A DNA stretch of 64,000 nucleotides from Staphylococcus phage vB_Sau_P68. Both the position numbers and the translations under genes were made by a program. Positions 1-64,000 of the stretch are shown piece by piece. Below the pieces are notes generated by a model. That model saw only the letters and a program-made list of their open reading frames with translations, was not told the DNA's origin and did not search any database. Position 1 is the first letter of the stretch, and the number at the start of each line of letters is the position of its first letter. Location: sequence record OL741057.1; one strand, 5' to 3'.

Positions 1-118
1 TATCGTTACCTTTATCAAACTGTATCGTATAAATATTCCCTTTATCATCTTGAGATTCATGAATGTTCTGTACTGTATCATTTTTAATTAGTTGCTCATA
101 AATATCATTGAACTTCAT
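1..118 (-). CDS. N-terminal part of a hypothetical protein (MKFNDIYEQLIKNDTVQNIHESQDDKGNIY...) whose gene continues beyond the window start
   Basis: The ATG at 118 is preceded by a strong AGGAGGA RBS 7 nt upstream. The frame stays open to position 1. Confidence 0.5.
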   Translation of the reverse strand, partial: MKFNDIYEQLIKNDTVQNIHESQDDKGNIYTIQFDKGND

Positions 119-473
119 TATTATCCTCCTGTGTTTGGTACTGTCTAGCTTTTCTAGCTTGGAATATTGTAAGTATAAATGACCCTACAAGACCAATCAT
201 AACATAAACTAACATATAAATAAAGCTTGTAATAATAACACCAAATCCTGATTGTGCAGAATACAAGGAATCTCTAAAAATAATACTCAGTATAATAACA
301 ATTACTCCTACTAAGTAAGGTACTATCACATGATAGTACTCAAAGTTACTTAGTGGTGGTTGTCCTTGACTTACCATTTTCTTCTCTGTCGTCCATAAAT
401 CAAACAATCTAAAAATTATATTAAATGTAGCAAAAGTAATAAATGCTACACTTATAATAAATATTGTATCCAT
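105..473 (-). CDS. small integral membrane protein (122 aa, three or four hydrophobic helices)
   Basis: The ORF track shows strongly hydrophobic segments (IFIISVAFITFATFNII, VIVPYLVGVIVIILSII, VIITSFIYMLVYVMIGLVGSFILTIF). Confidence 0.55.
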   Translation of the reverse strand: MDTIFIISVAFITFATFNIIFRLFDLWTTEKKMVSQGQPPLSNFEYYHVIVPYLVGVIVIILSIIFRDSLYSAQSGFGVIITSFIYMLVYVMIGLVGSFILTIFQARKARQYQTQEDNNEVQ

Positions 474-486
474 TTGTTAATCATCC

Positions 487-1737
487 TTAATCTAAAAATA
501 CTGTTTTAATATCAATATCTTTATTCTCTTTATTTACAAATAACAGTTGCTGAGATGGTTTAGTTTTTGATAGGTGTAATTCTTTAGCATAGTTATTATA
601 GCCCATTGGTGATGAAGCTACAATATGCATTCTATTAAAGTCTTCTTGTTTTACTGAGAAATGGTGTACATGACCTGTAATTAGTAAATCAATATGGCTA
701 TCTAAGATAAATTTGTTAATATGGTTACCTTTACCTTTTAAGCCGTCTCCATGGTTAATGATAATAGATTTACCTCCGAAGTTATCTCTAATCGTGTAAA
801 TATCTTCACGATTATCAATAATATCTACACCGTTTAATAATCCCTGCTCTTGGAATAGTAGTAAAGAATCTAGTACTACATAAGCAATATTATCATTATA
901 AATCTTCTGATTCTTATTACCTTGCATACGGTCATGATTACCGCCAATAATACCAAACCTTAATTCACCTGTAACTACATCAGAAAGTACATTTAGGATA
1001 TCAATAAGTAATCGAGTACCTTTAGAGATTTGTTCCGCTAAAGTAAACTCTGTTTCAAATGCTTGGTTAACATCTCTCATGTTGATATGTTCTACTAAGT
1101 CACCGACAAAGTAAACAGTTACATTAGAAATCTCTCTATCCTCAATCTCTTTAACTGTCGTATCAATAAAGTGGTTTAGTCTTGATTTAAGAACTTCAAA
1201 ATCATATTTACCATTAGTCATATCAGATACGATACTTCCAATGTGGAAGTCAGATAATAATACAATTAACTCTGTATCATTAATATTAGCTTTACTTCCG
1301 TGATGCTCTACTAATGTTTCTCCTTGTAATTCTTTAACCATATGCTCTTTAAGTTCATCAAACATAATTTGAGGATATGCGGTATGTCTATTGTGCTTAC
1401 GTTGTTCTCTCAGGTGAGATAACTCTTTTTCTTTAGCTACTACATAAGAAGATACTTCTTCATGGTAGTTATTACCTTCGAATACTTGATTGTCTGCAAC
1501 ATCTTTTAAGTCACCTAATGTTACTTTACCTTTAATTGCTTTGTTTTTAAGTTCATTTAGATATTCATCTTGTCTAATATCTTCTACAATTTCCTTAAGG
1601 TCATCTTTACCTATTCTATCTAAACCAAACTCTTTAGTAATTTTATTAAACTTGGATGTTACAATTTTACCCTCATCCTTAAATAATACTCCGATAATAA
1701 CTGCTTGTACTTCTTCTATTGTTTTATATTTACTCAT
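487..1737 (-). CDS. calcineurin-like metallophosphoesterase (416 aa)
   Basis: Phosphoesterase motifs are present: LLSDFHIG, GDLVEH, GGNHD and GHVHH. Confidence 0.6.
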   Translation of the reverse strand: MSKYKTIEEVQAVIIGVLFKDEGKIVTSKFNKITKEFGLDRIGKDDLKEIVEDIRQDEYLNELKNKAIKGKVTLGDLKDVADNQVFEGNNYHEEVSSYVVAKEKELSHLREQRKHNRHTAYPQIMFDELKEHMVKELQGETLVEHHGSKANINDTELIVLLSDFHIGSIVSDMTNGKYDFEVLKSRLNHFIDTTVKEIEDREISNVTVYFVGDLVEHINMRDVNQAFETEFTLAEQISKGTRLLIDILNVLSDVVTGELRFGIIGGNHDRMQGNKNQKIYNDNIAYVVLDSLLLFQEQGLLNGVDIIDNREDIYTIRDNFGGKSIIINHGDGLKGKGNHINKFILDSHIDLLITGHVHHFSVKQEDFNRMHIVASSPMGYNNYAKELHLSKTKPSQQLLFVNKENKDIDIKTVFLD

Positions 1738-2485
1738 AACTGCTCCCTTTCTCTTTTATAAACTTAGTTATTTGATTTCCTAAAATATTAATGTGACTAT
1801 TTACGAATGTATGGAATATGTTAGAGTCACAGTCATGCTCTACATTAAACATGTTAGCTATTGCCTTTGCATCCATACCTTTAACATAAAAAGTCAGTAT
1901 ATCATTATTAGAACGTGTCTGTGAGCCGATAATAACAATACCACTCTCCTTATTTGAAAGTAAACTGTAAGCTAGTGGTAGTTTATAGTCAGGTAAGACT
2001 TCATATAATAAATATACATTACCATTATTATAGCACTTTTCTCTTACTATGTCAACTTCTTTTTTATAAATTCTATTTAAATCTAATACATCTTCAAAAT
2101 CTTGAAAGTTATAGTACTTAGTTAAATCTTTTGAATCTCTTACTATAGATTCAGGTATGTCTTCATTACTTAATTCTACAATTTGTTGTAATAGTGAATA
2201 ATACTTTTTATCTTCCTCTACAGTAATAAATTGATTTGGTAATACCCCAACATCTGATACATATAGGATATCGTTATCTTCAATGTTCATCAGAATACTA
2301 GGGTCTTGAGTTACAGCATCTTTAAATATTTTATCATCATATATAAACCCTGCTAGTACAGTCGGTTCATCTTCTATATGCAGTAATCCTTCTCTAAAAG
2401 TATCTACTTGTATAATATTAAAAAATTCTTCGGTACCACTAATAGTATTTGATTGGACGTGGTTAACATTTACTATAACTTGCAT
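1730..2485 (-). CDS. hypothetical protein (251 aa)
   Basis: Long minus-strand ORF tightly packed with its neighbours. No recognisable motif. Confidence 0.5.
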   Translation of the reverse strand: MQVIVNVNHVQSNTISGTEEFFNIIQVDTFREGLLHIEDEPTVLAGFIYDDKIFKDAVTQDPSILMNIEDNDILYVSDVGVLPNQFITVEEDKKYYSLLQQIVELSNEDIPESIVRDSKDLTKYYNFQDFEDVLDLNRIYKKEVDIVREKCYNNGNVYLLYEVLPDYKLPLAYSLLSNKESGIVIIGSQTRSNNDILTFYVKGMDAKAIANMFNVEHDCDSNIFHTFVNSHINILGNQITKFIKEKGSSYE

Positions 2486-2488
2486 AGC

Positions 2489-2749
2489 TTAGTCACCTAC
2501 TCTTTCGTATAAGTAACCTTTAACGTCTCTTTCATCATCTTTAGAAGCATTTTCTTGTCCGTATTCTTTAACTCTGTAACCATAGATGTGTAGGTAATCT
2601 TGAATAACATTCATCATACCTTGAACATTTAGATTCTGAACAGAAACCGAATCAAACTTTACTACAATGTATTGCTCTTTGCTTTCCATTAATTTTTTTA
2701 CTTTTGTGTAATCATATGGATTTCTAAATAATATTGTTGGAATATCCAT
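2489..2749 (-). CDS. hypothetical protein (86 aa)
   Basis: The ORF is preceded by an AAGGAGGG RBS and a TTGACA-17 promoter. Confidence 0.5.
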   Translation of the reverse strand: MDIPTILFRNPYDYTKVKKLMESKEQYIVVKFDSVSVQNLNVQGMMNVIQDYLHIYGYRVKEYGQENASKDDERDVKGYLYERVGD

Positions 2750-2779
2750 TACTTTCCCTCCTTTTCTTAATTCTTATAT

Positions 2780-2808
2780 AGTGTAACACAGGATAAGTAT
2801 ATTGTCAA
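2780..2808 (-). promoter_or_regulatory. sigma-A-like promoter: TTGACA (2803-2808), 17-nt spacer, TACACT/extended -10
   Basis: Read directly on the minus strand. It sits between a terminator and the RBS of the 86-aa gene. Confidence 0.45.
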
Positions 2809-2811
2809 TAA

Positions 2812-2842
2812 AAAAAGACCAACTTTTTAGTTGGTCTCAATA
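2812..2842 (-). terminator. rho-independent terminator (GAGACCAACU-AAAAA-GUUGGUCU followed by U7)
   Basis: Perfect 9-bp inverted repeat agaccaact/agttggtct followed by a T-run on the minus strand, directly after the stop of the 75-aa ORF. Confidence 0.7.
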
Positions 2843-2843
2843 A

Positions 2844-3071
2844 TTACGCTTCAGGCTCAGGTTCAGGTTCAGGTGTAGTTGTTGTGAATTCAGGAACATC
2901 TGCTTGGTCTGACTCACCTGAGTCATTAGCAAATGCAACTTTAAAAGTTCCCGCAGGGTAATTTGTCCCTGCTTCTAAACCTGTAATAGTTACTGTTGTA
3001 GCTCCATCTTCATTAGCTACTTGTGAGCCTACAACTTCACCATTCTGATATACTTTTAATGTTTTTTCCAT
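2844..3071 (-). CDS. FN3/Ig-like domain protein, truncated paralog (75 aa) ending in a PEPEPEPEA linker
   Basis: Roughly 50% identical to the N-terminus of the neighbouring 174-aa protein (TITGLEAGTNYPAGTFKVAFANDSGES vs TIEGLEANTDYPAGTYQVSFSNTSGES). Confidence 0.55.
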   Translation of the reverse strand: MEKTLKVYQNGEVVGSQVANEDGATTVTITGLEAGTNYPAGTFKVAFANDSGESDQADVPEFTTTTPEPEPEPEA

Positions 3072-3085
3072 TCTTTAGTGTCCTC

Positions 3086-3610
3086 CTATGCAGTAATATC
3101 TGCGCTATTTTCACCAGGGTCTACTGTTACATCTGTAGGTGCTTCAGGAATAGGTTCCTTAACTGTTACAGCACATTTAGCTGTTTTACTTCCGTCCGCT
3201 ATTGATTCAACAGTAATGTCAGCAGTACCTGTTGCGACAGCAGTCACTAATCCATCGTTATCAACCGTTGCGATAGCATCGTCACTGCTTGTGAAACGTA
3301 CAGCTTTATACGATGCGTTACTTGGTGCTACTGTAGCTTTTAATTGGTGAGTATCCCCAATTGTTAAGTCTAAACTTTCAACGTCTAGTGTTACCGAAGC
3401 AACACCAATAGCATCAGTCTTGAACTGAGGTACATCTACCTTTTCTGATTCTCCTGATGTGTTAGAAAAAGAGACCTGGTATGTTCCTGCAGGGTAGTCT
3501 GTATTAGCCTCTAATCCTTCAATAGTAATAGTTGATTTTCCTTCTGTTTTTTCTACGCTGTCTACTAACTCATTACCTTTGTATAAATTTAACTTAGCCA
3601 AATTTACCAT
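3086..3610 (-). CDS. virion Ig-like protein: N-terminal FN3-like domain plus C-terminal Big_2 (bacterial Ig-like group 2) domain (174 aa)
   Basis: Big_2-like segment VASVTLDVESLDLTIGDTHQLKATVAPSNASYKAVRFTSSDDAIATVDNDGLVTAVATGTADITVES. An AAGGATGG RBS makes TTG at codon 4 a better start than the annotated ATG. Confidence 0.6.
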   Translation of the reverse strand: MVNLAKLNLYKGNELVDSVEKTEGKSTITIEGLEANTDYPAGTYQVSFSNTSGESEKVDVPQFKTDAIGVASVTLDVESLDLTIGDTHQLKATVAPSNASYKAVRFTSSDDAIATVDNDGLVTAVATGTADITVESIADGSKTAKCAVTVKEPIPEAPTDVTVDPGENSADITA

Positions 3611-3621
3611 CCTTTACTATA

Positions 3622-4269
3622 TTATTCTGCTGTTACGTCTGCGCCATCTTCTGTAGGTGTAACTTTTACATTCTCAGGTGCTGAAGGCTCTGAAGTATCT
3701 CCTTGACCTTCTCCTGAATCTACACCCTTAACATCTTTACGGGCAGGACTTGCAGGGAAATCCGCAATTACATCTTCATGTGCGTGTTTCATACTATCTT
3801 TAACTTCATCTGCATCATTTTCTGTAGGGTCTACAATAGATAATACATCTTCTTTGTTATTTGCAACAAATACGTTATAAACACCAAATTTGAAACGGTC
3901 TTCAACGAAAGCTAAGAAAGCTTGAACTAGTTGTTTACCTTTGTCTAATCCTTTGATATCCTCAGTACGGATAAATGAGTGATTGTAAGGGTCTACAACT
4001 GTGTTTACTACAAAATGAATATTATCTCCATCTGTGTATGCAATCGGTGATTTCTTCATGATATTTAGTACACCTTTACCGTCTGTTTGAACAGGGTATA
4101 GGAATAACTCTTCTCCCTCTGAAACTACTTTGTACGCATATTGTCCTTCATGTGTACGAGTATAACCGTCACGGTTAACTTTAACTTGTAAATATTTATC
4201 TGCTACTGTAACAGAGTCTTGCTGTAATACATCATTAACATTCTTTTTAGCCATAAGCTTAATCTCCAA
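3622..4269 (-). CDS. structural (major tail-like) protein, 215 aa, with an acidic C-terminal tail
   Basis: ORF positioned upstream of the Ig-like paralogs. Its C-terminal tail (PENVKVTPTEDGADVTAE) resembles the tail of the next ORF. Confidence 0.4.
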   Translation of the reverse strand: MEIKLMAKKNVNDVLQQDSVTVADKYLQVKVNRDGYTRTHEGQYAYKVVSEGEELFLYPVQTDGKGVLNIMKKSPIAYTDGDNIHFVVNTVVDPYNHSFIRTEDIKGLDKGKQLVQAFLAFVEDRFKFGVYNVFVANNKEDVLSIVDPTENDADEVKDSMKHAHEDVIADFPASPARKDVKGVDSGEGQGDTSEPSAPENVKVTPTEDGADVTAE

Positions 4270-4380
4270 TCTTTATTTTAGTAATCTATTTTAAAGCATT
4301 CTATAAGACATAGAAAAAGCCTTCCCTATGCTTTATTATTGAATTCTCGATAATAATATAACACAAGGAAGGCACCGTAA

Positions 4381-5043
4381 CTAGTTTTCCCAAATATGAT
4401 TTTCAGTATTTACTCTATGGTTATTTAATTCTTTTTTTGCATAGTACTCATGGTATGCATTTATTTTAAATCTAACATAATCTCTTAATTCTGTCAATTC
4501 ACTTGATACTTCTTTTCTCTTCATATCAAACTTCTCCGCTACTTGAGAAACGATAAAAGCATCATCTTCTCTTTCAGGGTTAATAAGTAATTCTTTAAGT
4601 AGTTCACTTTGAACTTCTGTAAACTCTATATCATCAAATACATAACTCATAATTTGATTATCCTCAAAGTCCTCATTTAAATCCTCAGTCAAGGACTCTA
4701 CTGTATAATCTTTTTTACCTATAATTTCAGTACGTTTGTACTTTTCATTCTTCTTAACATAGCTATTCTGAACTCTTAGAGTTAGTTTAGCTTTAATGTA
4801 TCCAGGGAAATCTACTTTACTTCTAATATTATATTCTTTAACTAGCTTAATAAATTGTTCATCAATGTATTCTCTTAATTCTTGTCTTTCAAAGTCATTA
4901 GATAAAATACCTGCATATCTATGGTACAACGCCCATCTAAGGTTTTTATACCTATTAAGTAAGCTATCTAAGTCTCTTTCAAAATCAACAGGAATACCGT
5001 CTATATCTATTACGTATCTATTACCATTGTTAGCTTTCTTCAT
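4381..5043 (-). CDS. putative phage RNA polymerase sigma-like factor (220 aa)
   Basis: Size and position match the sigma-factor gene next to the RecA-like gene in Kayvirus-like genomes. The helical, basic C-terminus is compatible with a region-4 HTH. The identity rests on an inferred homology. Confidence 0.4.
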   Translation of the reverse strand: MKKANNGNRYVIDIDGIPVDFERDLDSLLNRYKNLRWALYHRYAGILSNDFERQELREYIDEQFIKLVKEYNIRSKVDFPGYIKAKLTLRVQNSYVKKNEKYKRTEIIGKKDYTVESLTEDLNEDFEDNQIMSYVFDDIEFTEVQSELLKELLINPEREDDAFIVSQVAEKFDMKRKEVSSELTELRDYVRFKINAYHEYYAKKELNNHRVNTENHIWEN

Positions 5044-5383
5044 AAGGATTAGCCCCCTCGAAGATTATTCTTACTTTATGTGATTTATCTTTAACATATA
5101 TATCAGAGAAATGGATAGTTTTAGGTACTTTAACCTCTTCACCTTCATGTCTAATTAGGGAGTATCCTCCCGCCCATCTATCTGTTACATGTTCTATATA
5201 CATCACTGTAGAATCTGTATAAGGGAATCCACCTTCTTCAATGATAATTGATTCACCTTTTTCTTTTACTTCTTCAAATTTCTTTGCTATGTCTTTATAA
5301 GGTAAAGGAAGAACATCTGAGGAATTTGCATTCCCCAAAGATTCTTTTACCTGACTCATGTTTTTATCTATTAAATTATCCAT
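5030..5383 (-). CDS. hypothetical protein (117 aa)
   Basis: ORF track. Confidence 0.45.
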   Translation of the reverse strand: MDNLIDKNMSQVKESLGNANSSDVLPLPYKDIAKKFEEVKEKGESIIIEEGGFPYTDSTVMYIEHVTDRWAGGYSLIRHEGEEVKVPKTIHFSDIYVKDKSHKVRIIFEGANPYEES

Positions 5384-5386
5384 TTA

Positions 5387-6643
5387 TTATTCAGAATCCT
5401 TTTCTTGAGATTCTCCTTTTGGTTCTTCCTCTTGTTCTTCTTGTTTATTATCTGTAGCCCATTCTTCATAATACTTCTCTAATGCTTGATACTCTTCTAG
5501 TTGAGTTACAATTACTTTGTTATTAAGTAATGGTGAGTATCCATTAGGGAAATGTTCTCCGTATACTCTACTGAATAACTCTAAATATAGCTCTCTATTA
5601 TCTTTTAATACAGGTACCCATTCAGCATCTCTAAGTTTAATTTCCTCACCATTCAATGTAACATAGTTTCTCCATGCACCTTTAGTAATTAAACCTCTCT
5701 CAACTGCTTCTTTGTATACAGTATGTTCTAAGTCAATACCGTTTAATAAGATAGGGTCATCATCTTTACCTACCATATAATCAGATAGTAAGTCTGCTTC
5801 TGCTTTTTGCCCCGGTCTAGATAATTTAGATTTCTTAGTTTCAATACGCATAATATGACCATGATATTCATCTTTACCAGTCAATTCACTCTTCTGTTTT
5901 AGTTGAGATGCTTTATGAACTTTAATACGTAAACTAGCACTATGTTCAAATGCTCTACCGCCTGTAGACTTAATAGGGTCACCGTACATACCTGCATTCA
6001 TATCGTCACGAGCTTGGTTAATAACAATTAAACCTGTATTTGTATCATTTAACTTAGGTGTTACTGCATTAATTACTTTTTGAGTAGCTGATGCTTTAAG
6101 ACCCATTTGTTTCTCATCAATACCGCCATCAATCTCTTTCTGAGTTCTTGTAGCTCCTAGTGAGTCCCAAATAAAAACAATAGGTACTCCAGGTATCTTT
6201 TCATTAAAGGTGTCAATCCAGTACTCTAATTCCTTACCTACAGCTTCTACAGATAGCTCTACTGTATTTTTAAGTCTACCCTCTCCTGATTGAATAGAGA
6301 ATAGTTTTGAAACATCTACTCCAAGTTGTTCCATACGATTATTATCTGCTGTTCCTTCAATATCAATCCAAATAGTAATAACACCTAATTGTGTTGCAAT
6401 TCTAGATAAATGAACCGCAAATGTTGATTTACCACTACCAGTTAAACCATATACCTCAGTTAATCTACCTAATGGAATACCTCCACCTAAAATATAGTCA
6501 TACTGAGGAACCATTGTTGGTATAACATTCTTAATATCTGCTCTGTTTGTATCTGATAATAATGTTAATCCTAATTCTTTACCTAAATCAATTGTATTTA
6601 AATCTGTTAAATCTACTTCTTTACCTTTTTTTGCTCTTGCCAT
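5387..6643 (-). CDS. RecA/UvsX-like recombinase (418 aa)
   Basis: Walker A motif GLTGSGKST and a RecA-like core. It is preceded by an AGGAGG RBS. Confidence 0.7.
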   Translation of the reverse strand: MARAKKGKEVDLTDLNTIDLGKELGLTLLSDTNRADIKNVIPTMVPQYDYILGGGIPLGRLTEVYGLTGSGKSTFAVHLSRIATQLGVITIWIDIEGTADNNRMEQLGVDVSKLFSIQSGEGRLKNTVELSVEAVGKELEYWIDTFNEKIPGVPIVFIWDSLGATRTQKEIDGGIDEKQMGLKASATQKVINAVTPKLNDTNTGLIVINQARDDMNAGMYGDPIKSTGGRAFEHSASLRIKVHKASQLKQKSELTGKDEYHGHIMRIETKKSKLSRPGQKAEADLLSDYMVGKDDDPILLNGIDLEHTVYKEAVERGLITKGAWRNYVTLNGEEIKLRDAEWVPVLKDNRELYLELFSRVYGEHFPNGYSPLLNNKVIVTQLEEYQALEKYYEEWATDNKQEEQEEEPKGESQEKDSE

Positions 6644-6671
6644 TTAATATCCTCCTAGTAATTATATCTTA

Positions 6672-6700
6672 AATAAAAGAGTGCTCTAAGGCACTCTATA
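6672..6700 (-). terminator. rho-independent terminator (AGAGUGCC-UUAG-AGCACUCU followed by U-rich tract)
   Basis: Inverted repeat agagtgc/gcactct immediately downstream of the 395-aa gene stop. Confidence 0.6.
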
Positions 6701-6702
6701 TC

Positions 6703-7890
6703 TTATAGGTTATCTAAGTCTAGACCACCTAATACATCGTCAATACTTTGTGTTTGTTTTTGTTTTGGAGGCTCCTGAGTAGTTTGTTGTTGCTGTTGTT
6801 GTTGTGGTTGTTCAGGTGCTTGTTGTGTGTTTTGAGATTGAGTGTCAAAAGGTACTTGTACATCATCAACACTGCTTACATCAAAGTCACTGAAAGGATT
6901 TGAGTCAGGTTGTGATTGCTGTTGTGCTAAGTTGTTCCAATCAACTGAGCCTGTATTAGTAGGTTGTTGCCCTGCTTGACCTTGTTGCGGTTGGCTAGGT
7001 TGACCACCAATATTACTTGGCATCTGACTATCAATATCTTGTTGAGTTGGAGCTTGCTTAGGTTCTGAAGGTTCTTCACCTAAGACATTTGTTTCACGGT
7101 TAAACTTAAAGTTATCATGACTTAATTCTGTGTTATTAACATTATTGATTAAGAAGTTAACAAAGTTAGGGTTTTGTTCTTCTGTAGGTTGTGCTAATTT
7201 CTCTAAGTCAGATAATTGTTGTTCCCAACCTTGAGGTAATGCACCAAGAGGAGCGTTAGGGTAAACACTAACTTTCCATGACATTTCACCTTTTTTAGCT
7301 TTAGCAATATTAACTAAGAATGCTTCATTTGCTGAAATAAAGCTATGAGGTGCGTTAGGTGATGGTTTTAACATAGTATCTTTAAGGTTTGCTAATAACT
7401 CTTTATAACCTGTGTTAGATAATTCCATCGGTTGAATAACGATATTACCTTGTGAGTCTGTCTTAGGTTGAATTTGTCCGTTATTATTAAAGTATTCAAT
7501 AACATGAATGTAATAACGTACTGCAGGTTTATTAGGGAATCTACTGAATTGAACACCATTTGCTATCCAGTTATCAATGTAAGGGTCAAGTACCGATGAA
7601 CCTTGTTCTGCAGGTAATGTTAACCCTGTGAACCCTTGAGAACCATCTTTCTTAGAGTAGTTAATTCCTGATGTTCTAAATTCTTTAAAGAAAACATTTG
7701 TTCCTTGTGCAGGTGGTAATACTCGTACAAAAGCATTTTCTTTAGTAACTTTATTTCCGTTTGCATCTTTAATATTACCTAATCGTAATACAGGGTTTTT
7801 AGGTTTATAGCTCTCTACATTGTTGTTAAAAGAACTGTTACTACTTTCTAATTTGCTTGCCTCATTGTTAATAAATTGATTGAAATCCAT
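6703..7890 (-). CDS. putative ssDNA-binding protein-like: Q/P-rich linker and acidic C-terminal tail (...DDVLGGLDLDNL), 395 aa
   Basis: The domain architecture (globular N-terminus, low-complexity Q-rich linker, acidic tip) resembles SSBs. It is adjacent to the recombinase gene. Confidence 0.3.
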   Translation of the reverse strand: MDFNQFINNEASKLESSNSSFNNNVESYKPKNPVLRLGNIKDANGNKVTKENAFVRVLPPAQGTNVFFKEFRTSGINYSKKDGSQGFTGLTLPAEQGSSVLDPYIDNWIANGVQFSRFPNKPAVRYYIHVIEYFNNNGQIQPKTDSQGNIVIQPMELSNTGYKELLANLKDTMLKPSPNAPHSFISANEAFLVNIAKAKKGEMSWKVSVYPNAPLGALPQGWEQQLSDLEKLAQPTEEQNPNFVNFLINNVNNTELSHDNFKFNRETNVLGEEPSEPKQAPTQQDIDSQMPSNIGGQPSQPQQGQAGQQPTNTGSVDWNNLAQQQSQPDSNPFSDFDVSSVDDVQVPFDTQSQNTQQAPEQPQQQQQQQTTQEPPKQKQTQSIDDVLGGLDLDNL

Positions 7891-7926
7891 AATTATCTTT
7901 TCTCCTTTTAATTAATTTACTTATTT

Positions 7927-7955
7927 ATTATAACATAGTTTTTTGTATTTGTCAA
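7927..7955 (-). promoter_or_regulatory. sigma-A-like promoter TTGACA-17-TATAAT
   Basis: rc of tgtcaa at 7950-7955 and attata at 7927-7932. The spacer is exactly 17 nt. It lies upstream of the 395-aa gene RBS. Confidence 0.6.
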
Positions 7956-7975
7956 TTATATTTTTTAATTTATTT

Positions 7976-8458
7976 TTAATGTGAAAACGGGTTAGTAATT
8001 CCGCCGTTTTTATTTGTTTGTCTTAATTCTGCACCTAATTGTATCATCATGTCTCTTCTTGTTTCAAAAGCTTTTACAACATATTGAAGTTGCTTAACTT
8101 TATAATTCCAAGCCTCAACAACTTTAAGCTGTTGTTGGTAAGAGTCATGAATGTATACACTAGACTCAATCATATCTTTTGTTGGTTTCTTTCCTTGTTG
8201 TTCATACTCTTGTCTAATTGTAAGGTTTAGCTTACTACCAATTGTTTCAAGGTTTCTTTGTTCCATTTCAGAATATGCTCTAACCTTCTCTAATATAGAA
8301 GCCCAAAAAGCATACTTAGCTGATTGTTGCATAAAGTCCTCTTGTATTGTATACTCTGTAATCTTTAATTCATCCGTGATATCAAACTCTTGTGAGTTCC
8401 CGTTTCTATCTTTAATAGTAAAATTTGTAAAATCTAGGGAATCAATGTGTATTTCCAT
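7976..8458 (-). CDS. hypothetical protein (160 aa)
   Basis: ORF track. Confidence 0.45.
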   Translation of the reverse strand: MEIHIDSLDFTNFTIKDRNGNSQEFDITDELKITEYTIQEDFMQQSAKYAFWASILEKVRAYSEMEQRNLETIGSKLNLTIRQEYEQQGKKPTKDMIESSVYIHDSYQQQLKVVEAWNYKVKQLQYVVKAFETRRDMMIQLGAELRQTNKNGGITNPFSH

Positions 8459-8474
8459 TTACCAGTTCCTCCTT

Positions 8475-8717
8475 TTAAATATTAACTGAAATACTGTTTA
8501 AAGGTAAAGCTAAAGGATATTCCTCTTCAATACTTTCTAATTCTTTTGCTACTTCTCCAGTAGATGACTCTGTTGGTAAAACCATAGAGCCATGTTTATT
8601 TTCTTCCTTATTATAGAATGTAATAACAATATTCATTTCACCTAATTCATCCTGGTACATACTTGTTATAATCCATTCATCTAAGGAACGATTAAATCTA
8701 ATTTCTCCTGTATTCAT
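8475..8717 (-). CDS. hypothetical protein (80 aa)
   Basis: Preceded by an AAGGAGGAAAAAAC RBS and a TTGACA-17-TATACT promoter. Confidence 0.5.
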   Translation of the reverse strand: MNTGEIRFNRSLDEWIITSMYQDELGEMNIVITFYNKEENKHGSMVLPTESSTGEVAKELESIEEEYPLALPLNSISVNI

Positions 8718-8749
8718 TGTTTTTTCCTCCTTATCTTTACTACTTAATT

Positions 8750-8778
8750 AGTATAACATAAGTTAAACATTTTGTCAA
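8750..8778 (-). promoter_or_regulatory. sigma-A-like promoter TTGACA-17-TATACT
   Basis: tgtcaa at 8773-8778 and agtata at 8750-8755 with a 17-nt spacer. Confidence 0.55.
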
Positions 8779-8786
8779 TACTTTTT

Positions 8787-11105
8787 TTAAATTTCTTGAT
8801 AGATAGATTTCTCACCTTTAACTACACTAGTAGCCTTTTCAAATTGCTCATCAGTTAATTTACCTGATTCTTTATAGTCTTCTAGTGTTTGTAAGTTCAT
8901 CATGTACTTAATATAACCCTGGTAAGAATTAAATGTATCTATTTCTTCTTCATCGTAATCTACCATATCGTTATAATTTAATCCAATTTCCATATCTGCT
9001 TTAATAGGGTACTGTACTTCTTTACCGCCAATTTCAGCTTTTAGGAAATCAAATGGTAAGTTCTCCATAACATGGATTGTTACCTTAGCCATTAATTTAG
9101 CTTCCTCAGGAGGACAGTCAATTAAAATACTATCGTGTACTGTGGCAATAACTTTTGATTTCAAGTTACGAGATTGAATAAAGTCATCTAAGTAAGTTAA
9201 AGACATATTTGTTAAGAAACTACCTGAACCTTGAATGATAGTATTAAATGATTGTCTTAACCCTTCATTTCTTATTTTCTTTTCTGCTGATTGAGCTGAA
9301 CGGATGAAGCGTCTATGACCATGCATCGTATCAACATAACCATATTGTTGCACAAACTCATGTACATTGTCAATAGAAGTTTTTACACTAGGTTTTGTTT
9401 GGAAATACTTTTCAAAGATTTCTTCTGCTTCACTTACTTCCATATTATTTTTACCTGCAAATGAGAATGGTGACTCACCGAAGGCTAATCCAAAGTTTAC
9501 TGCTTTTGTTGCTTGTCTTTCTTCTTTAGTTACTTCTTCTACTGGTTTGTTATAGACAATACTTGCAGTAGCCTTATGGATATCTTCACCATTTAAGAAT
9601 GATTGTAGCATATCAGGGTCTTTAGTAAATAATCCAATAATACGCATCTCTAGAGCACTATAGTCGGCTCCTAGTAATACCCCATTTTCAAATCTAGAAA
9701 CAAATGAACGTTTAATTGGGTGTTTATAATCAAATTTATTTACATCTGATGTGTGTGCAGGTAAGTTCTGTAAGTTAGGATTACTACTACTTAATCGTGA
9801 TGTCTCTGTACCTGTCTCAGAGAAAGAACCGTGTAATGTTCTTTTTTGTTTATTAATCATATTAGGTAACTTCTTAGTAAATGAATTACGTTTTGTCTGC
9901 ATACTAGCATGGTATTTAAGTAATTCAAGAAGTTCTTTAACATCATCTTTTAAATCTAAGTTATCTAGTGCATAACCGATAGATTTTTTATCTGTTTTGT
10001 AGTCCTGCCAAGTAAGGTCTGCTTCTTTAACATTAGCATTAAAAGGTTTCTCTTTAACATACTCTTTATCATAAGGTAATTGAATACCTAGTATATCATA
10101 AATAACTCTACCCTTATGGTCTCCTGAACTAGGTGAGAACATCCATTTACCATCTTTAAACTTATCTCTGTATTGATGAATATCCTTATCTCTATCCTTA
10201 GGTTTCTTCTCATGCTCTTCTAAAGCCATTTGATAAAGGTTATACTGATATTCTTCAAACTCTTTAACAGCCCAATGCTCTCTCATAGTAGCGTGGTTCT
10301 TAGCCATCTCAGACTCGTATGACTCATCATTCTCTTTCATGTAATCTAAGTCACAGTATAAACCATTTGATTCAATTCTAGCTAATGATTTAGTTAATCT
10401 AGGGTAGTTAACTTCTAATAAATGCATTGACTTAGGTCTATCTTGTTCTTCTAATTTCTTAACTACATCACAGTGAATTCTTCTACATACATCTGTATCT
10501 CCTGATGCATATGGATGCATTAACTCAATAGGGAACCAATCATAGTTAAAGTTACCTCCATCAATATCATTAACTACATCTTTTGCATCTCGATACTTAT
10601 TAATAAGTTCTATAGCAGTAGTTAAGGTATATGACTTAGCATCATTAGATAATCCCATATATTCAGGTGATTGTTCTGCAATAACCTTAAAGTCATCTTC
10701 CATAGTATAATCCATGTTAACAACCTCAGGTTTTAATCCTAACTGAGTGTATTTCTTTTCTAACTCACTCTCCCCTGTCATTTCTTCTAACTTATTATCT
10801 AACCATTCTTTATAGTCAGGAGCTTTAATGTCATACTCTTTCTTAGCAACCTTTTTATTCTCTTTTTGTATTTCTTTAACTTTATCTGAGAAGAATCTCA
10901 ATAACTTAGTAACAAACCACATTTTAAAATCCTCTAGCGGTTTATCATATCCACCTACATCTGTTACTTCATAAGCTAAATCAGATAATCTTAATGATTC
11001 TTTAACTTCTTGTGTTACAGCTAAGTACCATCCTACTTTAGTATCTTGAATACTCTCAAAGGCTCTAAAGTTTTCAGTACTCATTAAGAACTTGATATCA
11101 TATTT
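8787..11105 (-). CDS. family A DNA polymerase, exon 2 (polymerase domain; begins KYDIKFL...)
   Basis: PolA motifs A (DYSALEMRI), B (RQATKAVNFGLAFG) and C (VHDSILID) are present. The frame is open upstream of the annotated Met back to codon AAA at 11105, which is preceded by G (omega-G). Joining it to exon 1 gives HNGKYD, the ExoII motif. Confidence 0.75.
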   Translation of the reverse strand, partial: KYDIKFLMSTENFRAFESIQDTKVGWYLAVTQEVKESLRLSDLAYEVTDVGGYDKPLEDFKMWFVTKLLRFFSDKVKEIQKENKKVAKKEYDIKAPDYKEWLDNKLEEMTGESELEKKYTQLGLKPEVVNMDYTMEDDFKVIAEQSPEYMGLSNDAKSYTLTTAIELINKYRDAKDVVNDIDGGNFNYDWFPIELMHPYASGDTDVCRRIHCDVVKKLEEQDRPKSMHLLEVNYPRLTKSLARIESNGLYCDLDYMKENDESYESEMAKNHATMREHWAVKEFEEYQYNLYQMALEEHEKKPKDRDKDIHQYRDKFKDGKWMFSPSSGDHKGRVIYDILGIQLPYDKEYVKEKPFNANVKEADLTWQDYKTDKKSIGYALDNLDLKDDVKELLELLKYHASMQTKRNSFTKKLPNMINKQKRTLHGSFSETGTETSRLSSSNPNLQNLPAHTSDVNKFDYKHPIKRSFVSRFENGVLLGADYSALEMRIIGLFTKDPDMLQSFLNGEDIHKATASIVYNKPVEEVTKEERQATKAVNFGLAFGESPFSFAGKNNMEVSEAEEIFEKYFQTKPSVKTSIDNVHEFVQQYGYVDTMHGHRRFIRSAQSAEKKIRNEGLRQSFNTIIQGSGSFLTNMSLTYLDDFIQSRNLKSKVIATVHDSILIDCPPEEAKLMAKVTIHVMENLPFDFLKAEIGGKEVQYPIKADMEIGLNYNDMVDYDEEEIDTFNSYQGYIKYMMNLQTLEDYKESGKLTDEQFEKATSVVKGEKSIYQEI

Positions 11106-11903
11106 CGTTTTAGCCTGTATATTTCTATACAGAACGGACTATACCTTCATAAGCCCTTACCATTAGGTTTTTTTGTAGTTACCTAAATGGGCTTGATGTC
11201 CCTCATTTACATAGTGTGATTATTTTTTGTGATGTGTATCTTCATGACATGATTTACATAACCATTTTATTTCTAAAGGTTTGTTATAATCAGGATGATG
11301 AGCCTCAGGAATACATTCCTTATTACACTCTGAACATTTACTAGGTCTTAATAGAGAACCGTTTCTTAATGCAGTTCTTACAGAGTTTCTAGCTTTAGCT
11401 TTTAAAGAATTATTTTCTCTGTATTTTCTTGAACGCTTTTTATTTAGTTCCCTTCCTCTATCAGAAGTATTATACTCATTACCTTGTTTCCGATACTTAT
11501 CTCCATTTTTCTCATAACATTTTTTAATAGTATTTTTAGTTTTATCTAATTTATTATATTCCTTTCTACAAGGTATACACATACTCTGATAATAAGTTTT
11601 ATCATTCTTTTTATATGTTTTAAAATTAGATAAATCTAACTCTTCATTACATCTTCTACATACTTTTTTGTTATTTTTAACTGATGTCATATAATCTTTT
11701 TTCACTGTACCACCTCTATTAAGTTGATACACTATGTCTCACCTTGGTCTACAAAACCTCGGCTCAGTCTCTACACCCCATCTATTGTCACCAATAATGT
11801 AGGCTCGGGATTACCACTATCCTTATTACAGGACTTAGGTTCTCTTATCAGCTTCTTAAAGCTATGCCCGATATGAGAGGGATTTTACAACAGCAAATCA
11901 TTT
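11106..11903 (-). ncRNA. group I intron in the DNA polymerase gene (about 798 nt) with an HNH endonuclease ORF inserted between the R and S elements
   Basis: The 5' exon ends in U (ggu|). An R-like element UGUAGAGACUGA lies at 11764-11775 and an S element AAGGUAUAGUCC at 11136-11147. A P9 hairpin CUGUAUA-GAAA-UAUACAG with a GNRA loop follows, and the intron ends ...GGCUAAAACG (omega-G). P/Q-like pairing is UCGGG/CCCGA. GC content is elevated relative to the flanks. Confidence 0.75.
11220..11732 (-). CDS. intron-encoded HNH homing endonuclease (170 aa)
   Basis: HNH motif EAHHPDYNKPLEIKWLCKSCHEDTHH with flanking CxxC zinc ligands, plus N-terminal CxxC pairs. It lies inside the intron on the same strand. 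Confidence 0.75.
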   Translation of the reverse strand: MYQLNRGGTVKKDYMTSVKNNKKVCRRCNEELDLSNFKTYKKNDKTYYQSMCIPCRKEYNKLDKTKNTIKKCYEKNGDKYRKQGNEYNTSDRGRELNKKRSRKYRENNSLKAKARNSVRTALRNGSLLRPSKCSECNKECIPEAHHPDYNKPLEIKWLCKSCHEDTHHKK

Positions 11904-12770
11904 ACCGTTGTGTGCTACCTTAATATCTTCTTTGCTAGCTAACCAATTCTTAAACAACTCTAATACTTCATCAATATCATCTTGACCATTTTCCCATCTA
12001 AAGTCTGATTTGTATAAAGGTATAGTTACACCTTGACCATTTCTCCATGATAGAGATAATACTAAAGGTTTACTTCCTTCTTTATCAGGTTTCAATGAGT
12101 TAGTCTCTAAGTCCCATGCAGTGATATCTACACCGTCATAGTTATCATTCGTTACTTCCTTAGTAAATATTTCTCTAACTCTTTCAATGTTATCTACTAA
12201 TTCATAAGATACCTCTTTAGGTTTAAAGGCTTCTTCTCCTTGCTCTACAAACTTACCTACTGTTTGTAAGTCTGATACAACATGACGTTCACTATTTTTA
12301 TTTACATTAGTGTACTCAATACTATACGTAGGTAATACCCATACATCATGAGAAGATGTTTCATTTTCAACTGTTACTTTACTTGGTACTCCTCTTACTT
12401 TACCGATAGCTGTAACATTTAATAAGTATTTAACTCCTAATTTACCTACAGGAATAATCATATCATAAGCATTATCAATAATAATGTTATTCATTCTTTC
12501 ATAGTATGGTTTTACTTCTGCTTGTTTAACATCTTGATATTTAATAATCTTACCATAATCATTTCTAATAGGTGTAGGTACTGCATTATAAAGAAAATCA
12601 ATATCATAGTCTCTATTTGTTTTATCTCTCTTTAATTTAGAACACTTCTCAAGTAACTTCTTAAGTGTTTTTCCGTTAGGTGTATTTAATACATTAGACT
12701 TCACACTCCCATCTTTACTTACAGAAAAGTGTTCTTCTCTAATGTGGTCGAATAAGATTAATACTTTCAT
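11904..12770 (-). CDS. family A DNA polymerase, exon 1 (3'-5' exonuclease domain, 289 codons)
   Basis: ExoI motif ITAWDLETNSL. The ORF runs ...KVAHNG then reads into the intron (K, stop). The last exon nucleotide is U, as group I splicing requires. Confidence 0.75.
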
Positions 12771-12796
12771 TTAGTTCCTCTCCTTTTTTAACTTAA

Positions 12797-12829
12797 TAAT
12801 ACTATACCATATATTTTAAACCGTGTCAA
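12797..12829 (-). promoter_or_regulatory. sigma-A-like promoter TTGACA-17-TATAGT for the DNA polymerase gene
   Basis: tgtcaa at 12824-12829 and actata at 12801-12806 with a 17-nt spacer. An AAAAAAGGAG RBS follows. Confidence 0.6.
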
Positions 12830-12830
12830 T

Positions 12831-12857
12831 AAAAAAAGAAGAGAATTATTTCTCTTC
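12831..12857 (-). terminator. rho-independent terminator (GAAGAGAA-AUAA-UUCUCUUC followed by U7)
   Basis: Inverted repeat gaagagaa/ttctcttc plus an A-run on the plus strand, directly after the HU-like gene stop. Confidence 0.65.
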
Positions 12858-13151
12858 TTCATTGAGTCTATTAATAACCTCTTCTAGTTCTTTAAGTGGT
12901 TTAAATTTTATAGCTTTTCTGTTAGGTAAATGGAAATATTCTTTATTTAGCCCATCCCAAGCTTTTTTACCTTTTCTTTCAATAACTTCTATTTGTAGAA
13001 ATTTATGGTTCTTTACTTTAGTATATCCTTCTTCTAATAAGTCAGAGATAGCATCTGTCTCTGCACTTAGTATCTCTTCTACATCTTGTATATAATACCC
13101 TGTATTCTCTGATATCTTCCTTGCTATGTCTCTTCTATTTGCTGTACTCAT
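12846..13151 (-). CDS. HU/IHF-family DNA-binding protein (101 aa)
   Basis: HU-like size and arm region (...HLPNRKAIKFKPLKEL) with a helical N-terminal half. Confidence 0.55.
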   Translation of the reverse strand: MSTANRRDIARKISENTGYYIQDVEEILSAETDAISDLLEEGYTKVKNHKFLQIEVIERKGKKAWDGLNKEYFHLPNRKAIKFKPLKELEEVINRLNEEEK

Positions 13152-13160
13152 ATAATCACC

Positions 13161-13757
13161 TTATATCTTAATCTTTCGTTGTTGTTTTAGTTTCGTAATT
13201 ACATCGTCTACATCTTCAAAATCATGGCTACTTGTTAAGATATAGATATACATTTTCCATACTGATAAAGATACTCTAATTTTATCTGCAAAATCTACTT
13301 TATATTCAGGTTTTAAATCATAAGCTTCTCCATCAAAGAAATAGAATTTTTCTTGCTTTTCATCTACTTCTAGTATACGTGGGAATGATAAATGAACTTC
13401 ATCTACGTTTGTTTTAATATCATGTAAACTTCTAATAATATCATAAGGGTTTACATAAGGGAATACCACTGAAATATCAATAATAACTTTTGTTCCCATG
13501 AATGATAAAGCTATATTATCTACTTCTTTTGCAGTAAAGCCGTTACGCATACGATAAACAACTTCTGAATCAGGATGACTAGATAAGTCCTTTAATACAT
13601 AATACGGTAATACTGAGTCTGTATAGTATGTAATTTTACCACCGTGCTTACATACCTTCTCTATAAGTCTATCATTATTGTATTTCTCATTAAATAACAT
13701 ATAATGATTTTCATCTCTCATGATGTATCGTCTAGACTTAGATATTAACTCATCCAT
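13161..13757 (-). CDS. hypothetical protein (198 aa)
   Basis: ORF track. Confidence 0.45.
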   Translation of the reverse strand: MDELISKSRRYIMRDENHYMLFNEKYNNDRLIEKVCKHGGKITYYTDSVLPYYVLKDLSSHPDSEVVYRMRNGFTAKEVDNIALSFMGTKVIIDISVVFPYVNPYDIIRSLHDIKTNVDEVHLSFPRILEVDEKQEKFYFFDGEAYDLKPEYKVDFADKIRVSLSVWKMYIYILTSSHDFEDVDDVITKLKQQRKIKI

Positions 13758-13964
13758 ATTTTTTTCAATCTCTTCTTCATTACTGTGTGTGACTTTAATA
13801 GCCTCATTAATTTTATCTTTATCTTTTGTGTGTATATTAAAATACCTATCACTATTATATATCGTTAATGTTTTATTCTTTGCGATATGTCATCTTCCTC
13901 TCATTAAAAAAATCCTACTACCTTGTACTATTATAGTATAGCACAGATAGCAGGAAATTCCAAA

Positions 13965-14297
13965 TTAAAGTGACTCTAATTCTTGTAATTGCATTGGTGT
14001 AACTTGGTCTTCATATTTCTTAGCTAATTGACCATCTTTATAACCTATTAACACTGGAGTACTCATAATATCAAAAAGTTTAATTGCTTTCTCTCTATCT
14101 ACATCTTCTGCATCTAAATTAAGTGTTAAGATAGGTTTATTGATATCTCCTGATTCTTGGAACATAGGAATTACACTTTTTAAAATCTCACATTTACCAC
14201 AATTATCTTGAGTAATCATTACAATAACATCTTTCTTTTGTCTAATTGCTGTATTTAAGTCTACTAAACTATTCATTTTTTCCATCTTCTGAATCAT
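13965..14297 (-). CDS. thioredoxin/NrdH-like redoxin (110 aa)
   Basis: CxxC active site QDNCGKCEIL in a thioredoxin-sized protein beside the nrd genes. Confidence 0.6.
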   Translation of the reverse strand: MIQKMEKMNSLVDLNTAIRQKKDVIVMITQDNCGKCEILKSVIPMFQESGDINKPILTLNLDAEDVDREKAIKLFDIMSTPVLIGYKDGQLAKKYEDQVTPMQLQELESL

Positions 14298-14598
14298 CCT
14301 TTTCTAATGTTTTAATAATTTCGGGAAATGAGTTAACTACTGTTGCTTTCTGTGCTTCATAACCTTCTGCTAAGTCAATAAGTTTTAATTGTTCTGAGCC
14401 GTAAGATAAAGTATACATCGTCATATCATGCATAAACTCTAACTGAAATGACTTAGAAGTATCATCAGCTTTAGCATCCTTAGCGTTACTGAATAACTTC
14501 ATAGGGTCATTTATATCACTTACACATGAAAACTCATCATGTTTTTTAAATAGTGTTTCTGTTTTGCTTAATAAATCCATTGCTTCTTTTCTATCCAT
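14269..14598 (-). CDS. hypothetical protein (109 aa)
   Basis: ORF track. It overlaps the redoxin gene start. Confidence 0.4.
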   Translation of the reverse strand: MDRKEAMDLLSKTETLFKKHDEFSCVSDINDPMKLFSNAKDAKADDTSKSFQLEFMHDMTMYTLSYGSEQLKLIDLAEGYEAQKATVVNSFPEIIKTLEKDDSEDGKNE

Positions 14599-14615
14599 AA
14601 TATCTTTTCTCCTTT

Positions 14616-15665
14616 TTATAGGAATTCTTTAGCAATACTATATTCCTTACTATCTAAGAATGAGAAATCTTCATCCTTAATATCTTTGATATTTGTAGAT
14701 TTTTCATAGTCTGCTTTACCACTAAAGAAATCAACATTTCGTAATCTATCTACATTAGTTTGATTTTCTACAATAGGGTTATACGGTTCAGGATTAAAGT
14801 AGTCTTCTCTACCTAGGTTTTGAAGAGCTCTGTTAAAGTTATACTGAACATAGTTAATTACGTCTTCACTTAATTCTAATGGGTCATATAGGCTATGTGT
14901 ATATGCTACTTCATTAGTGTAAAGGATATCTAGTAATTCATAAGTTTCCTTATCTGCTAAGTTTTTCTCTTGTTCTGTTAAAAGATTATAATCATATTGA
15001 GCTGTTAATCCTACTGCTGAACCATGATAAGCTTCATCTTGGGTAATCTTATAAATGATAGCCCCTGATTGTGTCATCTGTCCTCTACCTGCAAGAAGTA
15101 GTGGGTAATAAAATCCTGAGTAGAATAATGCACTTTCTAAGAAGGCACTAGCTACTTTAGCCATATATCTATCGAATATAGTAGGGTTAGGTTTTAGTAA
15201 CTGGTCATAGTAATAACCAATAAACTGAGCTTTTACTTTTAAGAAGTCATTCTCTTCAACCCAAGTATCTAACAAATAGCTTGTCTCTTTATTATTTAGT
15301 AATGTTGTAAAGATATGACTATAGGATTTGGCATGTATCTCTTCCATACCACCCATAAACGCAAATACAGCTTGGTATTTAGGTCTTGGTTCATGATAGG
15401 ATACTAAGTTCATACCTTCCCCTCCTTGCTTTGTATCGAGCCCTGTGAGCCCTGCAAGGACTTTCTTATAAGTGTTCTTTTCACTCTCAGTTAAACTGTT
15501 CCAAGAACTTAAATCTCTTGATACATCAAACTCTTCAGGAGTCCAAAATTGAGAGATTCCTTGCTCCCAATAAATATCAGACATCCCGTCATCTTCAATA
15601 TTCCAGTTTGTTGCTTTTAATACTGCATTTTTATTATGTTGTTTTACTTTTTGTGTAATATCCAT
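14616..15665 (-). CDS. nrdF: ribonucleotide reductase class Ib small subunit NrdF
   Basis: Di-iron ligand pattern (E...H, FSGFYYPLL and similar). I prefer the internal Met (MDITQKV) at 15665 because it has an AGGAAA RBS. The annotated start at 15704 overlaps the nrdE 3' end. Confidence 0.75.
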   Translation of the reverse strand: MDITQKVKQHNKNAVLKATNWNIEDDGMSDIYWEQGISQFWTPEEFDVSRDLSSWNSLTESEKNTYKKVLAGLTGLDTKQGGEGMNLVSYHEPRPKYQAVFAFMGGMEEIHAKSYSHIFTTLLNNKETSYLLDTWVEENDFLKVKAQFIGYYYDQLLKPNPTIFDRYMAKVASAFLESALFYSGFYYPLLLAGRGQMTQSGAIIYKITQDEAYHGSAVGLTAQYDYNLLTEQEKNLADKETYELLDILYTNEVAYTHSLYDPLELSEDVINYVQYNFNRALQNLGREDYFNPEPYNPIVENQTNVDRLRNVDFFSGKADYEKSTNIKDIKDEDFSFLDSKEYSIAKEFL

Positions 15666-15678
15666 ATCTATTTCCTTT

Positions 15679-17793
15679 CTAAACCGAACATGTTTCACAT
15701 TCAATAACAGAAAGTTTACGTGAACGTGTATAGTATAATGATTTTAATCCTTGTTCCCAAGCATAGTAATATAGTGATACTAACTTGTTAGTTGGTATTT
15801 CCGATTCTACATAAAGAATAGTAGATACTGCTTGGTCTGTGTGCTTCTGAACTACAGCACTTGTATTAATAATACGTTTATTATCAATCTTATAAGCTGT
15901 TTCTCCTTCATAGAAGAATTGAGTTATAGGACTTAGGTAAGGCATTGGGTAGTATGTCTCCATATCTCCATATTGTCTATTCTCAATAGCACTAGGTACA
16001 GGCATAATTGAGCTTGTAGCATTCTGTACGTATGATATAGATTGAGTAGGTGCTTCAGCTTTTCTATACCCATTATACAATCCATGAATTTTAACTGCTT
16101 TAGCCAATTCATCCCAATCATCTTGAGTTGGAATATAAATTTTACTTAATACTTTCTTAGCTTTTTCTGTTTTAGGTTGGTTAGACTCTCTAATATATCT
16201 TACAAAGTATTCACCTGTAGCATAATCAGACTTTTCAAACCCTTTAAATGGTTTCCCTGTTTCTTTAGCCATTAACATAGAAGTTTTAATAGATTGGAAA
16301 TTAATAGCACTGTATAAACTATTTACTAAGTCTAATGCTTCTCTAGAACCGTAACTAATCATATTCTTAGCTAAAAGTCCATGTAAATTCATTGAGCCTA
16401 AACCGATAGCTCTGATGTCATCATTTGCTTTCTGAACACTAGGTAAATATGGTAAATCCATAATATCAGTAACTTTAGTTAATGCTCTTGTTCCGATATC
16501 TACAGATTCATTTAATAAACCTTTTTCAACTACATTAACTAGGTTAAGTGAACCTAATGTACAAACAACATCTCTATTAATAACATTCTTATTGCTGTGT
16601 GCATAAGGGTGTATTTCTGATACCTCTTGTAATTGTGAAATTTCTGTACATAAGTTACTCATTTTAACTTTACCTAAGTTTTTAAGAGGGTGGTTATCAT
16701 TAGCATTATCAACATAGAATACATAAGGGTAACCTGATTCTAATTGAGTTTTAGCAATATCTGTCATGACTTCTCTAGCATCATGTTTTACTTTACCAAT
16801 CTTATCATTAGTTAATAGTTCTTCGTACCATTCATCAATGTTTAGTTCATCTAGATACTTACCGTATACTTTATTAATATCATAAGTGTCAAAAGTATAG
16901 AAAGGTTTACCTTCTTTAACTAATTCCATAAACTTATTAGGAATTGTAACGCCAATAGATAATTTATCTAATCTAACTGATTCACTGGCATTAATTTTCT
17001 TAGAACTTAATAAATCCAAGATATCATTATGGAAAATATTAAGGTATACTGCACCACTACCTTGTCTAACTCCGCCTTGGTCATAAATACCTACTTTATG
17101 TTCAATAGCTTTAGCAAAAGCAATAACACCTTTACTTGAGTTAGGTCTATTACGTACTGGAGCACCTTTAGGTCTAATTCTAGTTAAGTCAATTGCAACT
17201 CCGCCACCATTAGAACTAGCGTTAGCTACACTATCTTCAACAAAGTTTAGAGACTCAATTGAATCATCTACTACAAATAGGTAACATGAACTTAGTTCAC
17301 CTCTATTGGCTTGTCCTGAGTTATTATACGTAGGTGTAGATGGTTGGAATGTTTGTTCCATAAGTTGTACTAGTAATTCTCTAGCTTTTACATAATCATT
17401 TTGGAATAGATATAAAGCTACTCGAACGTTATGTTGCTCATAATCTTCAACAAAAATAGGTTTCTTATCTTCATCATACTGTTTTGATGCATAAGACTCA
17501 TAAAACTTCTGACCTGCCATGAAACTAGGGAACTTAAAGTTAAAACTATAAGCTAACTTAGACATTTCATCAATAATAGTATCAGGAACACTATCAAATA
17601 TCTTATCATAAGTTCCTTCTTCTGTCAATACTCTAATTCTTTCTACTTCACTACTAAATTTTCTTGTGTTATCATCAATATATTTTAAATACTCATCTAA
17701 AGCTTCTTGGTCTTTATAGAGTTTATTTTTTCCATTATCATCTAATTGAGTTATCTCGTTGTTTAACTCAATCCATTTACCATATGTTGCCAT
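15679..17793 (-). CDS. nrdE: ribonucleotide reductase class Ib large subunit NrdE (704 aa, uninterrupted)
   Basis: The length and conserved C-terminal CETCSV-type tail are typical of NrdE. Catalytic Cys/Asn/Glu regions are present. Confidence 0.8.
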   Translation of the reverse strand: MATYGKWIELNNEITQLDDNGKNKLYKDQEALDEYLKYIDDNTRKFSSEVERIRVLTEEGTYDKIFDSVPDTIIDEMSKLAYSFNFKFPSFMAGQKFYESYASKQYDEDKKPIFVEDYEQHNVRVALYLFQNDYVKARELLVQLMEQTFQPSTPTYNNSGQANRGELSSCYLFVVDDSIESLNFVEDSVANASSNGGGVAIDLTRIRPKGAPVRNRPNSSKGVIAFAKAIEHKVGIYDQGGVRQGSGAVYLNIFHNDILDLLSSKKINASESVRLDKLSIGVTIPNKFMELVKEGKPFYTFDTYDINKVYGKYLDELNIDEWYEELLTNDKIGKVKHDAREVMTDIAKTQLESGYPYVFYVDNANDNHPLKNLGKVKMSNLCTEISQLQEVSEIHPYAHSNKNVINRDVVCTLGSLNLVNVVEKGLLNESVDIGTRALTKVTDIMDLPYLPSVQKANDDIRAIGLGSMNLHGLLAKNMISYGSREALDLVNSLYSAINFQSIKTSMLMAKETGKPFKGFEKSDYATGEYFVRYIRESNQPKTEKAKKVLSKIYIPTQDDWDELAKAVKIHGLYNGYRKAEAPTQSISYVQNATSSIMPVPSAIENRQYGDMETYYPMPYLSPITQFFYEGETAYKIDNKRIINTSAVVQKHTDQAVSTILYVESEIPTNKLVSLYYYAWEQGLKSLYYTRSRKLSVIECETCSV

Positions 17794-17807
17794 ATATCTC
17801 TCATCCT

Positions 17808-18239
17808 TTACGCTACTTTATATTTATTACTAAAGTGTTCTAATATTGGTTGTATTTCGTTAAAGTGTCCTGATTGCTCTACTTTAGCAATTAAAGGAAT
17901 CTTAAACATCTCTGAAATCTTTGTACTTGCTCCACAGAAATTAGAGCCCCATTGTTTATTTCCTGTACCAATAACTTCTTTAGGGCTCCCATTAATTTCT
18001 AAGAATCTTTCTATTTGTTTAGGTATTGCACCTTTCATATAGGTAGGTGTTATTAGTATAAAAGGTTTATCTACTTTCTCTTTTCCATTCTTAACCCTAA
18101 ACGTTTCAAATGAATTATTAATATTAATTTTGTTTACTAGTCGTTCTGTTTGTCCTGTACCTGAAAAATATACAATTAACGGTCTTTCTTTACTTGTCAT
18201 ACTTATCTTACCTTCCTTATATATCACTAAGAAGGTCAT
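17808..18239 (-). CDS. nrdI: NrdI flavodoxin-like protein
   Basis: LIVYFSGTGQTERL FMN-binding loop. The real start is probably the internal Met near 18200. Confidence 0.7.
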   Translation of the reverse strand: MTFLVIYKEGKISMTSKERPLIVYFSGTGQTERLVNKININNSFETFRVKNGKEKVDKPFILITPTYMKGAIPKQIERFLEINGSPKEVIGTGNKQWGSNFCGASTKISEMFKIPLIAKVEQSGHFNEIQPILEHFSNKYKVA

Positions 18240-18825
18240 TAATCAATTCATCTTCATGCTTACTTACTTCAGATAAATTAGACTCGACCTTCTTGTATGG
18301 TTTTACATCTTTTTTGTCGTAGCAAGATATAATATAAGAAGGTGTAAATGAGGTCAACCCATTCATGGTAGTTATAAGGACATCATAAAAAAATTTATCT
18401 TTTCTAATATTATCAATAATAAAATCTGTTCTCATAACAGGGTATTCATTATCTCTTAAGTCCTCATATACTTTTTCATCATAAGGTAAAGCAACATAAC
18501 TCTGAGCTCTGTTTCTAGTAAATATTAAGCAGGGTGTCTTATTCACCTTACTACTATCATTAATAACTTGTTCCCACCATGTATGTGGCTCTCTATTGTT
18601 TAGAAGAACATTATCTATAGTCCATTCTTCTCTATGTTTACATTCAACTACTAAAGGAAAATTAGCTTCCTGAGGTACTACTATATCTCCGACAGCATTA
18701 TTATCTTTACCCCAAGAGGCACCACCTGATTGGGGAGACCTATTAAATTGGTACCCCCACCAAGAAGTTAGTTCTTTAGCTATTTTACGTTCGAATGTAT
18801 CTCCCTTTTTCTTACTGTTCGTCAT
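18217..18825 (-). CDS. PD-(D/E)xK superfamily nuclease (putative resolvase/recombination nuclease, 202 aa)
   Basis: Motif GDIVVP...LVVECKH (D...E-x-K). Confidence 0.45.
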   Translation of the reverse strand: MTNSKKKGDTFERKIAKELTSWWGYQFNRSPQSGGASWGKDNNAVGDIVVPQEANFPLVVECKHREEWTIDNVLLNNREPHTWWEQVINDSSKVNKTPCLIFTRNRAQSYVALPYDEKVYEDLRDNEYPVMRTDFIIDNIRKDKFFYDVLITTMNGLTSFTPSYIISCYDKKDVKPYKKVESNLSEVSKHEDELINDLLSDI

Positions 18826-19264
18826 TTTTCTTCAACTGAATTACTTTTTCATTGCTGTCAGATTCAGTTTCTTTTTGTACTTCTTCTTGTTGTTTTTGAC
18901 GTAATTCTTCTTGCTTCTCTTTTAAGTAAGCTTCTCGTTTCTCATTTAACTTATCTTTAGCTTTTTCAACTTGTTCTTGAGTTACTCCTAACTCATCTTC
19001 CATGATAATCATCATTAAGTCAATTGCATTAAATGCGTCATTAAAATCCCCTGAAATCTCTTGAACTGTAACAGCATTAAGAACTTTAGCAATACGAGTT
19101 GCTTCTTCTAAAGAAACACTACGTGAACCGATTCTATCTAATTGTTTAGCTGTTTTTTCATCAACTTGTTTACCATCAACAGTTCCTTGAACTACAGCTT
19201 CAATCCATTTCTCCATGTCTGCTTGACTAATACCTTTTGTGTGTGTGCTAATATTTTTTTCCAT
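18812..19264 (-). CDS. hypothetical coiled-coil protein (150 aa)
   Basis: ORF track. Charged, helical C-terminus. Confidence 0.4.
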   Translation of the reverse strand: MEKNISTHTKGISQADMEKWIEAVVQGTVDGKQVDEKTAKQLDRIGSRSVSLEEATRIAKVLNAVTVQEISGDFNDAFNAIDLMMIIMEDELGVTQEQVEKAKDKLNEKREAYLKEKQEELRQKQQEEVQKETESDSNEKVIQLKKNDEQ

Positions 19265-19602
19265 TATTCTTGTTCTCCTTTTTCTTCTTCATTTTTAGGT
19301 TCTTCTTGTGATTTATCAATTGATTCTTGAATGTAGCCTAATACATCTTCATTAATAAGCTCTGCTTTATACAAAGCATCAATTAAAATATTTAAGTTTA
19401 ATTCATTGTTGTATTCTAAGTCTGTCATTTGCTCATTAACACCTAACATAAGGTTAGTAATAGCTTTAGCTACGTCTGTTAATGTTGCTGTTTCTTCTTT
19501 ACCCATTTCTTCTAATTGATGTTGTCGTTGCTCATTACCTACTCTTAAAGCTGTAATGTACTCATCTACAAATTCTAAAATATCTTTTTTATTATTTGAC
19601 AT
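19264..19602 (-). CDS. hypothetical protein (112 aa)
   Basis: ORF track. Preceded by an RBS and promoter. Confidence 0.45.
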   Translation of the reverse strand: MSNNKKDILEFVDEYITALRVGNEQRQHQLEEMGKEETATLTDVAKAITNLMLGVNEQMTDLEYNNELNLNILIDALYKAELINEDVLGYIQESIDKSQEEPKNEEEKGEQE

Positions 19603-19636
19603 TATTTTTTTCTCCTTTATTAATTACTTAAGTACT

Positions 19637-19665
19637 AGTATAACATAAAACTTCTCTGAGGTCAA
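19637..19665 (-). promoter_or_regulatory. sigma-A-like promoter TTGACC-17-TATACT
   Basis: ggtcaa at 19660-19665 and agtata at 19637-19642 with a 17-nt spacer. Confidence 0.5.
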
Positions 19666-19667
19666 GC

Positions 19668-20735
19668 CTAAAGTTTAAGTTTTTGTTGTATTTTGTAACT
19701 CTGTATACTTTCAGGTGTTACTAATACTCGATTCTGTTTTAGTAACTCAAAAGCTTTTCTTGTTCCCATATCATTTGCATCCTCGTCACCATGAGGTACA
19801 AAGTAAACTTTGTTAAAATGTGTTTTTAGTTTATAGGCTAAATCTATATTATTATCTAATGCATCAGTATCTAACATAATATATATTGATGTATCTACAC
19901 TAACATAATCAATTATTTTTTTTATTTGGTTTTCTGTTACTTGTTTCCCTAGTGTTGCTACTCCATATTCATGAAAGGTTAAAGCATCAAATACACCTTC
20001 AGTTATAACTAAGAATTTTTTCTTTCTTGCTATATTTAAATTAAATATGACATCTTTTCTTCCTACTTCATCTTGTTTAGCCGGAGCATTAATAGATTTA
20101 ATATAAGGGTTATTCTCTATACTTCGGGTATTCCAATATTGGTAGTTTCCATCATTATCATACGTAAAGAATATAATACTGTTCCTTAATGATACTTTTG
20201 ATTCTCCATCAACTTTATAGAAGCTCCCATTAATAACATAACCTATATTATTATTAATGATTTGCTCTAAAGTTATACCTCTACCTTTTAAGTATTTTAA
20301 AAAAGGTATAATCTCTCTATTATTTAAATTATCTTTTAATAATTTATATCCATCAGGTAATCGAGGTGGTTTAATACTAGTATTTCCTTTATCTTGATGT
20401 ACTCCTCTAAGCATTAATATAAGTTTCTCTGATTCTGTTAAATCCTTATTATTAGTTGTAAGTAAAGGGGCTCTCTCTATATCTATATTCTTAGACTCTA
20501 ATAAGTCAAAAGCTTGTTTACCTGTAATGTTGTAATAGGTCTTCATAAATGTAATAGGGTTACCTGATTCATCACATTTTTTACAATGGTATTGACCATT
20601 ACTAGAGTCTAAAGCTTGCTTAACATAGAACTTATAACTTTTTTCTCCACAAAACGGACAACAGTATCTTAGCTCACCTATAGTATTCTCTTTTGGTTCT
20701 CCTAATTCTTGGGTTAAAAAGTCTTCAAACCTCAT
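19668..20735 (-). CDS. DNA primase (zinc-binding domain plus TOPRIM, 355 aa)
   Basis: Zinc finger CPFCGE...CKKCDESG. A TOPRIM-like acidic core (VITEGVFDALT...LDTD) follows. Confidence 0.7.
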   Translation of the reverse strand: MRFEDFLTQELGEPKENTIGELRYCCPFCGEKSYKFYVKQALDSSNGQYHCKKCDESGNPITFMKTYYNITGKQAFDLLESKNIDIERAPLLTTNNKDLTESEKLILMLRGVHQDKGNTSIKPPRLPDGYKLLKDNLNNREIIPFLKYLKGRGITLEQIINNNIGYVINGSFYKVDGESKVSLRNSIIFFTYDNDGNYQYWNTRSIENNPYIKSINAPAKQDEVGRKDVIFNLNIARKKKFLVITEGVFDALTFHEYGVATLGKQVTENQIKKIIDYVSVDTSIYIMLDTDALDNNIDLAYKLKTHFNKVYFVPHGDEDANDMGTRKAFELLKQNRVLVTPESIQSYKIQQKLKL

Positions 20736-20749
20736 AATATCCTTCCTTA

Positions 20750-21346
20750 CTATTTACTAATTTTTTTCATCAGTAGTAACATATTGTAAATCTGTCCTAG
20801 GTCACTATAAGTTAAGTCTACAGAAAAATCACTCTCTTTAAGTGCTTCATTTAATTGTGACTCTTCTGATTTCATGTTAAAGATTCTCAATTCTTCTTCT
20901 GTTTTACCTTCTAGGTATCTAGTAACAACAATAGTTTTAAGACTTTGGAATATAACTCCAATATCTCTGAACCCTTGTTCTACAATGCTAGCATCATACT
21001 CTTCTGTTATAACAGGTAAACCATATTGTTTAGCTTTCTCAATAATCTTTAAATTATCTTTACGTACTGCAGGGTTATACCAATACCCTATTTTACATCT
21101 ATGATTATTATCTCTAATAATATCTTGATTATTATCCTCTAAACCATAAGAAGAAGGTAAGGTAGAACGTAATCTTTTTAATTCTAAATATTCTCCATTT
21201 CTGCTTAACTTGTATTCATAAGCATTACTTAAAGGGTACCAATCAACTAAGTTAGCCGTAGGTACATTATCTATCGTTTTGTGCTCCTTATTACGATGAA
21301 ACACATTAAGTGTTGCATTCTCTTTATCTAAAATCTTTAATTTCAT
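20750..21346 (-). CDS. hypothetical protein (198 aa)
   Basis: ORF track. Confidence 0.45.
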   Translation of the reverse strand: MKLKILDKENATLNVFHRNKEHKTIDNVPTANLVDWYPLSNAYEYKLSRNGEYLELKRLRSTLPSSYGLEDNNQDIIRDNNHRCKIGYWYNPAVRKDNLKIIEKAKQYGLPVITEEYDASIVEQGFRDIGVIFQSLKTIVVTRYLEGKTEEELRIFNMKSEESQLNEALKESDFSVDLTYSDLGQIYNMLLLMKKISK

Positions 21347-23265
21347 TATTTTTCCTCCAATTTTGATATTCCATTTTCTTTTACTATTTTAATTGTTTGT
21401 TCAAACAGCGGTTTAAGTTCTGTATTGTGGGTAATTACAAATATAGTTCCTACTGTATTAAGTCTATCCTTTAATAACTTAATTACATTTTCACATCCTA
21501 CAGTATCTAACCCATCAAAACATTCATCATAAAGTGCAATATTTGTAGATATATCATCTTTACTCATAATTAAATCCTGAATTGCAAAACTAATTGCTAA
21601 GTCAATACGTTTTTGTTCTCCTGCTGAGTTTGATTTGTATGAGCCTCCGCCCTTACTATTTTTAACAATAACATCAAACTTATCTTTTAGTTCTCCTTTA
21701 GCATTCTTCACTTGCGTTTGGAATTCTATTTCAATATCTGAACCTGATAAAGTTTGAAGGTACTCATTAGCTTTCTCATTTAAGAAAGGTGTAATAAAAT
21801 CTAACACTACTGAACGTATACCTTTATTACTAAAAGCATCTACAGCTTGTTGGTATTTACCTTTCTTACTTTCTAATTGTACTATATTCTCCTCATGTTT
21901 GTCAATAGCATTTTGCAATTCTTTTTTATCTTCTTCATGTTTTTCTTTGCTCGGTTCTTCTCTTTCTAAACCTTGAACGGATTGATGCTGATATTTTACT
22001 TTTAAATAAGTTTTATTATTTTCTAATGAACTAATATCCGATTTAATTTTAGAAACCTCTTGAATGAGACTATTAATCTTGTTGTTATGTTCTCGTTCTT
22101 GTTGGTCTTCTTGGGTCATTTTATCTTTAATTTCTTGTGCTTTATTATTTACTTTATCAATAGCTTCTTTATACGTATCTTTCATTCCTAATACACTAGT
22201 AACTTCTTGTTTCTTACTCTCAATCTGATTATTGATATTTTCCTGCTCTTTTAATTTATGAGAGTTATCTATAGGAGAGCCACAAACAGGACAATGGTCG
22301 TTTGTATCTAACTGATTTAAGCTATTATTTAGTGTAGCTATCTCAGATTTCAGTACCTGTTCCTTAGTATTATAATCTGTGTATACTTGATTTAATTCAG
22401 TTAATTTATTAGAAAGTAAATCTAGGCTCTGAGAGGCTTTATTATAGTCCTCTGAGTGCTTAAATTGTTCATCAGGTATTGTTGGTACCTGTGAAGTTAA
22501 TTGCTCTATTTGAGCTTCTATTTGCTTCTCCTCTTGCTCTCTTAATCTATCTTTCTCTTTATTACTGTTTTCTATCTGAACTAATTGTTCTTTATATTGA
22601 TTGTACTGTTCTACTTCCTTTTGAAAGTATTCATCTTTTGTAGATAACTGATATCCTAATTTATCTATTTCTTGTCTTAGGTTATTCTGTTGTTCTTCTA
22701 CCTCTTTAACTTTCTCTTTTGCTATATCTTGTGCTTGCTTATATACATCTGTTTTAGTAATGGATTCAAGAATTTCTTTCTTACCTTTATCTGTTGCTTG
22801 AGAGAACATAGGAATGTCTCCTTGACCATACATGATAGCATTGACATACGTATTAAACTCAATACCAAATAAATCCTGTATCTGCTTATCAGTAACATCA
22901 TTTGTTGAGCCTGTAATTTCGTTATCATTAACAAACAATTTAACTTTATTCTTATTCTCTTTATCCTTACGATAACGCTCAATTAAATAACTGTCTTCTC
23001 CAATATCAAACTTAAGTTTAACAGATGTATTTTTCTTCTCAATGTTATTTACTACATCATCTGCTTTTAACCCTTTTTCAGTTTTACCGTATAAAGCATA
23101 AGTAATGGCAGATATTAAAGTTGATTTACCGGAACCATTAGAATGAAATGACTCATTGGATTTATTTTCACCCTCAATGAGAATGAGACCTCTATTATCT
23201 AACTCTAATGTAGCCTCTTTAATTGCTAAAAAATTATTAACTTCTACTTGTTTAAATACTACCAT
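21346..23265 (-). CDS. sbcC: SbcC/Rad50-like ATPase (about 640 aa)
   Basis: Walker A SNGSGKST, a long coiled coil with a CPVCG zinc hook, and a C-terminal signature and D-loop. The start is probably MVVFKQ at 23265, not 23286. Confidence 0.7.
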   Translation of the reverse strand: MVVFKQVEVNNFLAIKEATLELDNRGLILIEGENKSNESFHSNGSGKSTLISAITYALYGKTEKGLKADDVVNNIEKKNTSVKLKFDIGEDSYLIERYRKDKENKNKVKLFVNDNEITGSTNDVTDKQIQDLFGIEFNTYVNAIMYGQGDIPMFSQATDKGKKEILESITKTDVYKQAQDIAKEKVKEVEEQQNNLRQEIDKLGYQLSTKDEYFQKEVEQYNQYKEQLVQIENSNKEKDRLREQEEKQIEAQIEQLTSQVPTIPDEQFKHSEDYNKASQSLDLLSNKLTELNQVYTDYNTKEQVLKSEIATLNNSLNQLDTNDHCPVCGSPIDNSHKLKEQENINNQIESKKQEVTSVLGMKDTYKEAIDKVNNKAQEIKDKMTQEDQQEREHNNKINSLIQEVSKIKSDISSLENNKTYLKVKYQHQSVQGLEREEPSKEKHEEDKKELQNAIDKHEENIVQLESKKGKYQQAVDAFSNKGIRSVVLDFITPFLNEKANEYLQTLSGSDIEIEFQTQVKNAKGELKDKFDVIVKNSKGGGSYKSNSAGEQKRIDLAISFAIQDLIMSKDDISTNIALYDECFDGLDTVGCENVIKLLKDRLNTVGTIFVITHNTELKPLFEQTIKIVKENGISKLEEK

Positions 23266-24293
23266 TATAGAACCTCCTTCAAGCATTCAAGTATTTCTTG
23301 TTCTGATTCAGGTGAATATTGCTTAGCATAAGTACTAGCAATTGTTAGAGGGTCATCAGATACATCACTTTCTATACGTTTCTCTACAGTATACTCTTTT
23401 TTAATCTGAACCTCAACATTTTTATCCTTCATACTGTCATCCATTTCTAACACTTTAGCATGGTTTGAAGTACCAATTAACCTAATAAAATTATCTTCAT
23501 CTATTAATTGGTCAAAGTTTTCAGGTATATCTTCTCCCTGGATAGTAATAAATCTACGTGTATGAATTGGAATAAATTCTGTAGTCATCTTTTCCGTATC
23601 TATTAAATGAACACCATTAGCTTCTTGCTCATCAGAAAATGACTGTTGCATTAATGAGCCTCCATAAAAATGGTTTGGGTTTTTGAAATATTGTCTTCTA
23701 TGGTAATGTCCTAATAGAATAAAAGCATAGTTATCGGGTAATAAATCAGGATAACCAAAAGCACCTTCTAGTCTATGAGAGCCTTTACCAGTTAAAGACC
23801 CTTCTACGCCTAAATGACCTACTAGAACATTTACTTTACCTTCTTGGTAGCTCTTTTTAATAAATTCTTTAATCTCTTCAGTCTCATCTCCATAAGCACA
23901 CATTGTTAGTTGTACCGTATCACTTAAAGGTTCACTTCGTAAAGACTTAGTTACTTCTACGTTAGGTAACGTTTCAAATATATCTATACTTGAATCAGTA
24001 TATAATGAGTTACTCACAGCATCATGATTTCCTCTAACCATGTAAACTTTAACGTCTTGGTTACTAGCAAATGTTTCAAAGACCTTGTTATACACTCTAG
24101 TATCTACTGAATTACGTTTATGAAATAGGTCTCCTCCAAAAATAACTGTAGCTTCTTCTTCTCTAGCAATATCAAAAACTTTCTGTAATGCTTCTATCTG
24201 CTCTTTAAATCTATCATTTACATAATCTTCATCAGGTTTTGCATAGTTTGTAAATAAATGAAAATGACTATCAGTAAAAAATACAAATTTCAT
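23265..24293 (-). CDS. sbcD: SbcD/Mre11-like nuclease (342 aa)
   Basis: Phosphoesterase motifs DSH, GGDLFH, RGNHD and GHYH. Confidence 0.7.
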   Translation of the reverse strand: MKFVFFTDSHFHLFTNYAKPDEDYVNDRFKEQIEALQKVFDIAREEEATVIFGGDLFHKRNSVDTRVYNKVFETFASNQDVKVYMVRGNHDAVSNSLYTDSSIDIFETLPNVEVTKSLRSEPLSDTVQLTMCAYGDETEEIKEFIKKSYQEGKVNVLVGHLGVEGSLTGKGSHRLEGAFGYPDLLPDNYAFILLGHYHRRQYFKNPNHFYGGSLMQQSFSDEQEANGVHLIDTEKMTTEFIPIHTRRFITIQGEDIPENFDQLIDEDNFIRLIGTSNHAKVLEMDDSMKDKNVEVQIKKEYTVEKRIESDVSDDPLTIASTYAKQYSPESEQEILECLKEVL

Positions 24294-24607
24294 TATTCAT
24301 CCTCCAAATTCTCTTCAACAAGTTTGTTTATATGTTTTTCTAGTTCGTCAGATGAAGTGTCTACATCATTTACATAGGTAGTTATTTTATTATTGTTATC
24401 TGTCAAAATAATTGTATTTGGTTTATATTCAAGCTCAAACACTCTATCTTGCGGACTTGCTACTTCAATTGTCATCCCTTTAGTTTCTGTCTCACTTGTT
24501 AGGAATATTACATATCCTTCCGGTTTAGTGCTATTAAAAAATCTAAAGTTAATTATTGGGTCAAAATTTCTCATTATAAATCTCTCCTCTTTTTGTTTAT
24601 AAAACAA
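24293..24607 (-). CDS. hypothetical protein (104 aa)
   Basis: ORF track. It has a perfect TTGACA-17-TATAAT promoter. Confidence 0.45.
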   Translation of the reverse strand: MFYKQKEERFIMRNFDPIINFRFFNSTKPEGYVIFLTSETETKGMTIEVASPQDRVFELEYKPNTIILTDNNNKITTYVNDVDTSSDELEKHINKLVEENLEDE

Positions 24608-24635
24608 TTATACCACCTAACATATAAAATGTCAA
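24607..24635 (-). promoter_or_regulatory. sigma-A-like promoter TTGACA-17-TATAAT (consensus)
   Basis: tgtcaa at 24630-24635 and attata at 24607-24612. Confidence 0.6.
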
Positions 24636-24653
24636 GTGGTATAGATTAAAAAT

Positions 24654-26096
24654 TTAAATTCCAGGTAATCCTCCGAATGTGTTATTTATAGCTTCTATTT
24701 TATTATCTTTAGCTTGGAATTTACTTGTATCTTCTTTCCCATTATCAGATAACAATTGAATGTGTTCTTGTTTTTCTTCCGGTGTTTCATCTCTTACAAT
24801 CATCTTAGTTGGTTCTACTTTAAGATTAACAAATCGTTCCCCTGTATTAGAACTGTTACGAACTTTATCCAGGTACAATCTCAAGAAACCGCTCTTGAAT
24901 TCTTCATCTTTTTGGTTTACTGCTAATGATACCTCAACAGCATTGACAATCTTACGAGAGCCCTCTACATGTTCACTTGTAATAACATCTGAACCATAAG
25001 CTCCACGGTTAGTCTGAGCTAAAGTCCAACATACAAATCCATATTGCTGTGATAATCTACGAATGTCTTCAAACAGTTTTCCTCCTGCATCTGATTCTGA
25101 ATGATACTTAGCATGTGGATTTCTCATTAGATGAGGATAGTCAATGATAACAACATCAATATTCTTATCTTTCTTAATTGTAGTATTAACAATAATTTGC
25201 TCTAATTGGTTTGGTGTAACTTCACCTGGCATATGTTTAGAAATATAAAAGTCACCTAATAACTTTCTATTCTTCTGATAATGATTTTGTATTGCATCAT
25301 AAACTTTATTATTTAAAGACATATCTTGATTGACAATTTGGCTTTTTTCTGCCCCTGCCATTTGTTGCTCTGCACGTAAAACCATTCTATCCATTTTTTC
25401 CTCTAATGCAATGTATAGAACACTTAACCCACTCTTCACATAGTTTTTAGCTAAGTTAGAAGCCATTAATGACTTACCTCTACCTGTTGGAGCTATAATT
25501 AATCCAACCTCTCCTCTTGCTATACCACCTTCAATGTGGTTATCAATAGAATTGAACCCTGTAGAGAATTTATTTGTAGCTAAATTACTTAATAGTTCCT
25601 GTTTCTTTTCAGTATCTTCGAAGAAATCAATGAATTCCCCATTACCACCTGAAATATCACTTACCTCTATTTGTTTTAATTTATCTACAAGCTCATGTAA
25701 GTTGTCTGAATCTTCTTGTTTATTCTCTGCAATAAACTTAACTAATACTTCCTTAGACATTTCTGTTTTAATATACTTTTCTATTTCATAGTTAACAGAC
25801 TCATCTTTCTCATTAACATCTACTTTATATAAATCTTCTAAGTAAGTTAAAGTTTTAGTTACTTTCTCTTCATCTTCCTTATTATTACCCATAAGCTGTT
25901 CTATTTTAATTGCTAACGCTTCATTTGACATCTTATCGGAAATGTGTGCTGTTCTCTTTATAGCTGTAAATAAGTAACCCATATCTTCAGATTCTGCTGA
26001 AAATAGGTTCTTAGGTAAGTTATCTAGTACTTCTCTTGCAAAATGTATATCCTTCATTGATTTATGAAGAATAAGCTCCTTTATCTTTTTACTCAT
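24654..26096 (-). CDS. DnaB-like replicative helicase (480 aa)
   Basis: Walker A LIIAPTGRGKS in a RecA-like C-terminal domain, with a helical N-terminal domain. Confidence 0.65.
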   Translation of the reverse strand: MSKKIKELILHKSMKDIHFAREVLDNLPKNLFSAESEDMGYLFTAIKRTAHISDKMSNEALAIKIEQLMGNNKEDEEKVTKTLTYLEDLYKVDVNEKDESVNYEIEKYIKTEMSKEVLVKFIAENKQEDSDNLHELVDKLKQIEVSDISGGNGEFIDFFEDTEKKQELLSNLATNKFSTGFNSIDNHIEGGIARGEVGLIIAPTGRGKSLMASNLAKNYVKSGLSVLYIALEEKMDRMVLRAEQQMAGAEKSQIVNQDMSLNNKVYDAIQNHYQKNRKLLGDFYISKHMPGEVTPNQLEQIIVNTTIKKDKNIDVVIIDYPHLMRNPHAKYHSESDAGGKLFEDIRRLSQQYGFVCWTLAQTNRGAYGSDVITSEHVEGSRKIVNAVEVSLAVNQKDEEFKSGFLRLYLDKVRNSSNTGERFVNLKVEPTKMIVRDETPEEKQEHIQLLSDNGKEDTSKFQAKDNKIEAINNTFGGLPGI

Positions 26097-27702
26097 AGTT
26101 ATTAACCTCTTCCTCTACTAAATGTATAAGTTTATTATAATCCAACATACCTTCTTTTGTCAAGGGTATTTTATCAATTAAATTATATTTTTCTATAATA
26201 TATTTTACTTCTCTTAGGTTTACTTCATATCCTAGGTAATCACCAAACATTCTTAGTATATAATAAGTTGAAGTATGTTGTCTCATATAAAGATATTCAT
26301 TACCGTTCTGTTCTAAGTTTTGTATATCCATACCACTTAGTGAATTTCTATTCACTATACCTCCTAGACTTATCGGTAATAAATCTTCTCTTTTGATTCC
26401 TTTGTTTAGCTGTTTATCATAAACTATATGCTCTTTCTGCATAGTAAACATTGATAACCTTGCAGACGGTGATATACTTGTTGGAGAGTAATCATTAATT
26501 ATGCATTGTTTTACATATTTATTAATGATACTTTTCTCTTCTGTAGGTAGGTTCTTAATTTCTTCTTCAATCATAGAATTATATTGTAGTAAAATAATAT
26601 GTTTCATATCCCCAAATAATCCATAAGAAGCATTCTCAAGGTCTAAGGCTTGTTCAAACATAGTATCAATATCATGTAAGTTAGAATTTAACCCTGTAGT
26701 GTATAATTGATGTAAATGTAATACAGCAGGATTCTTAACGTAGTCTGATGAATTAATAATACTATCTGTATCTCCTAGGTGTCTATTTGTATTGTTAACA
26801 CCTTTTTTTATTCCCTTAATATAATTATTATAGTTTTTAAAATACTTATCTGAACTAAAGAAGTTAGGAGAAGGTATTGGATTAGGTTGCATACCGTTCT
26901 CATAATAAAATGTTACATTCTTAAATACGTTTTGCATATATTTAAATACATTAATATTTTTATCTTTTATTTTTAAATAAAAATTATAAAAGGTATTAAA
27001 TGTTTTACTACCGAAGAAATTATCACTTACACTATTTCTAGGTAAGTTCTGAATCATTTTATTTCTATAGTATTCAGACATATGTTGGTGGTAATCATAT
27101 TCATCTTTAGTTGTTGCCTTATTCATTGCTTTAAGGTGACTAGTATGTTTAGCATCCATATGAGAGATAGCATACTGGTCATAGAGCTTGCAAAGTATAT
27201 AAGCTTTATAAAACCCTTCAGGGTCATAAGACATATTAAAAACTTCCTTAGAAGGGTAAGGAAGACCTTCTGAATGAAAATTCATATCAGATATAATCTT
27301 TCTTTTCTCATCTTTAATAGCATTATACTGTGCCATTTCTAATTTTGTACGTCTTCGTTGTTCTTTTCTCTCATATCTATATGAAGGGTAGTGCTTTTCT
27401 CTTAATGCTTTAGCATACTGTAAATCAGAAGTAATAATATTATCTGTAGAATTATTAAATTCTTTCAATTCTTCTGTGTCATATTCTCTAACTAAAGTTA
27501 TCACTACTCCACCATTTTTACCTCTTTTAGATACAGTAACAATTTTATTTTCTTCTTCTAACTTTTTAAGGTTATTGGATAAAGCAGAGATGGAAACGTC
27601 TAGAGAATCTGCTAGTTCTTTCTTAGTAGAAATATGAAATTTATTTTCTGTAGCATTTTCTTCTAGATATTGGTATAACTTTCGTTGTGTTTTTGTTGCC
27701 AT
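26089..27702 (-). CDS. replication-associated DNA-binding protein with N-terminal winged HTH (537 aa)
   Basis: N-terminal MarR/Rep-like HTH (KKELADSLDVSISALSNNLKKLEEENKIVTV). The size matches the Rep protein of Kayvirus-like phages. That identity is inferred. Confidence 0.45.
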   Translation of the reverse strand: MATKTQRKLYQYLEENATENKFHISTKKELADSLDVSISALSNNLKKLEEENKIVTVSKRGKNGGVVITLVREYDTEELKEFNNSTDNIITSDLQYAKALREKHYPSYRYERKEQRRRTKLEMAQYNAIKDEKRKIISDMNFHSEGLPYPSKEVFNMSYDPEGFYKAYILCKLYDQYAISHMDAKHTSHLKAMNKATTKDEYDYHQHMSEYYRNKMIQNLPRNSVSDNFFGSKTFNTFYNFYLKIKDKNINVFKYMQNVFKNVTFYYENGMQPNPIPSPNFFSSDKYFKNYNNYIKGIKKGVNNTNRHLGDTDSIINSSDYVKNPAVLHLHQLYTTGLNSNLHDIDTMFEQALDLENASYGLFGDMKHIILLQYNSMIEEEIKNLPTEEKSIINKYVKQCIINDYSPTSISPSARLSMFTMQKEHIVYDKQLNKGIKREDLLPISLGGIVNRNSLSGMDIQNLEQNGNEYLYMRQHTSTYYILRMFGDYLGYEVNLREVKYIIEKYNLIDKIPLTKEGMLDYNKLIHLVEEEVNNYE

Positions 27703-27713
27703 CTCTTACCCTC

Positions 27714-29462
27714 CTATTTTCCTAAGTCTTTTATTTCAAAATCTTCCTCTTCATAAATTTTCCTACGCTCATTAGCATGAGTATATAAAAATCTATTTGT
27801 CATATCATTAAAATCAAATATTTGTGTTGTATTGTCATCTTTCTTCTTACGTAAAGCACGTCCAATACGTTGTAGTGTCTGTCTTAATGATTTACCTCCT
27901 GCACCTAGTATCAGTGCATTAATACCGGATATATCTACACCCTCATCAATAAGTGATGTAGCTATCATTACTTTAAGTTTACCACTTCTCATGTCATTTA
28001 GTTTTTCTCTTCTAGTTTCAGAGTCTATTTCCCCATGTAAGAAGTAGTGTTCTACATCTAAATCATTTAACAGCTCAGATATTGTATCTCCGTGCTCTAT
28101 AAAGTTTACAATGATTAATGTTCCTTTATCTTGATTATACCACTTTTCTGTTAGTTTTGCAATAAGTTTATTCCTAAAATCATTATTTGTTATACCTTTA
28201 TCGTAAGCTTCCCTATAATCATCAATTCTATCTATATCATTAGGGTTAGCTACCGGTATAATATTTATTGTTGGTCTAGCAGAATGTCCTTCGTCAATCA
28301 AGAACTTATTAGTAGTTCTAGCTATAACATTACCAAATAAAGCTTGTAGTCTCATCCATAGTAATTCATCTTTCTTATCTATAGAGCCTGTTAGGGCAAT
28401 CCTATATAATGCCTTTTCACAAGTCATTAGGTTATTATACCATGAGTCTGATTTAGAGTGGTGTGCCTCATCAACTATCATAACAGTCACTGAATCTAAA
28501 AAGTCTCTCATATCTTGGTATTTATCGTATTTCTTTTCATTCTTTTCCCTAACAACTTTTTGGAAATGGGCATTATGTTTCTTTAGGTTTAATAAGACCT
28601 CTGCGTCAGTTTTACTGTTTTGGTAAATTAGTTCTAGAACATTTAATACATTTTGCTCTACCTTTGTTTTAGGTGTTGTATTATCAAGTAATACTTTAAG
28701 TAATTTCTTTTGATTAGTACCACCTTCAAATTTAGGTAATATTTCTTGTGCAATCTTTTTACTAATATTTTGTTTAGGTGTTACTTTAACTCCTTGTGTC
28801 GGGTCTTTAAGGTTTGCATTTAATGTAGGTATCATTACAACTGTAACCTGTTTAACATCAAATTTACCTGCCCCTACTTTACCAATAGGAATATTTAGTC
28901 GTTCTTTTAATCTGTCTGCAGACTGATGAAAAATTTCTGTAGAGCCTGTGAAGAAAGCTACCCTTTCTCCTTTCTCAAGTTGAGGAAGTAACTGGTCTAT
29001 AATACCACTAGCAACCTCTGTTTTACCTCCGTTAGTTGCTAAGTGAGCAATACCATTATAGAATGTTAAACTATTATATACTGCCTCATACTGATAGTCT
29101 CTTAAAGTTATCTGACCAATATTATTATCTAGTAAAGTTATTTCATCATCAATATCCTCTTCCGATAGGAAACTTTCATCACGTTCATCAATCGTTTCAA
29201 ATTGGAAGTTATATCTTGATTGTAACTCCCCTAATAATAACTCAATCTTAAATAAAAGTCCAGTAGGGAATTTATCTTCCTCATAAACATAAAAGTCTAC
29301 GTAACCATCCCAACTACCTCTCTTGTATGCGGGGCTGTATTGAAACCCTTCCTGTCGTGCTCCTATTGTAGTATGGACTCTCTTTAAAAATATATCTTTT
29401 AAGTATTTATCATCCTCCTCAAATTCTACATAGGTATATAAGTTCTTAATTCGTAATTTCAT
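27714..29462 (-). CDS. SF2 DEAD/DEAH-box DNA helicase (582 aa)
   Basis: Motif I-like ATNGGKTE, motif II MIVDEAHH and motif VI QRIGRALR. Confidence 0.7.
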   Translation of the reverse strand: MKLRIKNLYTYVEFEEDDKYLKDIFLKRVHTTIGARQEGFQYSPAYKRGSWDGYVDFYVYEEDKFPTGLLFKIELLLGELQSRYNFQFETIDERDESFLSEEDIDDEITLLDNNIGQITLRDYQYEAVYNSLTFYNGIAHLATNGGKTEVASGIIDQLLPQLEKGERVAFFTGSTEIFHQSADRLKERLNIPIGKVGAGKFDVKQVTVVMIPTLNANLKDPTQGVKVTPKQNISKKIAQEILPKFEGGTNQKKLLKVLLDNTTPKTKVEQNVLNVLELIYQNSKTDAEVLLNLKKHNAHFQKVVREKNEKKYDKYQDMRDFLDSVTVMIVDEAHHSKSDSWYNNLMTCEKALYRIALTGSIDKKDELLWMRLQALFGNVIARTTNKFLIDEGHSARPTINIIPVANPNDIDRIDDYREAYDKGITNNDFRNKLIAKLTEKWYNQDKGTLIIVNFIEHGDTISELLNDLDVEHYFLHGEIDSETRREKLNDMRSGKLKVMIATSLIDEGVDISGINALILGAGGKSLRQTLQRIGRALRKKKDDNTTQIFDFNDMTNRFLYTHANERRKIYEEEDFEIKDLGK

Positions 29463-29492
29463 TTTAATCTCCTTATATCCTTACACGAGTTA

Positions 29493-29521
29493 TAGTATAG
29501 CACAGAATGCTTATTAAGTCA
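29493..29521 (-). promoter_or_regulatory. sigma-A-like promoter TTGACT-17-TATACT for the helicase operon
   Basis: agtcaa at 29516-29521 and agtata at 29493-29498. Confidence 0.55.
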
Positions 29522-29552
29522 AGAAAAAAAGACTAGGAGTTTATCCTAGTCT
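29521..29552 (-). terminator. rho-independent terminator (AGACUAGG-AUAAACUCC-UAGUCU followed by U7)
   Basis: Inverted repeat agactagg/cctagtct with an A-run on the plus strand, immediately after the RBP gene stop at 29551. Confidence 0.6.
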
Positions 29553-30927
29553 ATGGCATATTAATACCTATAATTCTCGTAACATATTGTGTTTTAGGAC
29601 TCTGTATAGCACCTTCGTCTATAGTCCATGTTGAGCCTTTAAATTTTATACCTAATCTATAAAACTCTGTGATAGGTGGTTTAGTAGCTGTTCTATCTCC
29701 TGATACGAATGTTCCCGAACAAACACATATGTTACTACCATCTAAATAAAATTTATGGCAAATAGTACCTGCATCGTCACTACCTTTAGTTTTCTCTACA
29801 GTTTTATACTTAATATATATTTCAACATAGGAGTAATTACTTATATCATCTGCTAATTTCTTGGAAATCCCAGTAGAAGAAAATGCTTGTGCCCCAGTCC
29901 ATAATTCTTTATAGGAAGGAGAAGCTTTAGGGGTAGTCCAATTACCACTAGTTACTGAACCTGTAACATTTCTACCGTCAGTACCTACTGCAGTGTATAC
30001 ACCGTGAAAACTAGAAGTGTCAGGAGTATCTGACATGAATAATCCTCGACAACTATTAGGCATAGGTGAACCTGTAACACCGCCTTGAACATAGAATGTA
30101 AAAGTAGTTTGCCCTGTACTATCAACATGGTCTAAAACAGCTTGTTGGAATGTCTTATTACCACTTGCGTATACTAGTAAAGGGAAGGAAGCTCTACCAT
30201 CCTCTTGAATACTTGATAATAAATATTTTTCCATATCTTTTGGTTCTAACTCTTTTTTCCATTCATTATATGAACCTGAAGGTTTTTTAGTACTTACATA
30301 CTCTTTACCAGTGTCAGGGTCTGTTAATCTAGCTAATCTATTATCATTAGCATCTATATTTAATTCTAAGAACCCTGAATCCACTCCATCAGGCATACCT
30401 CCGGTCATACCTGTTACAAAGTATACCCCCGGAGAAGTTAAATCTTCTACGTTAGAACCCATTATAACAGAATTTTTATTACTTGGAAGTCCTTGAATAA
30501 ATTGCCATTCTGAGCTTGAATTTCCTGAAACATATCTATACACTGTTTTAATTTGGTTATTATTAGTGGATAAGGTATATAAGTGTTGCACTACACTAGT
30601 AGAAGAATCCAAGGGTAGTACTTGTAGTACTACATTCAACGACTCAATATCAGGTTTATCTGATAGTGTTGCTAGTGTTCTTGCATTAACGTAATAGTAA
30701 CCTGGCTCTTTTATGTCCTTAAGAGTAGTTATATTTCCATAGGCTTTAGCTAGTCCTTTGTCGTCTGTTAACTTAACTCTCTGTGACTTATTAAAATTAT
30801 ATACTAAGTCATCTGTAATGTCAAATATATTTCTTTCCTTTGTTAATTCTTCCCCAATGTTATTGACCTGAATCGTCAGGTCTTTAATAACATTGTTATC
30901 GGTTATTGTGTTAAAATTTAATGCCAT
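29551..30927 (-). CDS. receptor-binding/tail fibre protein 2 (458 aa)
   Basis: Position in the tail module. Its C-terminus ...TRIIGINMP is shared with the 639-aa RBP. Confidence 0.5.
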   Translation of the reverse strand: MALNFNTITDNNVIKDLTIQVNNIGEELTKERNIFDITDDLVYNFNKSQRVKLTDDKGLAKAYGNITTLKDIKEPGYYYVNARTLATLSDKPDIESLNVVLQVLPLDSSTSVVQHLYTLSTNNNQIKTVYRYVSGNSSSEWQFIQGLPSNKNSVIMGSNVEDLTSPGVYFVTGMTGGMPDGVDSGFLELNIDANDNRLARLTDPDTGKEYVSTKKPSGSYNEWKKELEPKDMEKYLLSSIQEDGRASFPLLVYASGNKTFQQAVLDHVDSTGQTTFTFYVQGGVTGSPMPNSCRGLFMSDTPDTSSFHGVYTAVGTDGRNVTGSVTSGNWTTPKASPSYKELWTGAQAFSSTGISKKLADDISNYSYVEIYIKYKTVEKTKGSDDAGTICHKFYLDGSNICVCSGTFVSGDRTATKPPITEFYRLGIKFKGSTWTIDEGAIQSPKTQYVTRIIGINMP

Positions 30928-30933
30928 TGGCTA

Positions 30934-31299
30934 TTACCCCTTCTGTTTCATTAATTGTTCTAGAAGTTTTTTTATTTCATCCATTTCGGCTTTTAGTTTA
31001 TCATAGTCTTCTTTAGATACTGTTTCTTCTTTTTCAACTTCTGTAAAAGAACCACTTTCCATTTCACTATAATCAGGTACATAATCTTTATTTTCGATTA
31101 CTTCCTGAGGTTTATCGTAATAGAGGTATCTATCTAAAGAAAAGTTATCAAAGAAATATGGAGGAAGTATCTCTCTACTAATTTTAATCTGCCCGAAATC
31201 TTCATCATAGCCTCCATATGTTGTATAACCTGTAATATATTTTTTGTCTCTCAAGTGTAATACTATTTCATCTGAACCTATGTCATATTTTACTACCAT
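30934..31299 (-). CDS. small coiled-coil protein (121 aa), possible tail fibre assembly factor
   Basis: It lies between the two RBP genes and has a C-terminal coiled coil (KEDYDKLKAEMDEIKKLLEQL). Confidence 0.4.
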   Translation of the reverse strand: MVVKYDIGSDEIVLHLRDKKYITGYTTYGGYDEDFGQIKISREILPPYFFDNFSLDRYLYYDKPQEVIENKDYVPDYSEMESGSFTEVEKEETVSKEDYDKLKAEMDEIKKLLEQLMKQKG

Positions 31300-31312
31300 T
31301 TAGTTTCTCTCC

Positions 31313-33232
31313 TTATATTGAATTAATACCTATAATACGGTATATTTTTATTCTCTCTTCTTCTGCCCAAGAAGCTACTTTAACTGTATTAGTGTCTCCA
31401 TCTAGTGTTACTGATTTAGACATACCAGGTTTAACAGATGTCTTGGTAGGGAATGTACAATAGCCCTCGAAAAAGTCTATATTAGCGGATGTACTATTAT
31501 TTCCTACGTTGAAGTCTCTAATATACATAATTTCATTTACTAAATTAAATCTCTTAATTGATTGATGTCCGGCGGCACGAGTCCAATAAGAAACTTCAAA
31601 TAAATCATAGTTATCTATAGAGTCATTTAATGGTATAGTATCGGAAGATGCAAAATCAAGCGTACCTTCCCATAATAGTGTAGCTGTTTCTTCTTGTCTT
31701 AGAGGTTTCCATCCTTGGTTGTGTCCTCCATAATAGAGGATGTAGTTTAAACCTTCACTATCTGTAAGTTGTACATTAATAAATTTATTAGTACTATTTG
31801 GGTCTCCTTTGTCATAGTCTACTTGTATCGTACCTCTTATAGAACGGTTTCTAGGTGTACCTTCAATAGTACTTTGACAATAAAAAGTATGGAATCCTTG
31901 TGGTACTGTCATAATTAAGTCTTTAAGTGTTAGGTCTCCTACATTATCTTTAAACCACGCATACTTAAAATAGTTATCCGTATTTATATCTGAAGTATAA
32001 TTATTTAAGATTGATTGTTCATCGACATTCTCTATCCAATTAGACCATATTTCATCATATTGTACTTTATCATCTCTATGTGTTATGAAAGGTGTAGCTT
32101 TATTACCTTTTTCTAATTTAGGTAAAGCATAGTAACCTATCATATCTGTTCCTGTTCCTGAGTTAACAGTAGTAATACGCATAGCAGTTGCTATATACTT
32201 AGCTTCTGTTACAGGAGGTACTGTAGCTGTTACTGTTATTCTCTGCCATTCTTTTTCTTTTAAATCTGCTTTATAATAATTAGAACTTTGGATGGAACTA
32301 TTAACATCTAACATTTCATCAGTGTATTTATTTATTTGAATGTAAAATCCATTCTCTTTCATTGCTTCTAAGTTAGGTACATACAAGTAAGTAGAGAATG
32401 TTAATTCTTCTCCTGGTTGTACATCCTTACCTATTTCCAGTCCTCTACTTCTAATAATAGGGTATCTCCCATTATCATTATTAGTTACTCTACCTGTTTT
32501 ATACCCTTCGAAGCTTATATCGTTTGTAATTGAGGTATCAGATGAATTTATTGTATCCCAATACCAATTACTACTTCTCGAACTCCACGGTTTTAGATTG
32601 TATTGTGTTTCTTCAAATAAGCTATCTCTTAATAAGTTAGGATTTTGTTCTTGTACTGGTAGTCTTCTTATCATCTTGAAAGTTGAAGTGGAATTAACAG
32701 GGTTAAATTCTACTAAAGAAGAAATACCATTTTTACTTTCTTTATAGGTAACCCAACCTGTATCTAAGTCTTCTTGTGGTGGGTTAACTAAAGTTGCGTA
32801 TTGTGTTGTAGATTCAGAAAGCTCTTTTACATTAAGTGTATTACCTTCTTCATATAAGCTACCATTGTCTAATTTTACTTTTTTCCATTCAGTTTTAGCA
32901 TCTCCCATGTAATTAAGAAGAAACAATGTATTATGATTATAAGGTATAAAAGTAATTTGTTGATAGGAAGAATCTTTTTTATTTATTATCAAGTATCCAT
33001 TTCTTGTTGTTGTTCCCCCCTTGTCAGGTAGTGTATCATAAGGGGAATTAGTTGCTCTAACAATATAATAACTTCCTGAAGGTAAGGTTAGATTATATAA
33101 ATCTGTATTATATATTGTTTTTATGTTATCTTGGGCTATTTCTTCTTTTAAAAAGTTACCTATATCATTAACCTTAGGGTACATATCTTTTAACTTTTGT
33201 GATTCAGTAAGAGGCGTATATTCAAATGCCAT
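31313..33232 (-). CDS. receptor-binding/tail fibre protein 1 (639 aa)
   Basis: Position and size. Its C-terminus ...YRIIGINSI is shared with the 458-aa RBP. Confidence 0.5.
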   Translation of the reverse strand: MAFEYTPLTESQKLKDMYPKVNDIGNFLKEEIAQDNIKTIYNTDLYNLTLPSGSYYIVRATNSPYDTLPDKGGTTTRNGYLIINKKDSSYQQITFIPYNHNTLFLLNYMGDAKTEWKKVKLDNGSLYEEGNTLNVKELSESTTQYATLVNPPQEDLDTGWVTYKESKNGISSLVEFNPVNSTSTFKMIRRLPVQEQNPNLLRDSLFEETQYNLKPWSSRSSNWYWDTINSSDTSITNDISFEGYKTGRVTNNDNGRYPIIRSRGLEIGKDVQPGEELTFSTYLYVPNLEAMKENGFYIQINKYTDEMLDVNSSIQSSNYYKADLKEKEWQRITVTATVPPVTEAKYIATAMRITTVNSGTGTDMIGYYALPKLEKGNKATPFITHRDDKVQYDEIWSNWIENVDEQSILNNYTSDINTDNYFKYAWFKDNVGDLTLKDLIMTVPQGFHTFYCQSTIEGTPRNRSIRGTIQVDYDKGDPNSTNKFINVQLTDSEGLNYILYYGGHNQGWKPLRQEETATLLWEGTLDFASSDTIPLNDSIDNYDLFEVSYWTRAAGHQSIKRFNLVNEIMYIRDFNVGNNSTSANIDFFEGYCTFPTKTSVKPGMSKSVTLDGDTNTVKVASWAEEERIKIYRIIGINSI

Positions 33233-33391
33233 CTATTTGTCTCCTCTCTCTTTCTTTAATTCATTAAGAAGTCTATCAACTTCATTAATCTTTTCTTTAT
33301 ATGTTTTTTCTAATTCCTTAATTGATTTCTCTTCAACTGTAGGTATAAATAATTTAGCTTGAGAGTAAGGGTCTCTAACTTCTCTAGGCAT
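33233..33391 (-). CDS. small coiled-coil protein (52 aa, MPREVRDPYSQAKLFIPTVEEKSIKELEKTYKEKINEVDRLLNELKKERGDK), below the ORF-track size cutoff
   Basis: ATG at 33391 with an AAGGAGAG RBS. The stop TAG abuts the ATG of the downstream RBP gene. It sits just after the terminator of the upstream gene. Confidence 0.5.
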   Translation of the reverse strand: MPREVRDPYSQAKLFIPTVEEKSIKELEKTYKEKINEVDRLLNELKKERGDK

Positions 33392-33395
33392 ATAA

Positions 33396-33428
33396 ATCTC
33401 TCCTTATTAAATAAAGAGGGGTCAATCA
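33396..33428 (-). terminator. rho-independent terminator (AGAGGGGUUGAUUGACCCCUCU followed by UUAUUU)
   Basis: Inverted repeat agagggg/cccctct just downstream of the 1158-aa gene stop. Confidence 0.55.
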
Positions 33429-33439
33429 ACCCCTCTAGT

Positions 33440-36400
33440 TTATTCATCCCTAGTAGTAACCATAAGTCTACGAACACGAGGACGTAAAAAGCTATTTTCA
33501 GTTGATAAATCTAATCTAACCTGTAGTTTAGTATTTGTTCCTGATGATTTTACTTTTTCATCAATAGTGTATCGTGTAAATTCATTGTTAGCTCTAGTAG
33601 TTGTGGCAGGTTTAGTAAATGTATTCCAAGTTTTACCATCATCTGCAGAGTATTTAGGAACTACCTTAGTACCTCTAGGTAAGAAAGCTTCATAACTAAA
33701 TCTTATTGTGTTATAAGGTGCTTCAGTCATATCAATAGCTCTTCCTATATAAGAACCTGTAAGCTCTGTTAAGAATGTAGTGAATGTTAAATCACTAGAA
33801 CTCATTAATGGTGAGATATATCTATTTGATTCAAATGTTGCTCTTAATTTAACTTGTCTTGCTAAACCTAAAACATCTAAGTCTTGATAGTTACCAACAG
33901 GTTGCCAATTTAATTGGTCAAATGTTGTAGATGATGCCATATCATCTAAAATTATTTTCATTTCCCAATTACATCCTGTTCTTTCAGGTGTTAAGTACGT
34001 AGACATAAGAACTATTCTATCTGCAGACACATCTTTAATTGGTTCAAACTCAATTGTAGCTGTTTCATTAAATTTAGAAGTATAAATACCAAATTTAAGG
34101 TCAGAGTTTTGATGAGGAGTCCATGTTGATGCGTTTGATGAACTGAATAGTACACCTTGTAGGTAAGGGTTACCGGAAATTACTTCATTAGGCTTATCAA
34201 TCTTAGGCTTAGTTCTAGTACCTACCCACATTGTGTAATCACTGTTCTCAGTGATAATAACAATAGCGTATTCCTTACCGCCCTCAGCCATCATAGGGTC
34301 ATCAAAGTATACTCTAGTTTCAGCACTAGCATTATTAGATACCTTAATATCATCCGCATTCATAACTGTCTCTGCGTAGATTGTTTTATTAGGATAACCT
34401 TGGTCACCCATACCTCTAATTTGGATAACAACGTTAGATTGCTTATCTCCTTTAGAAGCAAAATATAAACCTAATGATGATATAGTTCTGTTTTCATCAT
34501 ATTGGAATGACTGTGCTAATGGGTCTACTAAGTTTACTGTTACACGAGTTCTAATAATAATATCTTGAACGATTTTTTTACGTCCTTGTGCTGTATAAGT
34601 TGTAGCACTTGTAGAGTTAGCATTTTTAAGTGTAACTTCTCGGTTACCACAACGGATACCTGCAGGAATAGTAAATGTACCTTTAGCTGTACCTTTAGCA
34701 TCTGTCATAATAGTTCCATCTTCAGAACCTTTTCTATAGCCAGTTGCAGGAGTAATAGGGCATCTTACACCATCGAATAATAGGTACAAGTTATTATCAT
34801 TAGGGTTTAAACCTTTAACTTCAAAAGATACGTCTCTAATTCTAATAAATTCAATCATTTCTTCTAAAGTACGTTGTCCTCCTGAAGTAAGCATTGTTCC
34901 TGTTCGTCCGTATTTTGTATCATAACGATAGGCTTCACCTGCATTGGATTGCATATTACCCCATTTTTGTCCGGCATCTAATTGTAAGTTATTATAAAGC
35001 ATTTGCTCTGTTTCACCGAAGTAACTTTCGTTATGTCTCCAAAATCGTTTCATTGTTACTTTCTTAGTTTTTTGTTCTGTTATTGTTACATTTTCTGTAT
35101 CAATCCAGTTATCCTCACTAGGAGTTAATTTCAATACACCTTGTTTATTAGGGATATTATAAGGGTTAACGTTTAATGCTTCTGATGCTTGCCCTTGATA
35201 AATAGTACGCTCTTCTGTAAATGGTGCGGATATTAATCTACCCCAAACATGAGCTGTTGTATCTCCAGGTATAATCTTAGGTTGATTTACTGCTTCTGTG
35301 TACGCTAAAGTAGCTTCTGCATCTTCAAAACTAAATACAACACCAAAGTCAGGATGTGTAATATCTGATTTATCAAGACTAATGAAACCTTCACTAAATA
35401 CTGAACGTAAGTGTAATGGGTTTTGTCCTTCCATAGCACCATCATCAAGAGCGTTAACTGCCTCATTATACTCTAAGTTATCTACTCTTGTTTTAACTTT
35501 CTGTAAGTCTTCCATAGATAATCTAGTAATTGCAAATGAAATACAAACTGCTTCATCTGAATCAGGTAATACTGTAACTGTACCTAACTGTAGGTTCTCA
35601 GGGTCATTATTAAGAGGTGGAGTAACCAATCTCATAATATTTGGCTCACCTGGTAATATTGCAATGTCACCGTATTGGTTAATAAATACAGAATCTTTAC
35701 GAGCTAAATAGTAGGTATAATCTACTAATACTACTGTTTGGTCAATAGGTTTAACTCCATTTGAAGTGGTGAAATTAATATACCATCTCTTACCTAAACC
35801 TTCACCTTGGGTTGTTACTTCATAGTCCGTTCCAACTTCCATACGTTTATTATATTTATATGATACATAATATGAAGTACCTCCGCTAGGTTCTTGTCCT
35901 TGAGGAGACCAATCAATTGTTTGACCGTCTGTTAGTCTAAAGTCTTCTCCCTGTACATATTCTTTTGTTGTTTGTCCTGGGCTTGTTTCCGTCCAAACTT
36001 TTACAATTTCAAATGCTGTGTTATTGGATAAGTAGTCTTGACCGTCCCCTGTTGAACCTCTCGTAACACGTTCTTTCTCAACAAGTACTTGCCCTGTAAC
36101 ACGTTTTATTTCTTTTACTGGGCTATTAGCTAAACTAATAGAGTTATTAGATTTATTAAATATTGTACTTTCATTTTCTGCTGTACCCAAGTCATAAGAT
36201 TTTGGTACACTAATTCTTGTTGATACTGGTTTATCTACTTTAAAACCTTTTACATACGCTTTACCTGCATCTACAACTACAGACACATGGTCATCAGATT
36301 CAGCATTTCCTTCTGAGAATAACTCAAAGCCACTTACTTTATATGAACCTGACTCATCATAAGTACGTTCAGCTAACACTTTATTGATTTTCTCCATTTC

Positions 36401-36916
36401 AGCGTTAGTTGATTGGATGTATAAGTCACCATCCATAAAGGTATAAATAGTTGCTGATGTAGGGTCATTAACTGTCAATGTCATCTTTTCTTCTAGTCTA
36501 TCTGCACCTTTAGAGAAGTAACTTGGTACTCCACTAGTTTGGTCTAGTAAACTAGCATCCTCATCAGGTGTTATAATACGTTCTGTTAACTTAATACCTA
36601 TTGTTTCTTTACCTACACCAGTTATTTTAACTGAGTCATCATTGTCATAATATCTTATTTTACCGTTGATATATACATAACCAGGGTTTATTGTGACTAC
36701 ATTATCTTGAGATAATGTAAATCCGAGTCCTGATTGTTTATCCCCATCTTTAAAGATAGCGTCTCCTAGATTTTTTAAATAATATTGGTCTATAGACTGC
36801 ATTTCATTTAATTCTGCCTGTTGTAGAGGTCTATCAGGATTAAATAATACTTTTGTTCTATCTTTAGATGGGTCAAATCTATCTAAATAAGGTGAACCTT
36901 TAAAATTAATTGCCAT
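33440..36916 (-). CDS. large adsorption-associated tail/baseplate protein (1158 aa)
   Basis: The size and position match the adsorption-associated tail protein of Twort-like phages. The sequence is beta-rich and repetitive. Confidence 0.55.
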   Translation of the reverse strand: MAINFKGSPYLDRFDPSKDRTKVLFNPDRPLQQAELNEMQSIDQYYLKNLGDAIFKDGDKQSGLGFTLSQDNVVTINPGYVYINGKIRYYDNDDSVKITGVGKETIGIKLTERIITPDEDASLLDQTSGVPSYFSKGADRLEEKMTLTVNDPTSATIYTFMDGDLYIQSTNAEMEKINKVLAERTYDESGSYKVSGFELFSEGNAESDDHVSVVVDAGKAYVKGFKVDKPVSTRISVPKSYDLGTAENESTIFNKSNNSISLANSPVKEIKRVTGQVLVEKERVTRGSTGDGQDYLSNNTAFEIVKVWTETSPGQTTKEYVQGEDFRLTDGQTIDWSPQGQEPSGGTSYYVSYKYNKRMEVGTDYEVTTQGEGLGKRWYINFTTSNGVKPIDQTVVLVDYTYYLARKDSVFINQYGDIAILPGEPNIMRLVTPPLNNDPENLQLGTVTVLPDSDEAVCISFAITRLSMEDLQKVKTRVDNLEYNEAVNALDDGAMEGQNPLHLRSVFSEGFISLDKSDITHPDFGVVFSFEDAEATLAYTEAVNQPKIIPGDTTAHVWGRLISAPFTEERTIYQGQASEALNVNPYNIPNKQGVLKLTPSEDNWIDTENVTITEQKTKKVTMKRFWRHNESYFGETEQMLYNNLQLDAGQKWGNMQSNAGEAYRYDTKYGRTGTMLTSGGQRTLEEMIEFIRIRDVSFEVKGLNPNDNNLYLLFDGVRCPITPATGYRKGSEDGTIMTDAKGTAKGTFTIPAGIRCGNREVTLKNANSTSATTYTAQGRKKIVQDIIIRTRVTVNLVDPLAQSFQYDENRTISSLGLYFASKGDKQSNVVIQIRGMGDQGYPNKTIYAETVMNADDIKVSNNASAETRVYFDDPMMAEGGKEYAIVIITENSDYTMWVGTRTKPKIDKPNEVISGNPYLQGVLFSSSNASTWTPHQNSDLKFGIYTSKFNETATIEFEPIKDVSADRIVLMSTYLTPERTGCNWEMKIILDDMASSTTFDQLNWQPVGNYQDLDVLGLARQVKLRATFESNRYISPLMSSSDLTFTTFLTELTGSYIGRAIDMTEAPYNTIRFSYEAFLPRGTKVVPKYSADDGKTWNTFTKPATTTRANNEFTRYTIDEKVKSSGTNTKLQVRLDLSTENSFLRPRVRRLMVTTRDE

Positions 36917-36936
36917 TTAGAATTATCTTCCTTTCC

Positions 36937-37473
<537 letters not shown>

Positions 37474-37531
37474 TCATCTGTTGTTTTCTTTATTAATATA
37501 ACATGGTATACCCACTAAATATTACTTTTTA

Positions 37532-37560
37532 AGTATACCATATTATTAACTTTCTGTCAA
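37532..37560 (-). promoter_or_regulatory. sigma-A-like promoter TTGACA-17-TATACT
   Basis: tgtcaa at 37555-37560 and agtata at 37532-37537. The inverted repeat ggtatac...gtatacc overlaps the -10. Confidence 0.5.
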
Positions 37561-37565
37561 CTTAT

Positions 37566-39785
37566 TTATTCATTAATTGTAATTTCTGTATCGGTATCTA
37601 CTACTTTAATTCTGTTATCTATATTGAGGGACTCTGTTGTTAGTAACTCGTCTTTAAGCTCACTTATTAACCTACTAGAACCTAAAGTCAATGGTTCAGT
37701 ATATTTATTTAGAGTATAAGACAATTTATCTAAGTCAGTATAGGTATCTGTATTTAAGAGTGTAGCTCTAATAACTTCCCCAGTAGCACCATCGAATACT
37801 CCACCCTCAGTATCTTTAACTATTTTCATAGAACCAAAATTTATGTCTGTTAACTTATCTATATCTTGCCATACAGCATTAAAATAGTTGTTAGACATAT
37901 TTGATAAAGAGCCTTCTTTATTATTAAGTTCCCCTAATTTAACATTCCAAATAGAACGTAACGATACATTTGACATTGGGTTTATATTAGAATAATCTAC
38001 TGTTTGTAATCCATATAAATCTATTAATATATTAGGTATTATAGTTTCACCCTCAGGGATTTCAGTTAATTTTGTCAGTTCTTCCCAGGAGTCACCATAA
38101 TAAGAATATTCAAATTTAATATTCGAAATTAAAGTGTCACTATTTAATACAAAATTGTGTATATTAGTTTTTACGTTACCATATGATAATATAAAACTAT
38201 TAAGGTCGTCTTTTAAAATAATGCTTGAGATACTATCCGTATTATTGTCTGTGGTAATAATTTCTATATGATTACTGAAGTTATCAATATCTCCCGATAC
38301 TCTTAAATACCCGATAGGTTGGAACCCTGATTTAGATATAATATCTCCGTTATTCAAGGAAGCTATTTTAAATGCTTCTACATAAGCCTCTCTAGTTATG
38401 TCTAAATAATTTTCTACTATTGCTCTATACGGTTTTATTGTATAAACATTTCTTTCATAGTAGTAGAACATTAAATCTACATAGTTAACTTTAATATCTA
38501 CGGAATCTCTTCTACCTGCATTAATTTCTAGTCTAGTAAACATATTTAGTTCATTGTTTAAGTAATCTTTTACATAACCAATATTACTGCCTATATTTTC
38601 CTCATAGAAAGATAGATTATTAATTGATACTGTAAGCCATCTATCAATAGAGAAATCATAAACTTGTAATTTAATTTCTATACTTTCATCGGGAGGTATT
38701 ACTGCACTAAGATAGTAATCAATACTTAATTCTTTAATATAATCTGATACTATCTTTCTTGACTCATCTGATTGTATATCTACTTGAGGTCTATATTTAC
38801 TCATATAGTCCCTAAAATTAAAGTTATTATACAAGTAAGATACACCTGATGATGTCTGCATCTCAAGTTCTACGGTGTTATTATTTCGTACACCAGTGTA
38901 CATATAGTAGTCATATGGTACTTCCTGACCTCTTCCGTTTGTACTAGCACTTATTTGGTTTACTGATGATGTCATATCCGGATTATAGGTATAAGAAGTT
39001 GTATAACCATAGTTAACATACTGTCTACCTATACTAGAAGAGCCTGCTAGAACATCTGAACTATTTATTAAGCTATGGTTCGTTTTAAATATGTCTGAGG
39101 AGCTATTATCACTATCTTTACTCTCATTCATATTAATGTGACCATAAAAAGTATCATCATATCCTATAAATCTTTCGTATTCTTGGTATGTTTCTATTTT
39201 AGGTAGTCCATCCAACCATTTAATGATTGACCCGCCTCTAATAGTAGAAGCCCCATCATAAGTAACATACAATGTTACACCTGCAGGTTTGAACTCATTA
39301 ATTACATCTATAATCTCTACAGGGAAGTAATCACCTATAGAAACGTTAATAACAGCAAATCTATAGTAGTACCCCATTAAGTGGTCTTCACCATTTAAAT
39401 GTGATTTATTAGTATAAAAGATATTTGTAAAGGGTTCATATACACTAACATCAATGTCATCTTTACCTAAATAATCTTTTATAGCCTCAATTATAGCATT
39501 ATTAGTTCCTCTTTTCAAGAGTAAATATTTTATAATCCTTGCTCTATAGTTATCATCGTTCTCATCTGTCTTTCTGTAGACACTAAACCAATCCCCAAAT
39601 TTATCCAGGTACTCACTTGTTGCTGTCTTTAAAGATGACTGTAATTTACTTTCTATTGCATCCCTCTCTACCTGATTCATTTCCTCATTAAGAGTATCAA
39701 TTAAGGCAAAGTTAGGGTCTTGATTATCTTTTTTATTTCTATTTCTTCTTAATAATGGATGAAGATTTTTTAAAAAATTAGCCAC
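37566..39785 (-). CDS. baseplate/tail fibre structural protein (739 aa)
   Basis: Large ORF directly downstream of the Baseplate_J-like gene. Confidence 0.45.
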   Translation of the reverse strand: MANFLKNLHPLLRRNRNKKDNQDPNFALIDTLNEEMNQVERDAIESKLQSSLKTATSEYLDKFGDWFSVYRKTDENDDNYRARIIKYLLLKRGTNNAIIEAIKDYLGKDDIDVSVYEPFTNIFYTNKSHLNGEDHLMGYYYRFAVINVSIGDYFPVEIIDVINEFKPAGVTLYVTYDGASTIRGGSIIKWLDGLPKIETYQEYERFIGYDDTFYGHINMNESKDSDNSSSDIFKTNHSLINSSDVLAGSSSIGRQYVNYGYTTSYTYNPDMTSSVNQISASTNGRGQEVPYDYYMYTGVRNNNTVELEMQTSSGVSYLYNNFNFRDYMSKYRPQVDIQSDESRKIVSDYIKELSIDYYLSAVIPPDESIEIKLQVYDFSIDRWLTVSINNLSFYEENIGSNIGYVKDYLNNELNMFTRLEINAGRRDSVDIKVNYVDLMFYYYERNVYTIKPYRAIVENYLDITREAYVEAFKIASLNNGDIISKSGFQPIGYLRVSGDIDNFSNHIEIITTDNNTDSISSIILKDDLNSFILSYGNVKTNIHNFVLNSDTLISNIKFEYSYYGDSWEELTKLTEIPEGETIIPNILIDLYGLQTVDYSNINPMSNVSLRSIWNVKLGELNNKEGSLSNMSNNYFNAVWQDIDKLTDINFGSMKIVKDTEGGVFDGATGEVIRATLLNTDTYTDLDKLSYTLNKYTEPLTLGSSRLISELKDELLTTESLNIDNRIKVVDTDTEITINE

Positions 39786-39805
39786 GACTTAAGTCTCACC
39801 TCTCT

Positions 39806-40852
39806 TTACTTCAATTCTACTTGTATTTCTCCTGCTCTAATAATTCCTTGTGGTGGTACTATAATGTTTTCATCTAAGTTATCAAATGCTACATCATAAA
39901 TTAATACATCATCAATATTCATTATTGCCTGTATAAGGTCTGTAATAATTAAGTCATCGGATGTTTTTAAATTATTTAAGTAACTTCTAATTACGCCTTC
40001 AATATGTCTACGTAATGTATCACCAATTCTAGATTTATTAGATATTGTTACTGTAGCAGAAACATTAACTTCTTCTTTTTCTACTCCTGTAACATCTAAC
40101 ATTATACCACTAGGTCTATAGTCTTGTAAAGCATTAGTTACATCTTCTTTTAAAGTATCTGATAAGTTACCGTTTCTATCGTGGGCGTATACAGTGATAT
40201 GACCTATTTCTTCATAAACGTAAACACCTTCAACGTCAGGTATTTGTAGAGCACCATATCGTACTGATTTATTAGTTGCTCTTCCTCTAGATTCTACGAA
40301 AGAATGGAATCTACGTTTAAAATCTTCTTGGCTTTCTTCTTTAGTACCTGTATTAAAAGATAAATCGTTATTAACACTTCTAATTAAACTAGAGCCTGAT
40401 GCTATTGTATTAATTGTTCCCTCAGGTACATTCCCTGCAACCCCTGTTTCTTTACAATATACCTCTACTACAATCTCAGTGGAATCAGGTTCTGCATAAT
40501 AATCAACTAATGTTTCAAACTGTTGCGGGTACTCTTGACGTGTTGAGGTAAAAGTTGTTCCTGCAGGTATATACATCCGCATATCTAAGGGTTGATAAAA
40601 TTGAATGGTTACATCACCATACGCTCTTTTAGATTGTCTCTTTTGAAAATCAAAAGCCTCAATAATACCTTCTTGAATACCCCAATTAATATTCTCTTTT
40701 GTTAGTATATAAAATTGCTCTATCTCTAGTGATACAGCTTCTAATAATGAACGAGAAGCTGACCCTGGTGTAAAATCTGTTATCTTACTTGTACCTGCCA
40801 TTGTCTTATCTATTAACTTCGATAGTATATTGGTTAATTTTCTAGTTTTCAT
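39806..40852 (-). CDS. baseplate J-like protein (348 aa)
   Basis: The N-terminal region resembles Baseplate_J/gp47 family proteins. It is adjacent to the LysM/gpX-like gene. Confidence 0.55.
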   Translation of the reverse strand: MKTRKLTNILSKLIDKTMAGTSKITDFTPGSASRSLLEAVSLEIEQFYILTKENINWGIQEGIIEAFDFQKRQSKRAYGDVTIQFYQPLDMRMYIPAGTTFTSTRQEYPQQFETLVDYYAEPDSTEIVVEVYCKETGVAGNVPEGTINTIASGSSLIRSVNNDLSFNTGTKEESQEDFKRRFHSFVESRGRATNKSVRYGALQIPDVEGVYVYEEIGHITVYAHDRNGNLSDTLKEDVTNALQDYRPSGIMLDVTGVEKEEVNVSATVTISNKSRIGDTLRRHIEGVIRSYLNNLKTSDDLIITDLIQAIMNIDDVLIYDVAFDNLDENIIVPPQGIIRAGEIQVELK

Positions 40853-40866
40853 AATTTAATCCTTTC

Positions 40867-41571
40867 CTATTCAAATAAAGCAAAAATGCCTTCTTCATCT
40901 TGCCCTAAAACAAATTCTATAGACTCCTCAACAGATTTTATTTCTACTGAGAATTGACCTGAATAAATGTTTCCTTGTATCTTCCAATCAATTAAGTTAG
41001 CAGATTTTACTCTATTATCTGATGTTAAGGTTCTTAAGACTTCCATCTCAATTAATGTTGCTTGCTCCGGTATGTTAAGACCAAATAAATTATGCAAGTC
41101 AGAACCATAATTAGGGTGTAACATTAAAGAACCTCTAGGAGTTAATAATCTTGCTTGTAACTGCTGTTTCATATTGTCTATACCTTTTACAGTATCTAAA
41201 TCTCCGTTACCATCAGTATTAAATGCTAATATGTTATCACTAGTACCGTGTTCATTAAAATACTTTTCATCAGATGTAATATTCAAGTCTCTCCCTAAGG
41301 CTAGTTCAACTAATACGTCTTTATCTCTAGAATTAATTTCCTTTGCTGTTACATCTGTTAAATCAGATTCTATAGGTATAATAAGTGTATCACCTGTAGA
41401 AGCTAACCTTTCAGGGTCTTTCATTTTCTCTTCATTAGTTTCTACTAGATATGGATACTTTAAGTTGTTATGTTCTACTAAATCTATCCAGTAACTTACA
41501 TCCCCATAATATCTTTGTGCTATTGCTTGCATAGTCTCTTCATGCTGAACTACATGTTTCTTAAATCTCAT
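40867..41571 (-). CDS. LysM-domain tail/baseplate protein (P2 gpX-like, 234 aa)
   Basis: N-terminal LysM-like motif HVVQHEETMQAIAQRYYGDVSYWIDLVEHNNL...GDTLIIP. Confidence 0.55.
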   Translation of the reverse strand: MRFKKHVVQHEETMQAIAQRYYGDVSYWIDLVEHNNLKYPYLVETNEEKMKDPERLASTGDTLIIPIESDLTDVTAKEINSRDKDVLVELALGRDLNITSDEKYFNEHGTSDNILAFNTDGNGDLDTVKGIDNMKQQLQARLLTPRGSLMLHPNYGSDLHNLFGLNIPEQATLIEMEVLRTLTSDNRVKSANLIDWKIQGNIYSGQFSVEIKSVEESIEFVLGQDEEGIFALFE

Positions 41572-42095
41572 TATACATTAGCCTCCTTTTTAATTAGAGG
41601 TAGTTGTAATTCTATTGCACTAAAACATAAGTCTAAATCTCTTAAATCTAGAACAACACTATTGTAGTCATCATAGTTACCTAAATAATCTGCTACATAA
41701 TTCAAGTTTTCTCGTGTTATTTTAACATCATCTTCAGTTAAATATTTCAAAGAACTTGGGTTTTCTACAAAGCAATTAACAATAGCATATGCTTCCAATA
41801 CAATAGATTGTAAAATCATATACATTCTAGGTGCTTGGACTTTTAACAATGTATCATTTGCTTTATGGATAATAGTGTTATTATTAAATTCCCTTTCTAA
41901 TACAGGTATATCATCTGTCTTTATACTTGTCAATACTGTTTTTGCTAATTCACTTAATTGTAGCTGTGGAGTATAAAATCTAGATACAAATGATACCTCT
42001 TCATCAAGTAAATTCATCTGAGAAGAAGTTAAATCTGTATCTAAAGCATTTAAAAATCTAAGTAAACCTTGCGGTTGTGCTATAAAATTATTCAT
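41571..42095 (-). CDS. tail/baseplate structural protein (174 aa)
   Basis: ORF track. Start and stop overlap its neighbours. Confidence 0.4.
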   Translation of the reverse strand: MNNFIAQPQGLLRFLNALDTDLTSSQMNLLDEEVSFVSRFYTPQLQLSELAKTVLTSIKTDDIPVLEREFNNNTIIHKANDTLLKVQAPRMYMILQSIVLEAYAIVNCFVENPSSLKYLTEDDVKITRENLNYVADYLGNYDDYNSVVLDLRDLDLCFSAIELQLPLIKKEANV

Positions 42096-42886
42096 TAACT
42101 AGATACACCTCCATCACCATAGCCTATTATTAGAGCCATGTTATCAATGTTCCCCTTTAATCCATTAGTAGATTGTCTAGGATTATATATAGAACTACTA
42201 GGAAAGCTTTGTTTTAGTCTATTACCTTCATTTGTGTTGTCTCCGGTAGAATTAGGTATTGTATTTTCTCTTCTAGATATTTCTTGATTGTTTCTGTCTC
42301 TAGTCTTACGAGCATTTTTATCCAGTTCTTTCATACCTTCGTCAACTCTCTGTGAAGCGTTAGGATTAATATTACCAAACTCTTCTGTTGTTACAGCACT
42401 TCTATCCGACTCCGTTAAAGAACCAATAACTACTAAGGTTATCTCATATCTAAAGAGTAAAGGCTCATCCTTAGACCTAGTTATTTTTAATCCTTGAGGT
42501 GCTAAATGTACTTTATAGTAACTATCATCTGTAAAGTTAAAAAATTGTAAGTAAGAACCGCTTACGTTACCACTTCCACCTTGCATTGCATACTCTTTAA
42601 CTCTGCTTTGTAGTTCTTCCATTTTCTGTTTACCTGTTTTCAAACCACTTGATTCCCTGACAGGTCTAAATCCAGTAGTACCTGAGAAGTTAATAACTTC
42701 TATGTCTTTACCGTAATCTTCTATCACAATATCCGATTTTGTTTTAATTGCTGTTGTACGTTGAGGTGCGTCTATAGTATAGTTTTCCGGGTTTACTTTA
42801 AATCTGTACATATCATAACCACCGCCCTCTTTAGGGAAACGTAAGGCTATTCTATGAAGGCTACTTATTCCGTCTGATTGTGGCAT
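42095..42886 (-). CDS. tail/baseplate structural protein (263 aa)
   Basis: ORF track. Confidence 0.4.
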   Translation of the reverse strand: MPQSDGISSLHRIALRFPKEGGGYDMYRFKVNPENYTIDAPQRTTAIKTKSDIVIEDYGKDIEVINFSGTTGFRPVRESSGLKTGKQKMEELQSRVKEYAMQGGSGNVSGSYLQFFNFTDDSYYKVHLAPQGLKITRSKDEPLLFRYEITLVVIGSLTESDRSAVTTEEFGNINPNASQRVDEGMKELDKNARKTRDRNNQEISRRENTIPNSTGDNTNEGNRLKQSFPSSSIYNPRQSTNGLKGNIDNMALIIGYGDGGVSS

Positions 42887-42959
42887 TTTATCCTCTCCTT
42901 TTCAGTATGTATATAAATCTCATACTACTAATATATCACGAACTAGTTTAAATTACAAC

Positions 42960-42992
42960 TAAAAAAAGACCTAAATTAATAGGTCTTTTAAT
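42960..42992 (-). terminator. rho-independent terminator (AGACCUAUUAAUUUAGGUCU followed by U7)
   Basis: Inverted repeat agacctaaatt/aataggtct with an A-run on the plus strand, downstream of the 944-aa gene. Confidence 0.6.
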
Positions 42993-43057
42993 TTATTTTC
43001 TATATAACTTTATACTCTTCTATAGCTTGATATATTGCCTCAGCATAATCATACATA

Positions 43058-45892
43058 CTAATTATCGGTAATAGGTGCAAATACTTTCTTCCATCCTTGC
43101 CATGTACCCCCTAAGTTTAAATTCATGTAGGTTTCATAACTATTATAAGGAGAGAAAAATAGTTTAGAATTAGAACCGTACCTTCTTGAATCTATATAAC
43201 CATGCCTAGTACTTGTAGGTGTATTTGTAGCATTTGTTACATAACCTGTCATCTTATATTTAATAGTACTTAAATCTAGTTCATCGTATTTGTTGTCAGA
43301 GTCTTGTGAAGTTATATTAAAACTATCTGTAGAGGCTGTATAATTTATTATATATAATTCATTAGTAGCATTACCTCTATATAATAAATGGAATGTGTAG
43401 TTATTTAGATTCTCTACTTCTACTCTTAATCCTCCAGGTATAGCTACCCCATCATAGTCTAACATAGATACCTTGGATGAATAGAATACAATATTACTTT
43501 GATAAGTTGCAACCATATATCTTACAAGGTCTTTAATATTTGTTATTTCTTCTCCTGTGTATTCATTATAAAACTTACCATCAATATTAGTTTTATAGGG
43601 GTTATAGTTAGCTGTAGGTGCTAGGAAAGGCTCTCCTGTTTTATTAAAAGTGTACTCTTTCTCTTTAGGTTTGTATTCTACAATAAGTACACCTTGTCTA
43701 TTTGCATCTGATTTAGTTCTACTTTTGTAAACAATAATACTAAATAGTCTATTATTATAAGAGAACGCACCTTCATGTTCAATCATATCGACAACTTTAC
43801 CTTGTTTAGTTAGGTAATCTCGTAACTCATAAGGATGGTACGTATAATCATTCATAATATCTCCACTAGGGCTTATCTCTTGTACCCCTTGTAAATGATA
43901 AGTATGTGGTTCAATATCTCTAGTTGGGTTCCAGTTACCTCCTAGTGTCTGTACGATGGTATTATTTATAAGTGTCATACCTTGCTTCTTAGCTGAGTGG
44001 TTTGTAACTCCCCCTAATAAATTACTTGACCATAATGTAGAATTAGAAGGGTTTATCCATAAGTACCCTGTTTTTTTACTGAAATCCTTGTTGAAAAATA
44101 CTACCGTATCTCTCTGTAAAAACACACCTTTAGTTTGGTTATTGTATTCTACTCCCCATCCACTTTCTGTTCTAAAGAAATTCATGTATGCGTTTATATT
44201 ATATTCTTCTACAGGTTGTAACGTTGATTTCTCCTCAATATTTCTAGAATTAGTTACATCAAACTTACCTATATTATTATTGCTTGTTCTAGCATAGAGG
44301 TAAGTTTTAGTTCCTTCTGTTTCTACATGAAGACCTTCTCCTCCGGTTGTTCCTGCGTAAAACATATTAACATACTTATAAAACTCATCATAGATAACAA
44401 TTAGTCTTTTAGTACCACTCTCAGGAGCTGAATGTATAATATAGGTTTGACCGTTATTAATGGCAATACCTTGTGGGAAATAATACGTCACATTATCATT
44501 TGCTACTATACTATCATAGTCTTGGAATTTAAAGGGTAAATCTGCATGTATTTTTATGTCCCTAAACGTTGTATGTCTATACTTTTGTTCGGTATTTCTT
44601 ATTGCAGGTAAATCAGTGTTAACAATTGTTTCAACCGAGCCCTGCTCCCCTGCTAGGTATTCATTTACCTCATCATAAAAATCTTTGAATGTTCTATCTC
44701 TAAAATCTTGGAATTGTGTTATAATACCTTCTGTTCTAGAACTTACAGCACTTATATTTGTTCCTAAGGTTTGAACATCTTTAGTAGCTTGGTTAGATGC
44801 TTCTATAGACTCTTTAGTAGAGGCAATAAGTTCCTCTAGATTATCCTTCCCTACTCCTTCTAAGAGATAATTTATATCTTCCAGTTCTTTTTGTATCTCT
44901 TCTAAGTTTTTCATAGATTCTTCAATACTATCTCCTAAGTTTTCTAACATAGGCTTTTCATCTATATAAATACCATCATCTGTAAATTCAAATTTATGTT
45001 TATCATTTTTAATATAAAATTTATTATCTTCACTAATTCCATACTCAACCCAAACTTGAGCTTCATCTAACATTAAGTCATCGTCTTGTTTAATTACTCT
45101 ATAAGACCCATCACTCGACATTTCTTGTGTTGTTCTTTGTTGTGTTTCTGTATTTAATACTGATGTTCTAATATCCCCTCGTTCAGAAAGGAATAGAGTA
45201 GTTATATGGTTATCAGGTGTACCATCATCATAAAAAACGCCTTGATGTTTAAATAACATATTAGGTGCTTTTTGTATTCTAGGCTCAATCAATGTTTTAT
45301 TACCATAATATGAAGTAAATAAATCTTGATATTCTGTACCAGTATAGAAGTCTGAAGCTTGTGGTTTCTCCTCTTCACCTGATGTCATAGAGAAGAATGA
45401 CTTACCATTAAAAGTTTTAATACTTGTTCCTTCACCATCATCATACTTATAATTTAAAGATGGAAGTATCTCATATAGTGCACTACTATATTTATAAACA
45501 CTATCCGTATCAAATTTACCTCCGTCTAGGGGGTTAGTATTAATCATTTTATTTTGTTCATTATCACCGTACACACTTAGAATAATAGGACTGTTTATAT
45601 CATCATTTAGAAATCCAATTAATACTACAGAACCTTCAGTAATTAAAGGTTTTGTTCCGAATACACTGCCTTCAGGTGTTCTACCAATAAAGGATTTAGG
45701 ATAAGGTACAGCTAAGCTACCATCATCTCCTATATGTCTACCTAGTGTTAAGTTATTAACTTTTACTTCAACTGATTGGTATTGATAATTTATTTTACTT
45801 ACTGTAGCTAAAACTAGCCCTTTTACATTTAAGTCGTCTGAATCTACTCTTTTTAAACTTCTTCCCATGGAAGATTGGAATCTTACTACCAT
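43058..45892 (-). CDS. large tail/baseplate-associated protein (944 aa)
   Basis: Position after the tail lysin genes. Its start overlaps the stop of the 295-aa gene. No catalytic motif was recognised. Confidence 0.45.
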   Translation of the reverse strand: MVVRFQSSMGRSLKRVDSDDLNVKGLVLATVSKINYQYQSVEVKVNNLTLGRHIGDDGSLAVPYPKSFIGRTPEGSVFGTKPLITEGSVVLIGFLNDDINSPIILSVYGDNEQNKMINTNPLDGGKFDTDSVYKYSSALYEILPSLNYKYDDGEGTSIKTFNGKSFFSMTSGEEEKPQASDFYTGTEYQDLFTSYYGNKTLIEPRIQKAPNMLFKHQGVFYDDGTPDNHITTLFLSERGDIRTSVLNTETQQRTTQEMSSDGSYRVIKQDDDLMLDEAQVWVEYGISEDNKFYIKNDKHKFEFTDDGIYIDEKPMLENLGDSIEESMKNLEEIQKELEDINYLLEGVGKDNLEELIASTKESIEASNQATKDVQTLGTNISAVSSRTEGIITQFQDFRDRTFKDFYDEVNEYLAGEQGSVETIVNTDLPAIRNTEQKYRHTTFRDIKIHADLPFKFQDYDSIVANDNVTYYFPQGIAINNGQTYIIHSAPESGTKRLIVIYDEFYKYVNMFYAGTTGGEGLHVETEGTKTYLYARTSNNNIGKFDVTNSRNIEEKSTLQPVEEYNINAYMNFFRTESGWGVEYNNQTKGVFLQRDTVVFFNKDFSKKTGYLWINPSNSTLWSSNLLGGVTNHSAKKQGMTLINNTIVQTLGGNWNPTRDIEPHTYHLQGVQEISPSGDIMNDYTYHPYELRDYLTKQGKVVDMIEHEGAFSYNNRLFSIIVYKSRTKSDANRQGVLIVEYKPKEKEYTFNKTGEPFLAPTANYNPYKTNIDGKFYNEYTGEEITNIKDLVRYMVATYQSNIVFYSSKVSMLDYDGVAIPGGLRVEVENLNNYTFHLLYRGNATNELYIINYTASTDSFNITSQDSDNKYDELDLSTIKYKMTGYVTNATNTPTSTRHGYIDSRRYGSNSKLFFSPYNSYETYMNLNLGGTWQGWKKVFAPITDN

Positions 45893-46779
45893 TAAATATA
45901 CACCTCTTCATCAAATCTCATAACTCTTCCGTTAAACTCATTCCAATAATCATCGAGCTTATATCTACCTATAGGTGTTTCATCTTTAGGAAATTTACCT
46001 ATCATAGATATAAATTCTCCGTCACCTACATATATTCCTATGTTAGTGTCACTTCTACCAAAGAACAGTATATCTCCTGCTATAAACTTATTAATATCTA
46101 CTTTATACTTATGCCCTTTACCAAATACAGTGTAAAATCTTCCTTCTGTAAAGAAATAGTTAATGTTCATAGGGTAAGCTAACTCTTCATCTTCACTTAA
46201 GTATAACCAATACAGTAAGTTATAAGTATCAATGTAAACATCTTTATCTGTACCAAAAGGATTCTCTTTAGGGGCTCCTTTAAACATATATTTTATATTA
46301 GTTAGGGAATCTATAGCATCATTTAACTCCAACGCTAATATAGTACTTAAAGGTACATCTTCATTAAACAGGTATTCCTCTTCCATATACTCACCGTATA
46401 AAACATCTTGTATCTCATCAAAGTAATCTATTAGAATTTCTTGGTTTCTTTCTACTAAATGGACTGTTACTGTTGATAAGGAGTCTGTTGGTATAGACCC
46501 TCTATCAACTAAATAACTTACCTTACGAAAACTTAATTCTGCTTCTATATCTGTACCGTTATTTAAAAAGGACTCATATTGAATCTGTTGAGGGTTTAAA
46601 CTCTGTATAACTCCTACATAAGGTCTAATGTAAACAACCTTCTCGTACATATCTTCTGTAGTTATCTTTTTAATCTCGGCATCTTTCTCTTTAACTCTTT
46701 CTGTAGTTAAAACATCAAAATTAAACACGTTATCTATGAATTTATCAATAATATCTTTAGCTTCCTTATCTGTTGCCAT
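45892..46779 (-). CDS. NlpC/P60-like tail-associated peptidase (295 aa)
   Basis: C-terminal NlpC/P60-like segment (DILFFGRSDTNIGIYVGDGEFISMIG). Confidence 0.45.
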   Translation of the reverse strand: MATDKEAKDIIDKFIDNVFNFDVLTTERVKEKDAEIKKITTEDMYEKVVYIRPYVGVIQSLNPQQIQYESFLNNGTDIEAELSFRKVSYLVDRGSIPTDSLSTVTVHLVERNQEILIDYFDEIQDVLYGEYMEEEYLFNEDVPLSTILALELNDAIDSLTNIKYMFKGAPKENPFGTDKDVYIDTYNLLYWLYLSEDEELAYPMNINYFFTEGRFYTVFGKGHKYKVDINKFIAGDILFFGRSDTNIGIYVGDGEFISMIGKFPKDETPIGRYKLDDYWNEFNGRVMRFDEEVYI

Positions 46780-46792
46780 AGATTATCCTCCT

Positions 46793-49222
46793 TTATTTTT
46801 TATCATAAATGAATTGAGCTTCTTTACCTATCTGTGAACTCATATCTATTGTTCTAGTTCCATAACCATTAGCTGTAGCCCAATTATGCTCAGATATGAA
46901 TATTTTCTTACCTCCGTCTAAAACTTTCTCAACGAAGGCAACGTGACCATAAGCATTAGAGCCTCCTTTATCTCCTCGTTGCCAAATAACACAGGCACCT
47001 TGTTTAGGTGTCCTACCTACTCCATAACCTGCTCCTTTAGCCCCACCAATCCAGTCGGCGGCATCCCCCCATAGCGGTACCGGTATACCTAATTGACCTC
47101 TTCTATTATAAGCATACCAAGTACATTGATATTTATAATGTCTATTACCAGGTTGAACAAAGTTAGGGTCATGTTTAGGTAACTTACCATTATATTTTTT
47201 AAGTGAATCTAGTGAACCTCCATCTTGGGCTCCTCCACTATCAGAACCTCCTGTATCTCCACTAGTTTTTTTCTCTGATACTCCTTTTTCTTTAAGCTCT
47301 TTGGATGTATCTTCACCCATAAGCCCACCCATAAAGTCAGATGATTGGTTCCATAAACCTGCAAATCTGTGAGGACTACCTTTACCATCTTCTAAGATAG
47401 CATCTTTTAAACCTCTAGTTACTCCTACAGTTGTATAGTAACCTTGTTTGTAATCAAACTTATGTTCAACAGATTCTATATAGAATTCCCAAGTATCTCC
47501 TCGTTGCTTATCTTCAATAAATAGTCTTTTTCCTAAATCATATTTAGGGTCACCTAGAACAATAATGTCTCCTGCGTAGAAGTTAGGGTTACCATGATAC
47601 CAATTAAATAACATCCTAGAAAACATTGCTAGAGGGTCATCACTTGCATCTGAACCTGTGTCTGTAGCTATATTACTAACACCTTCAATAGCTTTTAGGT
47701 ATTTATCAAAAGCGACATCATTAGGTGGCTCTCCTTTATACTCAATATAGGAATCTAATAATACTTCTGCGTGTTTTTTATTACCAAATCTATATTTAGT
47801 AATTAGTTCTTTTTTTGCCTCTGCTTTAGCTTTTTTTCTTTTTTTAGCATTGTTGAAGTGTTCTTGTGTTTTAAACTTCTCTTTTAGTATACTCTTTAAT
47901 TTGTCTTTTGTCAACTTCGGTCTGTTATCTGATGTTAATTCATCATCTACTTTATTACCTGTTATCTTCTCGTATTCTTTTTCTGTTACTTTTCCTTCTT
48001 TGACGAACTTCTCTATAATTTTTTTAGCTTGAGCTTTTTTTAAGTTTTTATACTTTGAAGATAACTTACTTGTATATTTATCTATACCTTTTGAAATATT
48101 GTCTCTTCCATAGTTACTTAAATCTTTCATAATTTTAGAATAAGTTCCTCGTTCAGTACCATTATCATCTCCTGCAGAATCAGAATCTTCAGTAGCTGAA
48201 CCTGTTTTAGTACTTAGATAAAGGTTCTCTACTTCAAATTTAGTATACCCATATCTATCAGTCAATTCAGGATGAAATTGTGGTTTAGAAAATACATCAC
48301 CATTAAGTTCTTTTAACATACCTGCAGGTGTAGCTGTAAATATAGAATATGTCTCTACATCACTTTTACCTACATCCTCCTCAATGAAGTCTTCGGTAGG
48401 TACTTTAATCATATCCAAAGCTCTCCACTCAGTAGGATTAAAAGGTGTTTTTCTTAATACAAGTTGTGCTTTACCTGGTGTTTTTTCAGAGTTTTTGAAG
48501 AACAATTCATTAAAAGGTCTAGCTGTAACCATATCCATTAACTGTTTTAACGAACCATCAAAATTAGTAAAAGCGGATATTTCAGTTAGATTTTCAAACT
48601 CATCCCAACTACTTAAATCATCATAATCAAGATAGCTATCTATTGTATTATATGTTTTTTCAGTATAATTATATTTCATATATGGTATGAATCTACGTAT
48701 AATTCCTGTCATTACTTCATGAGCTGAGCTACCGGTAAATTTTACTTCATTATCTCCATCACCATCAATAAGCCAACCTACTTCAGGAAGTACAGCTTGA
48801 ACCTCTTGAATAACACCTAATCCAAATTTCATAAAAGGTTTTACAAAAGATTGACCTGTTATTCTAAACTGAGTTTGGTCATTACCATAACTACCTACTT
48901 TTGATACTTGGGAAACCATACCTACTTGGATGAGTCGTTCTTGTCTTCCTTCTTTATCATTAGGGTCATCATTAGGAGTAATAAATATTCTTATAATATC
49001 ATTAGCCATAACTAGCTTATCCCAATAAGTATCTCCTGCCATATTTATTTGGAAAACTGAACTATCATCTTCCATAGAGTTTTTAGTTTGAAATCCTAAT
49101 AGTTTAGCTCCAAACTCATCACCGTTATAATCCCGTGTATCTTCGAATCTTAATGTAAATGTATTATCATCTGTAACAATTTCTATTCTTACCTTAGGTC
49201 TTCTTATTCTACGCATATACAC
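46793..49222 (-). CDS. tail-associated muralytic enzyme (tail lysin) with C-terminal CHAP domain (809 aa)
   Basis: CHAP signature QCTWYAYNRRGQLG ... AYGHVAFVEKV ... SEHNW. Confidence 0.7.
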   Translation of the reverse strand: MYMRRIRRPKVRIEIVTDDNTFTLRFEDTRDYNGDEFGAKLLGFQTKNSMEDDSSVFQINMAGDTYWDKLVMANDIIRIFITPNDDPNDKEGRQERLIQVGMVSQVSKVGSYGNDQTQFRITGQSFVKPFMKFGLGVIQEVQAVLPEVGWLIDGDGDNEVKFTGSSAHEVMTGIIRRFIPYMKYNYTEKTYNTIDSYLDYDDLSSWDEFENLTEISAFTNFDGSLKQLMDMVTARPFNELFFKNSEKTPGKAQLVLRKTPFNPTEWRALDMIKVPTEDFIEEDVGKSDVETYSIFTATPAGMLKELNGDVFSKPQFHPELTDRYGYTKFEVENLYLSTKTGSATEDSDSAGDDNGTERGTYSKIMKDLSNYGRDNISKGIDKYTSKLSSKYKNLKKAQAKKIIEKFVKEGKVTEKEYEKITGNKVDDELTSDNRPKLTKDKLKSILKEKFKTQEHFNNAKKRKKAKAEAKKELITKYRFGNKKHAEVLLDSYIEYKGEPPNDVAFDKYLKAIEGVSNIATDTGSDASDDPLAMFSRMLFNWYHGNPNFYAGDIIVLGDPKYDLGKRLFIEDKQRGDTWEFYIESVEHKFDYKQGYYTTVGVTRGLKDAILEDGKGSPHRFAGLWNQSSDFMGGLMGEDTSKELKEKGVSEKKTSGDTGGSDSGGAQDGGSLDSLKKYNGKLPKHDPNFVQPGNRHYKYQCTWYAYNRRGQLGIPVPLWGDAADWIGGAKGAGYGVGRTPKQGACVIWQRGDKGGSNAYGHVAFVEKVLDGGKKIFISEHNWATANGYGTRTIDMSSQIGKEAQFIYDKK

Positions 49223-49252
49223 ATACTTCCTTTTATTTTTTTTATATGTATA

Positions 49253-49286
49253 AGAGTAGTATACTATGATACTACTCTTGTGTCAA
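49253..49286 (-). promoter_or_regulatory. TTGACA-17-TATACT promoter overlapped by a 10-bp inverted repeat (AGAGTAGTAT-N6-ATACTACTCT)
   Basis: tgtcaa at 49281-49286, agtata at 49258-49263, palindrome at 49253-49278. Confidence 0.5.
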
Positions 49287-49296
49287 GACAAAATTA

Positions 49297-52200
49297 CTAA
49301 TAACTTCTCTTATGTTCATTTGCAAAGATATCCATGTTGTTATCTAGTACTTCTCTAATTCTTCCACCTATAATGTCTCCAGTCTCTTCAGGATTATTTC
49401 CACCTTGAACGTTAACATTAACTGTTACTCTATTAGTTGTAGAAGCATTAGAAGCGTCATTAGAACCTCTATAATTAGAGCCGGAAGATGTTAATATAGG
49501 TTTACTCATAGCTTCTTGGTAGGTAGAGGATAATGCTTCTCCGCCTCCGCCTCCTCCGCCGGAACCACCTTTAACTCTTCCTCCTGTTGGACTCCAACCA
49601 CCATTAGGATTATAGTCTTGTTTCCAATTCTTGTTATTAAAGAATGCTAATAATTGGTCATACCCTGACGTGATATTACCATGACCTTTTACTTTATAAT
49701 TATCAAAAGTAGAAGGTACATATTGTAATAAACCTTTAGCAGGGGTACCATTTATATTATTAATATCTCCAATATTTCCTTGGGTAATTCCAGGGTCTCC
49801 GCCGGATTCATTGTGAATTAATGAAGCTATACCATCTACGTCTTTATCAGTGATATTAACACCCATAGCCTTGGCAGCCTTACGGATATCGTCTTTCCAT
49901 TTATCAGCAGGTTTTTTCTCATCTGAGTTACTACTTCCGAGGTCTCCCCCCTCTTCAGTGTTACCATCTAGACTAATACCTTTAGCACTCTCAATAATTT
50001 TCTGAGCTCTATCAAGTAAGTCACTATAGATTTTAAGGTTCTTAGTTTCAGATTGGTTATTCTTTTCTCTAAGTTGTTCTGCTGTCATTTTTTCTTTCTT
50101 CTTAGTATCTCCTTTAACACCTTTAACGCCTTTTTTCTTATCCTTGCTATCTTCTTCAGATGCTTCAGCGTCATTATCAAAGAGACCTGTTATACCGCTC
50201 CATGCTTTAGATATAGGTTTTCCTATTAGAGAATCTTGGAATTTATTCTTACCGTCCTTATCTCCATTAGACCATCCTAGGTTCCATCCTTCTTTAGTGT
50301 TAGCTTTTTTAGCCATGTCTCCGACTTTTTCACCAACAGCTCCTCCTCCGAAAGAACCTATAGCTCCACCTATTAAAGCTCCAGGTATTGCACCTACACC
50401 ACCAAATAAAGCTCCTATAGAAGCCCCTGCTGATGCACCTGCCATTCCTCCACCCATAGAGCCTACGCCTTTACCAATAGCTTTATCGTCTCCGGAAGCT
50501 AAAGCAGGTATTAATGATAATGCAGATGTAGCTACACCTAAAACTCCGGCTCCTTTTCCAAGACCGCCTGCAAGTTTTCCAAGTTTTCCTATCCCGCTAC
50601 CGCCTGCATTAGGTGATTGTGACAGAATACCGTTTTTACTTCCATCACCAAACTTATCAGCAAATTTACCATAGGCACCTTTACCTTTGTTTAATAAGCT
50701 ACCTGTACCATCTTTTATTTTTCCACCTAAACCTTTGAAGTTCTTAGGATTAAGAATACTTCCACTGAATTCTGATTTACCAGTGTCAAATAAGCCTTTA
50801 CCTGTTTTTTTACCTAGGTCTTTAGTTCTTCCTAAGTATTCTCCCATAGTAAAATCTCTGTTTTTAGGGTTAAGATGGTCAAATAATCCCTTACCAGTTT
50901 TCTTAGTACTATCCCAAGCACCTTTAAACTGCTCTTTTCCGGAACGAGAACCACCTTTTTTATTTTTACCACCTAAAAGTTTATCTCCGAATAGCATACC
51001 TCCTGCAAGGGCTTCTCCTCCAAAGCTCTTAGCTTTTTCAAACATACTACCTACTCTAGAACCTCCTGAAGTTCCTCCGCCATTAGGTGTTTTAGGATTA
51101 TTATTAGCGTATTTTTGTCTACCTGGACTTGTTCCTGGAGGTGGTGTTCCTCCTCCTGATGTACCACCATTTCTTTTCTTATCTACCCATTGTTTACCTT
51201 TACCTACTACACGACCCAAACCAAATTGTCCTGCAGATGCAAGTAAAGAAGCCGTGAATACCCCTACAGCAGTGGCTCCGGCATATACAATTGCCGGTAG
51301 ACCTGCAAAGGCACTATGAACATCTCTTACAGGTTGAGCTAAATCATAAATATCTTCTGCTTTATCATCAGTCTTAGCTTTGTTTTGGTCATTTTTACCT
51401 GCATCAGAACCTTCATAATCAGTTCTATTGTCTTCTCCTTCTTTTTTACCTTCTTTTTCCATTTTTTTAGCTTTTTTAGCTAATTCTTCTGCAGATAAAT
51501 CCCCTTTTTTATATTCATTAAATAAGTCATCTGTTTGGGATTGTGTTAAGTTAGCACCTAGACTATCAAAAGATTTTTTAGCAATAGCTTGTTGTTCTTT
51601 AGTGGTACCTCCCATTTGTTCAGCTTGACCTAGTATATCTGTTAAATTTTCAGGGTCTGATATACCTTTATCCATTCTAGCTTGTAAATCATGCATACCT
51701 TCTAGTCCTTGGTACTCAGTACCCCATCCCATAGATATACGAGCATAAGGATTATTCATACCATTTTTAATCCCTTGGTCTATACTCATCATTGCATTAG
51801 CACCCTGTTCACCCTGTAAACCTTTATTTCCAGTTCCTGCTAGGGTTGCTTGCATAGCTGATAAATTACTCATATCAGTACTAGACATTGTTCTACCTTG
51901 TCCTGATTGCTCAGCTATAGAACCTAATGCTTTAAGTTGCTCATCTTGACGACCAACCATACCTGATTGTTTAATACCGCCTAGGAATGCATCTTGCATT
52001 TCCTTCATATTACCACTAGATACTCCACCAGTGTGCATTAATTGATTCATAGATTCTTGGTACATTTCCTGGTCTTGTATTCCTAATGAACGTCCCCCGA
52101 TAGCAAGTTGTTTAGCTCCTGCCATTGTATCCTCATCACTTTTATGTCCTATTGATGATTCATATGAAGTAGCCATTTTCAACATGTCATTACTATTATA

Positions 52201-53361
52201 ACCTAATTTGTTATCAATTGACAAGTCCCCATATGCATTTCTTACAGAATCTATATCCATATTATCTGAATTTTGACCTAATGATGTAACCATTGGTCTA
52301 TTTGATTCACTTAGAGAAGCACCTTTCATGTATAGACCTGTCATAGCCCCTGTCATAGCCATACCTGCATGAGAACCGATAGATGGTAAACGCTCCTCAA
52401 TCATTCTACCGAATGTTCCTCGTTGTTGGTCTACTTTTCTGCCTTGAAATTCTTGTTGTACTGAACCCTTATAATATTGAACAGTTTTATCAAGTTCTGC
52501 TCCTAATTTTTCATAGTTAGATATAAGTTCTTCTCTAGCTTTCATTTCCATTTTAATAGAAGCTAGTTCTTTTTCATATTGAGCTTTATTAATTTGACCA
52601 CTAGCTCTACGTTTAGTTAGGTCTTGTTGTTGGTTTCCATAATTAGTGTATTGCTCTCTTGCTTGGCTTAAATTACGTTGGTTTTGTTTTCTTTGACTTT
52701 CATAAGAATCTACCTTACCTAGTTCACTTCTAACTCTTGCTCCTTGGTCATATGTTAAACGTCCTGTTCCTTCTGAACGTTCCATGTAACCTCTAGTCAT
52801 ATTACGGTTAGCTCTTAAACGTTTAGTATAATCTCTAGTAGCACTAGAATCTTTACTAATTTTATTGTATTCTTCTGTTACTTTATTTAAGGTTTTCTGT
52901 TCTTTAATTCTATTTTGAATACTAGCGTCTGAGCCTATTTTCTGTGAAGACATCTTCTCAAGACTTTCACTAGTCTCATTAACAACTTTATTCATCTTAG
53001 CGTATGCTTTTTCAACTTCAGGGTCAGGTGCTATACCCTTAGATATATTTTCTTTTTGAAGGTCATCTAAAGCTTTCTTTAGTTCATTTATATTCTTTGT
53101 AGCAGATTGAGTGGATTTAATAGATTCATCCATATCTTTAGAAGATATAACAGATTTACCTTCCTGTTTATCCATTGAGTCCTGTACATTTTTAACTTCT
53201 TTAGCAATTACTTTTAATTTCTTTAAGAAATTGTTTAAAGGGGCATCAATATTTTTAGATTCCAGGGAATCCATATAAAGTTCTATTGCCTTTAGACTAT
53301 TTTCTAAATCCGAACTATCACCGGATAAGACCAATCTATAATCGTCATTCATTGCCATCAT
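49297..53361 (-). CDS. tail tape-measure protein with Gly-rich repeat region and C-terminal lytic transglycosylase (SLT) domain (1354 aa)
   Basis: N-terminal coiled coil, repeated GKKTGKGLFD units and G/A-rich stretches. SLT-like motif SLIHNESGGDPGITQ...GLLQY near the C-terminus. Confidence 0.75.
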   Translation of the reverse strand: MMAMNDDYRLVLSGDSSDLENSLKAIELYMDSLESKNIDAPLNNFLKKLKVIAKEVKNVQDSMDKQEGKSVISSKDMDESIKSTQSATKNINELKKALDDLQKENISKGIAPDPEVEKAYAKMNKVVNETSESLEKMSSQKIGSDASIQNRIKEQKTLNKVTEEYNKISKDSSATRDYTKRLRANRNMTRGYMERSEGTGRLTYDQGARVRSELGKVDSYESQRKQNQRNLSQAREQYTNYGNQQQDLTKRRASGQINKAQYEKELASIKMEMKAREELISNYEKLGAELDKTVQYYKGSVQQEFQGRKVDQQRGTFGRMIEERLPSIGSHAGMAMTGAMTGLYMKGASLSESNRPMVTSLGQNSDNMDIDSVRNAYGDLSIDNKLGYNSNDMLKMATSYESSIGHKSDEDTMAGAKQLAIGGRSLGIQDQEMYQESMNQLMHTGGVSSGNMKEMQDAFLGGIKQSGMVGRQDEQLKALGSIAEQSGQGRTMSSTDMSNLSAMQATLAGTGNKGLQGEQGANAMMSIDQGIKNGMNNPYARISMGWGTEYQGLEGMHDLQARMDKGISDPENLTDILGQAEQMGGTTKEQQAIAKKSFDSLGANLTQSQTDDLFNEYKKGDLSAEELAKKAKKMEKEGKKEGEDNRTDYEGSDAGKNDQNKAKTDDKAEDIYDLAQPVRDVHSAFAGLPAIVYAGATAVGVFTASLLASAGQFGLGRVVGKGKQWVDKKRNGGTSGGGTPPPGTSPGRQKYANNNPKTPNGGGTSGGSRVGSMFEKAKSFGGEALAGGMLFGDKLLGGKNKKGGSRSGKEQFKGAWDSTKKTGKGLFDHLNPKNRDFTMGEYLGRTKDLGKKTGKGLFDTGKSEFSGSILNPKNFKGLGGKIKDGTGSLLNKGKGAYGKFADKFGDGSKNGILSQSPNAGGSGIGKLGKLAGGLGKGAGVLGVATSALSLIPALASGDDKAIGKGVGSMGGGMAGASAGASIGALFGGVGAIPGALIGGAIGSFGGGAVGEKVGDMAKKANTKEGWNLGWSNGDKDGKNKFQDSLIGKPISKAWSGITGLFDNDAEASEEDSKDKKKGVKGVKGDTKKKEKMTAEQLREKNNQSETKNLKIYSDLLDRAQKIIESAKGISLDGNTEEGGDLGSSNSDEKKPADKWKDDIRKAAKAMGVNITDKDVDGIASLIHNESGGDPGITQGNIGDINNINGTPAKGLLQYVPSTFDNYKVKGHGNITSGYDQLLAFFNNKNWKQDYNPNGGWSPTGGRVKGGSGGGGGGGEALSSTYQEAMSKPILTSSGSNYRGSNDASNASTTNRVTVNVNVQGGNNPEETGDIIGGRIREVLDNNMDIFANEHKRSY

Positions 53362-53413
53362 TATTCACCGTCCATTTTAAAAAAATAAGGATGGTAGTAT
53401 CACCTACCACCCT

Positions 53414-53959
53414 TTACATATACCAATCATCATCTAGGTCTTCTAGTGCTTTATTAACGCTATCCTGTGATATCGTAGCATCCTCTTCACTAGTTTTACC
53501 ATTTCCTACTTCATCATCTAATTCTTCTTGTTTTCTTCTAATGTATTCCATCATAGCAAGATGTTGTGTAGTGAGTCCTTCTGTCTCATCATTCAACTCT
53601 GCATCATTTCTCTTAGCTCTTTCTTCTTTATCTCTATCAGATAGTTTAGCTTCCATCTGTTGTGCTAAGTCATCAGCATCTAAGAAATCAGGTACTGGGT
53701 CAAAGTCTTCATGAGATTCATTCCACCAACTACTATCATCATCTTCGAATTGACTATCATACTTGCCACCTTTTTGAGCTTGTTTAAGTTGTTTATTATG
53801 TTCGTAAACATCTCTGTTCATATTACCAATAATAAACTCTATTTGATAGTCATCTAAGTCCTTAAATCTTTGCTCAGTAGGTAAAACATTAAACTCTTTC
53901 ATAATAGCCCATAGATTTCTAGATAAAGGTTGTTTAACAATTGATTCCATACCACCCAA
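53414..53959 (-). CDS. tail assembly chaperone-like acidic protein (181 aa)
   Basis: Immediately upstream of the TMP gene. The start is TTG or the internal ATG. Confidence 0.45.
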   Translation of the reverse strand: MGGMESIVKQPLSRNLWAIMKEFNVLPTEQRFKDLDDYQIEFIIGNMNRDVYEHNKQLKQAQKGGKYDSQFEDDDSSWWNESHEDFDPVPDFLDADDLAQQMEAKLSDRDKEERAKRNDAELNDETEGLTTQHLAMMEYIRRKQEELDDEVGNGKTSEEDATISQDSVNKALEDLDDDWYM

Positions 53960-53993
53960 TCGTTCTATATCTTTATCTAGTGTTTCTATACTA

Positions 53994-54449
53994 TTAGTAA
54001 CGAAAGGAGTTTAGGAACCCTAACCAATCTTCATACATAACAGTTAAAGGATATAAGTTATAGATATCCTCAGGGTCTTGGAATTCCTTAGGAACTTCAA
54101 TACCTACTTCTTGTAATGTAGCTAACATTTGGTAAGCTCTAATTACTTGGTCTGTTTGATACATATCCATACCACCTAGGTAAGCAGAACGTAACGCAAA
54201 GATATTACCTTGCTCTCGTGCATTAGGTAATTTAATTTTAACTCTAAATTGTAAGTCTAATTCTTCAAAGTTATATTCTTTTTCCCAAGTATCATTAACA
54301 CCTTTAATAACTTTGTTAATAACTTTTTCTTTTTCTTTCCTATCTTGGTATTTTAATTCATCTATCTCTTCCGGTGTCATTTTACTAACATCTTTTTTCT
54401 CTTCTTTTGTTTCTTGTACATCTTGTTCCTTTTTAATTTCTTCAGCCAT
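53994..54449 (-). CDS. tail assembly chaperone-like protein (151 aa)
   Basis: Second small gene upstream of the TMP gene, preceded by an AAGGAAGG RBS. Confidence 0.45.
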   Translation of the reverse strand: MAEEIKKEQDVQETKEEKKDVSKMTPEEIDELKYQDRKEKEKVINKVIKGVNDTWEKEYNFEELDLQFRVKIKLPNAREQGNIFALRSAYLGGMDMYQTDQVIRAYQMLATLQEVGIEVPKEFQDPEDIYNLYPLTVMYEDWLGFLNSFRY

Positions 54450-54580
54450 ATTATGATATACCTTCCTTTTTTAAATATTAATAAAGCCTACGCTTATCCG
54501 ATTCAATATTAATATAACACGGACTAGTGTAGGCTTACTACTTTAAACATAGTATATCATATTTTGTTTTTAAATCAAAA

Positions 54581-54892
54581 TTACTTTAAGTATTTCTCTG
54601 TGCTTGTTAAAATTTCCTCTAAACTTTGTTTAATTTTATCACTATTTCTTAGTAAATAAATGTAGTATTCTTGTAATGAATCATAATACTCATAATCAAT
54701 AGTTAATATTTCTTGACCTTCTAAATATTTCTTAGTAATCTTACCTGCTTGTTCAGTTAATGTTTTGAATCTATCTAAAATTTGATTGATTGCAATTGCA
54801 GTTGATTTACTTGTTACATCTACCTCTTGCGGGAATTTTTGTAATTCTACTTTCATTTCTGTGTGTACTGCTCTTAATTTACTTTGTGTCAT
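54581..54892 (-). CDS. hypothetical protein (103 aa)
   Basis: ORF track. It has a consensus promoter upstream. Confidence 0.45.
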   Translation of the reverse strand: MTQSKLRAVHTEMKVELQKFPQEVDVTSKSTAIAINQILDRFKTLTEQAGKITKKYLEGQEILTIDYEYYDSLQEYYIYLLRNSDKIKQSLEEILTSTEKYLK

Positions 54893-54924
54893 TTTATATC
54901 TTCTCCTTTAATTTGTTATATCTT

Positions 54925-54953
54925 TATTATAATTTATTATTTTTAATTTGTCA
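54925..54953 (-). promoter_or_regulatory. sigma-A-like promoter TTGACA-17-TATAAT
   Basis: tgtcaa at 54948-54953 and attata at 54925-54930. Confidence 0.55.
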
Positions 54954-54959
54954 ATACTT

Positions 54960-55112
54960 TTATTCTAATTCTAAAGGCATTATGTGTAAATCTATATTAT
55001 TACTACCATTTACATATTCTATAGCATCTTGTAATTCTCTAAAAGCTTTAAAATTCATATTTGTTTCTTCTTCTGTACTCCCTCTTAAATCTATTACAAT
55101 GTATATTTTCAT
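54960..55112 (-). CDS. small protein (50 aa, MKIYIVIDLRGSTEEETNMNFKAFRELQDAIEYVNGSNNIDLHIMPLELE), below the ORF-track cutoff
   Basis: ATG at 55112 with an AAGGAG RBS 5 nt upstream. It sits between the 64-aa and 103-aa genes. Confidence 0.45.
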   Translation of the reverse strand: MKIYIVIDLRGSTEEETNMNFKAFRELQDAIEYVNGSNNIDLHIMPLELE

Positions 55113-55127
55113 TTGTACTCCTTCTTA

Positions 55128-55322
55128 TTACATATATTTTAATGAGTAATAAACATCATTAATGATTAAACATGCTAAAAATTGAATTGATGTTATTACC
55201 ACTAATGCTTTACTCATAGCTAGTGATTCATTTGTAACTGTGCCCTTACCATTTAATATACTTAATACAATAAATATAATACTTGATAGAATAAAATAAC
55301 TATTTACTATTGTTAATCCCAT
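55128..55322 (-). CDS. small membrane protein (64 aa, two TM helices)
   Basis: Hydrophobic segments IVNSYFILSSIIFIVLSIL and ALVVITSIQFLACLII. Confidence 0.5.
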   Translation of the reverse strand: MGLTIVNSYFILSSIIFIVLSILNGKGTVTNESLAMSKALVVITSIQFLACLIINDVYYSLKYM

Positions 55323-55334
55323 TATAACTCCTCC

Positions 55335-55796
55335 TTATTTAATTGTCAAGCCTTTATCATAATAATCTAAATCTAATGTTTTGTGTGTATCTGTAATGCC
55401 ATTATAGTATGTAGTTATTATTTTACCATCTTCTAGGTTAATAACTAAGTACTGATAACTACTTACTCCTTCTATAGTTACAATAGTAGGACTCTTAAAA
55501 ATAATCCTTCTTTGTTTTTTACCATGAAAATCTGTAATATTAAATTCAATAACGTTAAAAGGTGCATTATTACTCTTAAATATAAATCCTACTAACTTAC
55601 TAAAATTGATTTCATTTTTAACTTTAGGTTTACAATGACTTGTTAGTTCTAAGTATTTATGTGTATCAATTGTATCTTGTAAAAGTTTAACACACTGCTT
55701 CTTTTCTTGTAAAGTCATTTGAGTATAATGCTTCTTCTTCTGTCTTGTACTGCTTGTAGTTCTTCTTTTTGACCAAAATGTACTCATATAATCCAT
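55335..55796 (-). CDS. hypothetical protein (153 aa)
   Basis: ORF track. It has a promoter upstream. Confidence 0.45.
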   Translation of the reverse strand: MDYMSTFWSKRRTTSSTRQKKKHYTQMTLQEKKQCVKLLQDTIDTHKYLELTSHCKPKVKNEINFSKLVGFIFKSNNAPFNVIEFNITDFHGKKQRRIIFKSPTIVTIEGVSSYQYLVINLEDGKIITTYYNGITDTHKTLDLDYYDKGLTIK

Positions 55797-55817
55797 CTCC
55801 TTATTTATTATACCTTT

Positions 55818-55846
55818 AGTATATCAGCTTTAATATTCCTTGTCAA
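55818..55846 (-). promoter_or_regulatory. sigma-A-like promoter TTGACA-17-TATACT
   Basis: tgtcaa at 55841-55846 and agtata at 55818-55823. Confidence 0.5.
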
Positions 55847-56018
55847 CACCTTTATGTTTATTTTTTCTAGAATATTTTGTTTTATCTTTTTTGACTTGAG
55901 TTACCGGTTTTATTTTCCATGTTGCTCTTGTATTACTCATCTTACCAATTGTTTTTCTATTTGTCAAGGATAATCCCTCCTTATTTATTATGATAGCATA
56001 ACCCTTGATATTGGTCAA
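55830..56018 (-). CDS. small highly basic protein (about 45-62 aa, translationally coupled to the endonuclease gene)
   Basis: K/R-rich (KKDKTKYSRKNKHKG). An AAGGAGGG RBS supports an internal TTG start. There is a 4-nt gap to the upstream gene. Confidence 0.4.
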   Translation of the reverse strand: MTNIKGYAIIINKEGLSLTNRKTIGKMSNTRATWKIKPVTQVKKDKTKYSRKNKHKGVDKEY

Positions 56019-56021
56019 GGG

Positions 56022-57317
56022 TTATTTATAATTTTGTATATAGTCAATATAACTTATACTTTTTAGTGTATCACTTTTTTCCTGTTCTGTAGCTTCTCTA
56101 ATATTGTACCCTTTAACAGTGTTTCTTTTACCCTTAGCACAATCTACAATGGATGCTACATCTGAACTTATTCTTTTTGTCATCATATGCAAAGGCAACT
56201 TAATATCTTCTGAACCTTTAGTTGCTACATATACTTTAATTCTTTTATCTGTTATTGTTTTAGCTACTTCTGAAAAGTCTTCATCTTCATATCTCCAAAG
56301 ATAACCACATGATTGCTTTTTACTTCCTGATACACACCCTCTAATACTTGATGAAGGTAATCCTAAATTACTAAAGTATTCTTGTGCTTCTTTTAAAGTG
56401 TCAAATCTAATTTCTTCTAGTGTCTTAATATTTAATCCTACTACAGGTTTAAATCTTTTCTTAACCCCTCTACGTTTCATTAAACCTTTAACATTACCAA
56501 CACTCATATTAAATTTATTTGCAGTTTCTTCTGAAGAGTGTTCTTTATAGAATTCTATAATCTCTTTTTCATTTTCTTTATATTTTGTAAACAGTTCTAT
56601 TCTCTCAGTATAATTTAAATTAATTTCTAAGAACGAACTTATAGTATTTAATATGTCCTTTTTGTCCTCATTAGGATAATAGATATATAGTAACTTTATG
56701 TTATTATCTTTACAGTATTTTTCTTTTAGTGAATCTAGCTCTTGTATCTTTTCTAAGGGCGTACTCCATGTTCCAGTAGCTTGTTTAATATGTTGTTGCC
56801 CCATATATTCAATAGCATATTTATTACCATTTAATTCTATATAAAAATCTAATCTTTGTGGTCTCTCTAATCCTGTGTAGATAGATTTTTCACATATAAA
56901 TTCGATACCATTTTCTTTAAGTATAGTCTGTATAATTCTCTCTCCGATACTTTTCATATGGTCTTGAGGACAATTATTATTAGTATTGTTCTCAAAACTA
57001 TTCCATATAACATCCCATTTATTCCCTTGCGGTGATAGTAGTAAACATCTCTTTGTTGATTGCAGATTTTCAGGGTAGTTTATAATACTATACCCTCTAC
57101 TTTTAGCGTAAGAAGAAAAATATTTCTTTTTACCTTCTTCTGTAAGTTGTGTTAGTCTTATTTGTTTTAAGTTATTTAAGTTATTGTAGGACACGTAACA
57201 TTCACAACCTTTAAATTTACCTTCCAAAACAACACCTAAATGTTTTGTATCTTTTGCTCTACCTCTATATTCTACGATTTTTATATTTTTTTCTTTTGCT
57301 AATTTTTCAATTTCCAT
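56022..57317 (-). CDS. free-standing homing-endonuclease-like protein: N-terminal DUF559/Vsr-like PD-(D/E)xK nuclease motif plus C-terminal HTH/NUMOD-type DNA-binding modules (431 aa)
   Basis: Nuclease motif RLDFYIELNGNKYAIEYMGQQH. NUMOD3-like EHSSEETANKF and HTH NMSVGNVKGLMKRRG. The classic homing-endonuclease C-terminal module is FDTLKEAQEYFSNLGLPSSSIRGCVSGSKKQSCGYLWRYE. Confidence 0.6.
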   Translation of the reverse strand: MEIEKLAKEKNIKIVEYRGRAKDTKHLGVVLEGKFKGCECYVSYNNLNNLKQIRLTQLTEEGKKKYFSSYAKSRGYSIINYPENLQSTKRCLLLSPQGNKWDVIWNSFENNTNNNCPQDHMKSIGERIIQTILKENGIEFICEKSIYTGLERPQRLDFYIELNGNKYAIEYMGQQHIKQATGTWSTPLEKIQELDSLKEKYCKDNNIKLLYIYYPNEDKKDILNTISSFLEINLNYTERIELFTKYKENEKEIIEFYKEHSSEETANKFNMSVGNVKGLMKRRGVKKRFKPVVGLNIKTLEEIRFDTLKEAQEYFSNLGLPSSSIRGCVSGSKKQSCGYLWRYEDEDFSEVAKTITDKRIKVYVATKGSEDIKLPLHMMTKRISSDVASIVDCAKGKRNTVKGYNIREATEQEKSDTLKSISYIDYIQNYK

Positions 57318-57346
57318 ATTAAAACACCTCTTCTATTAAAGTATAT

Positions 57347-57379
57347 ACTAATGATACTATATCATTAGTCTTTTGTCAA
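57347..57379 (-). promoter_or_regulatory. promoter (TTGACA-17-TATCAT) for the endonuclease gene, overlapped by a perfect 10-3-10 palindrome ACTAATGATA-cta-TATCATTAGT (putative operator)
   Basis: tgtcaa at 57374-57379 and atgata at 57351-57356. Palindrome at 57347-57369. Confidence 0.5.
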
Positions 57380-57412
57380 TAGAAAAGACCTAACTTTTAT
57401 TGTTAGGTCTAT
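57380..57412 (-). terminator. rho-independent terminator (AGACCUAAC-AAUAAAAG-UUAGGUCU followed by UUUCUAUU) ending the tail tube transcription unit
   Basis: Perfect 9-bp inverted repeat agacctaac/gttaggtct at 57386-57410. Confidence 0.6.
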
Positions 57413-57475
57413 ATTCTATAATAAATACGAACTTATGTTCTGGCTTTATCTGATGCGGTCAAGTACGAAAACGAT

Positions 57476-57538
57476 TTATTTATTTACAAACGCTACTTTG
57501 TAAACCTGTGTTATTTCACATGCACTAGCTTTCACTAC
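57476..57538 (-). CDS. putative terminal exon of the tail tube gene (...VVKASACEITQVYKVAFVNK*)
   Basis: Open frame of up to 20 codons directly after the second group I core. It ends with TAA just upstream of the terminator hairpin. The exact 3' splice site is undetermined. Confidence 0.3.
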   Translation of the reverse strand, partial: VVKASACEITQVYKVAFVNK

Positions 57539-57860
57539 GTGACTAGACTATTTGTTATCCCTAATTAGTAGGGCAAGGATTTTTCTTCTCCCAATAGCTT
57601 GGAGCTTTACTCTCATCTTATAATGAGATAGTCGTTGAACGTTCCTCTTATGATTTACTATCACTTAGAGTATTCGATGCTATACACCCATTGTACTTCT
57701 CCTTAGGATTTAACCTTAGAGTATCTCAATCATTTTTTCTACTTTCGTAACCTTCTAGTTTATTGTTTCCAATTCCTATGTGGTTGATTGAGCTTTAGAA
57801 GTTTCATAGCAGTTAACCCTTAATACTCACAGATTACTCTATGAGCAGAGTGTAAAATTC
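57530..57860 (-). ncRNA. group I intron 2 in the tail tube gene (ORF-less, approximate limits)
   Basis: R element GUUCAACGACUAU at 57628-57640 and S element AUAGUC at 57546-57551, forming P7 GACUAU/AUAGUC. P8-like hairpin CCCUACUAAUUAGGG. Q-like AAUCCUAAGGAG around 57700 and P-like GAAUUGGAAAC around 57770. Confidence 0.55.
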
Positions 57861-57904
57861 TCAATTTCCTCTGTCACTATTTCATTGGTCTGCCACGTCT
57901 CGTT

Positions 57905-58250
57905 ATAGTTCACTTATACCCTATCTCTCGATATATTTAAAGGGGTTAGACTGTCCCATGTCCCTTATTTATAAGGTGACTACCTATTACAGTCGTTGAA
58001 GCTTCCCACTCTCGTAGGCTTGCCTGCGGATTTCCTATTAATTGAGTACTTAGGACATTAATAATGTGTCGCTAGTTATTAATGCTTTTATCTCACCGTA
58101 TACTATCCAATTAATTTTTTCTGATTTCTCAACATTCACGCTTACTTTTTCAAGTTACGTTGTAGTTTAATTGGCTTTAAGGTGTTCCCGCAATTTCAGG
58201 TATTATTCGACTATACATTACTGTATAGAAGCAACAATTATTTATTGGCA
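57905..58250 (-). ncRNA. group I intron 1 in the tail tube gene (ORF-less, approximate limits)
   Basis: P2 hairpin CUAUACAG-UAA-UGUAUAG. P element AAUUGCGGGAA at 58185-58195 and Q element AAUCCGCAGG at 58023-58032. R-like UUCAACGACUGU at 57989-58000. P3 UACCUG/UAGGUA, P8 CCUUAUAAAUAAGG, P7 GACUG/CAGUC (57949-57954), and a P9 with GAGA loop. Confidence 0.65.
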
Positions 58251-58582
58251 CTACATCCGTGGTAACTAATGATAACTTGTTTAGTTAAATTATCTACTAC
58301 TAAGATATCAATGATATCTTTCTTAAGAATTTCTTCACCAAGTGAAGCATATCCTAAATCTGCAAAGTTTTCTTTTTTCATACGTAAACGTTCTACTGTA
58401 ATTGTACCTTCATAACGTAAGTATACGTGTTCTTGAGGCATGATAGAACCGATTTCGTATACACCAGTTGTACCGTATTCACGAGTACCTGATGCTGATT
58501 GTGCTCTTCCTACCGGTTTACCTTTAATCATAAGTAAGACGGTATTACCAGTATGGACGGTTTGTTTAGCTTCTGATGCCAT
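58238..58582 (-). CDS. tail tube protein, 5' exon (the ORF continues in-frame about 10-15 codons into intron 1 before the stop)
   Basis: 114-aa ORF directly downstream of the tail sheath gene. Its product is tail-tube-like (beta-rich, MASEAKQTVHTGNTVLLMIKGKPVG...). P2 and P4 of the intron begin within 45 nt of its stop codon. Confidence 0.65.
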   Translation of the reverse strand: MASEAKQTVHTGNTVLLMIKGKPVGRAQSASGTREYGTTGVYEIGSIMPQEHVYLRYEGTITVERLRMKKENFADLGYASLGEEILKKDIIDILVVDNLTKQVIISYHGCSANK

Positions 58583-58591
58583 CTGTATTCA

Positions 58592-58640
58592 CTCTCCTAA
58601 AGTATTCAAATTATATTAATAGGAGTACCCAATCTAGGTA
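58592..58640 (-). terminator. hairpin (GGAGUACC-UAGAUUG-GGUACUCC) between the sheath and tube genes; probable attenuator or partial terminator
   Basis: 8-bp perfect inverted repeat ggagtacc/ggtactcc followed by an A/U-rich tract. It is located between the gene stop at 58655 and the tube RBS. Confidence 0.4.
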
Positions 58641-58654
58641 CTCCATAACCTAGA

Positions 58655-60418
58655 TTAGGCTTGTAATGTTTGTTGCTTGTAAACCAAGCTAACAGAGATT
58701 TTCTTGAAGCTTCTGATTGGGTAAACTGTCATTGAAATTCTTGCTTTGTTACCTTCAACAATAACTTGTACGTCTTCAGCAGGGAAGTCTTGAATTTCAT
58801 TATCACGTTTCTTACGACCCAAGTAAGATTGGATAAAGTCTTTAATGATTGAAGCACTTGTATTGATAGTACGAGTACCAATGAATTGGTCTTCAAGTTG
58901 AACTTTAAGCTCACTTACTAAGAAGTCATTAGCTTCCCCAACAGCCATCTCAGCCTTAACTGGGTCTGACTTATCGTTGAATGTAGTTACGTCATCAACG
59001 ATTCTGAAGAATGTATTAGTACGGTTACGAACAAACTCGATACTAATAATACCATTTTCATTTAATTCATCTAAATCAATTGACTCGTATACTTGGTCTA
59101 ACGCACTTACACGTAATGGTTTGAAAGTGATTGATTCACCGATTTCTAAACCACTTGCAAGACCACCTAAAGCTACAGCTACCATATAAGCAGGTACGTG
59201 GTTTTTACGTCCATCATCCATAACAAAAGTACCTGAGTTAGCTACTAATGATACACGAGGATTAGATAATGATGCTTGTCTACCGAACAACTGTTCTTTA
59301 GATTCATTAAATCCTCCGCCAACAATAGCTCTCATTGGTTCTCCTGCGTCAGAACGTTCTTTAACGAAAGCAGATACCTCTGCATGAACTGATTGTTTAG
59401 ATGATAATGGGACAATGTAGTATCCGCCTTCATGTGCAAATTTCTCTAATTTATCTGCCCATGTAGCAGGTGGTTCACCGTTAGTACCGCCTTTTAACTT
59501 AGTTAATTCGAAAGGCTCAATAGTTCTAATAGGTGAAGTAGCTGTTACTGTAGCTGATTCTTCTCCTGCTTCAACCTCTACATTACTTGGTACTTCTCCT
59601 TCTGCATTAAGTTGCTCGAAAGATACAATACCATTATAAGCTGTTTGTTTTTCTAAGTCACCGAAGACTGCTTTAACGTATACAGCTTTATCTTTAATAT
59701 TTACATCTGATGCTTTATCTAATTTACTAGATTCTAAGTTTTTATCTCCGAAAGGTGATAACTTAGCTTCAAAATCAGGTAATTGATTAATGTCTGTAAT
59801 AATAGCGTTAGTATAGTCATAAGCACCGCTAGTTAAGTCATATGATTTAACTTCTTGGTCTCCGACTTTTAATACCAAACGACTTGCTTTTTGAGTTTCT
59901 TCATCATGTTCTACAGAGAAAGTTGCGTTAGCTTCTTCTCCTTTGTACTTGATTGTGAAGATATTACCGATATTATCATAAACTTCATTGAAACGGTCAT
60001 CTTGGAAAATTACTCTTAAACGTAATGAATCACTTAATGTATTCTTTTCCAATCCTACTTGAATGTTATTAGCAACATTACCGTAGATTTGAGATGTTAT
60101 TTTTAATCCGCCAGCTTCTACTGAAGCAGGTTTAGCATCCTCAGTACGCATAGCTAAAATCTTACCTGCTGTATAGTTAGGGTTAGAACCCCATGCTAAT
60201 TCAATTGCATCAAGTAATTCTCCTGAACGGAATAAACGTTTAGCTTGTGCATAGTTACGTAATTCATAAACTGTATTTGGTTCTCCGCCTTCTGCTGAAC
60301 CGATTAAGCAAAATACTTTTTCACTTGAACCTGCTGAGCCACCGATACCTGAAGTATCTACTTCAATAGATGCATGAGGGCGGGTAATAGGTCTTCTTGG
60401 GAATGGTTCTACTGCCAT
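58655..60418 (-). CDS. tail sheath protein (587 aa)
   Basis: Its size and position immediately upstream of the tail tube gene match a myovirus sheath protein. Confidence 0.7.
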   Translation of the reverse strand: MAVEPFPRRPITRPHASIEVDTSGIGGSAGSSEKVFCLIGSAEGGEPNTVYELRNYAQAKRLFRSGELLDAIELAWGSNPNYTAGKILAMRTEDAKPASVEAGGLKITSQIYGNVANNIQVGLEKNTLSDSLRLRVIFQDDRFNEVYDNIGNIFTIKYKGEEANATFSVEHDEETQKASRLVLKVGDQEVKSYDLTSGAYDYTNAIITDINQLPDFEAKLSPFGDKNLESSKLDKASDVNIKDKAVYVKAVFGDLEKQTAYNGIVSFEQLNAEGEVPSNVEVEAGEESATVTATSPIRTIEPFELTKLKGGTNGEPPATWADKLEKFAHEGGYYIVPLSSKQSVHAEVSAFVKERSDAGEPMRAIVGGGFNESKEQLFGRQASLSNPRVSLVANSGTFVMDDGRKNHVPAYMVAVALGGLASGLEIGESITFKPLRVSALDQVYESIDLDELNENGIISIEFVRNRTNTFFRIVDDVTTFNDKSDPVKAEMAVGEANDFLVSELKVQLEDQFIGTRTINTSASIIKDFIQSYLGRKKRDNEIQDFPAEDVQVIVEGNKARISMTVYPIRSFKKISVSLVYKQQTLQA

Positions 60419-60444
60419 ATTTAATTCTCCTTATCTGAATGTTA

Positions 60445-60660
60445 TTATATATCTAATTTCCTACCTAAGTACTTCTCTAATGAGGGTAAGAATTCTTGCT
60501 CACTAAACAAATAATGACTACCTTCCATATAAGCTTTAAATCCTGCTACTTGTGAATCCCTCATATTAAAAAGGGTTTTTGCAGTATCAAGGAATGTATC
60601 TATATGAACATAACCATTAAATTTAGGAGTGTTATTTTCAGGTGTCTTTTTTCTAGCCAT
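60445..60660 (-). CDS. hypothetical virion protein (71 aa)
   Basis: ORF track. Confidence 0.4.
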   Translation of the reverse strand: MARKKTPENNTPKFNGYVHIDTFLDTAKTLFNMRDSQVAGFKAYMEGSHYLFSEQEFLPSLEKYLGRKLDI

Positions 60661-60661
60661 C

Positions 60662-61498
60662 CTACTTCCAATCCTTTCTTTCTTTAAAAGTTAGTTTATT
60701 AATATCTTGTGTAATAGTATAATCCAAGTCTAGAGAACTTGTGTACTTAATAATTGTTGGTCTCCCAAAAATCATTGAGTCACCTTCTTCTATTATTGGA
60801 GCAATATCACCAAAGGACAAATTCTGTAATTGGAATGTTTGTTGCTCTTCTATACTATCTCTCATAGATATTAAAATCATTTTTAATACAGCATCTAAAC
60901 ATCGTGCAACATCTACATTAAATGATAGACCTACAACTGTTACTTGTTCTTCAACTGTGAATCCTTTTACTAAACCTTTTGAATCATTTTTCTTTTCAGT
61001 AAAGATAATGTTAGCATTATAATTCTCATAATCTTCATTAGTTTGGTATCTAAAGGATACTTTATTACCTTCTACTTTAAGATTATCAAATTTTGCAAAT
61101 TCAATATCTTCTACTTTTATTAACTCTCCTATAGGTTTAGAAACAGTAAAAACTAACTTATCATCTTCTCTTATTGCTGTAGAAGATTCGACTAAGGTAT
61201 CTCCTGTTGCCTCAAAGTAAGATGACTGAATACTCCCTAGAGAGTTTTTTGTCTCTTGTCCTTGACCTAACTGTATCAAGTAATGAGCTTCATAGTTATT
61301 TTTAAATTTTGGGAAGTTAAATCCTACCGTTACTTCATGTTGTGCATTTTTACCACAGAAAGCTTCTTTAAAGCTCTCTCTAGTTTGATAATCAAAGTCT
61401 TTTAAAACTTCATCTATAATATAACAATTCTCTAGCACAGTGTTAAGTCTAGGCTTTATTTCTGATAATAAATATGAATCAACTGATGTTATTGCCAT
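60662..61498 (-). CDS. neck/tail-completion structural protein (278 aa)
   Basis: Position between the head genes and the sheath gene. Confidence 0.4.
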   Translation of the reverse strand: MAITSVDSYLLSEIKPRLNTVLENCYIIDEVLKDFDYQTRESFKEAFCGKNAQHEVTVGFNFPKFKNNYEAHYLIQLGQGQETKNSLGSIQSSYFEATGDTLVESSTAIREDDKLVFTVSKPIGELIKVEDIEFAKFDNLKVEGNKVSFRYQTNEDYENYNANIIFTEKKNDSKGLVKGFTVEEQVTVVGLSFNVDVARCLDAVLKMILISMRDSIEEQQTFQLQNLSFGDIAPIIEEGDSMIFGRPTIIKYTSSLDLDYTITQDINKLTFKERKDWK

Positions 61499-61516
61499 TT
61501 AATACTAACCCTCCTT

Positions 61517-62137
61517 TTAATTTAAATTTTTCATCTTCCAGTTCATTAGTTGCTTAACAGTTTTTAAAGTTGTTTTAGAGAAATTATTCTCATTAACTTT
61601 ATCTCTATTAAGTATCCATGAATTAGCAGGTGATTTACTAGAAACAGTTCTAAATATAAAGTAAGAAGATTTCTTTCCTCTTTTAACTTTAGTCATGTTG
61701 TGAGTCATAGGTTCCGGTTTCATTGATGGGTGACTTACATTCTTTCTACGTCCTTCTAGATAATCAGTTATCTTAGAAGCTGAACCTGTGCCTTGATTTA
61801 CTTTTAGTTTTCTCATATCTTGATAAGTACTATTATTCATTCTACTAGTTTTAATACGGATTGGTACAGTTAAATACCATCCTCCGTCTTTACTAGTTTT
61901 CTTTTTAGATGAACGAGCAAATGCTTTTTTAAGGTCTACTACGCCTTCTTTTTCTAGCTTTTTCTCTGTTATTTGTATATAAGTAGGCATACGCTTAATA
62001 CTAGTATTCTCTACTTGCTGTGCTGTTGCTTGTAGCTTGTCAAGAACTTCTGAACGCATACCATCAATAGTTCTCTTACCTACCTGCTTATAGTTCTTAT
62101 TTTTAAATAAGTTAGGTCTCTTTCCGTGAACTGGCAT
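61517..62137 (-). CDS. neck/head-tail joining protein (206 aa)
   Basis: Position. Basic protein. Confidence 0.4.
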   Translation of the reverse strand: MPVHGKRPNLFKNKNYKQVGKRTIDGMRSEVLDKLQATAQQVENTSIKRMPTYIQITEKKLEKEGVVDLKKAFARSSKKKTSKDGGWYLTVPIRIKTSRMNNSTYQDMRKLKVNQGTGSASKITDYLEGRRKNVSHPSMKPEPMTHNMTKVKRGKKSSYFIFRTVSSKSPANSWILNRDKVNENNFSKTTLKTVKQLMNWKMKNLN

Positions 62138-63015
62138 TATTTAAATGCACCTCCGAAGAATCCACCTAAATTACTAGGGTTAGATGCTGAAGCTTTAGGG
62201 TCATCTACTTTAATTTCTAGGTCTTCTTCTATACCATCATTAACTTTATAAGGGTCTTGTAGTACAATAACATCTTCCCTTTTAAGAAGTAATTTTTGAG
62301 GTAAATTTTCAAATTTTGATTTAGGTTGATTAAACTTAGTATACTGATAACGACTTTCTTTTAGTATATCTGATACTACATATCTTAAAGTCATAAGTAT
62401 CTTTAATGTAACTGTATGGCTCTCATATTTTTCATTTAAATACAATCTGTTATTCTTAATTTCATAGTCTTCTTCGTAGACTGTACCGTCTTGAGTGGCT
62501 ATATAAGTTACTTCTTTTACATCGTAGTATAATGGTATACCTTTTCTAATTCTATCTTTATTTACAAAATAAATCATTTGTTGGGGCATTAACACTTCAG
62601 GAACAGTAAATCTATCTCTATAGGATATTCTCTTTTCTAATTGAGTTGTACCTAATGCAGTACCTGTATCTAATATCCCTATATCTAATTGGTTAGTTCC
62701 TTTCTCTTGAGACTGTATTGCCATTATAGTCTCTTTAGGAGGTAAATAAGCAATACCTTTACCATGACATCTAGGACAATCTACTCTAGGATGTCCTGTG
62801 TCAGGGTTAAGGCACGGGCAGAAATATGCTTCTTCCCATAGTACTTTTATGCCTCGGTCATTAATAAACCTAATCATATCAATAGTATCAAACTCTAGTC
62901 TAGTAGTATACTTAGGTTTATCTTGTTCATCTACTTGTGTTGTAGTAGTGTATGTTGTTGACTCATTAATAATATTAGGGTTAGAGTTGGCTCCTATCAT
63001 ATATGGTTTTTCCAT
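62137..63015 (-). CDS. structural protein with Cys4 zinc-ribbon motif (292 aa)
   Basis: CPCLNPDTGHPRVDCPRCHGKG. Confidence 0.4.
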   Translation of the reverse strand: MEKPYMIGANSNPNIINESTTYTTTTQVDEQDKPKYTTRLEFDTIDMIRFINDRGIKVLWEEAYFCPCLNPDTGHPRVDCPRCHGKGIAYLPPKETIMAIQSQEKGTNQLDIGILDTGTALGTTQLEKRISYRDRFTVPEVLMPQQMIYFVNKDRIRKGIPLYYDVKEVTYIATQDGTVYEEDYEIKNNRLYLNEKYESHTVTLKILMTLRYVVSDILKESRYQYTKFNQPKSKFENLPQKLLLKREDVIVLQDPYKVNDGIEEDLEIKVDDPKASASNPSNLGGFFGGAFK

Positions 63016-63028
63016 TTTCTAACCCTCC

Positions 63029-63937
63029 TTATAATCCTATCATATTATATCCAAAGTAGGCTCTTAAACCATCCAATAGTTCTTTTATATCAGAATCAAT
63101 TTGAATTATCTGAGCACTAGCTCCACCATACATAGCTGATTGAGTAGTTCCGATTGTTTCTGTAATACCGTCTACTTCTAATGTTTTATTAGCAATACCG
63201 GCACCAATGATTAAGTTACCCCATACTTGGTATATTTCTTTCAATGCATATTTTATAACTAGCTGTTCTAACTCAGGAGGCATCTCCCAAGGTTTATTTC
63301 TTCCTGCTTTTTTACGTGGAAGCATACCTGATACATATTCTAGTCGTATCATTTGAGGTGCAAATGTTGCTCCTGATGGTGGATATACACCTGCTAATTG
63401 AGGGTATCCATTGAATACAGCGTCATATGACATTGATTGTCCTGTTTGCATAAGTGCTGTAGGGAACAATTGAACATGACCGGCTAAATGCTCTACTTTC
63501 CACCAGTTAGCAGGGTATTTATATATAGGTCTACCATTAAATTGTAGCTGTAAGTTCTCTACCTGTAATATAGGTTTTCTGTAAGCATGTACAAACATAT
63601 AGCTATTAAACTCTGTCTCATGATAATCTCTCATCTCATGTTGAGTGTCAGGTAGTATAGAAATATCTAACGCTCTCTCAGCTTTACCTACTGCCCTTTC
63701 TAATATATGGTTATAAAACTCATCACCCATAGGCTGTCCTGTATCAGGGTTTTGTACTACAATACCGAACATATAAGCTTTAACTGCATCAGGTGACCAT
63801 CCATAATCAGCTAATGTTAAGTTATCTATCTCACTTACGTCTATATGTTTAGGGTTGCCATCAGGATGATAAGGATATTCATAGTTTAATGATTTTTCAT
63901 AAGGGTCTAAGTCCCCTCCAAACATTGAGTTAACCAT
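63029..63937 (-). CDS. virion structural protein (302 aa)
   Basis: ORF track. It has an AAGGGTGA RBS. Confidence 0.45.
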   Translation of the reverse strand: MVNSMFGGDLDPYEKSLNYEYPYHPDGNPKHIDVSEIDNLTLADYGWSPDAVKAYMFGIVVQNPDTGQPMGDEFYNHILERAVGKAERALDISILPDTQHEMRDYHETEFNSYMFVHAYRKPILQVENLQLQFNGRPIYKYPANWWKVEHLAGHVQLFPTALMQTGQSMSYDAVFNGYPQLAGVYPPSGATFAPQMIRLEYVSGMLPRKKAGRNKPWEMPPELEQLVIKYALKEIYQVWGNLIIGAGIANKTLEVDGITETIGTTQSAMYGGASAQIIQIDSDIKELLDGLRAYFGYNMIGL

Positions 63938-63949
63938 TTAATTCACCCT

Positions 63950-64000
63950 TTACTTATTTTCATCTTTTTTGGCTGTTGTTTTACGTGCTGTAGATTTTCT
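63950..64000 (-). CDS. C-terminal end (...RKSTARKTTAKKDENK*) of an upstream gene that continues beyond the window
   Basis: The frame is open from the window edge to TAA at 63950-63952. A second frame is also open, so the assignment is tentative. Confidence 0.3.
   Translation of the reverse strand, partial: RKSTARKTTAKKDENK

Follow-up and report, generated by a model that had tools for sequence, protein, structure and literature searches.

Tail tube genes with several introns are already established in phage Twort, with three, and in the phage 812 group, with two. Landthaler and Shub are said to have described the three introns of Twort orf142 in 1999 as self-splicing group I introns, and Lobocka reportedly provided in 2012 a further source for the two-intron tail tube genes of the phage 812 group. 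In phages 812, A3R, 676Z, Fi200W, and P4W, two non-coding introns of the tail tube gene are accompanied by an adjacent nuclease gene, and host-range mutants of phage 812 that lost both introns and the nuclease gene together are still viable (Botka et al., 2019, PMC6445280). Also relevant here are the group B (IS607-type) IStrons, for which BcISt1, CbISt3/4, and CboIStron were used in the comparison. They insert after sites ending in GG or AG, their last exon base is G, and their U-G pair lies one base pair further inside the intron (Tourasse, Stabell and Kolsto, 2014, PMC4227781). Splicing of BcISt1 after G was demonstrated by RT-PCR, and CbISt4 was reported in two C. botulinum phages, D-1873 among them (PMC4227781). 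The splice sites of IS607 IStrons are the transposon ends beside a TGGG motif (Zedaveinyte et al., 2023, preprint).

The window analyzed here, a stretch of 64,000 nucleotides, comes from a Staphylococcus phage of the Herelleviridae (Twortvirinae). Over its structural region the nearest record, PG-2021_19, reaches no more than 94% identity. The genes around the tail tube locus all lie on the minus strand, to which every position below refers, and their order is that of Twort (AF132670): tail sheath (60418-58655, 587 aa), tail tube, and a nuclease ORF of 431-437 aa. The preliminary description of this DNA had rightly noticed a tail-tube-like ORF of 114 codons (58582-58238), residues 1-113 of which match tail tube proteins from hundreds of Herelleviridae phages, and no ORF of 60 aa or more after it. 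The longest ORF in the approximately 830 nt between it and the terminator has only 38 aa. A ribosome binding site of the tail tube gene (AGGAGAG, 58592-58598) was read from the sequence, and its placement agrees with the ribosome_binding_site annotated in Twort AF132670 and in Stab23. PHROGs and PDB were informative for identifying the proteins of this locus, and a Pfam search matched no family for the tail tube protein.

Alignment with 812-K1, OPT-SC01, and vB_Sau_CG shows exactly two clean inserts in the tail tube gene of the window, and the exon junctions were placed by alignment to those of the three alleles that lack the respective intron. An intact relative, of the kind that the preliminary description proposed for comparison, aligns to the locus in three blocks: tblastn with Gp104 of phage 812 recovered residues 1-113 at 99% identity, and residues 114-130 and 131-142 at 100%. 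Exon 1 (58244-58582, 339 nt) encodes M1-N113 and ends in GCC AAU. It is followed by intron 1 (57911-58243, 333 nt), a mini-exon of 51 nt and 17 codons (exon 2, 57860-57910, N114-E130, NYNETWQTNEIVTEEIE), intron 2 (57472-57859, 388 nt), and exon 3 (57433-57471), which encodes F131-T142 and a TAA stop with the translation FSYLTASDKART. Both introns are ORF-less. The intact 142-aa allele of phage 812-K1 has the C-terminal end SANNYNETWQTNEIVTEEIEFSYLTASDKART. When both inserts are excised in silico the reading frame is restored, and the resulting 142-aa protein is identical, end to end, to PDB entry 8q01_A ("Tail tube protein") at 141 of 142 positions. Exon 1 joined directly to exon 3, by analogy with exon skipping in Twort, would stay in frame and give 125 aa. 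The junction-spanning peptides predicted from the spliced product are SANNYNETW and EEIEFSYLTASDK, and the predicted stretch for such peptides is SANNYNETWQTNEIVTEEIEFSYLTASDK.

This exon map redraws part of the preliminary description. A mini-exon between two intron cores does exist, but it has 17 codons instead of the proposed 15, the earlier frame having begun four codons late and run two codons into intron 2. The last exon proposed at that time (ACEITQVYKVAFVNK and a stop, 57523-57476) lies inside intron 2 and ends 65 nt upstream of the terminator; it was rejected because it has no homology to any tail tube C-terminus and falls within the covarying P9.1-P9.2 region. The region had also been called richer in G+C than the genome, which is weakly true, as the introns (35.1 and 34.3%) exceed the whole window (31.9%) but remain below the tail tube exons (36.6%). 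A blastn search with both introns as queries revealed no additional copies in the window.

Two ordered sets of group I core elements had been described on the minus strand, and the strings quoted for them are indeed found in that order. Comparison with intronless alleles, together with covarying folds, bears out the proposal that ORF-less group I introns split this gene, and sets their number at two. By its sequence and conserved pairing, intron 1 qualifies as a canonical group I ribozyme. It is a clean 333-nt insertion, absent from 812-K1 and OPT-SC01 and present in vB_Sau_CG, the phage reported to have no tmpA intron (PMC5526547). Its 5' splice site is preceded by U, and its 5' end reads AAAUAAUU-GUUG. 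P1 is formed by the exon end CAAU with the guide GUUG (58235-58232), leaving a U-G wobble at the splice site, and the 3' end (AAGUG) has a terminal G at 57911. The core comprises P2 (58228-58211), P4 (58194-58185, AAUUGCGGGAA, with 58032-58023, AAUCCGCAGG), P6 (58018-58005), a P7 of GACUGU with ACAGUC (58000-57989 with 57954-57946), P8 (57980-57960), and P9 (57944-57919). There are two GAGA loops and a large P5 extension, and P7.1 and P7.2 are lacking.

Relatives of intron 1, with 70-91% identity, occupy other codons of the tail tube gene: one base after G109 in phiIPLA-RODI, Romulus, and 184DA, and after N122 in Twillingate and 184DA. The guides of these relatives are altered to fit the new sites (GACC with GGUU; GUUC with GAAU). 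Six sequences of the family were aligned and evaluated with a hand-specified group I structure comprising P1-P9 and the P3/P7 pseudoknot. In this alignment 98.8% of cells are paired, compared to 31-40% when the partners are slid, and 25 of 68 pairs show compensatory changes, to which P7 and P9 contribute one each. P3 is invariant, so that within the P3/P7 pseudoknot the only compensatory change is that in P7, an A-U to G-C replacement in the window copy.

Intron 2 is found at the identical site in many Staphylococcus phages, including OPT-SC01, St14.GH, Stab23, PSU6, and BE06, and is absent from 812-K1 and vB_Sau_CG. The phages bearing it are plaque-forming isolates with one tail tube gene. 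Enterococcus Kochikohdavirus phages also carry members of its family, at the homologous codon boundary (STQ/FTYL, the slash marking the junction) of their tail tube gene, where intronless Enterococcus alleles confirm the junction. Other relatives (70-86% identity) split genes for a tail lysin, a portal protein, an exonuclease, and a siphovirus major tail protein, and in Staphylococcus phages the family occurs in four different host genes.

The architecture of intron 2 is of the IA2 type, which, going by its sequence and those of its relatives, makes it a group I intron. Its elements are P2 (57847-57824), P3 (from 57821, with 57581-57574), P4 (57811-57805 with 57684-57678), R/P7 (57640-57628, GUUCAACGACUAU), P7.1 (57627-57612), P7.2 (57604-57588), P8 (57573-57559), S/P7' (57553-57545, AAAUAGUCU), P9 (57541-57523), and P9.2 (57504-57483). 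RNAalifold, applied to an alignment of 12 family members, returned P2, P3, P4, P5 and its extension, P6, P7.1, P7.2, P8, P9, and P9.2, with compensatory changes in 62 of 89 pairs. In the model that also includes P7, as a pseudoknot, paired cells amount to 95.8%, compared to 32-44% with the partners slid, and 61 of 94 pairs show compensatory changes, a number equaled by none of 500 shuffles. P3 covaries in this family, as do P7.1 and P7.2, and P7 is nearly invariant across both intron families. The P2 sequence of the BE06 copy is wholly different and its pairing is retained. Folding of single sequences by minimum free energy, with z-scores of -1.6 and -2.5, added no useful information.

The Rfam search proposed in the preliminary description gave matches below the gathering cut-off of RF00028, which is 50 bits. 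Scans of the whole window, at the gathering threshold and at E<=0.01, returned no Rfam match. In a local scan of 1.4 kb, RF00028 aligned over its full model length to 57927-58262 (intron 1) with 32 bits and an E value of 5.3e-6, and weakly to 57523-57737 (intron 2) with 15.9 bits and an E value of 0.37. The same model gave 64-101 bits for the three introns of Twort orf142, the two of phage 812, and the four in the tail tube gene of a Silviavirus. Because both window introns score below the threshold, their group I membership was tested by comparison with relatives, as described above. Hits of the 1.4-kb scan to HrrF, SNORD91, group II D1D4, and a TMV pseudoknot (E 1.4-6.2) were taken as noise.

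The 5' splice site of intron 2 is the unusual part of this gene. The junction GAG/AAUUUU...AAAUCG/UUUUCG is the sole in-frame option that combines a terminal intron G (G57472) with a conserved protein, and the exon preceding it ends in G, not in the U expected of a 5' exon. From the sequence we thus predict the exact 5' splice site after this G. P1 would have only three base pairs (G-C, A-U, and G-C) between the exon GAG and CUC at 57850-57848. The bases 3' of GAG differ among copies (AAU here, AAA in Stab23, and AAUC in 184DA), and they therefore behave as a P1 loop rather than as exon. In those family members for which both exon ends are known, the sole in-frame junction with a terminal G always leaves G as the last exon base. 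The same holds at independent sites, in Enterococcus (CAG/UAAG...CUG/UUC), in tail lysin genes (AAAGG/UAAC...UAUGG/UAAA), and in PMBT8 (GGCGG/UACA...UAAG/UACU).

Copies of the family differ in the base pair beside the site. Intron position +1 is U facing a guide G in the copies that interrupt the Enterococcus tail tube gene and the genes for tail lysin, portal, exonuclease, and major tail protein, and A facing A in the Staphylococcus tail tube copies of the window and BE06. Staphylococcus tail tube copies of intron 2 have no wobble pair at or beside the splice site. With a P1 of three base pairs and this U-G pair absent, neither efficiency nor accuracy of 5' cleavage is guaranteed. Tentatively, and with slightly more doubt than belief, we suggest that intron 2 selects its 5' splice site without any U-G wobble, cleaving after G in a 3-bp P1. 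Even so, such an intron would have to function sufficiently well for many viable Staphylococcus phages to make their essential tail tube protein.

Intron 2 has several features in common with the group B IStron ribozyme. Both are of the IA2 type with P7.1/P7.2 and P9.x elements and an abnormal P1, and in both the 5' exon (UGAG/ here) and the intron end in G. However, the +1 U and its G partner of group B IStrons are both A in intron 2, the 3' end is UCG instead of CGG or CAG, and the interrupted gene encodes an essential virion protein of a lytic phage. An IS607 component (a serine TnpA or TnpB ORF) was searched for in intron 2 and not found, its longest ORF being 38 aa; lacking the IS component, intron 2 is an ORF-less relative of these elements and not an IStron. 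Downstream of its relatives in SapYZU04 and Fi4S2 lies an ORF whose N-terminal part is an HTH_OrfB_IS605 domain (E 2.7e-14 and 2.3e-13, respectively). In addition, blastn ties intron 2 to the group I intron annotated in Clostridium phage D-1873, and the matched stretch may lie in CbISt4.

Taking the evidence together, it is very probable that this tail tube gene contains two group I introns, predicted to be self-splicing, whose removal joins three exons into the message for a 142-aa protein. The exons are under purifying selection. For exon 3 in particular, other intron 2 carriers differ from the window by 3-7 synonymous codons, relatives as a whole by 3-8, and none by a nonsynonymous one, which argues that exon 3 is translated; the OPT-SC01 exon is identical to that of the window, and BE06 is an exception in having its stop codon two codons earlier. 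Splicing of intron 2 is thus strongly suggested by the sequences. It is quite unlikely, in our estimate, that only intron 1 is spliced and that intron 2 is a decayed remnant, in which case the protein would end in EEIENFTLCS at 136 aa and miss its last 12 residues. This would fit the 3-bp P1 with no U-G wobble at or beside the site, the low RF00028 score of intron 2, and the several GenBank records that annotate precisely a 136-aa ORF. It sits poorly with the exclusively synonymous changes of exon 3 among intron 2 carriers, with a core pairing kept through many compensatory changes (P2 of BE06, for instance), and with the Enterococcus homologue, which retains a downstream exon (FTYLTSAKVK) at the matching codon boundary. 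In addition, group B IStrons with a G-ending exon do splice in vivo (PMC4227781).

Very unlikely is the use of another 5' site in intron 2, either after GAGAAU, adding one Asn, or with both ends moved by one base, giving Glu-Ile-Ser in place of Glu-Phe-Ser. Either choice would bring a U to the cleavage site, or nearly so, as in canonical group I introns. Against this, the bases after GAG vary in the manner of a P1 loop; a one-base slide would make the intron end in U and not G, though its G-binding P7 is canonical; and Phe131 is conserved in all homologues. The U-ending sites considered (after GAGAAU, AAAUU, or AAUUUU) were discarded because copies vary, guide pairing is not conserved, or conserved residues would be lost. 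A distant guide, CUCAAU at about 57797 for the exon AUUGAG, was also discarded since it forms a covarying P5a helix with GAUUGAG. Close to negligible, finally, is the probability of a truncated but uninterrupted 114-aa tail tube gene with a non-coding spacer or a small-RNA locus behind it. Deposited annotations of relatives do give a 114-aa "tail tube protein", and the report on vB_Sau_CG points the same way, even though that phage carries intron 1. However, two blocks further downstream encode residues 114-142 in frame and with 100% identity, the solved virion protein has 142 aa, and the supposed spacer folds as two group I ribozymes supported by covariation, so that this reading is refuted as far as sequence can show.

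In the preferred reading, this tail tube gene, which is tmpA and the homologue of orf142, would be transcribed with both introns, and RNA self-splicing would then join the exons. In intron 1, an external guanosine would attack after U58244, and the freed exon would next attack after the terminal G57911. Intron 2, which carries no transposase or TnpB genes, is predicted to be spliced after the G of GAG (exon up to 57860, paired with CUC) and at its end, G57472. Judging from sites and folds, both introns probably self-splice. They would be selfish mobile inserts rather than regulators. One 100-nt stretch of the tail tube gene has differing combinations of introns, or none, across sister phages. 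It had been suggested that introns in this gene imply a splicing-dependent step in tail assembly. This idea finds no support, because close relatives carry intronless alleles or other intron combinations and phage 812 mutants that lost the introns are viable.

The parallel with Twort drawn in the preliminary description holds at the level of the gene, as Twort orf142 is the tail tube gene, lies in an equivalent gene order, and gives three RF00028 matches. In both phages the introns cluster within the final 35 codons of the gene, and none of them contains an ORF. However, Twort has three introns compared to two in the window phage, and no insertion site is shared: the Twort sites are after Y115, at a base inside the codon aligned with I129, and at a base inside the codon aligned with S137. 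Sequence similarity to the Twort orf142 introns is confined to P1-P2 and the P5 module; over P1-P2, intron 1 shares 84% identity with one of them. Twort introns have P7.1/P7.2, in contrast to intron 1, and reach 64-101 bits on RF00028; intron 2 belongs to a lineage other than theirs. Phage 812 is similar in that two ORF-less introns divide the gene into three exons, with a terminator, a promoter, and a nuclease gene downstream. Its introns are Twort-like, approximately 280 nt long, and score 78-92 bits, with insertion sites one base after T118 and one base after E130 (GAGU/). The second of these is one base downstream of the intron 2 site and uses a canonical U-G pair. The nucleases of the two phages are only partly homologous. 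Compared to these systems, the window introns occupy sites that differ from the known ones and represent lineages missed by current annotation.

Downstream of exon 3, the hairpin terminator already noticed in the preliminary description (57386-57410, a 9-bp stem and a T run in the terminator scan) would end the tail sheath/tail tube transcript, and phage 812 has an equivalent annotated terminator. A promoter scan found a sigma-70-like promoter (57351-57379, TTGACA-17-TATCAT, 11 of 12 matches), also with an annotated equivalent in phage 812, that serves the downstream nuclease gene. This free-standing gene (56022-57317, 431 aa), located outside both introns, matches PHROG 7140 "intron encoded nuclease" (E 8.8e-126). 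Twort ORF018, which has the equivalent position, shares 52% identity with its product over the full length, and orf104 of phage 812, a "putative group I intron-encoded nuclease", is partially homologous to it. Its Pfam matches are weak, including a weak I-HmuI NUMOD-like one. Homology and position mark its product as a candidate homing endonuclease that would serve the ORF-less introns. Their spread at the DNA level would then probably be promoted by this free-standing enzyme and not by a protein encoded within an intron.

The finding reveals neither a new kind of system nor a regulatory role for splicing. It has practical consequences for annotation, as dozens of Staphylococcus and Enterococcus Herelleviridae genomes annotate a truncated tail tube protein of 114, 118, or 136 aa, and several of these mis-annotated genomes stem from phage-therapy studies. 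The two intron types evade Rfam-based annotation, and the present exon map corrects such truncated calls. The main point of interest is the predicted G-ending, wobble-less 5' splice site of intron 2. It would extend the "splice after G" ribozyme, so far a feature of IS607-type IStrons, to essential virion genes of lytic phages, in copies that lack an ORF, and the loss of the adjacent U-G pair makes 5' splice-site choice in this lineage directly testable. The finding also adds to the view that the 3' end of the tail tube gene, beside a free-standing nuclease gene, is a hot spot for introns. This short region may have received three intron lineages, with retargeted guides, at at least eight insertion sites within approximately 30 codons, their spread perhaps driven by the neighboring nuclease. 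If so, the 3' end of the tail tube gene would be a natural test bed for splice-site choice.

Within the tail tube gene, the final ~35 codons form a hot spot for introns in staphylococcal phages 184DA, CIFT_MFB_MRSA13, 812 and Twort as well as in the window. There are three introns in 184DA (L003 1947-3037), four in Silviavirus CIFT_MFB_MRSA13 (L007 2836-3989) and two in 812 (L014 3475-4043). When 184DA, the Silviavirus, 812, Twort and the window are pooled, at least eight distinct insertion sites fall within codons 109-137, and guide sequences have been retargeted among related introns. The intron-bearing gene is immediately followed by a free-standing gene for a 431-aa nuclease (56022-57317, minus strand; PHROG 7140 match), which lies outside introns 1 and 2 and has its own promoter (57351-57379, minus strand). 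Twort ORF018 occupies the equivalent position and is 52% identical to this nuclease. The 431-aa protein may serve as a collaborative homing endonuclease.

Joining exon 1 (58244-58582) directly to exon 3 (57433-57471), with the 51-nt mini-exon omitted, keeps the reading frame and gives 125 aa. Exon skipping has reportedly been seen in Twort orf142, and an alternative 125-aa tail tube product through mini-exon skipping is therefore possible in the window by analogy. In GenBank, the tail tube CDSs deposited for comparison loci L001, L002, L004, L011 and L015-L017 are truncated (112-140 aa) because the introns are unannotated; Romulus_026 is tail tube exon 1, yet it is named “capsid protein”. The intron 1 copy of Golestan-105-M (L004 1958-2189) is only 232 nt long in a phage that is 95% identical elsewhere. 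Through a 101-nt deletion it lacks the 5' strands of P4 and P5 (AAAUUGCGGGAACACC...), and its ribozyme should be crippled, barring an assembly error.

Relatives of intron 2 are also found in other genes. In Sextaecvirus siphoviruses, the major tail protein gene, whose exons are unannotated, has several successive members of this family (PMBT8, L018 1-941; vB-SscS-F1, L023 266-654), with at least three ribozyme cores in succession inside the 941 nt of PMBT8. In the Staphylococcus myoviruses SapYZU04 (L012 257-932) and Fi4S2 (L020 208-841), a relative of intron 2 splits the recombination exonuclease gene and is itself followed by a TnpB-type ORF (HTH_OrfB_IS605), which is the architecture of IS607-type IStrons. 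Staphylococcus is absent from the entire text of the 2014 IStron survey (Tourasse et al., PMC4227781). About 140 nt downstream of the intron 2-aligning part of its portal-gene insert, StAP1 has a RAGATH-18 RNA (RF03064; L009 805-894) scoring 60.6 bits, above the gathering score of 44.9 bits.

Introns 1 and 2 themselves have in common an 85-nt P5-extension module (58095-58179 and 57713-57797, minus strand; 68% identity) containing ...GAAUGUUGAGAAAUCAGAAAAAAU..., and phages of Lactococcus, Enterococcus, Brochothrix and Bacillus also have introns with the same module. Such a shared distribution suggests that intron lineages exchange modules.
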